Assembly: GCA_951406725.2 (NCBI GenBank)
Contig: OX597817.1
Coordinates: forward strand, 158,224,001 to 158,288,000
Length of the DNA: 64,000 nucleotides
Source: Octopus vulgaris
Lineage: Eukaryota
Direction of reading: 5' to 3'
Below are positions 1-64,000 of this stretch, piece by piece. The translations under genes were made by a program, and so were the position numbers. The notes below the pieces were generated by a model that had not been told where the DNA came from, made no database searches, and saw nothing but the letters and a program-made list of their open reading frames with translations. Numbering within the stretch: position 1 is the stretch's first letter; each line of letters opens with the position of its first letter.

Positions 1-225
1 CAACCGATCGTGGCCATTGCCAGCCTCCCCTGGCACCTGTGTCGGTGACACGTAAAAAGCATCCACTACACTCATGGAGTGGTTGGCATTAGGAAGAGCA
101 TCCAGCTGTAGAAAACTGCCAGATCAAGATTGGAGCCTGGCGCAGCCTCCTGGCTTCCCAGACCCCAGTCAAATTGTCCAACCATGCTAGCATGGAAAAC
201 GGACATTAAGTGATGATGATGATGA
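1..225 (+). mobile_element. RTE-LINE 3'-end/tail repeat (family B), partial
   Basis: Shares GGTTGGCATTAGGAAG...CCATGCTAGCATGGAAAACGGAC and a (GAT)n tail with the 3' end of the RTE LINE at 32901-34395. Confidence 0.75.
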
Positions 226-287
226 TTTATTTGTTTTAAATTTACAATATTATAGCATCATATACAGTGTATAAGAAATATATGCTA

Positions 288-655
288 GGCGCAGGAGTGG
301 CTGTGTGGTAAGTAGCCTGTCTACCAACCACATGGTTCCGGGTTCAGTCCCACTGCGTGGCACCTTGGGCAAGTGTCTTCTACTATAGCGGCCAAAGCTT
401 TGTAAGTGGATTTGGTAGACGGAAACTGAAAGAAGCCTGTCGTATATATGTATATGTGTCTGTCCCCCCTAGCATTGCTTGACAACCGATGCTGGCGTGT
501 TTACGTCCCCGTCACTTAGCGGTTCGGCAAAAGAGACCGATAGAATAAGTACTGGACTTACAAAGAATAAGTCCCGGGGTCGATTTGCTCGACTAAAGGC
601 GGTGCTCCAGCATGGCCGCAGTCAAATGACTGAAACAAGTAAAAGAGTAAAGAGT
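288..655 (+). mobile_element. tRNA-derived SINE (family A), full length
   Basis: A-box-like TGGCTGTGTGG, B-box-like GGTTCAGTCCC, tail AAACAAGTAAAAGAG; 31-bp direct repeat at 257-287 and 656-686; more than 15 copies in the window. Confidence 0.85.
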
Positions 656-1082
656 ATCATATACAGTGTATAAGAAATATATGCTAAGCATGAAAATCAC
701 ATCTTGTATATGGCATCCATTTCCTACATCACACAAATGTGCTCTTTCTAAAGTGTTTACCACGACACTTCTCAGCATTTCAAGCTTCAGTGATGATTTC
801 AGCCCACATATTGGTCTTCAGCTGTTGGACTGTCCGAGGCTTGTTAACATGAGATAGCTCATTACAAAGAAATCAGAAGTCTTCAGATCTGGAGAATGCA
901 TTTGCTAGCTTATATTGTAAGTGCAGGAAATTATTTTTCTCTCAAAAATTTAACTGAACAGTTAGATTGCTAGGCAAGCTGCCACTCCATCCTATGTCGT
1001 ATTTATTCTGGAACTGTTGGGAGTAAGAAATTTTTTATCACAGACCAATATTCATATCCTGCAACAGTGACAAGATTCTTAA

Positions 1083-3697
1083 CCCTTTAGTGTTCAAACC
1101 GGCCATATCCGGCCAGAATTAATTCCCCTTTATTTGTTCAAACCGGCCAAATCCGGCCGTAAATGACCACTCTACGAAATCGCTAAAAAAATAAACAAAT
1201 CACGTTATTAAATTCTCGTAGCTTTGAGATAATGCGAGATGAAGCCTTTCCCGCCTTTATTCAAGTATAAATACTGTGAAATTGTTTCGACCACATGGTT
1301 ATTTCCACGTGTGAAGAGAACTGTATACGTTTGTTGTGAAAAAAATGGCGTCAGCAAGTAGCGATTCCGATTTTGAAGGCTTTACCATTGATGATGTTGA
1401 AGATATCAACGAAAACAAAAGTCTTTTGACTTGGGATGAGTCTGATATTGATATCAGCGATTATTCGTCGGACGAAGAAAATTTCGATGACGAAAGTGAA
1501 GAAAATGAAAGTGATGAAAACGATAGTGTAAACAAGGCAACATGGTCGAAAATTACGACACCAGTAACAATTTCTGATTTTACAGAAAACACTGGTCCAC
1601 AACATGATTTACCTCCTGATGCTCAACCACTGGATTATCTATTTTTATTTTTGCCTCAAAGTTTTTTTGAAAATGTTGCGGAGCAAACGAACAAATATGC
1701 CCAACATTTAATTTCTGTTCGTGGAAGGAGCGATCCGCTATGGCTGCCAACAAATACTGTGGAAATAAGAGCATTTTTTGCGATCAACATTATGTTTGGA
1801 GTCAGACAGCTTCCTCGACTGTGGAACTATTGGAGTCCCGATGTAAGGTATGGCGATCCATATATTTCAAGCATCATGTCGAAGACGAGGTATTCGAAAA
1901 TATCTCAGTATTTGCATTTGACTGATTCTTCCAATGCCCCCAACAAAAACGACCCAAACTACCATCCCCTGTACAAAGTACGTCCGGTAATTGATTTACT
2001 CGTACATAATTATAAAACTATTTATTTACCTGGAAAAAATCTCAGTGTAGATGAAGCGATGATAGGATTTAAGGGCAGAGTACATTTTCGGCAGTACATG
2101 CCTGCCAAACCTACTAAATGGGGGATCAAGGTATGGGAAGTTTGTGAATCGGAGACAGGATACTGTGTAAACTTCGATGTTTACACAGGTAAGAAATATA
2201 ATGCGAAAAGACCACATGGATTGGGACATGATGTTGTATGGTCTCTTACACAACCTTTTCACCATCAGCACCGACACCTCTATTTCGATCGTTTTTTTCT
2301 TCAGTGGCTTTGGCAGAAAATCTTGCACGTGTAAGCACTTACATGTGCAGCACTGTTATGGGAAATCGTAAAGGTTTACCCCATGAAATAAAAGCAAAAT
2401 TTAAAAAAAGAGGGGACATTTTGCAAATGCAAAAACAAAATTTGTTAGTTACTGCATTTAAAGACAAAAGGCAGATTTTATTTCTGTCTTCTAATGAACA
2501 AACTGGTGTTGGGGCTGAGGGGAAACCCCTCGTGAATATTTGCTACAACAAATATATGGGTGGCGTAGACAAATCCGACCAATATCGGGCATATTACCCA
2601 GTTGGTCGACCTGGGAAGAAATGGTGGAGGTACATTTTGTGGTTTTTAGTTAATTTAACTATAGTAAATGCCCACATTGTTTACGTAAAAAGCCACAAAG
2701 TACCTCCACCACCGAAAGACTACGACCACTTGAAATTTCGGGTTGACATTGCATCTCAGTTACGTGAGGGCTTTTCTTCTAGAAAGCACAGAGGTGGGAG
2801 AAAAGCAAAATTAACTGAGGTGGATGTCAACAGAGAAAATGTTGACTTCCATCAAATGGAAAAAATAGATGGAAGAAAAAAAGTGTGCAGACTGTGTTCG
2901 CAACAAAAAAGAAAAACTGCGAAAGGGTACCAGATCGAAACATCCTACATGTGTTCGTTTTGCCAAGTGCCCTTGTGTAAAGGGTGCTTTGGACAATTTC
3001 ACGACAGAAATATGCCATAAATGTATAATTTTACATATTCCTTTTAATTTTATAATATAATATGTGAAAGTGAGAACTACATATTAATTTTCAGTATGTT
3101 ACACACCTGTATTCACCTTTGTCTCACCTGTTAATGAGATTTTTTTATTAGATGCATTCTGTTACGTGAATGAATTCATTAAATTGTATAAGAGTGCATA
3201 GCCAATGGTATATTGACTAGTAAAAGAGTTTTTGTACTTTCTTTTCAATGATGATGTTTGAATGAAATATAGAAAAAGAGTAAAATCTTGTACTGATTAC
3301 ACCTGTATTTTAATTCATTCAAATTAATGTACCTCATCTTGAAAAATGTAAAATTGTTGGCCGTTGACATCTGGGATAATTTTAGCAGCAAATCAAACAG
3401 GTAAGATGTATTAAGAATATGAATTTTAGTGTTTATTCATAATGTTATTGTTTTTACACCTGTTAATTAAGTTTACCTGCCCATAAAAGTCAAATGTAGT
3501 GAGAAAGATCAGCTAAAATTACGTAATTATAAACCACTGGCATTTAAGCACCCATTTACAAAGTTTCAAATCTGTATGTAGAAAATTAACAAAGTTACAA
3601 GTAAATATTGTGGACACCCCACTTGAACCTGAATAAATCCAAATTAATCTGAACAGATAAGCATTACATTTGACAAGTTAATCTGAACACTAAAGGG
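1083..3697 (+). mobile_element. Full-length piggyBac DNA transposon (2615 bp)
   Basis: TTAA at 1079-1082 and 3698-3701; perfect 14-bp TIR CCCTTTAGTGTTCA (1083-1096) / TGAACACTAAAGGG (3684-3697); subterminal direct repeats GTTCAAACCGGCCAWATCCGGCC at 1092 and 1136; encloses a transposase. Confidence 0.95.
1345..3020 (+). CDS. piggyBac (PGBD-like) DDD transposase, split by one frameshift at 2292-2298
   Basis: Acidic N-terminus; motifs SVDEAM...KPTKWGIK, YFDRFF(SS), YNKYMGGVDKSDQ; C-terminal CxxC...CxxC..LC..CF...H domain; ORFs 1336..2334 and 2238..3020 fuse if one T is added to the T7 run. Confidence 0.9.
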
Positions 3698-5221
3698 TTA
3701 ATGTGGTTTTCAAAAAAGAGTCCAGTTACTTCTCCCATCATAAACCCATACCAGACTGTACACTTAATGGGGTGCAATTTCCTTTGACGAATTACACTAA
3801 GATTTTCAGAACCACCAAATCTTGCAGCTTTGTTTTCGTAAAGAAGCCATTCAAACAAAAATGTGCTTCATCTGACATTACCAACTTGTGGATAAATTCA
3901 GGATCTCCCTTTGCCAATCCTTGAAATCTGACTGCATATTATGATCTGTGGGCATAATCTAAGGGCTCCAGCTATTGCACTAACTGCATTATATATGCAA
4001 ACATGTTCATGATTTTAAAAATGCATCAGGGCAACATCCAGAGGGGCTCAAGTTGATGTCCTTGAAACTTTCCTTTACAAGCTCAACTATAGCTTCATTC
4101 CTAACCAAGTGAGGCCTGTTTCTGTGGAAGGTTGCTTATTGAACGCCATTTCACAAAACAACTTATCAAGCATCTAATTATTGATTCCCTTATAGACACT
4201 CTTATGCCATAATGACAATGATGTGCTTATTGCATCAGAATTATTGATCCTTGGTTTTGATAAAATTTCACAATTTGTGTTTGCTGTTCAGTCATAAGTT
4301 TTTTTTTTCTATGGTTAATCTCCAAAGTTTTCTTTATAGTAGTCCTGAGTACACCATTCTGGGCTTTTGGATGGATGGATGGAGATAGCTGGCAAGTTCT
4401 GAATTAGTTTCTGAATTAGGCCAGACATGAACTAACCACTGAACTAAATCAATCCAGCAAAACAGAAACACAGAGTTTTCAATACAGTATAATAAATAAA
4501 ATCTTATGGGTCTTTCACATCATGTACTGATAAGGGCTGGAAATATCTACTTTTGGAAATTTGTACAAGAAATAAGAACCACTCTTACTAAGAACTGTAA
4601 ATGTTAGATGAGTATATCAATTTTTGTAAAAATAAATTTTTAAGATATTTGGAAAAAGTCAAATTTCTTAATAAGCTTTTGGAGTTACTTGTGTTACATT
4701 CCTGGCAATGACTACAATTCCTTCAAAGAATATTTTGAAACTACAGTTAGTGATTGTAGAGAAAAATTTCTGGGGTTTTTTCTTTACCCCATAAAATGTT
4801 GAATGGGCAAACTACTCGGTCAATTATCTCCATCTGGCCTTACTGAGGAAATGATAAGGGACCAGCTGTTTTGATTTACTGTATTTAAGAAGAGAAGTCA
4901 AGTGAAGTAAAATTGTAGTCATCCATACATACGGGTACGTCCTTTACAGGTGCCAGTACCATGTAAATTGCACTTGTGCAGGTGCTATGTAAACACACCC
5001 ATACCAGTGGAACATAAAAAGCACCCAGCACACTCTGTAAAGTGGTTGGCATTAGGAAGGGCATCCAGCCATAGAAACCATGCCACAACAGACAATTGGA
5101 GTCTGGTCAGCTCCTGTCAAACCATCCAAACCATGCCAGCAGGAAAACGGATATTAAATGAGGATGATGAAGATGAAATCAAAATCTAAGTTCAATGAGA
5201 AATTTAAAAAAAAATTCTTAC

Positions 5222-5287
5222 TTCAGAATTAGGTGGGTCCTTCCGGCCCCTTTTGGCATTTCGGGATGACATTCTGGATTCTAAACA
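5222..5287 (-). CDS. Candidate coding exon of an unidentified minus-strand gene (…MSSRNAKRGRKDPPNSE)
   Basis: Polypyrimidine tract plus ttttag acceptor (plus-strand ct 5288-5289), strong donor GAA|GTAAGA (ac 5220-5221), GC-richer non-repetitive open frame with ATG at 5272. Confidence 0.5.
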
Positions 5288-5872
5288 CTAAAACTTAAAA
5301 AAAAAGAAAAGGAAATAAAACTGAATAACTTTACCATATGAGAAAAATATGTCATAATATCAGCAATAATTAAAGTTGTAGAGTTTAAAGAGAATTCAGC
5401 CAGCATTGCTATTCCATTCATAAAAATAACCGTGTTTTATTAAGAGCCAAAATTCCTTTTAATCGAAAAAGCATTTTTTATACTTAATAGCACTTTCAAT
5501 TTTAAGAAAGAATTATATATATATATATATATATAAATTGCCAGAACATGATTGTGTGGTTAAGAAGCTTACTTCTGAACCATGTGGTCTCAGGTTCAGT
5601 CCCACTACATGGCACCTTGGGCAAATGTCTTCTACAATAGCGATAGACAAACCAAAGCCTTGCGAGTGGATTTGGTAGATCGAAACTGAAACAAACCTAT
5701 TGTGTAAATATGTGCATGTGTGCTTGCTTACCCTGTCTCATTATATGGTAGTTGCTATGGGAAATTTTTTTACCTTGCTTGGAAACAGGTGAGGGTTAGC
5801 AACAGGGAAGGTGTCTTGCCATAGAAAATCGGCCTTGATTAGATGGTAAGAGTGTGTGTGTATGTATCTTGG

Positions 5873-6283
5873 ATCATCATCATCATCGTTTAACGTCTGT
5901 TCTCCATGCTAGCATGGGTTGGACGGTTTGACCGGGGATCTGGGAAGCCAGAAGGCTGCACCAGGCTCCAGTCTTATCTGGCAATGTTTCTACAGCTGGA
6001 TGCCCTTCCTAACGCCAACCACTCCGTGAGTGTAGTGGGTGCTTTTTACGTGCCACCTGCACAGGTGCCAGGCGAGGCTGGCAACGGCCACAGTCGGATT
6101 GGTGTATTTTATGTGCCACCGGCACGGAAGCCAGTCGAGGCGGCGCTGGCATCGGCCACGAGTCGGATAGTGCTTTTTACATACCACCAGACCAGGGATC
6201 CTGGATGGTTCAATTCGATTTTGCAGCCCAGGGATCCTGGCTGGTTCAATTCGATTTCGATTGCCCCAACATGTCTTCACAAG
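5873..6283 (-). mobile_element. RTE 3'-end repeat (family B)
   Basis: (CAT)n-CGTTTAACGTC...CCATGCTAGCATGG start followed by ~60-bp internal units. Confidence 0.8.
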
Positions 6284-6664
6284 CTATATATACATAAATA
6301 TAAAAGCCTTTGACATTTCTCTATCCAAACGGGGTATTTTTAAAACAATATTCTGCATGCTATTATTTATAGCTTTATCTACTTCAAGTTCCACCATTAA
6401 GCCAATTTATTTCAAATCTCTCTTAATTTAAAAAAAAATTTTCTTTAATTCTTGTAATGTAAACATACAATTTTTGCTGTGAAGAACAAAGCGTTTAAAA
6501 CAGATACAGAAAATTCAAAAGGTTGCACATCTATCATGACCACAGAAGCTGAGGGTTCAAGTCCCATGAGTACACCTTGACTTTTTTAACCCAATATTGT
6601 ACATGCAACTCTTCATAGTTTTACCTACTTCAAGTTCCACCATTAAAACGATATATACATTATA

Positions 6665-7201
6665 TGAGGGGGGGAGTCAAAAATTATCTGCACTTTTGCC
6701 ATAACATATCTTTACTGTCAAGTTGCATGCTTGTAGTTGGTACTATTGTGGTCACGTGATTGAAGTTTGAACCTGATTGAACCATTTTTGTTTCTGGCTT
6801 TATAGTGTAAGCATGGCCACTCCACTAGCCATGTGCACCAAAGAAGAACAAAGAACAGTGATCCGATTTCTCTGGTCAGAAGGTGTGTTGGGTGTTGAAA
6901 TTCATTGGAAGCTTTTAGCACAATACATGATAGTGTATTGTCCCCGTATTGTGCTAAAAGCCTCCAATGAATTTCAGCATCTGACACACACCTGGTCAGA
7001 GAAATCAGATCGCTGATCTTTGTTCTTCTTTGGTGCTCATTGCTAGTGGAGCAGCCATGCTTACACTATAAAGCCAGAAACAAAAATGGTTCAATCAAGC
7101 TCAAACTTCAATCCTGTGACCACAATAGTACCAACTATAAGCACGCATGTGCAGAAGGCAGTGTGACAATAATAAAGGTATGTTATTTCTGACTTCCCCT
7201 C

Positions 7202-7202
<1 letters not shown>
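6665..7202. mobile_element. Fold-back non-autonomous mariner derivative (two inverted 5' ends)
   Basis: TA-flanked ends (T/C)GAGGGG...CCCCTCG; arms of ~200+ bp are inverted copies; the left arm encodes the mariner N-terminus CTKEEQRTVIRFLWSEG..EIHWKL. Confidence 0.8.
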
Positions 7203-7238
<36 letters not shown>

Positions 7239-7241
<3 letters not shown>

Positions 7242-7520
7242 TTTGGTCATGAATGACCATGTGATTGCACCTAGAAAGTTACTCTCCGAGGCACAAGTCT
7301 GAACAAGGTTGTTTTATGGAGGACTAGCAGTTGCTCATGCATACCGACCTCCCCTCTCCATGCCACTGATGTCATGCAAGGGAAAGACAAAGGCCAATAC
7401 AGCTTGGCACCCATGACGTCGCAACTCATTTCTAAGCTGAGTGAACTGGAGCAATGTGAAACAAAGTGTCATGCTCAAAATCACAACACACAGCCTGGTC
7501 CAGGAATCGAACTCATGATT
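7239..7520 (-). mobile_element. SINE (family E), 5'-truncated
   Basis: Closely similar to 61908-62226; reverse B-box-like GGAATCGAACTC near 7503. Confidence 0.7.
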
Positions 7521-8523
7521 GTGTATCACATGTATATGGGCATATTTGAAGCTGTGAATTCATCCCTTCACAATTCTTGTGACTTCCTTTTGAACATTCA
7601 CTAAGGCAGCAAAGAGCTACTGTCTTGAACATAAAACAGTAAGAGACCCAGAAAATTAATAACCTTTTTTTTCACATGTATTGAGAACATTTATCATTTG
7701 TACAAATGAACATTTATGTATGTGTGTGTTTTATTGAACGCTTTCTTATTCATTCAACATACAGCAATGAATGTGTGAGTATGAACTCCCAAAGTTCATC
7801 AGCTTTTGCTCCTTTTAGGACCATAAGCAATATCTGATAGAAGTCTCCAGACATCACTGTTACTCCTCTTATTTGAGATCCATTTTCATTCTAGTCTGGA
7901 ATGTTGCCCTGTTTAGAGCCTCCAAAACTCTTGTGTACCATTATGCATTCATTCAAGACAATTATTTTGACAGCTCTTAACAAAAACTCTCCAGTTCCTA
8001 AATCACACCTCCCTTGGTGCATTCAATGAGAATAGTAGTTTCATTAACATGTAACTTAGGGTTCTAAGCAATCTAGAAATTCCACATGATAGTGAATTAT
8101 TTCTTCTTGATCCCCAACAGTGTATATTGATTTGTAGGTTTGACTTTCTTTAAAATGCCTGCAGCAGCTGTTGGCTGATACTGCTACACATTGTCATTTA
8201 TGCTTTAGGTAACAGATGTTGTTGGCTAGGGAACAGCTTGGATAACAATTTGTTTGTTGTATTAACGAATGTGCTTTATAATGCCAGAAGGAAATTTTCC
8301 CTCCCCAACTAGTTAGAAACTTTTCACAGACTGGCTAGACAACTCACTGCCAAAAATATGAAACTTATTTGTAAACAGTCTGAAAATTTTAAGAACTTCC
8401 AAAGTTCATCAGCTTTTGCTCATTTTAGCATCACAATCAAGATCTAATAGAAATCACCTGACATCACTGTTATCCTTATTTGAGATCTATTTTCATTCTA
8501 GTCTGGAATGTTGCCCTCTTTAA

Positions 8524-8735
8524 CCCTTTAGTGTTCGGATTACTTTGTCATATGTAATACTTATTTATTCACATTGTTTTGAATTAATTGTGCCTTGTCT
8601 CATAGCTTCAAGATTTCGATGACGTGATTATTTATCTTTAGAATGACATTGTAGGGTTGGTATGAGAGGCTGAATATCATAAGTTTGAACATAAAAGAAG
8701 GATAATATTCTGGCCAGATATGGCCGGTTTAAACA
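8524..8735 (-). mobile_element. piggyBac MITE (family 1), one terminus eroded
   Basis: TTAA|CCCTTTAGTGTTC at 8520-8536; GGCCAGATATGGCCGGTTTAAAC at the other end. Confidence 0.8.
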
Positions 8736-8936
8736 AAGCCTCCAAAACTCTTGTGTACCATTAAGCATTCATCCAAGACAATTATTTGACAGCTCTTAAA
8801 AACTCTTCAGTTCCTAAATTCTTGACAATGTTACAACCAAGTCCATCACTTATGCTCTTGTCCAGTAATCCCTAGCCTTCTTTGCACATTGACCAGTTTC
8901 ATGCAAGAAAATTTTTCCTCTGACCAGGAGAATCTG

Positions 8937-9318
8937 TGGAAGCACTCCGTTGGTTACGACGATGAGGGTTCCGGTTGATCCAAATCAACGGAACAGCCTG
9001 CTCGTGAAATTAACATGTAAGTGGCTGAGCACTCCACAGACATGTGTACCCTTAACGTAGTTCTCGGAGATATTCAGCGTGACACAGAGAGTGACAAGGC
9101 CGGCCCCTTGAAATACAGGTACAACAGAAACAGGAAGTAAGAGTGAGAGAAAGTTGTGGTGAAAGAGTACAGCAGGGATCACCACTCCCTGCCGGAGCCT
9201 CGTGGAGCTTTTAGGTGTTTTCGCTCAATAAACACTCACAACGCCCGGTCCGGGAATCGAAACCGCATTCTACGACCGCGAGTTCGCTGCCCTAACCACT
9301 GGGCCATTGCGCCTCCAC
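8937..9318 (-). mobile_element. tRNA-derived SINE (family C)
   Basis: Head GGAGGCGCAATGGCCCAGTGG...GGTTTCGATTCCC on the minus strand; TSD GACCAGGAGAATC; four near-identical copies in the window. Confidence 0.85.
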
Positions 9319-10000
9319 GACCAGGAGAATCACATGCATAACAAAACAGAAAGCACATAATATAATTTAATTATTACAAATACACAATGCTACAGATTGC
9401 AATGATCAATAAAATAGAAATAAAATTTTAAAATTTATTTCTTTATGTGTGACTTGTTACTTGGGGACTCCTGCTCTAGATTCCAAGAGGAGTTTGAAAG
9501 TATTTTATGCTGTACCTGCACTTTCAGAAAAAAGTATGCCTGCAATACCTGAAGAAGTAATTGCAATGGCTTTCTTTATTGATAGACTTCCCCAAGCAAT
9601 AGACTGATTGGCAATGTGTTTCCATTTCCATCACAAGCATCAGGTAAATTCCAACTTGTCAATCTTCTAAAAAATAGAATGGACTGCCCTCTTGCCTGCA
9701 TAGAGTTTGGGATCTTTATCAATCATATATTATCTTAATGATATTGACATTGTATGATGTCTCTCTTTTGAGAGATTAGCTTCAAAAATATGGCCTCCCT
9801 CAACTTAACCATACTGATATTCTTAAATATTTATAGCCTTCAGTTTGTTCTCAATGTCTGTAAGGGTAACATAGTAGAGTTCATCTATGCACAATATTTT
9901 CATGAAAGAAATTCTGTCTTGTTTGAGGCTCAAAATCTCAGACAATATCGCAATAGCTGAGTGAAAGCTGAAGAGGATTGGATGGTTGACAGCATTTTAA

Positions 10001-10194
10001 CTCTTTTGATACCAACCCACTTGAAAGCACCTCTGATTCTGCGATACAGCCCTCCTGTTTTAATGTGATCTAAATTAAAAACTTCCATCAAAATTCCATG
10101 TTAATAACAGCTTAATAATGACAAGGTTATTTTAATAAATTTTTCATTATATTCGGAATTAATTGATTTCACCAGAAATATGGTGACAAAAAGG
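10001..10194 (+). mobile_element. piggyBac-type MITE (family 2), degenerate
   Basis: TTAA on both sides; similar to 13793-14013. Confidence 0.6.
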
Positions 10195-10412
10195 TTAACA
10201 GCTAGATAAAAAGAATTCCAAGACTCTTGGTTGTTTCAGACATTGAAGCTTCTATGTTGCGTCCAACTGACCATCATTCTCAGAAATGTATCTAAAAGCA
10301 TACCTTCCTGGTGCATATTTCACCATTGACAGTTCAGAGATCTTGAAATGAACCTAGAAGAGTGTGAACTATGTATCCCTGAGAAATTGTATATTATGAC
10401 TTCTCAGGGATA

Positions 10413-10808
10413 TCTTTATATATAAAAGTGAAGTTGTGTGTCTGTCTCCTACAATTTAGATTCCTAACTACTCCCACATTTCGCGGTGCAGTTTAACCAA
10501 AACCGGGTATCTTATAGTCGTGATTCATATCGAACCCTTCTGGGTATTAGCGTGCGTCTACGATGAGTCTACGATTTAAAAAAAATTTACCATCATTTTT
10601 TTCCATTTTAATGCATTTTTTCACTATTATATAAGGGAAGTAACTCTCTAAAAATGTCTACAATGAGTCAACGATTTAAAAAAAAATTCACATCATTTTT
10701 TTCCCCATTTTTAATGCATTATTTTGCTATTTTTTGGCTATAACTCTCTAAAAATGCTTTATAGTTATTTCCCTTACAAACCCGAGCAACGCCGGGCGAT
10801 ACTGCTAG
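10413..10808 (+). mobile_element. Non-autonomous Helitron (type H1)
   Basis: A|TC 5' end, CTAG|T 3' end, subterminal hairpin CCCGAGCAACGCCGGG, no TSD; second copy at 51506-51885. Confidence 0.85.
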
Positions 10809-12038
10809 TTCAGTATAAACTCTTCCAATGGCATCATCAAAACATGTCAGGTTAGTCTTCAGTTGGGTATCTAACTTGTTTTCATTAACATACATTGTTT
10901 CATGTCTAATAAAATGCGAGCGAATCATACTGACATAACTTGAAGAAGCTGTTAGTGTTGTCCCTTGATGCTCTACTTGTAGTGCAGTAGTTGCAGGTGC
11001 AATGTAAACCCAGTGGCTATAGCTGTTGCATCCTGAGGTATCTTTCATGAAAGGGAAAAGCAAAAAAAAAACACTACTACTCATGCATTATCCCTGCTAG
11101 AAGTGGCTAACTTCAATGAAGCTGATTAGTTTCATCAGAACACTTGTTACATATTAGCTAACATATTTGATGGACTCTATTGAATTGCAGAACTCAAAAT
11201 TAATATATGCCTTAAATGTCCAGAGTAGGAGCAGGTAGTAGTAGTAGGTAACTATCTCATTTCTTAGCAATTTCATGCCATCCAACCAAAGTTTGGAAGC
11301 TTCCAGCCTTTGATGTTCTTCACCTGTTTGAGTCTCCTTCACAAATGGTCTTGGAAACCAGTTATCTTCCATGCAACATGCGATGTGAATTCCTGCTGAG
11401 CACACTACAAGGACCATGAACTATCTGGGTTTTAACAATATTGAAAAAAATTTTGTCCCTGCTAATGTCCCAAAGCTTTGCCGACATGATGGAACTAGTT
11501 TGATTGCACATGCTGCAAACCTCCTTTTGCCACTCTATACTATCTATACATGTGATCATTGTGAGGACCAAATATTTTGCATTTAGTAATCAAATCCACC
11601 ATCTTTCTCAGCTTTAATTGAAAAGCTCTGACTATGAGACCATGTCTTCAATTTGAGCTGGCCTATCGTTTTCCAAAAGGATGATCTATCTTTGTTGATA
11701 TAAAGAGAATATTGAGTGTATCACAGGATCTACATCTCATATTTTTGACTTATCTTAGCATTTCAGAAAGATACTGCTTTTGTCATGTGGCTCTCCAAAG
11801 CAACCTCATTGCATTTACATGCATTCTAATGGCATGAATATTCTAAATTTCAAACTAACACTTGAAACTTGACATAGCAGTTCTTTGCATGGGCTATCAA
11901 TATCCTTTCCACTCTTTCTATCTCTTATTCTTTCAGTTTCCTTTTCTCTCACTCTTGTCTTTGCATTTACATTTTCACAATTAATGCACTTCAATTAGAC
12001 ACCAGGTGCTCTACATTTGCAAAATTATTTACAAGTGC

Positions 12039-12292
12039 ATCATCATCATCATTTAGCGTCCGTTTTCCAAGCTAGCATGGGTTGGATGGTTCAACTGGGG
12101 TCTGTGAAGCCGGAAGGCCGCATCAGGCCCAGTCAGATCTGGCTGTGTTTCTATGGCTGGATGCCCTTCCTAACGCCAACCACTCCGTGAGTGTAGTGGG
12201 TGCTTTTCACGTGCCACCCGGAGCTGGCAAACGGCCATGAACGGATGGTGCTTTTACGTGCCACGGGCACGGGGGCCAGGCGAGGCTGGCAA
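12039..12292 (-). mobile_element. RTE 3'-end repeat (family B)
   Basis: (CAT)n start and conserved GGATGCCCTTCCTAACGCCAACCACTCC core. Confidence 0.8.
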
Positions 12293-13059
12293 AAATCATA
12301 CTTCTGGAATTTCGCTTACAAATCCGTTTTTCTTCATGTTTGGCAAATTGTTAATAAAAAGAGATACATTTGATCATGACTGTAGTTTGAACCGACATCC
12401 ATAAAATGTTACTTCCCACTCATGCATCAAAAGAAATTAACAAAGAATGAAGAGGCAAGTGAGAAGTAAAAGGTGGCACAAGAAAGGGAAACTGAGAGCA
12501 GCAGTGAAAGACGTAAAAAGATAAGAGCAATGGAGAGTAAAAGAGATAAGAAGAGAAATTAAAAGTACAAAGAGAGAAAGGGGAAAGAAGCAGATCAACA
12601 TGAGGAGTGTTAATAATATTAGTAACAGTAACAGAGAGGAAGACAATGATAGAGAGAAACAGGGGAAAGCAATAGGATGAGATAGTTGTAAAGCAGTGAG
12701 AGAGAGAGAGAAGATAAAAGAAAGAGGAAGACTGAAGAGGCAGAAAAGTGAAGAACAGAGACCCAGCACTGTGATAACAAAGCAATCAATAATTATTTAC
12801 AAGATAAAAAGCGGGAGGAGAAGGTGGACACACTTTCTTAAATATGTATATCATACATGTATACACATATCTATACATACACAGAAGTTGTCAAGATGGA
12901 AGGAGAGTATAATTATTATAGCACTGAAATTACTCTCTTTCGCTACTTGTGACCCTTTGCAGTTCACACAACTAAGTTGCGATCTGTTAAGAATCACAAA
13001 ACTCAGTAACAAGCAGATTAATCTCCATGCCATGCTACAAAACACACATACAATAATAT

Positions 13060-13433
13060 ACTCTTTCCTCTTTTACTTGTTTCAGTCATTTGACTGTGGC
13101 CATGCTGGAGCACTGCCTTTAAATCAAGCAAATCGAACCCAGGACTTATTCTTTGTAAGCCTAGTACTTATTCTATCGGTCTCTTATGCCAAACCACTAA
13201 GTTACAGGGACATAAACACACCAGCATCGGTTGTCAAGCGATGTTGGGTGGGGACAAACACACACATATAAAAACATATATACAACAGGCTTCTTTCAGT
13301 TTCCGTCTCCCAAATCCATTCACAAGGCTTTGGTCGGCCCGAGGCTATAGAAGACACTTGCCCAAGGTGCCACACAGTGGGACTGAACCCGGAACCATGT
13401 GGTTTGTAAGCAAACTACTTACCACACAGCCAC
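13060..13433 (-). mobile_element. SINE family A
   Basis: Reverse complement of the 288-655 sequence. Confidence 0.8.
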
Positions 13434-13792
13434 TTACCTTTTAATACAAATATTAAAAAAAAAAACTGTCTATTTCTAGCTCATTTTTTAAGTAATCAAG
13501 AAAAGCATTCAGATTACAGCCAAATGCAGTACTTCTTTATTCACATCCTTTTGAATTAATCATGCAGTATCACAAAGCTTTCAGATTTAAATAATGTAAT
13601 TGTTTATATATAGGATGTTGTAAGGTAAGTATGAGAGGCCAAATCTGTCCAGTTTAAAAGTTGAAGGGTGAATAAAATGTTTTTATTTATTTATTTGCAT
13701 TGTTTCAAGCAGAATATACATAACTGAGAGAAGTTTGCACTTTTGTTACCAACCCGGCTGAAACCGGCTCTGGCTTTTGTTACCCTTGTTAA

Positions 13793-14013
13793 CCCTTTTG
13801 TTACCAACCCGGCTGAAACCGGCTCTGGCTCTGTTGTACAAATGTCTTGTTTTCTTAAGGTTTCAATTAAAATCTTCCACCAAACCTTAGCCACAATTTA
13901 TGTTCCTAATACAAGCTGAATGATAACTAAGTTATTTTACTAAATTCTTCGTTATATTTAAAGTAATTGAAAGAAACACAGAGCATCCCAAAATAAATAC
14001 AGTAACGAAAGGG
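13793..14013 (+). mobile_element. piggyBac-type MITE (family 2), 221 bp
   Basis: TTAA at 13789-13792 and 14014-14017; TIR CCCTTTTGTTAC / GTAACGAAAGGG; a partial tandem copy of the left end sits at ~13740-13773. Confidence 0.8.
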
Positions 14014-15149
14014 TTAAGTTAATACTCATATTACCAGGTTTCATTGAAGATTTAATTGAAACGTGAGCACTTCAGCATGTAAATCTTTTAAAATGGTATT
14101 ATGGAACAAAGAGTGATCTCATGTTGCTTCTGAAAGGGTTAAAAAGTTGATTAACAATAGTATGAAATCATCTTTTCAATACTTTGAAATGAAGCAGTAG
14201 TTTAAATTCTAATTCAACAGACATCCCACAAGTCTGGTTAGAACTTGATCCATATTAAATATCAACTAGCTTGAAAAATTTAATGATTTTTTCCCTGGGG
14301 TATCATCTATCTGACATTTATTCAAATTACTACCAAATAACCTGATCAAAGTGATCATAAAATCAATTAAGGTTCAATATCCAATTGCCTTGAATTTTTT
14401 TTTTTTTTTTTTTTTACTATTTTGTCAAGGAAGAAAGGGCAGTGACTGTAACCACTTTTATTTTCAGAGAATCAAAAGACTGGTGGGATATTATTCTCAA
14501 GCAGATGCCCTGACCCAAAGTGCCAGCTGGTGGTATTAAACCACTCACAAACTCAGAATGGAAAGAGCCAGAGCAAATATTACACCATCTCATGCAACAC
14601 TCTAGACAGACAGACAGACACTTTTCATCTCCAAAAGGATGAAAAGAGAAAGCCCTTCCACACACACACACAAAATACCACAGGGCATTTTTTTTCTTAT
14701 GCTGTAATAACTGCTAACTCATCAATTCTTAAGTAGCAGTTGGACACAGTGGAATTTCAGTGTAAAAACTCAAAATTAGTGCCACAAGCATTTTGTCTGA
14801 TGCATCAACAATTCTGCCACCTAGTGACCTTAATGCCTGAAATTTAGGGGTAGAGGGCTAGAAGTTGAAAGAAATGCTGCTAAGCATTTTGTTCGGTATG
14901 CCACAAGTTCTGCCAGTTCCCAGCCTTCTTAATGATAACCCTTTTTACTAAAGGCACAAGTCCTGAAATTTTGGGGGAGGGAACTAGTTAATTACATCAA
15001 CCCAGTATTTCAAAGGTAATTTTATTAACCCTGAAAGGATGAAAGGCAAAGTTGAACTTGGCAGAAATACCAACAATACAAAGTGGGAAATTTTAAAAAA
15101 AGTTTTCAACATTATTTCTTTTCTTTTAATATATATATTCTATTTTTAA

Positions 15150-15370
15150 CCCTTTAGCATTTAAACCGGCCATATCCGGCCAAAAGTATTCTGCCTGTTT
15201 TATGTTCAAACTGGCCACATCTGGTCTCTCACACCAACCCTACAATATTGTTTAAAAAATTAACAGCTACCTCATCAAAATCTCAAAGCTACAAGATATG
15301 GCATGATTAGTTCAAAACAATGTGGATAAAAAAGGATTAATTTTGGGAGAATAATGCGAACACTAAAGGG
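15150..15370 (+). mobile_element. piggyBac MITE (family 1), complete, 221 bp
   Basis: TTAA at 15146-15149 and 15371-15374; CCCTTTAG...CTAAAGGG; collinear with both ends of the 1083-3697 element. Confidence 0.9.
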
Positions 15371-17172
15371 TTAAAGAGAAAAGGTATTGGGCATGGATAA
15401 GATAAAAGCTGCTCTCTCAGCAGAGTAAATAAAAAAAAATGTCAGGTTTGGTAACAGCATTTCATTAACAATGTTCTTTACCCTGTACACATGTATACAC
15501 ATAAATTACATTTTGCAGCAGGAAAGACATAAGAATTTATAAAATATGAGTTATTATAAGTTACCACTAATAGGCATATGATAAACATAGATGAGACATT
15601 TTCTAATATAGTAATGCATTAAGAAGCAAATAAATGAACTATGTACATGTAATACCATCTGAATCTAAACCTAATTATTAGATGTCATTTTAGATAAAGA
15701 TTAGATTCTACTGAAACCTAATAACAGTATATGATCTTTATTGTATGTTCACAAATTTAATGGAACTTAATTACTTTTAATTCATGAGAAAAACAAACTA
15801 TGTTTTCAGCTATCTAGAAAGATAACATATTTTCACTTTTGCAAATGAATGACATCAATAATGCTCTATGATGATCACCATTGTTGTTTAAGATCTATTC
15901 TCCATACTTGCATAGGCCAAATAGAATTTGTTGAGGCAGACTTTCTTCAGCTAGATGCTGCTCTTCCCTTTGCCATCCCACACTTGTTTCCAAGCAGTGT
16001 AATATTTTCCTATGGCTGGACATATTTTCATGGAAGACTGGAAATGAACAACATCACTTGAATGATGATGGTGATCCTTTTTACAACCACTACATGGGTG
16101 TTAAGATAGAGTACACGGAAAAACTCACACATAAATGAGGGAGAGGGGCATGGCAGAATAATAATCAATAAGAAAAATCAAATTCTTCTTTCTTTTCACA
16201 GAGCAATGACAACCAGTACTTTTGTATTGGTACTTCCTAGACTTCAAGAGCAACAAAATTAAACTCATAACTCTTTCTTGACATATTAAGGGCACCCAGC
16301 ACATTCTGTGGAGTGGAAGGGCATCCAGCCATAGAAACCAAGCTAAATCAGACTGGAGCCTGGTACAGCTCTCCAGCTTACCAGATTCAGTCAAACCGTT
16401 TAACCCATGCCAGCATGGAAAACAGACTAAATGATGATTCTGAAACTACATCCATAGAATTCATTATTTAAATACAATTCCTAACACTTTAGCTCTAGTT
16501 TCTCCAGAGGTAACAGCTCATTAGACACCAATATCGAAATTAAACTCTTTTTACAAAATAAGAAAACCTATAGACTGAAGAAAGCAAATTTATGGTCAAA
16601 GACCGGACATGACAAAGATGCTATTTAGTAGTGAATTAAATATTTTGAAATACTTCTTACACACAACAGTGGTGCTCTAGCAATGCCAAAACCAGGTCAA
16701 AGGAAGAAGTAAAATAGTGAACCAAATGTTATGAAGTTACCAATACAATAAATACAGCACCTCACAATCCTTTATAATTATTGTAATACTAGCAGAGTTA
16801 CCCGGCGTTGCCAGTGTTACATGCAATTGAAGAATTAGACTTTTCTGTAATACCTGTTTCAAATTTCATCAAACTTGCAGATGAGGGTTATTTCCCTCTT
16901 TACACACCCTAAAAAAATTGTAATCGTGCCACATGTATCCCATACAACTGATTTTTATGCACACATTCCACAATTCCAGTCTTATAGAAGTTAAAAATGG
17001 AAGTCATGGAGCTCTAAAATGTGAGAGTTAAGCCCCTATTGGGGGTGGGCGTCTTAATCTCAACCAGAGAAGTTGAATTGTTGAGAATCTTTTTAACTTG
17101 GGTCTTATATCTATTGTTTGAATTTCTTTGAAATAGGAAATATATGTTCACAGACACACATTCTCAGTTTTA

Positions 17173-18452
17173 GGTACTTGTCAAGTGTAGTGGTCCCGGT
17201 TTCGCGCGCGCGCCAGACGTAATTCAAAATTGTTCATTTTGATATGGCTCAAGAGACATGATAGACTTTTAAATGGAGATTGAGAAAAATGGTTTCAATT
17301 AGAAAAGCAACATTTCTAGAAAATAGTAAATTGAAGTGTGAACACAGCACCTTACAGAGTATAAGTATATGACATTTATTTTAAAAATTTAACTTCATTT
17401 GTTTTATATTCTAAATAATTTGCAATTTCAAAAAATATATTAATTTTGCGTTTTTTAATTTGATAAATTCTACGGAATAATTTTGCGCGTTTTTTGATAA
17501 ATTCTACGGAAAGAATTTAGTGCGAAAAATTTATACATTTATACACAAAGACCTGTTGAGGCAAGCGAAGTTGATATCGAACCTCATCCGACGACAGGCA
17601 CCCATGCCAACCCCCTTTGCTTGCGAAGACATGTTGGGGCAAGTGTGGCACCCGGCAGATGCCAGGACCCCTGGAATGGTGGTACGTAAAAAGCACTATC
17701 CGAATCGTGGCCGATGCCAGAGCCGCCTCGACTGGCACCAATCCGACCGTGGCCGTTGCCAGCCTCGCCTGGCACCTGTGCGGGTGGCATGTAAAAAGCA
17801 CCCACTACACTCTCGGAGTGGTTGGCGTTAGGAAGGGCATCCAGCTGTAGAAACATTGCCAGATAAGACTGGAGTCTGGTGCAGCCTTCTGGCTTCCCAG
17901 ATCCCCGGTCGAACCGTCCAACCCATGCTGGCATGGAGAACGGACGTTAAACGATGATGATAAGAAATTAATTCATTAAGTTTACCAAATTATATACGTC
18001 TGTAAAAAAAAAAAGTTTCACAAATTATATACGTTCGCGTTTGTGTAAAAAAAATTATTATTCAAGTTTTATAAATTATTTACTTTGTTCAAAAAATATT
18101 ATTAATATTAATTAATTTTCAAGAATTATTTAATTTATATAATTAATTCATTAATTTTATTCTGTAAAATAGTAATTAATTCATTTATCTGTAAATCCGC
18201 GAGGAAAGCGACTATGTAATTTTTTTGTGTAAAATTGAAAATGTTATATATACACACACACACACATATATATTTTTAGTGAAATCCAACACCTTTTTGT
18301 CTTAAAAAGCAGAAAGGTATCTAAAAAAATCCGTTTTTTTTGGGGGGGGGGTTTAATGCGCATGCGCGAATCGCGCATGTCACCTCGTAGGATCTCGAGT
18401 ACCTACGTCTGGCGCGCGCGCGAAACCGGGACCACTACACTTGACAAGTACC
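17173..18452. mobile_element. Non-autonomous DNA transposon with 49-bp TIRs and 8-bp TSD (Merlin-like)
   Basis: Perfect TIR GGTACTTGTCAAGTGTAGTGGTCCCGGTTTCGCGCGCGCGCCAGACGTA (17173-17221 / 18404-18452); TSD CAGTTTTA (17165-17172 / 18453-18460); GG...CC termini. Confidence 0.85.
17548..17961 (+). mobile_element. RTE 3'-end repeat (family B) nested in the Merlin-like element
   Basis: Family B core and ACGGACGTTAAACGATGATGAT tail. Confidence 0.8.
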
Positions 18453-18846
18453 CAGTTTTATATATATATAGATAACAGCAGTATTTTGAAATACAAGGAC
18501 TGATATTCTGATCAAATTAAACTGATTTGGTTGTAACCTCAAGTTATGATTTCTATTAGTCAACATATCTAAATACATTCAATTGTTTCCATCCACAAAA
18601 AGGAACATTAGAAAAGAGTAATAAATCAAGGAACGTATTATTAGTAAACAGCCGATACTTTCATACCAACTCAAATATGAAATACAACGGTCGTTATTCA
18701 AATCGAAACTGATTAGTACGTAGTTCAGTTTTATAACGCCGTTGGTGAACAATAGCGTCGGTAGTTACGTTTTTAACGAGATAATCATTGGATTACTGCA
18801 TTTCTGACGGTAGGGCGACAAATTAAATTCTACAACTTAATACAGA

Positions 18847-19002
18847 CAGTAGCGTAGCTGAAGGAAGGTGTCCGCTCCAAGCGATGCTTTTATAGGGATG
18901 GAACTTTTTGGTTTGCTGTATAAGATGGTATAGACCCCAGGATAAGGTGGGGAGTAAACTCAGTGAATCTCCTAAGCGACACACAAACTGGTTACACCAC
19001 GG
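18847..19002. mobile_element. Possible old hAT-like MITE
   Basis: Imperfect termini CAGTAGCGTAGC / GTTACACCACGG; no clear TSD. Confidence 0.3.
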
Positions 19003-19251
19003 AAATATTGTGTGAGATTTCGTTCGAAAGAGAACTGTATTTATTTTTTCTCTCGGAATTTACGTCTTTCGTCAATACATCAGCGAAAGATATATAGGCA
19101 TGCCTATACACACCTACTTATCCAAGATGCCACGCACTGAGAGAGAATTCAGAACAACGTTTTTTGGCGATCCTTCGGTATATGTACCGTAAGTGGCTTT
19201 GTTTACATTTCTGAAGATAACAGGAACCCTTTTCTCCCACCCTAACCCTCC

Positions 19252-19283
<32 letters not shown>

Positions 19284-20025
19284 CTTTCTTGAAATGTATC
19301 CGGTACTTCCGGTACCTATACCGAAGTTAGGCCCATCATAAAAAGGACTTAATCATTCAGTCACGTTTGTTGTTTAGGTTAACAATAAAGCACGTGGTTC
19401 AACAATCTAGTATGTCATTATTTAATCTTTACTTGGCACTCATAAATGACAAGCGATATCACGGTTTAACATTTTGACTTCATTGTGTTAGCTTGTAGAC
19501 AACACACGTTAAAGTTCCAGAATGAACCTTGATTGCGGTATTGGCATAAACTAAATGGAATTACATCGATCCCTTGGAAACAAGGAATGCGTGTAAGTTG
19601 GGATAAAAATCACAGACACCTTTTTACTCATCTGACGTGCTCGAGTGTGCGACCTGAGTTGCGCGACACTGCAGTCTGAAAAACACGAAATAAATATCGT
19701 AATCTATTGTGTCATTAACCAATGGTGCTTTGATAACTCGCGGGAGTTATGAACAACATCACTTTCAAGTTTAAACCGCATGGTTTATTTTCGTAGGCTT
19801 TCGGTTGCAATAATGATATGTAAATTTTTAGACTGGCCACTAGCGCGGTTATCGTGGTAGGATTTATGTATTTAATTATCCCAAAGCTGCAGAGGGAAGG
19901 TAACAAAATAACTAAACCCCTAACATCGAATCCCAGCAATTGGAAAGTCTTCACTGAAATAAACTTTATGAAGTTATTTTTAATATAGATTTATTTTAAA
20001 ATAACATTAAGGGTACACTCATGTT

Positions 20026-20061
<36 letters not shown>

Positions 20062-21475
20062 TATATATATATATATAATTCATTGAAGCTATACACGATT
20101 CAAATCTGATGGAGTTGAGATGGTGTCAATGTAAAAAAAAAAAATTAACATTAAAAAAAAAGGAATGCCTAAAAATAACAACTAGTGGTCGAGGAAACAG
20201 CAGAAAAGTGAAAACTAATAAATTTACTAATGACAGGTTTCTGTCGGAGAAAGGAGCGGTGAAAAAACAACCGTAAACACGGCTCTATTGTACAAATACC
20301 TGAATAAACTCTTTTAAGATGAAAGTCGACCAAGGCGGAATTAAGAGAAGACAACTCTCAATATTTTGCACAGATTTTTTTCTTCTTCAAATTTACAATA
20401 AAGTGTAATTAAATATCTATAAAACATCGATCATACAAAAAAAAAAAATGAATAATTTCCTTAAATAAAATATGCAAAATATAAATCCATAAAAATTTTT
20501 TTAATTGATTTACAAGAGGACCCCTAAATACCTATTTTTGCGACGAGATGACTGCAAAGGCGCCATTAATATTAAAAAATAAATAAATAATTACTTCTAG
20601 GCGCAATTTCCCTCAAATTAAACAAGGGAAAAGTGTTGGAAATCCTTAAGAAATTTTTATATGAATACACTAATACAATGTAAAGCAATTTCAGAACTAG
20701 TTTATTTTGTTGGTATTCGAAAAACTTTTGGAATACGAAAGCTAGAGGGTTAGTGTTTATGGCAGTAAAGTTAGTTTTACTAATTGGGCAAGTTTTTGAT
20801 TTTGTATTGTTTGAAACTTAGCATCCTTATGACGACATGATTGATACTGACAAGGACCAGTAGTAAATATTTAGATTATATACGACAGTTAAAATATTTT
20901 GAAAATGTTAATTATAACCAAAATCTCATTCTACATCAGACGTTTGCAATAACAGATATTTTTAAATATTTATAAAAATATTTTGGGCAAATATAAATAA
21001 ATAACCAAAAAATATATTAAAAAAATTTTAAATAAAATTTGTTTTATGTAAAACTTTAAAAAGTTGAATTTAAAAAAAAAAAGTTTCAAGAAAGAAAGAT
21101 TAAATATCGAAATAACAAAGGAACAGAAAGAAGATGAACAAAAAGAAACAAGAACGCAAACAAAAGAAAAGCAAGTCTGGGAAAATGTGAGAAGAAAAAA
21201 GATGAAGAGCTGAAATATTAAATGAGGGATCAGTTTAGCCAACGTTTTGTGTTAAAAGTCGATCACTATTTTGTGACCAGCTGTTTTTTCTCTAATTTTT
21301 GCATAGCTTGTTTCGGGGGCAGTGTGAAATTTAGGCCGAAGGTATTTTCTATTATTTTCATAGCAGGAAAGGGTTAAATGTATTGAGAGAATAAAGCAAC
21401 ACAGAACTATCCTTAACAAACAACAAGCACGTTTCTTACAAAACTGTGCACACTGAAACATATACACATACATAT

Positions 21476-21513
<38 letters not shown>

Positions 21514-21649
21514 GCCGTATTCCGGATTTAAGTGTGATGATTATTTTTCGAACAAAAGCAATTTAAGAACACATATATAATCGTTGATGTCCAATTATTT
21601 TTTTTCTTTCAACTTAAATGCACATACCTCAGGGCAGAGATCGATTTCA

Positions 21650-21975
21650 ATGAAAGAAGCACTGATGGGTGATACGAATAAACCACGCGGCAAAAGCAGT
21701 TACCCTCTCTCTCTCTCTCTCTCTGTCTCTGTCTATATTTCACCTCCCGCTCACTCAGTCACTCTCTTACTTCTTTCCTCGACCTCTCGATGATTAAAAA
21801 TAAAAAAATAAAAATCTATCTCCTCTCATTTTACAGCACAGTCTCGAGCTTGCCTCCCTTGGCAGTCACGTGACTACAGCCGCATTCCAAGAATTGAAAA
21901 TGGCGGTTCTTATTAAATTCGTGAAGCATTTTCTGATGGGTTCCCAGTCGAAAATCAGGAAGACAAGTTCTCGAC
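21650..21975. promoter_or_regulatory. Probable housekeeping-type promoter / first-exon region
   Basis: Locally CpG-rich unique DNA; palindromic E-box GTCACGTGAC (21865-21874); YY1-type AAAATGGCGG (21897-21906); (CT)n tract ending at a minus-strand donor AGG|GTAACT (ac 21702-21703). Confidence 0.5.
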
Positions 21976-22495
21976 ATGCCAAATCCACAGCTTAGCTTCT
22001 ATTCTCTATATTATTTTTTCTCTTATATCAGCAATATCTCTTCCTATATAAATATCAATGAATTCTTTTTTTTTTTTTTTCATTTTGCCATATATCTGAA
22101 GCCTCAAGCCAACATATTAAACTGCCACATTACTATAAAGCATAAAATATCACCTCAACCATCCAAATTCATAACCCCTTTATCAGTGCCTCTTAAAACA
22201 ACTTTACACTGTTAACATCATCAGAAAACTTTTGACCATTACAACATCCCATTTTGCCTCTCTTAAACTTACTGGAGAACTAATGATTAGTTTATATGGC
22301 AGATTTAATTTATATTTTGAATAAATACTGATTACTTTAACTAGATACAAACCATTGATATATATGTAAAGATGGTGAAGAAATGTGTTGTGATGTTCAT
22401 TTTTTTTCCATGGGAATACATTCGTTTGGATATGGTCCAGAATTTCTCATAAGAGAAGGGCTGGGAGGATTGAAAAGTGGGTGGACAAATTGTTA

Positions 22496-22887
22496 CCTAT
22501 ATATATATAAAGTTGAAGTTGTCTGTGTGTGGCAGGTTTGGTAGTCTTCAACTAACACTGTCTCCTCCAAGACCCTGCAGCACAAGTTGACCAAAATTGA
22601 GAGTATGATAGAAGAAGGCTTGCTCTTCATTCTGTAGATGATAAAATTCAAATTGGACCATGTTAACACTAAAAATTATTTACATCAAAAAGGTGCTTTT
22701 TTTCTATGAAAATTCCTATTTTTTATGATGTGTTGGCTGCTGTGTCGCCATTTTTCGGTGTATTTCAACCAGAAAAATGTTCACTTAAAGAGAATAACAA
22801 GCTACATAATGCCAAATTTTTACTTTTCAAAAATTCCAATTCTAAAGGGTCGAAACAAACCCGAGCAACGCCGGGCGATACTGCTAA
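22496..22887 (+). mobile_element. Non-autonomous Helitron (type H2)
   Basis: TATATATAAAGTTGAAGTTGTCTGTG start; 3' hairpin CCCGAGCAACGCCGGG-CGATACTGCTAA; second copy at 29760-30149. Confidence 0.8.
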
Positions 22888-23019
22888 TATTTAATAAAAT
22901 TAAGATGGATGTGAAATTTATTTTGTCATTTCATTAATAAAGATGAAAAGAATTACCAAAAATGTCCACTTTTTCATGGGGAGTGCTGATGCTTCTCATT
23001 TTGAGAACCACTGTTTTTG

Positions 23020-23530
23020 GATGTCTGAGTGTAGCAGTTGTACTTCTAAATTTGAGAGCAATACTCCTTTGTGTCTTGGAAAGATCGTCAGTGATGGTGA
23101 GGCCTAGCATTTGTAGTAAACTTGAGGTCTCAAGTTACATGATGTTTGTGTTTAAGGAGTAGAGTACAATACTGATTTCTTGAAATGTACAGAGATTGTG
23201 TCAATGAAAGTGATATAGTTTGCATAAACCTGTTGGAGAATGCTTTCAAAGTCTCTCTTTACAGAGTTAGTATAAATTTGTGAAAGGTTTCTAGATTATG
23301 CTTTGGTACAGACTTAAGGAGATATGAAGAGTAATATCAAAGACAGAGGAATGCATTGTTGAAGGTAATAGCAAGAAAATAATTGATATATAAGAGAAAA
23401 AGGGTTGGGGGACAAAACCAAACTCAGTGGCACACTAGAATACATAGAATATGGGTAAGAGATGCAATCTTATAGGAGACCTCTAATTCAAGAAGAGATA
23501 AATTGTAGTGTGATGGAGGAAAAAGAAGCA
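23020..23530 (-). pseudogene. Highly degenerate non-LTR RT remnant (CR1/L2/Jockey-like)
   Basis: Minus strand near 23440-23380 resembles the GVPQGSVLSP..F..YIN motif; heavily decayed. Confidence 0.4.
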
Positions 23531-23834
23531 AAGGGGAGAATGAAATACAGAGACCTTACCTGTTGACCTAGGCGGGATGAGCAATCACTCTCAAGAAGTA
23601 AACATGTCCTTGCACGCTGCCGTCTCTTATCGAACTGTCTGCATGTGCTTCCGTCCCATGGCTGTTCTGCCAGCCCCTGTATCTTATAGAAATCATCCCT
23701 TATACTGACAAAATGGTATCTGCTAGTAGATTATTGGAAGAAAAGCATTTTAGTCTGAGATCTTGTCACATTTCAAAGTTATGTTTTATGCTTCTCAGAT
23801 AACATAGCTAAATAGAAGACACTGTATAACAAAA

Positions 23835-24032
23835 AACCCAGCTCTGACTCTGTAGTATTAATGTCTTGTTTTCATAAGTTTTTCATTAAAATCTCCCACC
23901 AAACCTTAGTCACAATTTATGTTCCTAACACTAGCGTAATGATAAGTAAGTTGTTTTACTAAATTCTTTATTATATTTTAAATAATTGAAAGAAACACAG
24001 AGCATCTCAAAATAAATACAGTAACAAAAGGG
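23835..24032 (+). mobile_element. piggyBac-type MITE (family 2), left end lost
   Basis: Body matches 13793-14013; ends GTAACAAAAGGG|TTAA. Confidence 0.7.
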
Positions 24033-24228
24033 TTAATTTTGGCAGTTTGCCATATTTTCTTAATCTAGTTTTACAGGATTATTTCAATCACTCTAGTCTC
24101 TCTCCTATAAGCCATTGTTCTTTTCTAACAATGCTATCTATACATCAAGATTGTAGTTGAAGCCTTTTCTGAATACAAACTGTTCTATTTAAAATGATAA
24201 TGTCATTGTCAGATTGTTGATAATTTTC

Positions 24229-24449
24229 ATCTTTAGTGTTCAGATTACTCTGTTAAATGTAATGCTTTTTTATTTAAATTGTTTTGAATTAATCATACAT
24301 TACCTTATAGCTTTGAGGTTTCAATGATGTGATTGTTTATTTTTAGACTGTCAATGTAGGTTAGGTGTGAGAGGCTAGATATGGCCAGTTTGAATATAAA
24401 ATATGTAGAATATATTGGGCCGGATTTGGCCAGTTTAAACACTAAAGGG
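24229..24449 (-). mobile_element. piggyBac MITE (family 1)
   Basis: CTTTAGTGTTCAGATTAC...AAACACTAAAGGG|TTAA. Confidence 0.8.
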
Positions 24450-24528
24450 TTAATTTATTTCCACAGGTTTTGTCAATCTTTTGTTGTGCTTTCTTTAGGG
24501 CTTTATTCAGAATTGAAGTCTTAAGTTA

Positions 24529-24980
24529 CGTTTATATATTTGTTTTGCAAGATTTTTGATGTGAAATTGTGTGTTGAAACAGATATTGTTGTATTTAGGA
24601 ATGGTCATTTTGCCAGTTTAGCCAATAAAAACACACGCACTATATATTTGGTGTTACTTTGCTTCAGCGTTATATATTTTTTACATTAATCTTAATCTTA
24701 TTTCGGCCAGAGTTCTTTCGTCACACTCCTATGACCTCATCAGAATAGGAATACAAAATACAAAATGGCTCACCTTTAGTAAGGAGAGACACACAAATAA
24801 GAAAGAAGAAAGCAAAGGACCACTGATGGGGTCATAGGTGTGTGACGAAAGAACTCTGGCTGAAATAAGATTAAGATTAATGTAAAAAATATATAACGCT
24901 GAAGCAAAGTAACACCAAATATATAGTGCGTGTGTTTTTATTGGCTAAACTGGCAAAATGACCATTCCTAAATACAACAA
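24529..24980. mobile_element. Penelope-like fold-back element with inverted 158-bp arms and hammerhead-like cores
   Basis: Arms 24586-24743 and 24823-24980 are inverted with ~3 mismatches; TSD AAGTCTTAAGTTA (24516-24528 / 24980-24992); each arm starts CTGATG(A/G)G-GTCATA-GG(A/T)G-TGTGAC-GAAA. Confidence 0.7.
24818..24860 (+). ncRNA. Candidate minimal type I hammerhead ribozyme
   Basis: CCA-CUGAUGG-G-[GUCAUA/UGUGAC stem II]-GAAA-GAAC-UC-UGG; the antisense twin ending at 24743 has the canonical CUGAUGA. Confidence 0.45.
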
Positions 24981-25324
24981 AGTCTTAAGTTATTTTCTTC
25001 ATATTTATTAAAATGTAAGCTTTGTCTTTTACTTGCTTCTGTCATTAGACTGGATGTCTCAGTTGAACAAATTTCTCCCAGTACTTATTTTATCAGCCCA
25101 TTTGGCTAAACTGCTAAGTTACAGGGATGTAAACAAACCAATTCCAGTTGTCAAGCAGTGGTGGAGATACAAACACAAAGATAAGCACTCATATATAGAC
25201 AGGTTTCCACAGTTTCTATCTCTCGAATCCACTCGCAAGATATTGGTCGGCCCCAGGGCTATAGAAGACATTTTTCCAAGGTGCCATGCAGTACCCCAAA
25301 CTTGTAGTGGAGAGGTAATCAATT

Positions 25325-25707
25325 ATTCTTTTACACATTTCAGTCATTTGACTGCGGCCATGCTGGAACACCACCTTTAGTCGAAGAAATCAACCCCAGG
25401 ACTTATTCTTTGTAAGCCTAACACTTATTCTATCAGACTCTTTTGTCAAACTGCTAAGTTTCGGGGACATAAACACACCAACATCGGTTGTCAAGTGATG
25501 GTGGAGGGATAAACACAAACACATAAATATATATACATATCTATACATGACAGGCTTCTTTCAGTTTCTATCTAGCAAATTCACTCACAAGGCTTTGGTT
25601 GGCCTGAGGCTATAGTAGAAGACATTTGCCCAAGGTGCCACACAGTGAGACTGAACCTGGAACCATGTGATTGGGAAGCAAGCTTCTTACTACACAGCTA
25701 CGACTGC
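25325..25707 (-). mobile_element. SINE family A (an older copy is adjacent at ~25020-25290)
   Basis: Reverse complement of the family A sequence. Confidence 0.8.
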
Positions 25708-25964
25708 ATTTACTGTACAAAATATATGCCTTTCTCTTTTCCAAAATGTATTAGCATTGTTCAAGGATCATTGTTAGGTGGTGAATCAAATGGATAAATC
25801 CATGAACAACCAGCCAAGAGGTTGAGGATTCACATGTTACTAACATTGTAATATGTCCATGGGTAAAACAATAACTCTCATACAATCAAATTAAATCACC
25901 TGAAGGCTGCTGTATTTGACAATTATCATTTTAGTGTCCACTTTTCCATGCTTGTAAAGGAATT

Positions 25965-26403
25965 CATCATCATCATCATCATCATTTAGCGTCTGCTTTC
26001 CAATGCTAGCATGGGTTGGACGGTTTAATTGGGGTCTGTGAAGCCGGAAGGCTTCATCAGGCCCAGTCAGATTTGGCAGTGTTTCTACAGCTGGATGCCC
26101 TTCCTAATGCCAACCACTCCGTGAGTGTAGTGGGTGCTTTTTACGTGCCACCTGCACAGGTGCCAGACAGAGCTGGCAAACGGCCACGAATGGGTGGTGT
26201 TTTTATGTGCCACCGGCACGGGGGCCAGGCGTGGATGGCAACGGACACAAACGGATGGTGCTTTTACGTGCTACCGGCCCGGGGGCCAGGCGAGGCTGGC
26301 AACGGACACAAACGGATGGTGATTTTACGTGCTACCGGCCCGGGGGCCAGGTGAGGCTGGCAACGGACACAAGCGGATGGTGCTTTTACGTGCCACCGGC
26401 ACG
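25965..26403 (-). mobile_element. RTE 3'-end repeat (family B) with an expanded ~60-bp tandem array
   Basis: About 4.5 units of GGTGCTTTTACGTG...GGGGCCAGG...GGCAACGGACACAAACGGAT between 26133 and 26403. Confidence 0.8.
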
Positions 26404-26466
26404 TTAGGGCAAATTTACTACAGCAGGTTCTCTTTCATGTTGCCAAACCTCACCTGTTTCCAGGAA

Positions 26467-26858
26467 TTCTTTTATTTGTTTCAATCATTTGACTGCGGCC
26501 ATGCTGGAGCACCACCCTTAGTTGAGCAAATTGACCCCAGGACTTATTCTTTGTAAGCCATGTACTTATTCTATCAGTCTCTCTTGCTGAACTGCTATGT
26601 TACAGCGCCGTAAACACACCAGCATCGGTTGCCAAGTGATGTTGAGGAGACAAACACAGACACACAAACATATACATACCCACACACACATATATACGAC
26701 GGGCTTCTTTCAGTTTCTGTCTACCAAATCCACTCACAAGGCATTGGTCGGCCCAAGGCTATAGTAGAAGACACTTGCCCAAGGTGCCACGCAGTGGGAC
26801 TGAACCTGGAACCATGTGGTTGGTAAGCAAGCTACTTACCACACAGCCACTCCTGCAC
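26467..26858 (-). mobile_element. SINE family A
   Basis: Reverse complement of the family A sequence. Confidence 0.8.
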
Positions 26859-27126
26859 ATGGTTATATTTCTCCATAACCAGACATGTATTCCACTAAAG
26901 AGTGGAAATGAACAGCATCACTTGTATGCTAGTGATGCTCATTTACAATCGCCCACCACAAAAGAATTGATATCCAAAAACCAAGGTGCCATGTAAAAAG
27001 CAATGGTAATGGTGCCACATAAAAAGTATCCTGTGCACTCTGTAAAGTGGTTGGCATTAGGAAGGGCATCCAGCTGTAGAAACCAAACCAAATCAGACTA
27101 TGGAACCTGATGTGGCCCTTGGCCTT

Positions 27127-27324
27127 TTGTTGTTGTTGTTAAGCAACAAGACGGGTAAGGGTGATTAGGTGATGGTCTAGGGCTTAGGGGCAGGAGACCC
27201 CAGACCTTGGAAGAAAAAACAAACTTTGGTCGAGGGTGCTTCGTTTGACGCCCGGCACCACTGGGAGGTGGCCCTCGAAGTCGCTGGAAATGGAGATCTC
27301 CAGGTCCAAATTCTTGAACGGCGA
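27127..27324 (-). mobile_element. 5'-truncated GC-rich retroposon 3' end with (ACA)n tail, nested in a family B copy
   Basis: 11-bp TSD CCCTTGGCCTT (27116-27126 / 27325-27335); (TTG)n at the left end. Confidence 0.65.
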
Positions 27325-27660
27325 CCCTTGGCCTTGCCAGCTCCTGTCAAGCTATCCAGCCCTTGTCAGCCATGAAAATGGATGTTAAATGATGATGTTG
27401 ATGATTGACATGATGTCAAGACAAGAGTACACAAAGATTATATATTATATTTATTTAATGATGGAACTTGAAGTCAAGCTATAAACAATAGCATGTAAAT
27501 ACTAGGTTAAAAGAAAAAAAAAATCAAAGGCTACCCACACAACAAGTCAACATTTCCTGTGAACATGACAGATGTTCTGCCATTGTACCAAAGAAATTCT
27601 ACAAATTTCACCATCCATTGTAGAAGCTTTAATCTTACCAGCTAGGACTGTATTTACATA

Positions 27661-28030
27661 AGGCTGTGTGGTAAGTTGCTTGATTACCAACCACATGGTT
27701 CCGGGTTCAGTCCCACTGCATGGCACCTTGGGCAAGTGTCTTCTACTATAGCCTTGGGCCGATGAAAGCCTTGTGAGGGGATTTGGCAGATGGAATCTGA
27801 AAGAAGCCCATCGTATATATATGTTTGTGTGTCTGTGTTTGTCCCCCCAACATTGCTTGACAACTGATGCTGGTGTGTTTACATCCCTATAACTTAGCGG
27901 TTTGGCAAAAGAGACTGATAGAATAAGTACTAGGCTTTCAAAGAATAAGTCCTGGGGTCGATTTGCTCAACTAAAGGTGGTGCTCCAGCATGGCCACAGT
28001 CAAATGACTGAAACAAGTAAAAGAGTAAAA
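27661..28030 (+). mobile_element. SINE family A
   Basis: Matches 288-655. Confidence 0.85.
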
Positions 28031-28109
28031 TGTTTAGAGACATGAAATAAATCATTTTTAATGGAGGTACTTTAAGTAGGTAATGCCAAAGGGTGTAGAA
28101 GATACTTGT

Positions 28110-28340
28110 TCAAGGTACTCTCTCTCTCTCTTTTCTCTTTTACTTGTTTCAGTCATTTGACTGCGGCCATGCTGGAGCACCGCCTTTAATCGAGCAACTC
28201 GACCCCGGGACTTATTCTTTTGTAAGCCCAGTACTTATTCTATCGGTCTCTTTTGCCGAACCGCTAAGTAACGGGGACATAAACACACCAGCATCGGTTG
28301 TCAAGCAATGCTAGGGGGACAAACACAGACACACACACGC

Positions 28341-28373
<33 letters not shown>

Positions 28374-28430
28374 TACGACGGGCTTCTTTCAGTTTCCGTC
28401 TACCAAATCTACTCACAAGGCTTTGGTTGG
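28110..28430 (-). mobile_element. SINE family A (5'-truncated), tail-to-tail with the previous copy
   Basis: Reverse complement of the family A 3' portion. Confidence 0.8.
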
Positions 28431-28679
28431 TACAATGCAGTGGGATTTAAAATCAAACTTCATGGTTAAAAAGCAACTTTAATTACACAGTCATGCCTGC
28501 ACTTAAGAGTTGACAATAATTTAAATTATATTTTGCTGTGTCTGGGGAGAGTCAATTTCTTTTTATGCCTTATAATTTAACACACTCACCAGTAAAATTT
28601 CCACTTATTTCTTATTTTTATTTTCCTAAAATTTTTTCAATAGTCTTCACTGTCTGTTATTTACAGTGTTCCTTTTTGT

Positions 28680-28990
28680 TTGTTTGTGTGTGTGTGTGTG
28701 TGCCTATGCATGCATGCATGTACGTATGTATGCATGTGTGTGTATGTATGTATTCTGCATATTCATGTGCTTGCATGTCCATGTTTGTGTATTTTGTGTG
28801 TGGGCATGTGTTTGTATATGTATGCACCTCTGTCTCCTTGTGTGTGTGTTTTGCAACTATGTACCATATTTGTATGTATGGATGTGCATCTATGTGTGGA
28901 TCTGTGTCTCCATGTGTCCTTGTATGGAGTAAAGTGTGTGTGTGTGTATATGGTCATGTGTTTCAGTCTCCATTTGCGTATGTGTGCTTG
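28680..28990. repeat. Degenerate (TG)n/(TATG)n low-complexity tract
   Basis: Directly visible dinucleotide and tetranucleotide repeats. Confidence 0.8.
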
Positions 28991-28992
28991 TG

Positions 28993-29370
28993 TGGAGGCG
29001 CAATGGCCCAGTGGTTAGGGCAGCGGACTCGCGGTCATAGGATCACGGTTTCGATCCCCAGACCGGGCGTTGTGAGTGTTTATTGAGCGAAAACACCTAC
29101 GAGGCTCCGGCAGGGGATGGTGGTGATCCTTGCTGTACTCTTTCGCCACAGCTTTCTCTCACTCTTACTTCCTGTTTCTGTTGTACCTGTATTTCAAAAG
29201 GGCTGGCCTTGTCACTTTCTGTGTCATGCTGAATATCCCCGAGAACTACGTTAAGGGTGCCCGTGTCTGTGGAGTGCTCAGCCACTTGCACGTTAATTTC
29301 ACGAGCAGGCTGTTCCGTTGATTCGGATCAACCGGAACCCCTCGTCGTCGTAACCGACGGAGTGCTTCCA
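28993..29370 (+). mobile_element. SINE family C
   Basis: GGAGGCGCAATGGCCCAGTGG head; TSD TGTGTGCTTGT. Confidence 0.85.
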
Positions 29371-29645
29371 TGTGTGCTTGTCTGTTCAGTCCGTATGTTG
29401 ATCTGTTTATTTTCATATCCATATGCTTACATACATGTGCATACACACACACTCAAATCCCAAAATAAAATATAAATTATATTTGCCTCTTTAGCAACTC
29501 TACAGGGATCATTATTTTCAATTGTAACTGTATATTGGCCCTGTGGTCATGTTCAACACTTAAATGGTTGAGATCTAAAGATTTTGGTGGTTGTTTTGTA
29601 AGTAAACATCACAGCCACAGTAACAAGAAAATAGTCATTTAAGAT

Positions 29646-30288
29646 TAGTATTTTTCGACCATTTTTTACCCATGGACCCCTTTGATTTGTACTTTACTCA
29701 GATGGGCCCACATTGCCATTCAATGTTTAAAACAATCCTATTATATATATATAATTAAATTAGCAGTATCGCCTCGCATTGCTCGGGTTTGTTTCAACCC
29801 CTTTAGAATTGGACTTTCTGAAAAGTAAAAATTTTGCATTATGTAGCTTGTTATTCTCTTTGAGTGAATATTTTTCTGGTTGAAATACACCGAAAAATGG
29901 CGACACAGCAGTAAAAAAATCGTAAAATATAGGGATTTTCATAGAAAAAAAGCACCTTTTTGCTGTAAATAATTTTTGGTGTTAACATGGTCCGATTTGA
30001 ATTTTTTCTTCTACAGAAGGAAGAGCAAGCTTTCTATCATACTCTCAATTTTGGTCAACTTGCGCCGCAGGGTCTCGGAGGAGATAGTGTTAGTTGAAGG
30101 CTACCAAACCTGCTATACACAGACAACTTCAGCTTTATATATCTAGAGATATTGTTAGTAACTGTATAAAAGAATTTACAATATTTTGTGTATTGCAGAA
30201 GTAAAACCAATTTATTGTACATAAATTTTAATAACAAAATCTTACGAGGATCCCAGCAGGTCATATGAACCCTGGTTAAGAACCACTG
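29646..30288. mobile_element. Old hAT-like MITE interrupted by a Helitron
   Basis: Right end GGTTAAGAACCACTG, degenerate left end TAGTATTTTTCGACC; near-TSD TTTAAGAT / TTTTAGAT. Confidence 0.5.
29760..30149 (-). mobile_element. Non-autonomous Helitron (type H2)
   Basis: Reverse complement of 22496-22887, including the 3' hairpin and CTAA end. Confidence 0.8.
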
Positions 30289-30758
30289 TTTTAGATGAAT
30301 TTATCTAAGGATGTATACAGTCATTCATCGTTTAATATCCGCCTTCCATGCTGGCATTGGTGGAATGGTTTGACAGGAGCTGGCCAGGCAGAAGTCTGCA
30401 CCAGATTTCTGTGACTGTTTTGGCAGGATTGTTACAGCTGGATGCCCTTCCTAACACCAACTACCCAGCAGAGTGGGCTTAGTGCTTTTTACATGTCACA
30501 AGCGAGGTCAGTTTTAGTAAGGCTTTTACAGCTGGATGCCCTTCCAAATGGCAACCACTTTACAGTGCGGTCTGGATGCTTTTTTACAAAGGGCTACATT
30601 TAAAGCATTTCTGCTGTTTAAATTTTTCTTTATAACAAAAATTCATCAAGATGCAATATTTGTGAGGTTAAAGAATTCAACTGCTGACCACAGAGTGAGT
30701 AGTTCAATCCTTATTATCAGTGTGATCATAATATGCACCGGTAGAATACAGCTATTGT

Positions 30759-31167
30759 AAGGCGGTGAGCTGGTAGAAACGTTAGCACGCCGGGCGAAAT
30801 GCTTAGCGGTATTTTGTCTGCTGCTACGTTCTGAGTTCAAATTTCGCCGAGGTTGACTTTGACTTTCATCCTTTCGGGGTTCGATTAAATAAGTACCAGT
30901 TACGCACTGGGGTCGATATAATCCATTTGTCTGTCCTTGTTTGTCCTTTCTGTGTTTAGCTCCTTATGGGTAGTAAAGAAATAGGTATTTCGTCTGCTGC
31001 TATGTTCTGAGTTCAAATTCCGCCGAGGTCGACTTTGCCTTCCATCCTTTCGGGGTCGATTAAATAAGTACCAGTTATGCACTGGGGTCGATATAATCGA
31101 CTTAATCTGTTTGTCTGTCCTTGTTTGTCCCCTCTGTGTGCATCACCTTGTGGGCAGTAAATAAATA
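30759..31167 (+). mobile_element. tRNA-like SINE (family D), internally dimeric
   Basis: GGCGGTGAGCTGG head, GAGTTCAAATT B-box-like, GCCTT(T)CATCCTTTCGGGGTCGAT-type core present twice; 16-bp TSD AGAATACAGCTATTGT. Confidence 0.8.
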
Positions 31168-31551
31168 AGAATACAGCTATTGTTTGACTGACAAAGATAG
31201 GCACCACAGTTGAAAAATGTTTATCATCGTTTTAACATCCACTATACCAGGTTTGCATGGACTGGATGGGTTTTCTTGAAACAGATTTCAATGGCCAAAT
31301 ACCTTTGTTGTCACCAACTTTCCCATTTCCAGGCAAGGTAATATTTCTTCATATCCAGACAGGTTTTTGCAGAATACTGGAAATGAATGACACTGCTTGT
31401 ATGACAGTAACACTTATTTACATCTGTCGTGATATCAAAACAAAGATGTAAACATACACACAATGTATATATATATACATAATTCAAAAATAGGATAAAA
31501 TCTTTACAAGAATTTATCAAGTAGTTATTTCTCTTAAATATAATTTATTTA

Positions 31552-31696
31552 TATTGAGGGCATTACTATACATAAATGCCACACACTAGGAGGGACTCTT
31601 AAAGTCAAAACTACCATGTGTTTATTTATTTTGGTAGTTTTGACTTTAGGAGTCCCTCCTAGCATGTGACATTTATGTATAGTAATGCCCCCAATA
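31552..31696. repeat. Long hairpin (65-bp arms, 15-nt loop), probable palindromic MITE
   Basis: TATTGAGGGCATTACTATACATAAATG...CTACCA / TGGTAG...CATTTATGTATAGTAATGCCCCCAATA; abuts a (TA)n tract. Confidence 0.75.
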
Positions 31697-32900
31697 TATA
31701 TATATATATATATATAGGATGGGCTACTTTCAATTTTTGTCTACCAAATTCAGAAGTAGGGAAGGCATCCAGTATTGAAAATAATTACCTCAATAAATAA
31801 ATTATTCCACCTGTGGAAGAATGGCAAATATATTAAAAAGCATCAAGATAAAATCCAGCAATAATAAGTTGTAAGAGTTTGTAATGATTGTGGCTAAGGG
31901 ACTTTCCTCGCATTTTTTTATATTATGGATGGTCTAAGTGACATTAATGATCTGACCAGTTACAGATTTCTCAAAGAGAATACTAGAGTCACTGCCCCAC
32001 CATTTCTTACTTTATAACTAATAAAACACTTGTTCATTATACACTGAACCTATTCATGTTACAACCATGTAAACCATTTATAGTTAAGTTATACCTGATC
32101 TCCATCATCCTACCTTTCCTGATGGAGTGCCCTTGTGTCTCCTCTACAGAAAGATACCTGTTGTTATCCCTCTTTCCTTCCTTAACCTCTCCAGACTTGG
32201 CACAATGCTACTGCCTTCAATATTTCACCTTCACTCTGTGAAGGGATCATATTTTGTATGTTACTTGGTGACCCAACTAGTGCAGGTGCCATGAAAAAAG
32301 CAAAAAAAAAGCACTTGGTACACTTTGTAAAATGGTTGGCATGAGGAAGGGCATCTAGCTGTAGAAACCTTGCCAAACCAAACAACAGAGACCAACCCAA
32401 CTCTCAAGCTAATCACATCCTGGTAAACCATTCGACTCATGCCAGTAGAGAATGTGAAAGTTAAATGAAGATGGTTTGGCTCTGAACACAGTACAATGCT
32501 GGGATATGAACTGTTGACTTCTTAATTAACAAACTGACATTACTGTCAGGACTGGGTGTAATTAGCTTCAAGGACATGATGTAATATCTTCATCATCATC
32601 ATCGTTTAATGATCACGCTTGGATGGTGCTCTAAGTGCTCCACTAGCAAGGATGCCAGTCATCAAATTTGATTTTGATTTCCCTTGCCTCAACAGGTCTT
32701 CGCAAGCAGTGTCCAATGAAAGCAAGGTATGCATAAATGTTAGAAAAATTGCCTTTGACTGATATATTTACATTACGTATGATATAGATGGCTATTTCAT
32801 GCCAACTACTTTTAAGCAAGGAAATAAGGGCAGAAAATAAATAAATAAATAAAACAACTAAAGGATGTAGAATTTAAATCCTTTCATTAGCACACTGCTT

Positions 32901-34395
32901 TCATCATCATCATCGTTTAACGTCTGTTTTCCGCGCTAGCACGGGTTGGACGGTTCGACTGGGGCTGCTCCAGGCTCCAGTCTGATCTGGCAGAGTTTCT
33001 ATGGCTGGATGCCCTTCCTAACGCCAACCACTCCGCGAGTGTAGTGGGTGCTTTTTACATGCCACCTGCACAGGTGCCAGGGGGGTCTGGCATCGGCCAC
33101 AATCGGTTGGAGCTTTTAACGTGCCACCGGCATGGAAGCCAGCCAACAACCACGTTTGGATGGTGTTTTTAAATGCCATCGGCACAGAAGCCAGTCGGGG
33201 CAGCGCTGGCATCGGCCACATTCGGATGGTGCTTTTTATGTGCTACCGGCACAGAAGCCAGTCGAGGCGGCGCTGGCAACGGCCACGTATGGATGGTGCT
33301 TTTTATGCCACTGGCACAGGTATCACAACTACTATTTCCATTGATATTTATTTCGATGTTCATGTACTTGACTCAACAGGTCTCCTCAAGCACAGCGGGA
33401 CGTTCTGGGATCCAGGGTACTTTGAATGGGCAGGGGGCTATGCGGAACTGGTGCATGAAGCAGCCCGGGTCTTTGCAGTCACAGTATATCTCCAGAGATC
33501 TTGGTCCTTCGCCATTGCCTCAGTGAGGCCCAACGCTCTGAGGTCATGCTTGACTACCTCATCCCATGTCTTCCTGGGTCTACCTCTCCCCCTGATACCT
33601 CCAACTGTTTGGGAGTGGCACTTCTTCACACATCTCTCCTCATCCATCCACAGTACATGACCATACCATCGCAAGCGTCGCTCTTGCATACCACATCTGA
33701 TGCTTCCTATGTCCAGCATTTCTCTCAGGGTGCTTACACTGTCGTGCATGCACACTGACATTACTCATCCAGTGGATCATGCTAGCTTCATTTCTTTCAA
33801 GTCTACGCATGTCCTCTGCAGTCACAGCCCATGTTTCACTACCGTGAAGCATGGCAGTTCGCACACATGCATCATACTATCTACCTTTCACTCTGAGCGA
33901 GAGACCCTTTGTTGCCAGTAGGGGTAGGAGCTTTCTAAACTTTACCCAGGCTATTCGTATTCTAGTGGTGATACTCTCTGAGCATCCACCTCCACTACTA
34001 ACTTGGTCACCCAGGTAACGGAAACTATCAACTACTTCTAGTTTCTCCCCCTGGAGTGTGATGGAATCTGTTTTCTGAGTGTCTGTGGTGTCTATTGTCC
34101 CTGTGCATCTGCCGCACATGAAAGCTATCTTATCAGTTAATTTCCCTTTGATGTTGCTGCACCTCTTATGCGTCCATAGCTTACATTGGGTGCATCTTAT
34201 GGAGTTTCTACCTACACCTTTCCTACAGATTGAGCAGGGCCACCTGCCCGAGGGTTTGTGTGCTGAGTTCGCCTTTCTGCTTACAATAACTTTGGTCTTT
34301 GCTACATTTACTCTAAGGCTCTTTGATTCTAACCCTTGTTTCCACACCCAAAATTTCTTTTCTAGTTCCGGTAGTGATTCTGCTATGAGAGCCAG
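32901..34395 (-). mobile_element. 5'-truncated RTE-clade LINE (RT C-terminus, PHD-type finger, 3' UTR, (ATG)n tail)
   Basis: LALIAES...LRVNVAKTKV...LEVVDSFRYLG...MLHGSETW...RRLRWYGHV...RGRGRPRKTW; a stop at 33877 and a frameshift near 33760; the 3' UTR is identical in type to family B repeats. Confidence 0.9.
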
Positions 34396-34727
34396 AATTC
34401 TAGGATTTAATATTTCGGTTAGCAATGAACATCAAATTACTTACCTTCATCGACAAGTTTCATACAAGTGAAAAGTATTACTTCTGAAAAAAAACAACAA
34501 CTATTGGCGGCGAGAATATACAAAAATCAGTTCAATGAAGTTCACAAAACAGAATGAAGTTGCATAGTTTGAAATAAGAATTTTTAACATTTTGGGACTT
34601 GCCAAAAAATGGAGAGGAGAACACTGTTTTGTGAACTTTAGTGAGCTCTCACTAGAAAGCAGCTTACTAGCAGATTGTTGCTAGATTTTAGCCGTAAAAT
34701 AAAGATGTTCTCTAAAGACTGAATACA

Positions 34728-35432
34728 TGAGGGGGTACAGAAAAGTTTCTGGCTTTGGGTAAAAGAAAATACACGAGAATCAGTTAATTAGGATTTTATT
34801 CAACGTATTCCCGAGACCTTTGGAAGTATGCTGTGCGTGAGAAGACCTGGCAGGACAAGTGAGGCCATAACCTGTGGCCGCTGCTTGGGATGTAGCCAGC
34901 CCACTTATGCATACCTTTCCTTCTTGGGACACAAAACTCTGCTTGCGAAGACCTGTTGAGGCAAGTGAAATTGGAATCAAAATCGCTCAAAAATCAATGG
35001 AAATTGTAGTTGTGATACCAGTGCCGGTGGCATGTAAAAGAACCATCCGAACGTGGCTGTTGCTAGCGCCACCCCGACTGGCCTCCATGCCGGTGGCACA
35101 TAAAAAGCACCAACTGATCGTAGTCGTTGCCAGCCTCGCCTAGCACGTAAAAAGCACCCACTACACTCATGGAGTGGTTGGCGTCAGGAAGGGCATCCAA
35201 CTGTAGAAACACTGCCAGATCAGACTGGGCCTGGTGCAGCCTCCTGGCTTCCCAGATCCTAGTCAAACCGTCCAACCCATGCTAGCATGGAAAACGGATG
35301 CTAAATGATGATGATGATTCCCCTCTTGGTCCTTCAGTTTTTCTAACCCCTGTAAAAGAACTCAGAAAGTTGGGCCACCAACCAGGCCTTTCATGATAGC
35401 CTTGAAGCCAGGAAATTTTCAGTACCCCTTCA
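34728..35432. mobile_element. mariner-type MITE split by a family B insertion (~34812-35317)
   Basis: Imperfect TIRs TGAGGGGGTACAGAAAAGTTTCTGGCTT / AAGCCAGGAAATTTTCAGTACCCCTTCA; the insert is flanked by ATTCCC. Confidence 0.65.
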
Positions 35433-36580
35433 TAATGTAAGGGCACAATCAGTCCTCTTATAAAACACCAGTAACTACTAATTCATCGGTCATATTATTT
35501 ACAAACAATCAGTCAAGACATTATACTGATGAACACAACTACGAATTTGATTTGTAAAATGTTTTAAAAACTCTAATTCTTTTTTAAAAACTATAAAATA
35601 AAATTTAATAAACTTATTTATTTTTTAATTTTCCATAGTTTTTATCTTGATCATACATCCTTTCAGTGTCAGATTGTCATTTATTCAAAAGTAGATATTA
35701 AGAAGGTAACTGGCCAGCCATATTTGTTCAATTGAATGGAATGACTACTCGATACTGCATTTCCTTTAGAAAGTTTTAATTAAAAAAATAATTTCTAATA
35801 CAGGACAAGTTTGAAAGAGTTCTAGAAAGTATATATTTTATACTTAACAACAATATTTATATTTTAATATCTTAAATTTAATAACATTGGCCCAAAAGAA
35901 TACAAGAGAGATATAGACAACAAAAAATGATTTAAAAACCATTTTGAGAATCCCAAATTAAAACTATCAGAAATAAATGACAAAACAAAATGTGGACTTG
36001 TCAGAATATTTTTTTTAAAAATGGGGAGAAAGTATATATATGTATGTGTGTGTGTCTGTATGTATATATATATATACACACACACATACATACATACATA
36101 CACATTAAAAAAAAAGTGTTTTGTTATTTTTGTATTTCATTTTTCTTTTTCTTTTTTTTTCATTTTTTTTTGCAAAATCTTTAATTTATAGCTTTGAAGA
36201 TATTTTCTGGAAACATTTCCTCTCAAAGTTATTGTAAAGTGAAATCAGAGGTCTACAAGTCTGTGTAATGACAACAACTAAATTTGCTGCTGTTCTTCAC
36301 TTTATGTTGAGCACGTGAGAAGAAACTTCATAAAAAGTGGTCCATGTTAATGCAGCCATACTTTAAACAGTGGCTCTGTATATATATGTATACATTATAT
36401 ATATATATATATATATAGCCTGTAACCATCCTTTGTACAAGTGAACATCATTCTTTCCAGCACATTTTCAAGCCAGGCAGACAGCACACATACAAGAATC
36501 CATGATGAATATTTCATATTGTTCTAGGAGTTGATTAAAGCACTCTGCGAATGTTTATTATTCATTTTGTATTGTTTTTT

Positions 36581-36670
36581 TTATACACCCTTTGATAGTT
36601 CAGAAGACAGCCAGTCAAGACCTTCATATAAACCAGAACCTTGTGTTGCACATGTTGGCTGAATGAACCA
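36581..36670 (-). CDS. ARF4: Class II ADP-ribosylation factor, last coding exon ([29 protein letters not shown])
   Basis: ttttacag acceptor, TAA stop at 36583-36581; CATQG is characteristic of class II ARFs. Confidence 0.9.
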
Positions 36671-37689
36671 CTGTAAAAATTAAAAAGTATAAGTTAAAGG
36701 GCGTCTTTGACTTAGCAACTACAGAAAAGGCAAAAATAATCCTATTCCTACATTAAAATTTATATCTACAGTGAAATTACAAAGCTTTATTTTTATCAAC
36801 AATGAAAGAAGGAAAAACAATGCTGGCTTGGGTACATTTTGAACACAAGACTAGAGATTTAAAAAAAAAAACAGAATACATCTAGTTTGGTACTCTTATC
36901 TTTGTGTACACACAAACAAAATAATTTAAATAATCTATATTCAGTTTTTGTTAAAGAATATTATCTTCACCCTGTTCTATCATTTATGAACGTCTTATAA
37001 AATGGCACAAAGCCTTGTACTGGTGCCACATAACAGCTAATATACTCTATAAAGTGGTTGGCATTAAGAAGGGCATCCAACTATAGAGATCTTGCCAAAG
37101 CCAACTGTAGAGCTTGGCATAGTCCTTCAGCCAGCCAGCTTCTGTCAAACCATCTAACCCAGGCCAACATGGAAGATGGGTGTTAAATGATGATGAGGAG
37201 TTGACTACCAGAGATCACATAAGACATTAGTATCATCTGATAGTAGTACCGTTATCTTCATTAGTCTCAAGAAGTTTTAACACACACACACGCATACTAT
37301 ACACATAAAAGAAAATATATCTGAAGCTGTCTCGATGAAAAAATTGAAAATAAAATCGGTCATTGGCCAATGCTTTTTTCCTACAATTATTTCTAGCTAA
37401 TAAAGCTAAGGCATTATGCATTAACTAACACTATCTTATCTATTATTTATTTTTATGTTTTCATGCAAATGGAGAATCTTAACTTAATCTCTAAGGAATT
37501 TATATTTTTCAGCCAATAAGTGTAGAATTTTGCGTTTTTCCTTATTAATTCAATAACATTGTATAATGAAAGTTATTCTTCACTAATGAAGACAGAATAG
37601 GACCAAAATATACCCACAATTTTGTCCCATAGTTACATGGAAAATTGGAAATAATTGCAAGCATGTATTAATATAATAATGAGCATAGT

Positions 37690-38012
37690 TCCACATGGTT
37701 CCGAGTTCAGTCCCACTGCTATAGCCCCGGGCCGACCAATGCCTTGTGAGTGGATTTGGTAGACGGAAACTGAAAGAAGCCTGTCGTATATATGTATGTG
37801 TGTGTGTGTGTGTGTTTGTCCCCCTAGCATTGCTTGACAACCGATGCTGGTGTGTTTACGTCCCCGTCACTTAGCGGTTCGGCAAAAGAGACCGATAGAA
37901 TATGTACTGGGCTTACAAAGAATAAGTCCCGGGGTCGATTTGCTCGACTAAAGGCGGTGCTCCAGCATGGCCACAGTCAAATGACTGAAACAAGTAAAAG
38001 AGAGTAAAAGAG
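37690..38012 (+). mobile_element. SINE family A in an ARF intron
   Basis: Matches 288-655 with an internal deletion. Confidence 0.8.
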
Positions 38013-38976
38013 TATAGTGTTTTTATATATTTATATATATATATATATATATTTTTGTCCAGAATCACGCCAGATACAAAGGAGGAAAGAAAATAGTAAT
38101 TAAGTGAAGGAGAAGTAGTGAGAGTAATAGCCCTGACTGAAAGAAGGGATGAAAAAAATATCAGCGTTTTAACTGTGTGAGTATGTGTATGGGTGTACAA
38201 GGGAACTATGTGAATGTTTGTATGTGTGGTTATCATGTACCTTATTTTGTATCTTATTTATATATAAAATACTACAATTAGCCATCGTTATTGATGGCAT
38301 GTGGTCAGCTAGTTTACTAATATTGTGCTTTCCCCCCCTCCATACTACATATTTCTAGTTGGCCTTTTAACGCTACATGCAGTAAATCTGTTGACACTAA
38401 CTTTCCTGCATGGAAACATGTCTTGCATACATTAAGAACACAATGTCAAAAGACAAACATTAACATTTTGTTTCTGATTCATCTTTTTTTACCTTTTACT
38501 AGTTTCAGTCATTGAACTGCAGCCATGCAGGTAATACCATTTTGAAGGGCTTAGATGAATAAATTAACCCCAGTACTTGCTTTCTTCTTTGTAAAGTTTA
38601 GTACTCATTCTATCAGTCTCTGTTGCTGAATTGCTTATGTTATGGGGATGTAAATAAACCAACACTGGCTGTCAAAGTATCATAGGGGTCAAACACAAAA
38701 ACACACATAACCATACAACAGGCTTCCATACAATTTCCATCTACCAAATTCTGTGTCAAGGAAAATGTTGGCCTGGGGTTATAGAGAAGACATTTGCTCA
38801 AGATAGCATGTAGTAGTAGTACTGAACCTAAGTCCATGTGATTTCAAAGTGAACTTCCTAATTAAGCAATCATGCATGTGTATATTATTGTTTAAAGGTT
38901 TTTAAACTTTATAACTTAATTTAAAAATCTAAAGTTTTACATGTGCATTAGAAATAATTATTGCAAACAAATGTAC

Positions 38977-39099
38977 CTTTTTTGCCAAAGATTCTAATTT
39001 AAGAGCTTGTTTAATTTCAGAAACAGACATAGCATTTGGTAAATCCTGTTTGTTGGCAAATACCAATAAAACTGCATCTCTTAATTCATCTTCTGATAG
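38977..39099 (-). CDS. ARF4: Class II ARF coding exon ([41 protein letters not shown])
   Basis: NKQD G4 motif; AG/GT boundaries; 123 bp, phase 0/0. Confidence 0.9.
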
Positions 39100-39164
39100 C
39101 TGGAAAATGGAGAAAAAAAAAAAACAAACAAAAACAATATTATTGACAAGGAAACTACAATATT

Positions 39165-39389
39165 ACGGAGATGTACTTGCATAGCAAGTGACCTGATCTG
39201 AGATCATATGTTGAAACAAAAACAACTGCAGTGTGGAAGGTGTTTATAAGCCTTTTAAAAACACACATAAACTGTTAGATTCACTTCAACATTTAAATTT
39301 AATTTGTCAAAATAATTTCATCGCTTTGAGACCATGACTTGTTTACTGACAAAATTCCATGCTTATTAACACTTTCCACGCTGCAGTTG
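39165..39389. repeat. Short element with 29-bp inverted arms (possible Penelope-like derivative)
   Basis: Arms 39223-39251 and 39361-39389 (3 mismatches), preceded by TGTTGAAACA as in the 24529 element. Confidence 0.45.
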
Positions 39390-39526
39390 ACAATAATATT
39401 AATTTCAATAAAGTTATAACTTTACCTTTTACTGATAGCAACAGCTCAGTCATAGAAAATTATATATAGACACTAAAGTCTGTATCGAGAATTATGTTGT
39501 CTTTGTTGATAATGTTGTGCTGTATT

Positions 39527-39990
39527 CATCATCATCGTTTAACATCCGCTTTCCATGCTAGCATGGGTTGGACAATTTGAGGTCTGGCGAATCAGACTCC
39601 AATCTGATCTGGCAGTGTTTCTACAGCTTGATGCCCTTCCTAATGCCAACCACTCTGAGAGTGTAGTGGGTGCTTTTACGTGCTACCAGCACGAGGGCCA
39701 GTCAGGTGGTACTAGCAACGGCCACGCTCAAATGTTGCTTTTTATGTGCCACCTGCACAGGAGCCAATCCAGCGGCACTGGCAACGAGCTCGCTTGAATG
39801 TTTTTTCACGTGCCACCAGCACAGGAGCCAGAGGAGCTGGCATTGACCACGATCGGATGGTGCTTTATATGTACCACTGGCACGGAAGCCAGTCAAAGTG
39901 GCAATGGCATCAGCAACGTTTGGATGGTGCTTTTTACATGCTACTGGCACGGGGGCTCACAACTACAATTTCCATTTGATTTGATTTTGA
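39527..39990 (-). mobile_element. RTE 3'-end repeat (family B)
   Basis: (CAT)n start and ~60-bp internal units. Confidence 0.75.
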
Positions 39991-40789
39991 TATTGCTATT
40001 AAATATTAAATACTATTACAACAGAGTATTCAATCACAACGTGTATCAATAATGGTACTCTGTCTCTGACTATCAATTCTGAAATATCTTAGAGTTTGTT
40101 TATGCTTTCATTGCTCTTCCTTTGGTACATTAATGAGCTTCCTGCTGTCAATTCTTACCTTTCAGCATACAGATGCTCTCCATATGCAATCTAAGACAAC
40201 TTGCTCTAAACTTTCACCGTTTTCATGAAAAGAGATTTCAAACATATCTCCCAATAGGTGCACAATAACCTAGAATTTTTTAACAGCACTATTGTACAAA
40301 CGCTAGACATATCAAGAAATAGCCTTATACAATAAAAACAAAGCTAAAGTCATTACAGATGCTATATTTCAAAATGTCTGAGAGTGCCTTTCAAGTTTTA
40401 AATTCTGCACAAAAACTGCATTCTAAAGAATATGGCAATATATAAATTCCAGTCAAGACCTGTTGAGGCAAGTGAAATCAAAATGAAATTCGATGACTGG
40501 CATCCATGCTAGTGGGGTGCAAAGAGCACCATACGAGTGTGATCGTTGACAGTTATGCACTGGGGTTGATATAATCGACTCAATCCGTTTGTCTGTCCTT
40601 GTTTGTCCTCTCTGTGTTTAGCCCCTTGTGGGTAGTAAAGAAGTAGGTATTATGTTCAGTTAACCCTTTCCATACAAAATCCACTAGAACTTATGCTTTA
40701 ATTGTTTTGCATAAACATTCTAAACAGTTTTCTTTGTTTTTCTTTATACATGAAAATTTGAAAATAAAATGAAATACAATTGAACAAAC

Positions 40790-40861
40790 CATTTTTTGCA
40801 ATTCATCAGAAGCTTCCGTCATTCTTTCTCGATCATTACTATCTACAACAAATATCAAACC
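40790..40861 (-). CDS. ARF4: Class II ARF coding exon (GLIFVVDSNDRERMTEASDELQKM)
   Basis: 72 bp; ttttag acceptor and GTTTGT donor; in frame with neighbouring exons. Confidence 0.92.
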
Positions 40862-42153
40862 CTAAAAGAAAAAAAAAAATATATTTGACAGAAAGAATAG
40901 AATTTGAATTTAAATGCAAAACTTGTCAGTAATTTACTGCTCTGTTTAATGAGTGTAATATTTTGGATACTCATATTTTTTAAAAAGCTTCACTAAACAT
41001 GTGTCATAGCAATATAAATGGTACAACTTTTAACCTGCTGGCTTGCATATGAAAAGCATACTTGAGAGTATGGCTAGATGGTTAATTGTTTGAGGTGTCC
41101 TATGTCATTGTGAGTAGACATAAACATTTCTTCAGGCCTCTTCAGCCATGACTGATTGAAACTGGGTCAAGGCTGTGACTGCTGGATGGAGATGGCTGCA
41201 CCAGTGTCTCACTAGTACTTATTACAGCTGAGTACGCTGAAGCAATGTGGAATGAACACGTCACTTTGCCCAGAAACTGAACCCATCACTTTATGATCAT
41301 GAGACAATTATGTCCTAGCCACCAGGTTACGCATATTAGTATGCATCACAATGCAAACAAAACAGATCATGTTGAAGAATAATGAAAACAGGATACGTAA
41401 AGGAAAATTCTTCAGCCAGGCAGCTGGCTGCAATACAAGCGATTTTTCAATAATGGTTTTCATATATTGGTAGCAATGGATTTTGTCTTAACATGTAATT
41501 GGCAGTGAGCACATATTAGTGTCAAAGCACAAAGGAGTAGAAGTGTGCCTCTAGCATTCTCAAGACCATTGCCCTGTGATTTTTCAACCACTACTGACAT
41601 ATTTGTGTTTTGGAACAGTACACATGTGGGAAATATAATCTCGGGACAAATACCACTGTTAATTTGCCTTTTTGCAGTGTATTTGCTTTGAGTATGATAT
41701 ACAGAGGCTAAGATGATTTATATGAGCTAGCAGTAAATTCTTATCCAAACAGCTTAAGATGTTCACTCTAAAAATCAGCAAGAAAATGAGCAAAGTAAAA
41801 TGATGGCTGCAAACTGAGAATTAATGTTTTCTTAATATCTATTGCAGAAACAACACTGATACTGAATTTTGAAGAAATAAAAAGTGCTTAAACACAGTGT
41901 TTCTGTATCTTGTCTTTTGTTATATTAGTGTAGAAACAAACTGAAGCCTACTCTGAAACAAAAGTAATGAACATAAGGAAATGAATTGTTCAGTGAATCT
42001 CAGCCTCCTACAGGCCATACAAACAGCACCAGAACCTTTTTGGTTTTTGAGAAGTAAATGATAGGTGAAACAGGAGAACATCTCATCAAGGGTTTTCTAT
42101 TGATTGGAAAGGGAAGGAAACAGTTTCACATCAATTCTACAACAGTACTTTAA

Positions 42154-42374
42154 CCCTTTAGTGTTCGCATTATTCTGCCAAAATTAATGCTTTTTTATCC
42201 ACATTGTTTTGAACTAATCATGCATTATCTTGAAGCTATGAGATTTTCATGAGGTAGCTGTTAATTTTAAAAACGATATTGTAGGGTTGGTCTGAGAGAC
42301 CAGATCTGGCCAGTTTGACCATAAAACAGGCAGAATACTTTTGGCCGGATATGGCCGGTTTAAATGCTAAAGGG
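42154..42374 (-). mobile_element. piggyBac MITE (family 1), complete, 221 bp
   Basis: TTAA at 42150-42153 and 42375-42378; close reverse-complement copy of 15150-15370. Confidence 0.9.
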
Positions 42375-42782
42375 TTAAGTAAATCCAACAAAGTTAATGG
42401 ATTTCTTGTTGAATATGCCCTAGTTAGTCCCATATGAATTTCTCTCAAACGTCAAGAAAGGTAGGGAAGAAGTTAAACCACTGTTGTACTAATGAAATAT
42501 ATTAACCCTTTTACTGTGGAAATCAGATATAACTACTCAAAGTTTCATTGCCCTTAACTGCAGAAAGCAGCTTTTATATACCAATTTATCTTTTGTTGAG
42601 GAACATCATGTCTGAAACTGTCTTTTGTAAAGAAATGTCAAGTTTATAAAGGCAGCTTAACTGGCAGAAAATACTAATTTGACTTTTTGCTAGATATTTA
42701 ATATCATTGCTGGAAAAATCAGGAGATTTCATTTCACAGTTAAAGGACCAAAAGAAGTAAAATACTCATCAGGCCTAATTCA

Positions 42783-43121
<339 letters not shown>

Positions 43122-44116
43122 CTATAAGACACCCAATATAAGGTGAAGTTTTACATGTTTAGGATAGAAGGAAAACTGAAATTTTTAAACTTGCATATAA
43201 TCATACCTTTTTGTATTTATGTTGACATAAAGGGGCCATATTCTTGTACCTCAACTGAATTCAGTTTATGCATTTTACTTTCTACATTAAGAATAATAAC
43301 CCTCTTGTTCGTTATACCACTGACTCAAGGACAATTAAGTCAATGTTACATTTTTAAGCTATTTAAATTTCATCTTTCAGTAATGACAATTATATTGAGA
43401 TGTTGTCAATACCGGATTTACTGCAAGCATTATATCAATTCTTCAATTTCTTTTGATCTCACAGGTGTCAGTAATCATAGACTTCCATGCCAAAATCTGA
43501 AGAGTCGTGATTTTTGTTTGTAAAGATACAGTAAGTTTCTTGTTGCTTTCTTACCAGTCTATTTAGTTTACTCTGCTAGTTATCTACTTTTCAAAACATG
43601 GTCTCAAGGCACAGAACATATTTAATTCTTAGATAAGGATTCAGGAAACAGCAGGGATATGTTTATACACTGGTGGGTCTGTAGGACATGTCTCAGGAAC
43701 CAGCCCTCTTCCAAGACCTGTATGCTTTAACTACAGGACTCGTAATTAGAGCCCATGACTAAAACTACAACCCTGACCCAAAGCAGATCTGAGAGTAGTG
43801 GTGACTAAGTAGTAACTTTATCATCTCCAAAACTTTTGAATTCTTGAGTTTGTCACCAGATGCAGTTTCAGGTCTTGCAGAATATGTTACATGTTGCTTT
43901 AAATGAATACTGTGTGGTAAGATGTTATGGGGATGTAAATAAACCAACACTGGCTGTCAACATATCATAAGGGTCAAACACATGGAAACATGCCTTGCAT
44001 GTCACATGGTTTGGAGTTCAGTCCCACTACACATTACTTTGGGCAAGTGTCTTCTACCATAACACCAGGTCAACCAATGCCTTGTGAGTGGATTTGGTAG
44101 ACAGAATTTGAAAGAA

Positions 44117-44531
44117 AAGGCGGCGAGCTGGCAGAAATGCTAGCACGCCGGGCGAAATGCTTTGTGGTATTTCGTCCGCTGTTACGTTCTGAGTTCAAAT
44201 TCGGCTGAGGTCGACTTTGCCTTTCATTCTTTCGGGGTCGATAAATTAAGTACCAGTTACGCACTAGGGTCGATATAATTGACTTAATCCGTTAGTCTGT
44301 CCTTGTTTGTCCCCTCTGAGTTTAGCCCCTTGTGGGTAGTAAAGAAACAGGTATTTCATCTGCCATTACGTTCTGAGTTCAAATTCCACCAAGGTCGACT
44401 TTGCCTTTCATCCTTTTGAGGTCGATAAATTAAGTACCAGTTACGCACTTGGGTCAATGTAATCGACAATCCTTTTGTCCGTCCTTGTTTGTCCCCTCTA
44501 TGTTTAGCCCCTTGTGGGCAATAAAGAAATA
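44117..44531 (+). mobile_element. SINE family D dimer nested in an older family A-type SINE
   Basis: 14-bp TSD AGAATTTGAAAGAA; core present twice. Confidence 0.8.
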
Positions 44532-44799
44532 AGAATTTGAAAGAACTCAGCATGTGTATCCTTGTCTTGATGTCACAGCATAGTTGTAAATGAGCGTCAA
44601 TGTCGTGCACACAGGATTTATTAGACACTAAGATTACAACTGCTGATAGAAAAGTGCACATGTTGCACATTTGGAAAGTATGTATATATAAATTCATGGA
44701 ACTGTGTATCATCACATGCATGTCTGTTGTACAGCTGACAGAACTGAACTATGCTTGAGTAACTGCCTTTATTTTCAAGCATGACATCATAAATGTATA

Positions 44800-45164
44800 T
44801 ACTCTTTTACTTGTTTCAGCCATTTGATTGCGGCCATGCTGGAGCACCGCCTTTAGTCAAGCAAATCAACCCCAGGACTTATTCTTTATAAGCCTAGTAC
44901 TTATTCTATCGGTCACTTTTGATGAACCGCTAAGTTACGGGGACGTAAACACACCAGCATCGGTCGTCAAGCGATGTTAGAGAGGCAAACACACACACAC
45001 ACATACATACGGCGAGTTTCTTTCAGTTTCCGTCTACCAAATCCACTCACAAGGCTTTGGTCGGCCCAAGGCTATAGTAGAAGACACTTGCCCAAGGTGC
45101 CACGCAGTGGGACTGAACTCGGAACCTTGTGGCAAGCTACTTACCACACAGCCACTCCTGCGCC
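44800..45164 (-). mobile_element. SINE family A
   Basis: Reverse complement of the family A sequence, ending CCACTCCTGCGCC. Confidence 0.85.
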
Positions 45165-46857
45165 CACAGAGTAGTGACATGAACTACGTGCTTTACACAT
45201 TCAATCATTTGCTGGTGTTGCGTGCATGTATTGGTGTACACTCCAAATTTCAAGACTGGAGTATAGTTTGGAAGATCAATTGTGTGCACTTTTTTAAAAA
45301 AGTAAAATTTTGTGAGTTATCATTTATTCATTTTTTTTCTTTTAGTCACTGAGCTGTGTCCATGCTGGGGCACCACCTAGGAGACTTTTAGTCAAATAGA
45401 TCAACCCTAGTAGTAATTTTTTTTAAAAGTCTGCTACTTATTATATCTGTCTATTTTGTCAAGCCACTAAGTTACAGGGTTGTAAACAAACACACACACA
45501 TGATGTGCTACCACATAGTTTCCATATACCAAATTAATTCACAAGGCATTGGTCAGCCTTGGGGGACAGAAGATATTTGCCCAAGGCACAGCACAGTGGA
45601 ATTGAATAGAAACCATATAGGTGCACCATACAGCTGTTTCTGTGCCCTTATGTACAAGTATATGGTAACTTTCTCTAGAATGCTAGTAATAGAATATAAA
45701 CTAACTGGTCAACGCAGTTAATTACCGTAGAAAACCATGTAATTTGTGCACCTGTGTAATTTACGCAGGTGATTTTCAGGATAAAATTTGTTAAAAAATG
45801 TTTCTACTCATGTAAAGTTCACACCCAAAGTTTTCAGAATTTGCTGATATGGCCAGGGGAAAGAGGTTTCAATTTAGTTGCATTTTAGTATAATTTCACT
45901 TACTTATGATTAGATTTTATTAAATTTACATTAAATAAAAATAATTTCTGTTGTCTATAATAAACTTTATTCTACATTTCTTGCCCACAAGGGATTATGT
46001 CTGATCTTTAGCATACTGCTGTATGTCTTCTTAAATCATGACCACAAGAAAAATCGTTGATAAGAATCATCAACAAAATAACATGCACAGGTGTTGCAAA
46101 TTAAGTTTAATTACTAATAAACATTAATGGTTTTAGTAAATTTATACAGAAAACGTAAGCATTATACCATCTACATAAATAAAAATCAAATAATTTACTG
46201 AGAAATATTTTTTACTACTACTTCCCAAAAACCACAACCCCAAAATAATAATTCTCTTTTGCACTGGTTGGATGGGTCAATTATATAGCATCCATTATCT
46301 TAAGCTCAACACAGATATCTAACGATGTAAAAGTTTGATCTAACTACCGCATTCCATGTTTTGTTTCATACACTTACTTTATCACAAGCATGGTCCATGT
46401 TCATATAAGTTCAAAGAAAAGTAGTCATCTTCTTAATTATTAATTATTGATAATGATTCTTTTGATATCTTGTTTCATAACTTAGTCAACTGGTCTCTCG
46501 AGTTTATATGATACATTTAATGTATCACATTAATCCTACCTTTTATAATAACCATTACTGATCGATTCTCGGTATTCACTTTGTATTTTACACTTTTGAT
46601 ATACTCTAATCATTATCATCATCATCGTTGAACAGCCACTTTCCCATATTTGTACAGACTGGACAGAATTAGCTGAGGTAAATTTTCTATGAGTGGATGT
46701 CTGTCTCATCACCAACCCTCACCTGTTTCCAAGCAAGGTAATATTTTCTCAAGGCCAGACATGTTTTTTTTTTGTGGAAAACTGGAAATGAACAACTTAT
46801 TTGCATGCAGACACACTCACCAAAACACATACATCTGTGTGTGTGTGTGTGTGTGCT

Positions 46858-47190
46858 TCATCATCATCATCATCATCACCATCGTTTAACGTCTGCTTTC
46901 CATGCTAGCATGGGTTGGACGGTTCAACTGGGGTCTGGGAAGCCTGGAGGCTGCAACAGGCCCAGTCTGATCTGGCAGTGTTTCTACAGCTGGATGCCCT
47001 TCCTAACGCCAACCACTCCATGAGTGTAGTGGGTGCCTTTTATGTGCCACCAGCACAGGTGCCAGGCGAGGCTGGCAACAGCCACGATCGGTTGGTGCTT
47101 TTTACATGCCACCGGCACAGAGGTCAGTCGGGGCGGTGCTGGCAACGGCCACGTTCGGATGGTTCTTTTACATGCCACCGGCACTGGTAT
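46858..47190 (-). mobile_element. RTE 3'-end repeat (family B)
   Basis: (CAT)n start and conserved core. Confidence 0.8.
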
Positions 47191-48385
47191 CACAAACCAA
47201 AAGACAGGGACAGGTGAGGGAACAACAAACAAGGTGTATTAGTTTGATGCTCAGATAAAATGGAAAACACACACACATAATGAGCTCATTTCAGTTTCCA
47301 TCCACTTACCCAAGGTGCTGCACGAAGGGACTACATGAATTTCTTCCCCACAATTGAAACCATAGGCACTACTCAACTGCAAGCTCCACTACTTATGCTA
47401 AGTATTTGTTAACAAAAGCAACTGTTCCTTAAGCCAGTGTCACTGATCTTGAATCATAGATATTTAGGTGCTGTACCCCATGGCCTACATTAATTATATA
47501 GAAGGCAATGAGCAATTGCCCTTCTTCCCTGGAAGTAAGCAAAACGTAATTAATTAATTACTGTTACTCTTGTGTATTTGTTCTGCCTCCTTTTAGTCTA
47601 CTTGAAATCCTGATAAAGACAGCATTCTAGCATTGGTATTTTGTGGGGAAGTACTGTTACGGTCTGGTAAATTTTTAGTTAAGTGAGTGTAAGAACCAGT
47701 TAGTTACTTTACATTAAGTTACCACACATACTTGTACATAAACCACAATATGGGGTGGACTGCCATGACTAATCTACAGAACTGTGCACAAGACTTGAAA
47801 CTTGCAACATGCACACAAGACACAGTGTGTAGAGTGGGTTGATCATGTCACAACATAAACATACAAAAATGATTTCACAGTGGCACAAATCCATGAATGG
47901 CTAGGGAAGTGCATAGAGTCAATTAAATGACTACAGTATATGAGTGGTGCTTGTTTTAATGTCCCGTGTGGAATGAAAAACAAAGTCAGCTGATGTAATT
48001 TGAATTCAGAGCATGGTAAAATTGAAACTACATAAAGGCATTTAATTCTCTGTGCTCTAATTTCTATCGTTAAGGATTTTTTTTCACACAGAATATAACT
48101 AATTGATGTGATTCCATCATCTTAATAATAATAATATCTTGAACTGCAAAAAAGCAAGATTTGAATTTACAAGCATGAAATTACTAAACTGGACCATCTA
48201 AACCTAGCACTCATCATCATTTAACATCCAGTTTCCATGCTGGCAGGAGTCAAGCAGTTTGACAGGAACAGGCAGGTCAGAAGACTACGTCACGCTCTGC
48301 TGTCCATTTTGGTATGGTTTCTACAGCTAGATAAGTTACATTAGTTGTACAGCTGAATATTGCATTTCTTAAGAATTTCATATGG

Positions 48386-48756
48386 TGGAAGCACTCCGTC
48401 GGTTACGACGACGAGGGTTCCGGTTGATCCGAATCAACAGAACAGCCTGCTCGTGAAATTAACGTGTAAGTGGCTGAGCACTCCACAGACACGTGTACCC
48501 TTAACGTAGTTCTCGGAGATATTCAGCGTGACACAGAGAGTGACAAGGCCGGCCCTTTGAAATACAGGTACAACAGAAACAGGAAGTAAGAGTGAGAGAA
48601 AGTTGTGGTGAAAGAGTACAGCAGGGATTACCACCATCCCCTGCCGGAGCCTCGTGGAGCTTTAGGTGTTTTCGCTCAATAAACATTCACAACGCCCGGT
48701 CTGGGAATCGAAACCGCGAGTCCGCTGCCCTAACCACTGGGCCATTGCGCCTCCAC
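48386..48756 (-). mobile_element. SINE family C
   Basis: 13-bp TSD AAGAATTTCATAT; near-identical to 8937-9318. Confidence 0.85.
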
Positions 48757-48939
48757 AAGAATTTCATATATACAGTACTTTACACATGTTTTCTGCAGGA
48801 AAAAAAAAAAAAAAAAAAAAACAGCTTAGAAGTAAAAAAAGAAAAATAAATAAATGATATGGCCTTGCAGTGTAATATAAATAATAAAGCATTCTTAAGG
48901 AAATATGACAAAGGTGGTGAAAGGAAAACATTGAGATAC

Positions 48940-49020
48940 CTATAGTAGGAATGGTTGTAACGACTTCTCCAAGTTTCAGTTTGTACAAAATGGTTGTTTT
49001 CCCAGCAGCATCCAAACCAA
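48940..49020 (-). CDS. ARF4: Class II ARF coding exon ((V)[26 protein letters not shown](G))
   Basis: P-loop GLDAAGKT; 81 bp, phase 1/1; tttgtag acceptor and GTATCT donor. Confidence 0.95.
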
Positions 49021-49262
49021 CTACAAAAGACAAAAGAAACATGTGATGTTGTAGAAAATCCCAATCAGTTGCACACCTTTTTACATTAAGAGAAAGCTAT
49101 CTATTGACACCAAAAATAGAGTGAAATTTAACAGGGTTAGTTTTGTATTTTTGATTGCAGTTTGAATACAACAGAAATTAAAGGACTAATTTGGAAAATG
49201 GTAAAATCAGTATGGTTTGGGAGCATGAAATGTTGGATGTAAAGATAAGAAAGCAGGTTTAA

Positions 49263-49420
49263 CCCTTTTATTATTCAGATTACTTTCTCAAACGTAATGC
49301 TTATTTATCCAAACTGTTTTGAATTAATTATGCATTATCTCATAGCTTCAAAATTTCAATGATGTTATTGTTTATTTTTACAATGACATTGTTGGCTAGG
49401 TGAGAGAAGCCAGATCAGCA
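49263..49420 (-). mobile_element. piggyBac MITE (family 1), partial
   Basis: TTAA|CCCTTTT...TTCAGATTAC...GAATTAATTATGCATTATCTC. Confidence 0.65.
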
Positions 49421-49699
49421 GTTATGGTGGGGAACCACTGGGATTGATCCCAGCCTGGTACTTATTTTATCTTACTCTTTTACTGGTAAATTATAGAGAT
49501 GTAAAGAAACCAGTACTGGTTATCAAATAGTGGTGGTGGTGATAGGACACAGACACAAACATACAAATATATGCAGACAGGTTTTCACAGTTTTCATTCA
49601 TCAAATTTACTCACAAGGCATTAGTCAGCCTGGGGCTGTAGAAAATACTTGCCCAAGGTGCCATGCAGTGGGACTGAACTCAAGACAATGCACAAGACA

Positions 49700-50050
49700 A
49701 TGAACTCCGACAAGCCTTCCTAACGAGACGTCTGCGTTGGCTGGGTCATGCCTTCCGTCGTCAACCAAGAGAATTCATCTACAAAGCAATTGCCCCAGCT
49801 CCCCTTCAGGGTTGGAGAAAGCGATGTGGTGAACAACGAAAAACCTGGCTGATGACAGTCAAGGCTGATCTGGAACCCAACCTAGGACCCCATGTCTACG
49901 GCGTTCGCCACTGGAATAGGGAGTGGTTGGAGATCACGTGGTCGTTAGCTTCAAATCGCCAGGCCTGGTTGGCGTTTGTGAGAGATGCAGCATTGAGGAT
50001 GAATGAAGCCTGCTCAACCCATCCCAGGTGAATGCTGTCTCAAGACAAGA
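49700..50050 (+). mobile_element. Second RTE-type LINE 3' fragment with (CAAGA)n tail, nested in a family A SINE
   Basis: RRLRWLGHAFRR...GWRKR...KTWL..VKADL...LASNRQAW; direct repeat CAAGACAATGCA on both sides. Confidence 0.7.
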
Positions 50051-51505
50051 CAAGACAATGCAGTCACAAAGCAAACTTCTTAAACACACAGCCACACATC
50101 TGAAATGTTTAAAACTTCAAATTTTTCTGTTACTCCTATGTTTATTATTTCAAATTAAGACTGCATTTCCTATTATTTAATGCTTCCGTGTATTTCAACC
50201 TGAACAAATTACCGGCAATTTTCATAGGATAAAAATGACTCCACTATGCTGTACTGCTTTGACATCTGAAATAACTTGTTTCAGTAACAAAGTAAGTGCA
50301 TGCACCCTTCACTCCCTTTAGTGAATCTTGTAAATTCACAAATACATGATTACAAATAACTGTACAATTGCTCAGCTTGCCTGAAATAACAGCCAAATCT
50401 CCCTCAAATCACAGACTGCCATTTTAAAAATGAAGAAGGATCAATGTGGTTCTTCTTTGATATACAATATAAGATGGTTATGATTAAGAGGTTTGCTTTG
50501 CAACTAATGAGTTTTGGGTTCAATCCTACTATGCAGCACTTTAAGCAAGTATTTTCTACTTGCCTAAAGTTTACCAATATTTTGTGAGCGAGATGTAGTA
50601 GACAGAAACTGTGTGGAAGCACATCATGTGTGTGTGTGAATATAGCTGTATGTATAAATAAATATATCTTTCATTGACATGTATTGGTGAATGATGTAAA
50701 ATCCAGTTAAGAAAAACTAGTGTTCTTCAAATGAAGTCTCTTGCGATATCTGTTCAGCACTAAGTAACAAAAAATCCCTTATCAGTCTTGAATCAGAAAT
50801 TCAGTGCACCATGGACTGGAAACCTATAGCCAATAATGCTATTGTTCACTAACTGAGGGAGAAAATAAATAGGTCTATTACAGCAGGGTTGGTTGAGGGT
50901 TAAACAATGACTACCAATTTCTTTGGTGATGGCTTATCTTAACTGGTGTTCCAGCCATGATCATTTTGTGCCTTTATCTGGCATACTATTTTTAAACTTA
51001 AATTTTGCTTTTTTTTTTTTTTAAATTTCAAACATGAACAGAATGCAACTAGAACCATCAAGATGGCTACAAATGATTTGGCTTATCACTACTGATAAGT
51101 TTTGGTAAACACACATCATAACATAGCAAACGCTACATAACAAGAACTGGCCTTTCTTTTCAACACTTGAAAAAAAAAAATACTTGTTTGAGTTAATTTG
51201 GTTGCTTGTTCTTGTAAATGGAAATGATAATATAGAAGAAGCTCCTTCACTGGCTCAACAAAAATAGCAGCAAAGCAGTCCTAAACATTGGGCTCTGAGT
51301 CCATGCTGCTCACATTTAGTGAGGTGCAACCAGAACTTTTAGAAGCAAACTGAACAGAATAGAAGATAATACAGCCCATCCAGACCACAGCCTATATGAT
51401 AAACCACTAAATATGTGAGAGCAATGTGGGGAGTCATGATACATCAGGAGCTCTAGTTAATGTGAATGACACCTAAGGTGTTCCACCAAGTGGTTGTATG
51501 TTATA

Positions 51506-51885
51506 CTAGCAGTATCGCCCGGTATTGCTCGGGCTTGTAAGGGAAATAACTATATAAGCATTTTTAGAGAGTTATAGCCAAAAAATAGCAAAAAAATGCA
51601 TTAAAAATGGAAAAAAAATTATGGTAAATTTTTTTTTAAATCGTTGACATTTTTAGAGAGTTACTTCCCTTATATAATACCGAAAAAAATGCATTAAAAT
51701 GAAAAAAAATGATGGTAAATTTTTTTTAAATCGTAGACTCATGCTAATACCCAGAAGGGCTCAATATGAATCACGACTATAAGATACCCGGTTTTGGTTA
51801 AACTGCACTGCAAAATGTGGGAGTAGTTAGGAATCTAAATCGTAGGAGACAGACACTCACACAACTTCACTTTTATATATATAGA
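51506..51885 (-). mobile_element. Non-autonomous Helitron (type H1)
   Basis: Reverse complement of 10413-10808; CTAG end, hairpin, TC start, inserted at A|T. Confidence 0.85.
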
Positions 51886-52769
51886 TATCTGCTCAATAGG
51901 GCTGAACTGGGCTACACTACGCACAATTTATGAGTGCACAAAATCTTATGTACCACAAAACTTGTCTGTCTTTTTCAGTTAAGCAACTATTTTCTTTATC
52001 ATACTCTTACTTAATCACTCAGAAGTTTCCCGCCAAAAAGATACTAAGCAATCTTTAATTCAATTTCAATATGTTATTCTTAATATTTCTATCTGATTAA
52101 TCAACTTGATAGTCTGTATCTTTCTGTCAAAAAACTTTACTGAAACTGTTCTCGTTTCTCTCCACACACATGTTGACAATATAATTCCATATGGTTAATT
52201 TAAGCTAAGAGAGACTCCATTTCACCCAGAGTAAGAAAAATGCAGCCACTGTATTTGGAACACTCCCTTTGCACTGAAATGATTACTCAGACTTGAGATA
52301 GTTGCCAATGACTATTTCAATGAAAGGGTTGGTATTATGATATCTAATCAGCTCTTTTAAAAATAATTTCAAAGAGAGAGGGAGAGAGGTGGGGGAGATT
52401 ATGTTCCTTCTCTTAAAACTTGGCTATATTAAGTGATACATTATTTTAGCAGAAACACTGCATGGAATATTTAGAAGTTATAACTATGTAGTCATTTACA
52501 AATTAACTAGTAAGATTGAAAGCTGTAATGATGGTCATTTAGAGAACAAATTGCTTTCTGTAAAATGCTTTGCTCACTAACTTGAATGCATTTAAGGTAA
52601 ACGTAATCATTTTTGTTGAGGACTAAACTGTTCTAAAAAAAAAAAATACATTCTATAACTGAGATAGAATGAGTGAAAGTTTTTCAACTGTTAAATGGGG
52701 AAAGAAAATTTAGGAACAAAGTTTTGACAGAGCTTTGGGTAAATATGATACATTTACCATGACAATAAT

Positions 52770-52992
52770 AATCTTTTCTATTAAAGGCACAAGGCCTGAA
52801 ATTTTTGGGGGGAAGGGATCAGTCGATTACATCGACCCCAGTATTTCACTGGTACTTAATTAATCAACTCTGAAAGGATGAAAGGCAAAGTTGACCTTAG
52901 CAGAATTTGAACTCAGAATGTAGTGGCAGATGAAATAAATGCTGCTTAGCATTTCACCCGGCATGCTAGCAATTATACCAGCTCACCACCTT
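52770..52992 (-). mobile_element. SINE family D (monomer)
   Basis: GAAAGGATGAAAGGCAAAG core and reverse head CCAGCTCACCACC. Confidence 0.7.
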
Positions 52993-53214
52993 TATCCTGA
53001 TAATAATAATAATGAAGTTGGAATCAGTTCAACTTTGTAATGCTATATCTGTAATATATAGAGAAGAGACAAATCATTTTACTAAGGCCCCTAAAATTTG
53101 CAGCTATCATGAAACCAATCAGATTTTTATTTCATCCAAAGTAACATTCCATGTTTGTGAAAAGAAAAATTTCAAAATGGATTTAAGACAAAGTGAAACA
53201 TTTTTAAAAAATCA

Positions 53215-53567
53215 TTTACCTGTTTCAGTTATTAGACTGAGGCCATGCCTTGAAGAATATTTAGTCAAATGAATTGACCCCAGTACTTACTCATTCTATT
53301 GGTCTCTTTTTGCCAAACTGCTAAGTTATGGGGATGTAAACAGGCCAACACTGGTTGCCAAGTGGGGGGAGGGGGGCAAGCACAGACACAAAGACACACT
53401 CACATGATGGGCTTTTTCAGTTTCTGTCTACAACATTCACTCACAAGGATTTGGTTGGCCCGAGGCTGCAGTAGAAGACACTTGCCCAAGGTGTCACACA
53501 GTGGGACTGAACCTGGAATCAAGTGGTTAGGAAGAAAATTTCTTACCACACAGCCATGCCTGTGCCT
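53215..53567 (-). mobile_element. SINE family A (older copy)
   Basis: Degenerate reverse complement of family A. Confidence 0.7.
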
Positions 53568-53839
53568 ATGATGTATTTTCTTTTTAACTTTTAAAAGCAA
53601 TTACTTTGTTTTGACACAAAACTGATTCATTTATTCTCAACACTAAGTTTCACATGATTATCTGAAGTAGTTGTTAATCGCAGTGACGTGTATTTGAGCA
53701 AGAACAAAAACTGAAGGGGCAAAATAAGTAAAATATTAAAAGAAACTTTGTTTAATATGAAGCTATCAAAATAATTACTATTTTTCTACACATGCCCAAG
53801 TTAGAGGTTCTCAAAACATGATTATTTACAAAATGGAAA

Positions 53840-54200
53840 TGGAAGCACTCCGTCGGTTACGACGACGAGGGGTTCCGGTTGATCCGATCAACGGAACAGC
53901 CTGCTCGTGAAATTAACGTGTAAGTGGCTGAGCACTCCACAGACACGTGTACCCTTAACGTAATTCTCGGGGATATTCAGCGTGACACAGAGAGTGACAA
54001 GGCTGGCCCTTTGAAATACAGGTACAACTGAAACAGGAAGTAAGAGTGAGAGAAAGTTGTGGTGAAAGAGTACAGCAGGGAACACCACCATCCCTGCCGG
54101 AGCCTCGTGGAGCTTTAGGTGTGATTCCGGTCTGGGAATCGAAACTGCAATCCTACGACTGCGAGTCCGCTGCCCTAACCACTGGGCCATTGCGCCTCCA
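53840..54200 (-). mobile_element. SINE family C
   Basis: TSD TATTTACAAAA; near-identical to the other family C copies. Confidence 0.85.
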
Positions 54201-54544
54201 CTATTTACAAAAACAGATGATGCAGAATACCTTTGATAGTGCGATACAAAATTGTACATGCCTTGATTAAGTGTCTCAGAGGAGTTCCATTTTCCATGTT
54301 GGCAGGGGCTGGGCAGTTTGAGAAGTGTTGATAAGCCAGAGGACTGCATCAAGCATGGTTTCCACAACTAGAAGCCCTTCCTAATGCTAACTGATTTATA
54401 GAATGCATTAGGTGTTTTTTATGTAGCATTGGTATCAGCAAGGTCATCAAGTAACTGAAGATCCTTCAACTGAGGAGGGTTGTGGTATTAAGGGAGTTGG
54501 CTTTATGCCAGGTTATGAGAGGTTAAAGTATGATAGAGGAACAG

Positions 54545-54839
54545 GAGTAGCCATTTGTTAGTTCCTTCTTGAGCCATCCCTGGCTCATAAGGGCCGGTTT
54601 CTCGGTTTCTTTGGCATATAGGTTCCCCACCTGGACGAGACGCCAGTCCATTGCAGGAGGAAAGAGTGAGAGAAAGTTGTGGTGAAAGAGTCAGCAGAAG
54701 TTTGCCATTATCTTCTGCCGGAGCCACGTGGAGCTTAGGTGTTTCGCCCATAAACACACACATCGCCCGGTCTGAGATTCGAACCCGCGATCCCTCGACT
54801 GCAAGTCCGCTGCTCTAACCACTAGGCCATGTGCCTCGA
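54545..54839 (-). mobile_element. SINE with a family C-like head and a different tail
   Basis: Shares the head and the AGAGTGAGAGAAAGTTGTGGTGAAAGAG segment with family C, then diverges. Confidence 0.7.
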
Positions 54840-54887
54840 CAGGGGTAGCCATGTATCGCCTGTTAAGGTGATACATGGCTACCCCTG
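54840..54887. repeat. Short near-perfect palindrome (22-bp arms)
   Basis: CAGGGGTAGCCATGTATCGCCT-GTTA-AGGTGATACATGGCTACCCCTG. Confidence 0.8.
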
Positions 54888-55796
54888 TTGTTTTTAAATA
54901 ATTTTCCAGAAAATCTTATAATTAAGGATGAAACACTTTTCACAGAGCCTTAATGACAGGAAAGGGTGATATGAAAAGGAAATCTAAACTACTTTGGAAT
55001 AAATTCCCATAATTGTAGAGAACTCAGGAGGAAACTGAAAGATCAAAAGAAATTGAAGAAGCAATACATATAATGCTTGCAGTAAATCCAGTATTGACAA
55101 CACCTCAATATAATTGTCATTATTGAAAGATGAAATTTATATAACTTAAAAATGTAACATTGACTTAATTGTCCTTGAGTCAGTGGTATAATGAACAAGA
55201 GGATTATTATTCTTAATGTAGAAAGTAAAATGCATAAACTGATCCTTTAAAGGAGCTGTTGTGGTAGCAGACCACGAAACATGGTTGAAATTCCTCACCC
55301 TTGGGATAGGAATGTGATACTAGATGATTGATCCAACAGAGCAAAATACTGTATAGATGTAAATATTGATTTCCAGTGGAGAGCACAGGGTCGGAAATTT
55401 TGAGGGAAGGGGGTTAGTTGATACTATTGATTCTCATACTTGGTTGGTACTGTTTTACGAAGGAGAGTGGGTAAAAGGCAAAGTTGACTCTGGGGGATCT
55501 GAACGCAGAACATAAAGAGTGGAACAAAAACTATAAGGCCTCTTTGATGTTCAGATAATCATGTCAACTTGTTACCTTGTATGATAAAGTTCATAAAATT
55601 AGAATTTTTTGCATGTGCCTTTTTGTTTTTCAAAACATCAGCTGAATTTGCAATATGTTAACATAACACAATTATACACAACTTATGTGTCAAATGATAT
55701 GAAGTGAGTGGTCTGTATTCAGTATGGACAGGGATTGAAGCTGTTGATTTGAAAAATGTAAATGATACACATATGATTAAGGAGAACTGCAGTAAT

Positions 55797-56402
55797 ATCC
55801 TTTTCTACTCTAGGCACAAGGCCCGAAATTTTGAGGGAGGGGCCCACTCGATTAGATTGACCCAGTACGCAACTGGTACTTAATTCATTGACTTTGAAAG
55901 GATGAAAGGCAAAGTCGACCTCGGTATATAAAGACAGACAAAATACCTATTTCTTTATTACCCACAAGGGGCTAAACATAGAAGGGAAAAACAAGGACAG
56001 ACAAATGGATTAAGTCGATTACATCGACCCCAGTGCGTAACTGGTACGTAATTTATCGACCCCGAAAGGATGAAAGGCAAAGTCTACTTCGGCGGAATTT
56101 GAACTAAGGTAACAGCAGACGAAATACTGCTAAGCATTTTGCCCAGCATGCTAACGTTTCTGCCAGCTCGCTGCCTTATTCATTAAATATTCTTTTCTAC
56201 TCCAGGCATATGACCCAAAATTTTTAGGGAGAGAGCCAGTCAATTAGATTGACCCCAGTATGTAACTGATACTTTATTGACCCCAAAAGGATGAAAGGCA
56301 AAGTTGACCTCGATGGAATTTGAATTCAGAACGTAAAGACAGCCAAAATACAACCAAGCATTTCACCTGGCATGGTAACGTTTCTGCCAGACTGCCACCT
56401 TA
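55797..56402 (-). mobile_element. Cluster of family D SINE units
   Basis: Three AAAGGATGAAAGGCAAAG cores and two reverse heads. Confidence 0.75.
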
Positions 56403-57339
56403 GTAATATCAGAACAGAATAATCTGGTTATGTCAAACATTATTAAAGTATCAAGTTGTGACATATTACAGAAGTTTTCTCAGACCTCTAAACTTTCAAC
56501 TCTGGGGTATATGAGGTTGCAAAAACTAAGTGGATTGTAAAATGTAGGAACTTATTTTAATTGTAAAAACCATCTTTCAATAATAAGGTTAATGAATTTC
56601 AAGACTTTCACTACATGTATGAGATAATATTAGATACAAGGATCAAGCCATAAAGAAGTACATTAGTACTCAAGTAAATAATGTATTTTATTTTGTATGT
56701 ATGCATACGCATGCATGTATCCTTGTCCTTGCATCATACGATAACTAAACAAGCATCACAGCGATACAAGTGATGTTATTTTCCAAACTTCCATGGGAAA
56801 TATTATCTTACTTGGAAACGTGTGCAGGTTGGTGACAGTAAGGGTATCCTGCTATAGAAAATTTGCCTCATCAAATTTCATTTGAATCATGCAAGCATGG
56901 AAAAGTGGATATTAAATGATGATTTATATTTGGGCACCATTCCCAAGGGAATAATAATACCAATCCCAGTGTGTTTTCCATACCTCAAAAGCACTATGGA
57001 AGTCCTCTTCCAAAAAGCCATCCATTACCATCTCCGGCTCTATTTGAATTTCATCAACCACTATGAATGGGTAAAAGTAAATACCTTCTCAAATAGTGCC
57101 GACTCACAAGGGCTGGTTTCCCAGTTTCCATGGTGTGTAAATTCTCCACCTGGATGGGACGCCAGTCCATCGCAGGATTACTCATTTTTGCCAGCTGAGT
57201 GGACTGGAGCAACATGAAGTGATGCATTTTGCTCAGTTTTGCCCAGTCCAAGAATCGAAACCACAATCTTAAGATTATGAGTCCAACATGCTAACCATTA
57301 AGCCACATGCCTCAACTTTTTTTAAAAAGTAAAGTTACC

Positions 57340-57710
57340 TTCTCAGCCATTATGAATCTTTAATTCTATTCTGGGAAACATGGCAAAACTGGATGTCAAA
57401 ATGCTACTGTTTTTGGCTTTTGATCAAATGTCAAGAGCAGGGGCACAAACTTCATAACCATCCATTGCATGTTCAGGTTTTCCGTTAAAATCTCTTTGTA
57501 AGTTCCATAATGAACTTTGATCATATGAAGAAAGCTGATGCATTGTTTGACCATAGTCTTCATTACAAATTTTTTTCCCACCTTCCTAGCATCTTGGACT
57601 GGTAGTTGACAAGACTTGAAATGTGTGTGCCACTCAGAAATTCAGACAAAACATTTCAAGTGTCTCATTAGCAAACTTGCAGAGCTTCAAGCAAAATTTG
57701 ATGCAGGCAC
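57340..57710 (-). pseudogene. mariner transposase remnant
   Basis: ILTENLNMQWMVMKFVPLLLTFDQK matches the mariner WVPHEL-linker region. Confidence 0.6.
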
Positions 57711-57712
57711 AT

Positions 57713-58110
57713 TCTTTTACTCTTTTACTTGTCTCAGTCATTTGACTGTGGCCATGCTGGAGCACCGCCTTTAGTCGAGCAAATCGACCCCAGGACTTAT
57801 TCTTTGTAAGCCTAGTACTAATTCTATCGGTCTCTTTTGCTGAACCGCTAAGTTACAGGGATGTAAACACACCAGCATCGGTTGTCAAGCAATGTTGGGG
57901 GGACAAACATAGACACACAAACATATATACACACATACATATATATACAACCGGCTTCTTTCAGTTTCCGTCTACCAAATCCCCCCACAAGGCTTTCGTC
58001 AGCCTGAGGCTTTAGTAGAAGGCACTTGCCCAAGGTGCCACGCAGTGGGACTGAACCCGGAACCATGTGGTTCGTAAGCAAGCTACTTACCACACAGCCA
58101 CGCCTACGCC
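57713..58110 (-). mobile_element. SINE family A
   Basis: Full-length reverse complement of family A. Confidence 0.85.
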
Positions 58111-58531
58111 TACATTGCTCAAATTTTTCAGTTATTGTAAATGCCAGAGCCATTCTAACATTACAAAGCTTGATATAATAACTGAAGACACGTAAATAAC
58201 TTGTAGATTATTCAGAGACTGACTCAAGAGGCTGGCTATTAATTATCAACAGTACATGCATTTCCTTTAACCTGTCAAATGTCAAACGTAATGCTTATTT
58301 ATTCACATTATTTTGAATTAATCATGCATTATAGCCTTGAGACTTTGAACACCTTGTATGCATCAAAATGGAGAAGATACATGTATTTTAAAGATTTGAA
58401 TTGTAAAACGGAAGCAGCCCTTTAAACCATTAACCACATATAGTCAACCTTTCGCAAATATGTAATCCAAGCTTGCTGAAACTTGCACCATTGATAGAAG
58501 CCTTCTTTAACAGAAAGATAGGATCTCTTAA

Positions 58532-58750
58532 CCCTTTAGTGTTCTGATTATTCTATCAAACATAATGCCTATTGATTCCCATTGATTTGAATTAATCATG
58601 CATTATCTCATATCTTCAAGATCTTGATGGTGTAATTACTTAATGTAGAATAACATTGTAGGGTAGGTGTGAGAGCCTGGATCTGGTCAGTTTGAACATA
58701 AAACAGATCAACTATTTTGGCCGGATATGGCCGGTTTAAATACTAAAGGG
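58532..58750 (-). mobile_element. piggyBac MITE (family 1), complete, 219 bp
   Basis: TTAA at 58528-58531 and 58751-58754; CCCTTTAGTGTTC...TACTAAAGGG. Confidence 0.9.
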
Positions 58751-59814
58751 TTAAAATAAGCAGAAGAGATTCAAGTCAGACAAATTGAGGTTTTTCATTA
58801 GAGGTTTCATAATCAGAGTGCTGATAAGTACTAGAACTTAATGAGTTATCTTAACGGTGGCCCATCCCTCTAGTGGTACATATTGCTACAAATAGACTGT
58901 TTTGGCTGTAAAACACCTTGGTGCTTGAATAGCAGCATTCCATAAACCTGTTCTCATAAAAATATAATCATTATACTATACTTCTATGTATCAAAAAAGG
59001 ACTGTTTATTGAAGTGTGTGTGTGTATGGGAAGGGGTTATCTCAGCATTGGGCAGTGGTGGAGAAATTGAAGCTGTTAATAATAATAATAATGGTAAAAA
59101 CGAATTTGTGACACTCCTTGTTGCATTAAAATTTCAGTTTATTAAGCAATCTCACTGAAAGTAATCTAAATCTTGATGTAGGTTAAAAAATTGTATACAA
59201 TTCTTTTTTTTTTGTTTTATTTCACATCAGCACTACTTGACAACTGGTGTTAGTGAGTTTATGTCCCTGTAACTTAGTGGTTTGGTAAAAGAGACAGATA
59301 GAATAGGTACCAGACTTAACAAAAAAAAAAAAAAAGCCCAAAAAAGAAGCACTGGAGCTGATTCATTAGGCAAAAATCATTCAAGGCAGTGCCCCAGCAT
59401 GGCCACAGTCTGACGACTGAAACAAGATCCATTTTCCACAGCTACCTGAGTTTACTGAATCTGCCAATACAATGATCAAGGAAGGACATTTTTCCTGTTG
59501 TTGAGTAACTGCAGTCAGTTTCGATTTTGCAGACTCATGGAAGGCAAAGATCAAACGTTTCAAACATATAAAACATACCAGTGTGCCCTGATTGTGTAAG
59601 GTGTAGCTCAGTAGCCTGGGTGTGTTGCTATATTCCTTATTGTGTCTACCGTGGAAGTTGATTCGATGTACCCACTTGACACAAGATAGTTATGACTCAG
59701 TATTTATTAAAACTAATTTATAACTTAACATAAAATGGCTTCAAAATTTTATTATAATCAGATTCTCTACATTGTATTACTGTATTTATGAAACAAGGGA
59801 CATGGCTATATAAG

Positions 59815-59971
59815 GGTGCAGGAGTGGCTGTGTGGTAAGGAGCTTGCTTACCAACCACATGGTTCCGGGTTCATTCCCACTGCATGGTACCTTGGGCAAG
59901 TGTCTTCTACCATAGCCTTGTGAGTGGATTTGGTAGACGGAAACTGAAAGAAGCCTGTCGCATATATGTAT

Positions 59972-60017
<46 letters not shown>

Positions 60018-60207
60018 TTGTCCTCACAACATCGCTTGACAACCGATGGTGTGTTTACGTCCCCGTAACTTAGCAGTTTGGCAAGAGACTGATAGAATAA
60101 GTAGTAGGGCTTCCAAAGAATAAGTCCTGGGGTCAATTTGCTCGACTAAAGGCGGTGCTCCAGCTTGGCCGCAGTCAAATGACTGAAACAAGTAAAAGAT
60201 AAAAGAT
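59815..60207 (+). mobile_element. SINE family A
   Basis: Matches 288-655 with an internal (TA)n/(TG)n tract. Confidence 0.85.
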
Positions 60208-61907
60208 ATAACTGTGATAATGGAAATGATTTTATCCTAGCAAGTTGAAAGTCAATGAAAGCCGTAATTTGAAGTGGAGAGAAACATGCTTTAAGAACAT
60301 TTTAAAGACAGAGTTTGTATAGTGTCTGGGTCACTCATTTAGCCCACTGACCATTCAACTTTACACAATTTTTTATTCAGAACTCGTGGTTAATGATCTC
60401 CTAGGTGTCAAATTATACTGTAAAGTTAATAGGACTACAACTGGGCACCATGTACAACTGGTACATCAGACAGTCAAAGGAGAGATGTTTATTTGAAACA
60501 ATACAAAAAAGAATTTTCATTTTGGAAATAAATTCAATTTGTTGAAAGAAAAGGATAAATGTCAAATGTAGATAAAAATAAAAATATGACAATTATGATT
60601 TATGTTTTAATGGTAAACAAGATGACTTAAAGTGAATCAATGTTTTGTGTGTTTGAAAGTATATTTAGAGAATTAGTAATATTTTAGCGAAGGAAAATTT
60701 TTTATAGGTTTTTTTTTTCTTTGATGATTTAATAAGGTGGTGTCCCAGCATTGCCATAGTCAAATGACCGAAACAAATAAAAAAAAAAATGCTACTTTTT
60801 CTCTATGAAGTGAAGAATACTGGAGTTGAATTGAAATGAACAGACATTAAGATCACTTTAAAAACTGCTCTACTCAAAATTAGGTTACATACTATTTTAG
60901 GGAAAAGATAAAATGGAAAGTAAAAAAAACAAAAAAAAACATACAAAACTGCTAAGCTATTATGCGTCCTGAGCTGAAGATATGTGGCCATAGAGCAAAT
61001 GGCAAGCAGAGGGAAAGGTAGATAGAGGATGAGAGATTTCAAGATGATTGGAGAAGCATCATTGACAAATTCTTGACCAAAACATGGATAAATGAAAACC
61101 AACTGATTTCAAGCATATAGCTTGACCTAGAAAAATTCCTCCAGAATATCATTTCTCTCAAAATAAAAAGCTAAATCATGTCACATTTTTTGTTGGTTGA
61201 TTGTCACAGTGAAAATGTAACACTTGTAAGAGACTTGTGAGAAGAGTGATAGATAGGTGTAACAAGGAGTGACACAAAATGACTAATAAGAAAAAAAAGA
61301 CAGTATATGTGCAGAGACAGAAGAGAAAGACTGAATGCGTGTTTGAGTACAAAGAGAAGCAACCAGCATGAAAGTAGGAAGTTGGTGGCAAGAGTGAGGT
61401 GGAGAGGTATAAAGTACAGCAGTCTCTGTCAAGATCAAACGGAGAAAGAATGCAAAAAGATTGGCATGTTATATAAATGTATACAGAGATGTAATTCTCT
61501 ATGTATGTCTAGCAATTTGTATTTGTTTATAAGCCTCAGTCACTGTTCAGTAGCCATGCTTGGTCGGTATACCTTCCCCAGAATTTTGTCACGTACTTGT
61601 TTCATTGGGGGATTGACACAATGCCTTGTAACATTGCTTTTCATTCATCTATGATTGTTAAAAAAAAAGTACCAGTTAAGTACTAAGTTTGATTTATACA
61701 AGTCACTGAAAAGGTGAATGAACTTGTAACATAAGACCGTGATTGGTTGAAAGGTAAAGTCAACAGGGGCGCAAAGGGATATGATCAAATTGTTGACACT
61801 TGATTGTGATAACCCTTGTTGATACACACATGGTAACTAGAATGATCCTTACAAAGGTAAATCTTAATTTGTCTAATTGTAACATCTATTCACTGACAAT
61901 AAAAGAT

Positions 61908-62226
61908 TCCCTTTGGTCATGAATGACCATAGGATTGCACCTAGAAAGTTACTCTCCCAGGTACAAGTCCAGGCAAGGTTGTTATGGAAGATTAGCAGTC
62001 ACCCATGCATACCAGTCTCCCCTCGCCATGGCACTGATATTATCCAGGAGAAAGGCAAAGGCTGATACAGTTTGGCACTAGTGACGTCGCAACTCATTTC
62101 TACAGCTGAGTGAACTGGAGCAACGTGAAATAAAGCGTCTTGCTCAAGAACACAACAAACAGCCCAGGCCGGGAATCAAACTCAATACTTCATGATTGAA
62201 GTAACCACTGAACCATGTGCCTTCAC
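61908..62226 (-). mobile_element. SINE family E
   Basis: Similar to 7239-7520, with a tRNA-like head remnant near 62170-62226. Confidence 0.7.
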
Positions 62227-62488
62227 TCACTCATAGTACTATATAATTAATTAGAAATTAGTTGGTAGCCAAGATCAAAGTGAATTATATAAACAGAAAG
62301 CACAAAACTCATAAACCCATATAAAGGAAATATGTGTCTAGTCACTTTCCAGTAACTTTCTGGGACATCTAGATAGTTTTTGACAAAACTTGCTTCTTCA
62401 GCCATTGTAGAAACATACAGGTTCTCTAGACATTTTATACACACACAAGATTGTTATAATCAAAGAATTGTAAGATAAAATATTTCTA

Positions 62489-62900
62489 CATCATCATCAT
62501 TTAACATGCACCTTCCATGCTGGCATGGGTTGGACAGTTTGACTGAGGACTGGCAAGCTGGGAGGCTGCACCAGGCTCCAATCTGATTTGGCAAGGTTTC
62601 TACAGGTGGATATCCTTCCTAACACCAACCACTCTGAAAATATAATGGGTGCATTTTACATGCCACCAGTACAGGTGCCAGTCAGGCAGAATTGGCATCA
62701 GCCATGACTACGATTTCACTTGGTTCAACAGGTCTTCACAAGCACAGCGGCATATTGCCCAACGACTGAAGAGTGTTTTTAAACAGGCCAGTTATGCGAC
62801 ACTAGCATCGGCTGTGACTACAACTTCACTTGGCTTGCCAGTTCTTCTCAACCACAGCATATCTCCAAAGGTCTTGGTTGCTTGCTAGTCATTGCCTCTG
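62489..62900 (-). mobile_element. RTE 3'-end repeat (family B), older
   Basis: (CAT)n start and degenerate core extending toward the RTE ORF end. Confidence 0.7.
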
Positions 62901-63751
62901 TACTAAAACTTATTTTTGATGAGTGCTACACTGATATGTTTGTGCTTTAAGACATCATTTAATATTCACAGCTGTTACCCTACAGCAAGATGCTAATACT
63001 TCTATGTTATTACAATAGACGTATTTCCCATATAATTTGATACTAGATTTTTAATACCATTGATGAATTGATAACAGCACTATTTTGAAATATCTATTTT
63101 CTCACATATTGCTTGACCTATATAGAAACTATACATCAAACTGTCTCTCTCTGAAGCCATCATCTATCTTGAGAGGTTCTAGTTGCATTAATTGTTATCT
63201 ACAATAATCTACACTAACTCACTTCTTTGTGTACTGATTGACCTACTGAATAAAACAAGCAAATATTCATGACTGAATTTAACCTTAGTTTCTATCAACA
63301 CCTATCAGTACAAATTCATTACCATATTAGCACTTCCCACATTGCAAACACACTGATTATTTTTAAGTCAGTCAATTTTTACTGTTCTAGACTATCTGCA
63401 AATGTCAACATAAAATTGCTAAGCTCACACATACATACCTTTCTACATATCACTCATGTACAGAACATGTCAAGTGGACTTCTCCACTTGTCATATGAAA
63501 GAAGGGGCATTTGTTTAATTCTTTCATGACTATTTTTAACAAGTAGATTGCCTATGAATTTTAAATTTCAATATAATGAGGATTTGGGGTCGGGGAAATT
63601 AGTAAAATATATGGAATTTCATTAGAAAAACTTACAAATTTTGGTGTATTATGGTGGTACTGCAAATGAAATCTCATATCATTTATGCTTTGCGATTTTA
63701 ATTTAAACATGAATATTTACAGAGATATGGTCTCAGACATGTTGGTATTAA

Positions 63752-63880
63752 CCTTTAGCATGCTGTAGGCATATCATGTTACCATATTAGTTTTCTCCCC
63801 TCTCAATGCGACACAATGCACCTACAGCTACAGAAAAGAAAACTTATACAGTGACATGATACACCTAAACGTGCTAAAGG
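63752..63880. mobile_element. Small TTAA-flanked MITE (piggyBac-like family 3, 129 bp)
   Basis: TTAA at 63748-63751 and 63881-63884; ~30-bp imperfect TIR CCTTTAGCA...TGCTAAAGG. Confidence 0.7.
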
Positions 63881-64000
63881 TTAAATGAGCTAAATGAAAA
63901 ACACAAGGAGCATTTTCTAACTGGAGCCAACTGACAATCTTCTATATTCCATCTTGCAGTCTTTTGTTGAGGCAAAATTTGCCAAATGATGAGTCTTGGT

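What the first reader, a model, noticed from the sequence alone, without database searches (positions are those of the whole stretch)
1079..3701. Near-intact, young-looking piggyBac disabled by a single missing T in a slippery homopolymer
Seen: TTAA TSD, perfect TIRs, all three catalytic Asp motifs and the Cys-rich C-terminal domain, with no in-frame stops once the two ORFs are joined. The only lesion is CGT TTT TTT CTT (2290-2301); one extra T restores YFDRFFSS, the conserved piggyBac second-Asp motif. CpGs look well preserved compared with the decayed repeats around it. Inference: this is (a) a homopolymer assembly error hiding an active cephalopod piggyBac, (b) a very recent inactivation, or (c) less likely, -1 recoding, since T_TTT_TTT is an in-frame X_XXY_YYZ heptamer and ORF2 is in the -1 frame. 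A native mollusc piggyBac would be a candidate transgenesis tool and a horizontal-transfer candidate.
Basis: partly seen in the sequence, partly recalled or inferred. Interest (0 to 1): 0.8.

Follow-up and report, generated by a model that had tools for sequence, protein, structure and literature searches.

The report
Young broken octopus piggyBac transposon copy
This is a recently inserted, frameshifted copy of an ordinary cut-and-paste transposon in an octopus; its sister copies have the missing T, so there is no special ribosome trick, and the family (not this copy) is the only candidate for a native cephalopod gene-delivery tool.

Summary
The anatomy is real: TTAA duplication, 14-bp perfect TIRs, DDD triad, HC6H-type zinc finger, and one frameshift at T7 (2292-2298). 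Closest relatives are Octopus proteins (77-90%). Public-run contigs carry T8 at several times single-copy depth (125/180, 277/327, 351/554, 16/50), and 163 of 189 homologues read through in frame, so programmed -1 recoding is refuted as a family mechanism. The T-run is a slippage hotspot: another O. sinensis copy has the same -1 break and O. bimaculoides copies the +1 break. The T is not the only lesion: this copy also has His at a position that is Asp/Asn in 121 of 121 homologues. The insertion is young: a closely related organism (0.3% flank divergence) has the empty TTAA site. The lineage is old in octopus (six 64-94%-alike MITEs in this window), with no sign of recent horizontal transfer. 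Verdict: most likely a genuinely broken young copy (~0.7; assembly error ~0.27) of a recently active family with about 3-7 near-identical copies. New member of a known kind.

The parts
1079..1082 (.). Left TTAA target-site duplication
   Evidence: empty allele with a single TTAA in run X5 (record 17)
1083..1096 (+). Left 14-bp terminal inverted repeat
   Evidence: (I4, 100% incl. TSD)
1091..1158 (+). Left-end subterminal 24-bp direct repeats (1091-1114, 1135-1158; 96%), candidate transposase binding sites
   Evidence: D4; role inferred from piggyBat end architecture (PMC11707139 passages)
1266..1271 (+). TATAAA, candidate TATA box (consensus match only)
1345..2334 (+). ORF1: N-terminal 318 aa of the transposase plus 11 out-of-frame residues (329 aa); acidic N-terminus with 8 S/T-x-x-D/E sites
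1963..1965 (+). His207 codon; family state Asp (second lesion)
   Evidence: table 3 (G in 97-100% of depth in 4 of 4 runs); (D 117, N 4, H 0 of 121 homologues)
2050..2052 (+). First catalytic Asp (D236, VDE; T. ni D268 equivalent)
2287..2289 (+). Second catalytic Asp (D315, FDR; T. ni D346 equivalent)
2292..2298 (+). T7 run; family state is T8; the frameshift
   Evidence: table 4, 44
2323..2350 (+). 12-bp hairpin 24 nt downstream of the run; weaker with the family-majority base at 2327; not a canonical frameshift stimulator
2232..3020 (+). ORF2 (-1 frame): transposase continuation from 2298, 240 aa
2568..2579 (+). Third catalytic Asp (D409) and the following conserved Asp (D412), GGVDKSD; T. 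ni D447/D450 equivalents
   Evidence: motif per PMC2533014 passages
2850..3002 (+). C-terminal cysteine-rich domain, H503-C515-C518-C537-C540-C545-C548-H553 (HC6H, piggyBat type)
3632..3637 (+). AATAAA, candidate polyadenylation signal (consensus match only)
3640..3700 (+). Right-end subterminal repeats (3640-3666, 3674-3700; 78%), unlike the left-end repeats
   Evidence: D3
3684..3697 (-). Right 14-bp terminal inverted repeat
3698..3701 (.). Right TTAA target-site duplication
830..1078 (-). Host sequence, distal half: decayed Tc1/mariner-like transposase remnant interrupted by the insertion
   Evidence: (frame runs through the empty TTAA)
3702..4300 (-). Host sequence, proximal half: decayed Tc1/mariner-like transposase remnant
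   Evidence: Atlas features 0.90 to Tc3/Transposase_1 clusters (a lead); no Pfam hit
15146..15374 (+). ~229-bp non-autonomous derivative (MITE) with the same TTAA-CCCTTTAG ends
42150..42378 (-). MITE of the same family (94% to the 15 kb copy)
58528..58754 (-). MITE of the same family
24225..24453 (-). MITE of the same family, right end decayed
8520..8748 (-). MITE of the same family, left tip decayed
49259..49490 (-). MITE of the same family, left part decayed

Best explanation
A full-length copy of an Octopus piggyBac family (HC6H/piggyBat-type transposase, 558 aa in the intact state) jumped into a TTAA inside an old mariner-like remnant, probably within the last ~1 million years. The family's Arg-Phe-Phe-Ser codons right after the second catalytic Asp form a T8 run that is prone to replication slippage; this copy lost one T, so it makes at most a 329-aa fragment without the third Asp and the zinc finger, and it also carries His in place of a near-invariant Asp207. 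It is now a non-coding passenger whose intact ends could still be moved in trans by a sister copy. Shown: anatomy, T8 and Asp207 as the family state, filled site in two studies of organism A and empty site in organism B, recurrent breaks at this run in other Octopus copies. Inferred: that T7 is in the animal's DNA rather than the assembly, that the fragment is inactive, the date, and mobilisation in trans.
For: T8 contigs at depth 125.3 of 179.5 (X1), 276.7 of 327.2 (X3), 351.3 of 553.7 (X5), 16.3 of 49.5 (X9), against single-copy flank depth of about 17-21, 61-68, 51 and 3, i.e. about 4-7 copies' worth. 163 of 189 homologues that reach the motif read through in frame with good identity; most of the other 26 also stay in frame at the motif and end later. 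Same -1 break (FDRFFLQWLW) in a different O. sinensis copy, P0191, 93% identical, with Asp207 and older-subfamily residues; +1 breaks at the same run in O. bimaculoides P0024 and P0025, probably P0015; in-frame in P0032 and P0006/P0190. The assembly is base-accurate in the unique flanks: 0 differences and no gaps over 449 and 529 bp against X3, 0 over 450 and 1 over 591 bp against X1 (table 8). In X1, depth 30.3 at 1963 lacks the family base, about one to two copies' worth, compatible with His207 being real. Empty site: one X5 contig joins 1078 to 3698 at full flank depth, with 3 substitutions in 925 bp and one 14-bp indel. CpG o/e 0.83.
Against: No listed contig is shown bridging T7 at this locus; Logan contigs drop rare variants, and the depth lacking the extra T (54, 51, 202, 33) cannot be assigned, since X5, which lacks this insertion, has such a residue too. 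P0191 comes from a gene model on another assembly and could itself be an assembly error. The effect of His207 is untested (PMC2533014 names D239-Y259 as a conserved region but did not mutate D239 in the passages seen). An empty TTAA is also what precise piggyBac excision leaves, so it dates a presence/absence difference, not strictly an insertion.
Confidence: 0.68

Rival explanations
1. Homopolymer assembly error: the locus really has T8 and an open 558-aa frame; whether it is active then depends on His207 and the other replacements.
For: T8 is the only state shown positively in contigs of 4 of 4 runs; under-called homopolymers are the typical long-read error (established knowledge); no stop or second frameshift.
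Against: Gap-free agreement of about 1 kb of flank with X1 and X3; no indel listed at the other 7-mers 1662, 2403, 2876 (9 rows of that table not shown); natural breaks of both signs at this run in other Octopus copies; His207 would remain.
Confidence: 0.27
2. Programmed -1 ribosomal frameshifting (or transcriptional slippage) on U_UUU_UUU makes full-length transposase at a controlled low level.
For: In-frame heptamer; a -1 slip gives the same junction peptide as T8; the T7 state recurs in an O. sinensis copy and a similar break in a Pinctada model, P0008; a hairpin lies downstream (2300-2380 z -2.2).
Against: T8 is the family state and 163 of 189 homologues are in frame; +1 breaks also occur; six other in-frame heptamers in the ORFs; the stem starts 24 nt downstream rather than the recalled 5-9 nt, ranks only 24 of 322 windows, and weakens from -14.8 to -9.9 kcal/mol with the family base at 2327. 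No piggyBac recoding case among the 15 listed of 28 papers (titles and abstract starts only). Incidental low-level leak on T7 alleles is not excluded.
Confidence: 0.03
3. Recent horizontal transfer of the element into octopus from another marine invertebrate.
For: The Octopus clade (6 rows, SH-aLRT 100) sits with an unnamed record P0004 (99) inside a 17-row clade with bivalve copies (96), at about 60% identity, so an ancient transfer is plausible.
Against: No non-Octopus named hit above 69% on ORF1 or 63% full-length; relatives in O. bimaculoides, O. sinensis and O. vulgaris; six MITEs with the same ends at 64-94% pairwise identity in this window alone. The tree is the quick version, 60 of 188 proteins then held.
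Confidence: 0.03

Closest known systems
Octopus 'piggyBac transposable element-derived protein 4-like' gene models (O. sinensis P0002, P0003, P0191, P0192; O. bimaculoides XP_014770740.1, XP_014784407.1, XP_014767697.1; O. vulgaris P0126)
   Same: Same family: 77-93% identity over the aligned parts.
   Different: All are fragments of 110-295 aa; none is full length. They are transposon copies labelled by similarity, not the domesticated mammalian PGBD4 gene.
piggyBat transposase, Myotis lucifugus (PDB 9C0F)
   Same: Best solved relative (E 2e-30 and 4e-19); DDD core, same zinc-finger spacing, repeats at the left end that the right end lacks (PMC11707139 passages), acidic N-terminus with CK2-type sites.
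   Different: Distant sequence; different TIR and repeat sequences; piggyBat is intact and active, this copy is frameshifted and untested.
Trichoplusia ni piggyBac (PDB 6X67/6X68)
   Same: TTAA target, DDD triad (D268/D346/D447) and D450 equivalent (PMC2533014 passages).
   Different: Its CRD has a different fold from the piggyBat type (PMC11707139 passage); only the N-terminal core and catalytic parts align well.
Recently active PiggyBac families of O. vulgaris (PMC13282606, Table 1: 6 families, 474 insertions; supplement: 36 families, 15.6 Mb)
   Same: Recent piggyBac activity in an octopus is already reported; this element may belong to one of those families.
   Different: No sequences were seen, so membership could not be tested; that paper's passages do not describe a transposase, its lesions or activity.
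Intact bivalve-type homologues (Ostrea edulis P0010, 563 aa; unnamed P0004, 560 aa)
   Same: 61-63% identity, same length, FDRFFSS in frame, Asp207, HC6H finger.
   Different: Separate families in other hosts, too divergent for recent transfer.

Membership tests
piggyBac superfamily DNA transposon | TTAA target-site duplication | tested here: met
   single TTAA at the empty allele
piggyBac superfamily DNA transposon | Short terminal inverted repeats starting with CC after TTAA | tested here: met
   14-bp perfect TIR; TTAACC motif used in PMC13461360 methods passage
piggyBac superfamily DNA transposon | RNase H-like DDD transposase (PF13843) with three catalytic Asp | tested here: met
piggyBac superfamily DNA transposon | C-terminal cysteine-rich domain | tested here: met
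   PF13842, H-C6-H ligands conserved in 54-72 homologues per column
autonomous, active piggyBac copy | Single uninterrupted transposase ORF | tested here: not met
   T7 frameshift in the window; whether real at the locus is about 0.7
autonomous, active piggyBac copy | Conserved core residues intact | tested here: not met
   His207 against Asp/Asn in 121 of 121 homologues; functional effect untested
autonomous, active piggyBac copy | Excision and integration activity | not testable with these tools
   needs a cell assay; presence/absence difference between organisms A and B shows past mobility of the element, in cis or trans
programmed -1 ribosomal frameshift site | In-frame X_XXY_YYZ heptamer | tested here: met
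   2292-2298, but six others occur in the ORFs
programmed -1 ribosomal frameshift site | Stimulatory structure 5-9 nt downstream (spacing recalled) | tested here: not met
   stem begins 24 nt downstream; 2303-2360 z -1.15; not kept by the family base; pseudoknots not modelled
programmed -1 ribosomal frameshift site | Split frame conserved across family members | tested here: not met
   T8 majority; 163 of 189 homologues in frame
programmed -1 ribosomal frameshift site | Transframe product detected | not testable with these tools
   needs reporter or proteomics
domesticated PGBD gene | Single copy, fixed, without TIR/TSD | tested here: not met
   multicopy, TIR and TSD intact, absent at this site in organism B
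recent horizontally transferred transposon | Near-identical copy in a distant taxon | tested here: not met
   protein searches only; no eukaryote DNA collection available
recent horizontally transferred transposon | Tree incongruent with host phylogeny | tested here: inconclusive
   Octopus clade nested among bivalve copies in a quick tree; compatible with ancient transfer

The most novel reading that the evidence does not exclude
One of the about 3-7 near-identical sister copies is a fully intact (T8, Asp207), transcribed master that is still mobile in the Octopus vulgaris group and is the transposase behind a very abundant ~225-bp MITE family; it would be a native cephalopod transposase working where moth piggyBac gave no signal in cuttlefish. 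Hints: contigs with T8 and Asp207 in a run guessed to be RNA at depth 12-29 against 3 for the flanks, and a presence/absence difference at 0.3% flank divergence. No contig is long enough (longest listed wholly inside the element 242 bp) to show an intact copy.
Probability: 0.35. Interest if true: 0.55.

Novelty: new member of a known kind. Interest (0 to 1): 0.3.

Why it matters
The striking readings (recoding, a hidden active element, recent horizontal transfer) do not hold, so the locus itself is ordinary. What remains is practical: it defines a recently mobile Octopus piggyBac family, its ends and its MITE passengers. A 2026 preprint (10.64898/2026.09.23.753964, abstract and passages seen) reports no fluorescence with moth PiggyBac in dwarf cuttlefish while Minos (64% of embryos) and Sleeping Beauty (22%) worked, so a native piggyBac could add footprint-free excision but would not open a closed door; and genome mining has already yielded 13,693 piggyBac subfamilies, about 5% from molluscs (PMC13461360 passages). 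The filled/empty site is also a usable lineage marker.

Tried and rejected
Own-genome search: no genome is held for this window, so sister copies were assessed through run contigs and protein records. No RNA holder is listed as such; X9 is only guessed to be RNA, so expression is not shown. Depth lacking the extra T at 2291 was considered as evidence for T7 and rejected as unassignable (X5 control). No full-length Octopus transposase was found in the protein searches; repeats are often masked in annotation, so this is not evidence of absence. The window's ORF1 is not in the protein collection by exact sequence. Pfam did not recognise the host remnant pieces. Mitra et al. 2008, recalled as testing more aspartates, is not held, so no mutational data on the D239-equivalent were seen. 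Supplements of PMC13461360: 4 files searched, no 'octopus', 'Ostrea', 'Pinctada' or 'cephalop'; one PDF unreadable, and the sequence set itself was not seen, so this family may already be in it. Literature searches for a described octopus piggyBac or piggyBac recoding found none in the listings. Three look-ups in earlier scan findings returned nothing. The careful tree did not finish; the quick tree is reported. An apparent excess of window-G/family-A sites among the 40 rows shown was noted and not pursued (167 rows hidden, subfamily mixing). No structure prediction was run, as it would not decide any rival.
Full report
Observation. The element spans 1079-3701 including both TTAA copies, with perfect 14-bp TIRs. 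Left and right ends carry different subterminal repeats. ORF1 (ATG 1345-2334) and ORF2 (2232-3020, -1 frame) split Pfam PF13843 at profile positions 215/211, and ORF2 ends in PF13842. The best solved relatives are piggyBat and T. ni piggyBac. Read through the break the protein has 558 residues with D236, D315, D409 and an H-C6-H finger, each conserved in the homologue alignment. T7 lies at 2292-2298 as stated. CpG o/e is 0.83 against 0.44 elsewhere; 8 of 116 same-length windows reach it. The host is an octopus by best hits (O. sinensis 89%, O. bimaculoides 77-90%; an O. vulgaris fragment); the species was not determined.

What the sister copies have. No genome is held. One search listed 20 runs holding the stretch, from 9 studies and four organism labels; 4 were laid (contigs only). 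The added T behind 2291 is carried by contigs of depth 125.3 of 179.5 (X1), 276.7 of 327.2 (X3), 351.3 of 553.7 (X5) and 16.3 of 49.5 (X9, guessed RNA). Single-copy flank depth is about 17-21, 61-68, 51 and 3, so T8 stands at about 4-7 copies' worth; other near-identical interior contigs give 2.5-5. The tool warns that summed depth is not a copy number, so these are rough. Among proteins, 163 of 189 that reach the motif read through in frame with good identity; of the other 26, most stay in frame at the motif and end later, and about seven break at or next to it.

The run is a slippage hotspot. O. sinensis P0191 (XP_029647274.1; 93% identical, with Asp207 and older-subfamily residues, so a different copy) ends in the same -1 tail; O. 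bimaculoides P0024 and P0025 enter the +1 frame at the same run and P0015 probably does; P0032 and P0006/P0190 are in frame; a Pinctada model (P0008) breaks there while another (P0028) does not. These are gene models, so ascertainment and assembly errors are possible. Breaks of both signs are what replication slippage gives (established knowledge) and not what a programmed site gives. The heptamer is unremarkable: six more in-frame heptamers occur in the ORFs. The downstream hairpin begins 24 nt away, ranks 24 of 322 windows, and weakens from -14.8 to -9.9 kcal/mol with the base that 81-84% of DNA depth has at 2327.

The T is not the only lesion. Of the 40 best-supported substitution rows shown (167 hidden), 15 of the 20 I evaluated fall in the coding region. 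Several are subfamily variants shared with sisters (X9 has contigs identical to the window over 1278-1519 and 2070-2285). Others are absent or nearly absent from all four runs: position 1780 (Ala146; family Thr), 2793-2794 (Gly484; Octopus homologues Thr) and 1963 (His207). At 207, 117 of 121 homologues have Asp, 4 Asn, none His; both solved transposases have Asp six residues before the Arg of the (K/P)VR motif (T. ni D239), read from the alignments with the gap shifted by me. PMC2533014 (passages) names D239-Y259 as a conserved stretch but shows no mutation of it, so the effect is inferred. In X1, depth 30.3 at 1963 lacks the family base, compatible with the window allele being real.

Real or assembly error. 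For real: the unique flanks match X3 with no difference over 449 and 529 bp, and X1 with 0 over 450 and 1 over 591 bp, without gaps; no indel is listed at three other 7-mers in the coding region; the site breaks naturally elsewhere. For error: no listed contig demonstrably bridges T7, contigs drop rare alleles, and the depth without the extra T is uninformative because X5, which lacks this insertion, shows it too. I put real at about 0.7.

Age and mobility. X1 and X3 (organism A, two studies) have unbroken contigs across both junctions at flank depth, which suggests both chromosomes are filled (inference). In X5 (organism B) one contig joins 1078 to 3698, leaving one TTAA, with 3 substitutions in 925 bp (0.32%, 95% range 0.07-0.95%) and a 14-bp indel. 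With about 0.36% per million years, taken from the 33 My = JC 0.12 pairing in PMC13282606, the alleles split about 0.45 (0.1-1.3) My ago; a rough figure. The empty site restores the reading frame of a decayed Tc1/mariner-like remnant on the minus strand (family assignment is a lead and recalled motifs). Precise excision in B would look the same. End depth is over a thousand times flank depth, and the window holds six ~225-bp MITEs with the same ends at 64-94% pairwise identity, so the lineage has been moving passengers in octopus for a long time.

Horizontal transfer. A quick tree of 60 rows (59 of 188 proteins then held, chosen as named or long and close, plus the window) puts the window in an all-Octopus clade (SH-aLRT 100), sister to unnamed P0004 (99), within a clade of bivalve copies (96). 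The nearest full-length non-Octopus relatives are 57-63% identical; the full scan of 1.84 billion representatives gave nothing closer over the length of ORF2 than 58-67%, apart from an O. bimaculoides fragment and one unnamed 106-aa piece at 78%. Recent transfer is not supported; ancient transfer among molluscs is open.

Mechanism. Shown: a standard piggyBac inserted at TTAA; family state T8 and Asp207; breaks recur at the run. Inferred: slippage removed one T at this locus; the 329-aa product lacks D409, which is needed for excision in T. ni (D447, PMC2533014 passages), and the CRD, so it is inactive; the intact ends can still be moved by a sister transposase.

Literature seen. PMC13282606: abstract, passages, Table 1, supplement search (recently active PiggyBac: 6 families, 474 insertions). 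10.64898/2026.09.23.753964: abstract and passages; its supplements are closed. PMC2533014, PMC11707139, PMC13461360: passages; four supplement files of the last searched, one unreadable. Searches listed no description of this family or of piggyBac recoding; subscription papers and Repbase/Dfam were not searchable, and the family may already be in those libraries.

Verdict. New member of a known kind; interest 0.3. The locus is most likely a young broken copy; the remaining value is a possible intact sister as a native cephalopod transposase (probability about 0.35).

Noticed in passing
window 8520-8748(-), 15146-15374(+), 24225-24453(-), 42150-42378(-), 49259-49490(-), 58528-58754(-); fragment near 58280-58322: Six ~225-bp MITEs with the piggyBac's TTAA-CCCTTTAG...CTAAAGGG-TTAA ends, about one per 10 kb, 64-94% alike; run depth at the element ends suggests a very large family.
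   Followed up: partly
window 17173-18452: A second young-looking element: 1280 bp, perfect 49-bp TIRs starting GGTAC, 8-bp target duplication CAGTTTTA, CpG o/e 1.29, no transposase ORF seen, with a common repeat nested near 17584-17946. Merlin-like by recalled rules (GG ends, 8-9 bp TSD); not tested.
   Followed up: partly
window 830-1078 and 3702-4300, minus strand: Decayed Tc1/mariner-like transposase remnant that hosts the piggyBac; single-copy at 90% identity in the runs.
   Followed up: partly
window 18600-20000: CpG-rich stretch (o/e 1.18) outside any recognised TIR element; could be a promoter/first exon or another young repeat.
   Followed up: no
window 33877-34431(-): 184-aa frame with a PHD finger (Pfam E 1.5e-5) in a context resembling a LINE reverse-transcriptase region (recalled); probably a retroelement fragment.
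   Followed up: no
window 1234-2807, 1105-1211, 2279-2970, 3299-3369: Contigs that skip these parts point to internally deleted derivatives of the family; the 1234-2807 joint is at single-copy depth in X1, X3 and X5.
   Followed up: no
window 1038-1051: 14-bp indel in the left flank distinguishing organism B (run X5) from the window.
   Followed up: no
protein P0192 (O. sinensis): A close sister copy broken differently, shifting into the ORF2 frame about 50 nt upstream of the T run and stopping at a CGA-type codon position.
   Followed up: no
protein P0194: A 567-aa homologue labelled as from a Methylococcaceae MAG on a 3-kb contig; most likely animal-host DNA binned with a symbiont (inference).
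   Followed up: no
proteins P0026, P0141, P0143, P0082: Ray and lamprey homologues (47-50% on ORF1) group among marine-invertebrate copies in the quick tree, a possible old transfer unrelated to this locus.
   Followed up: no
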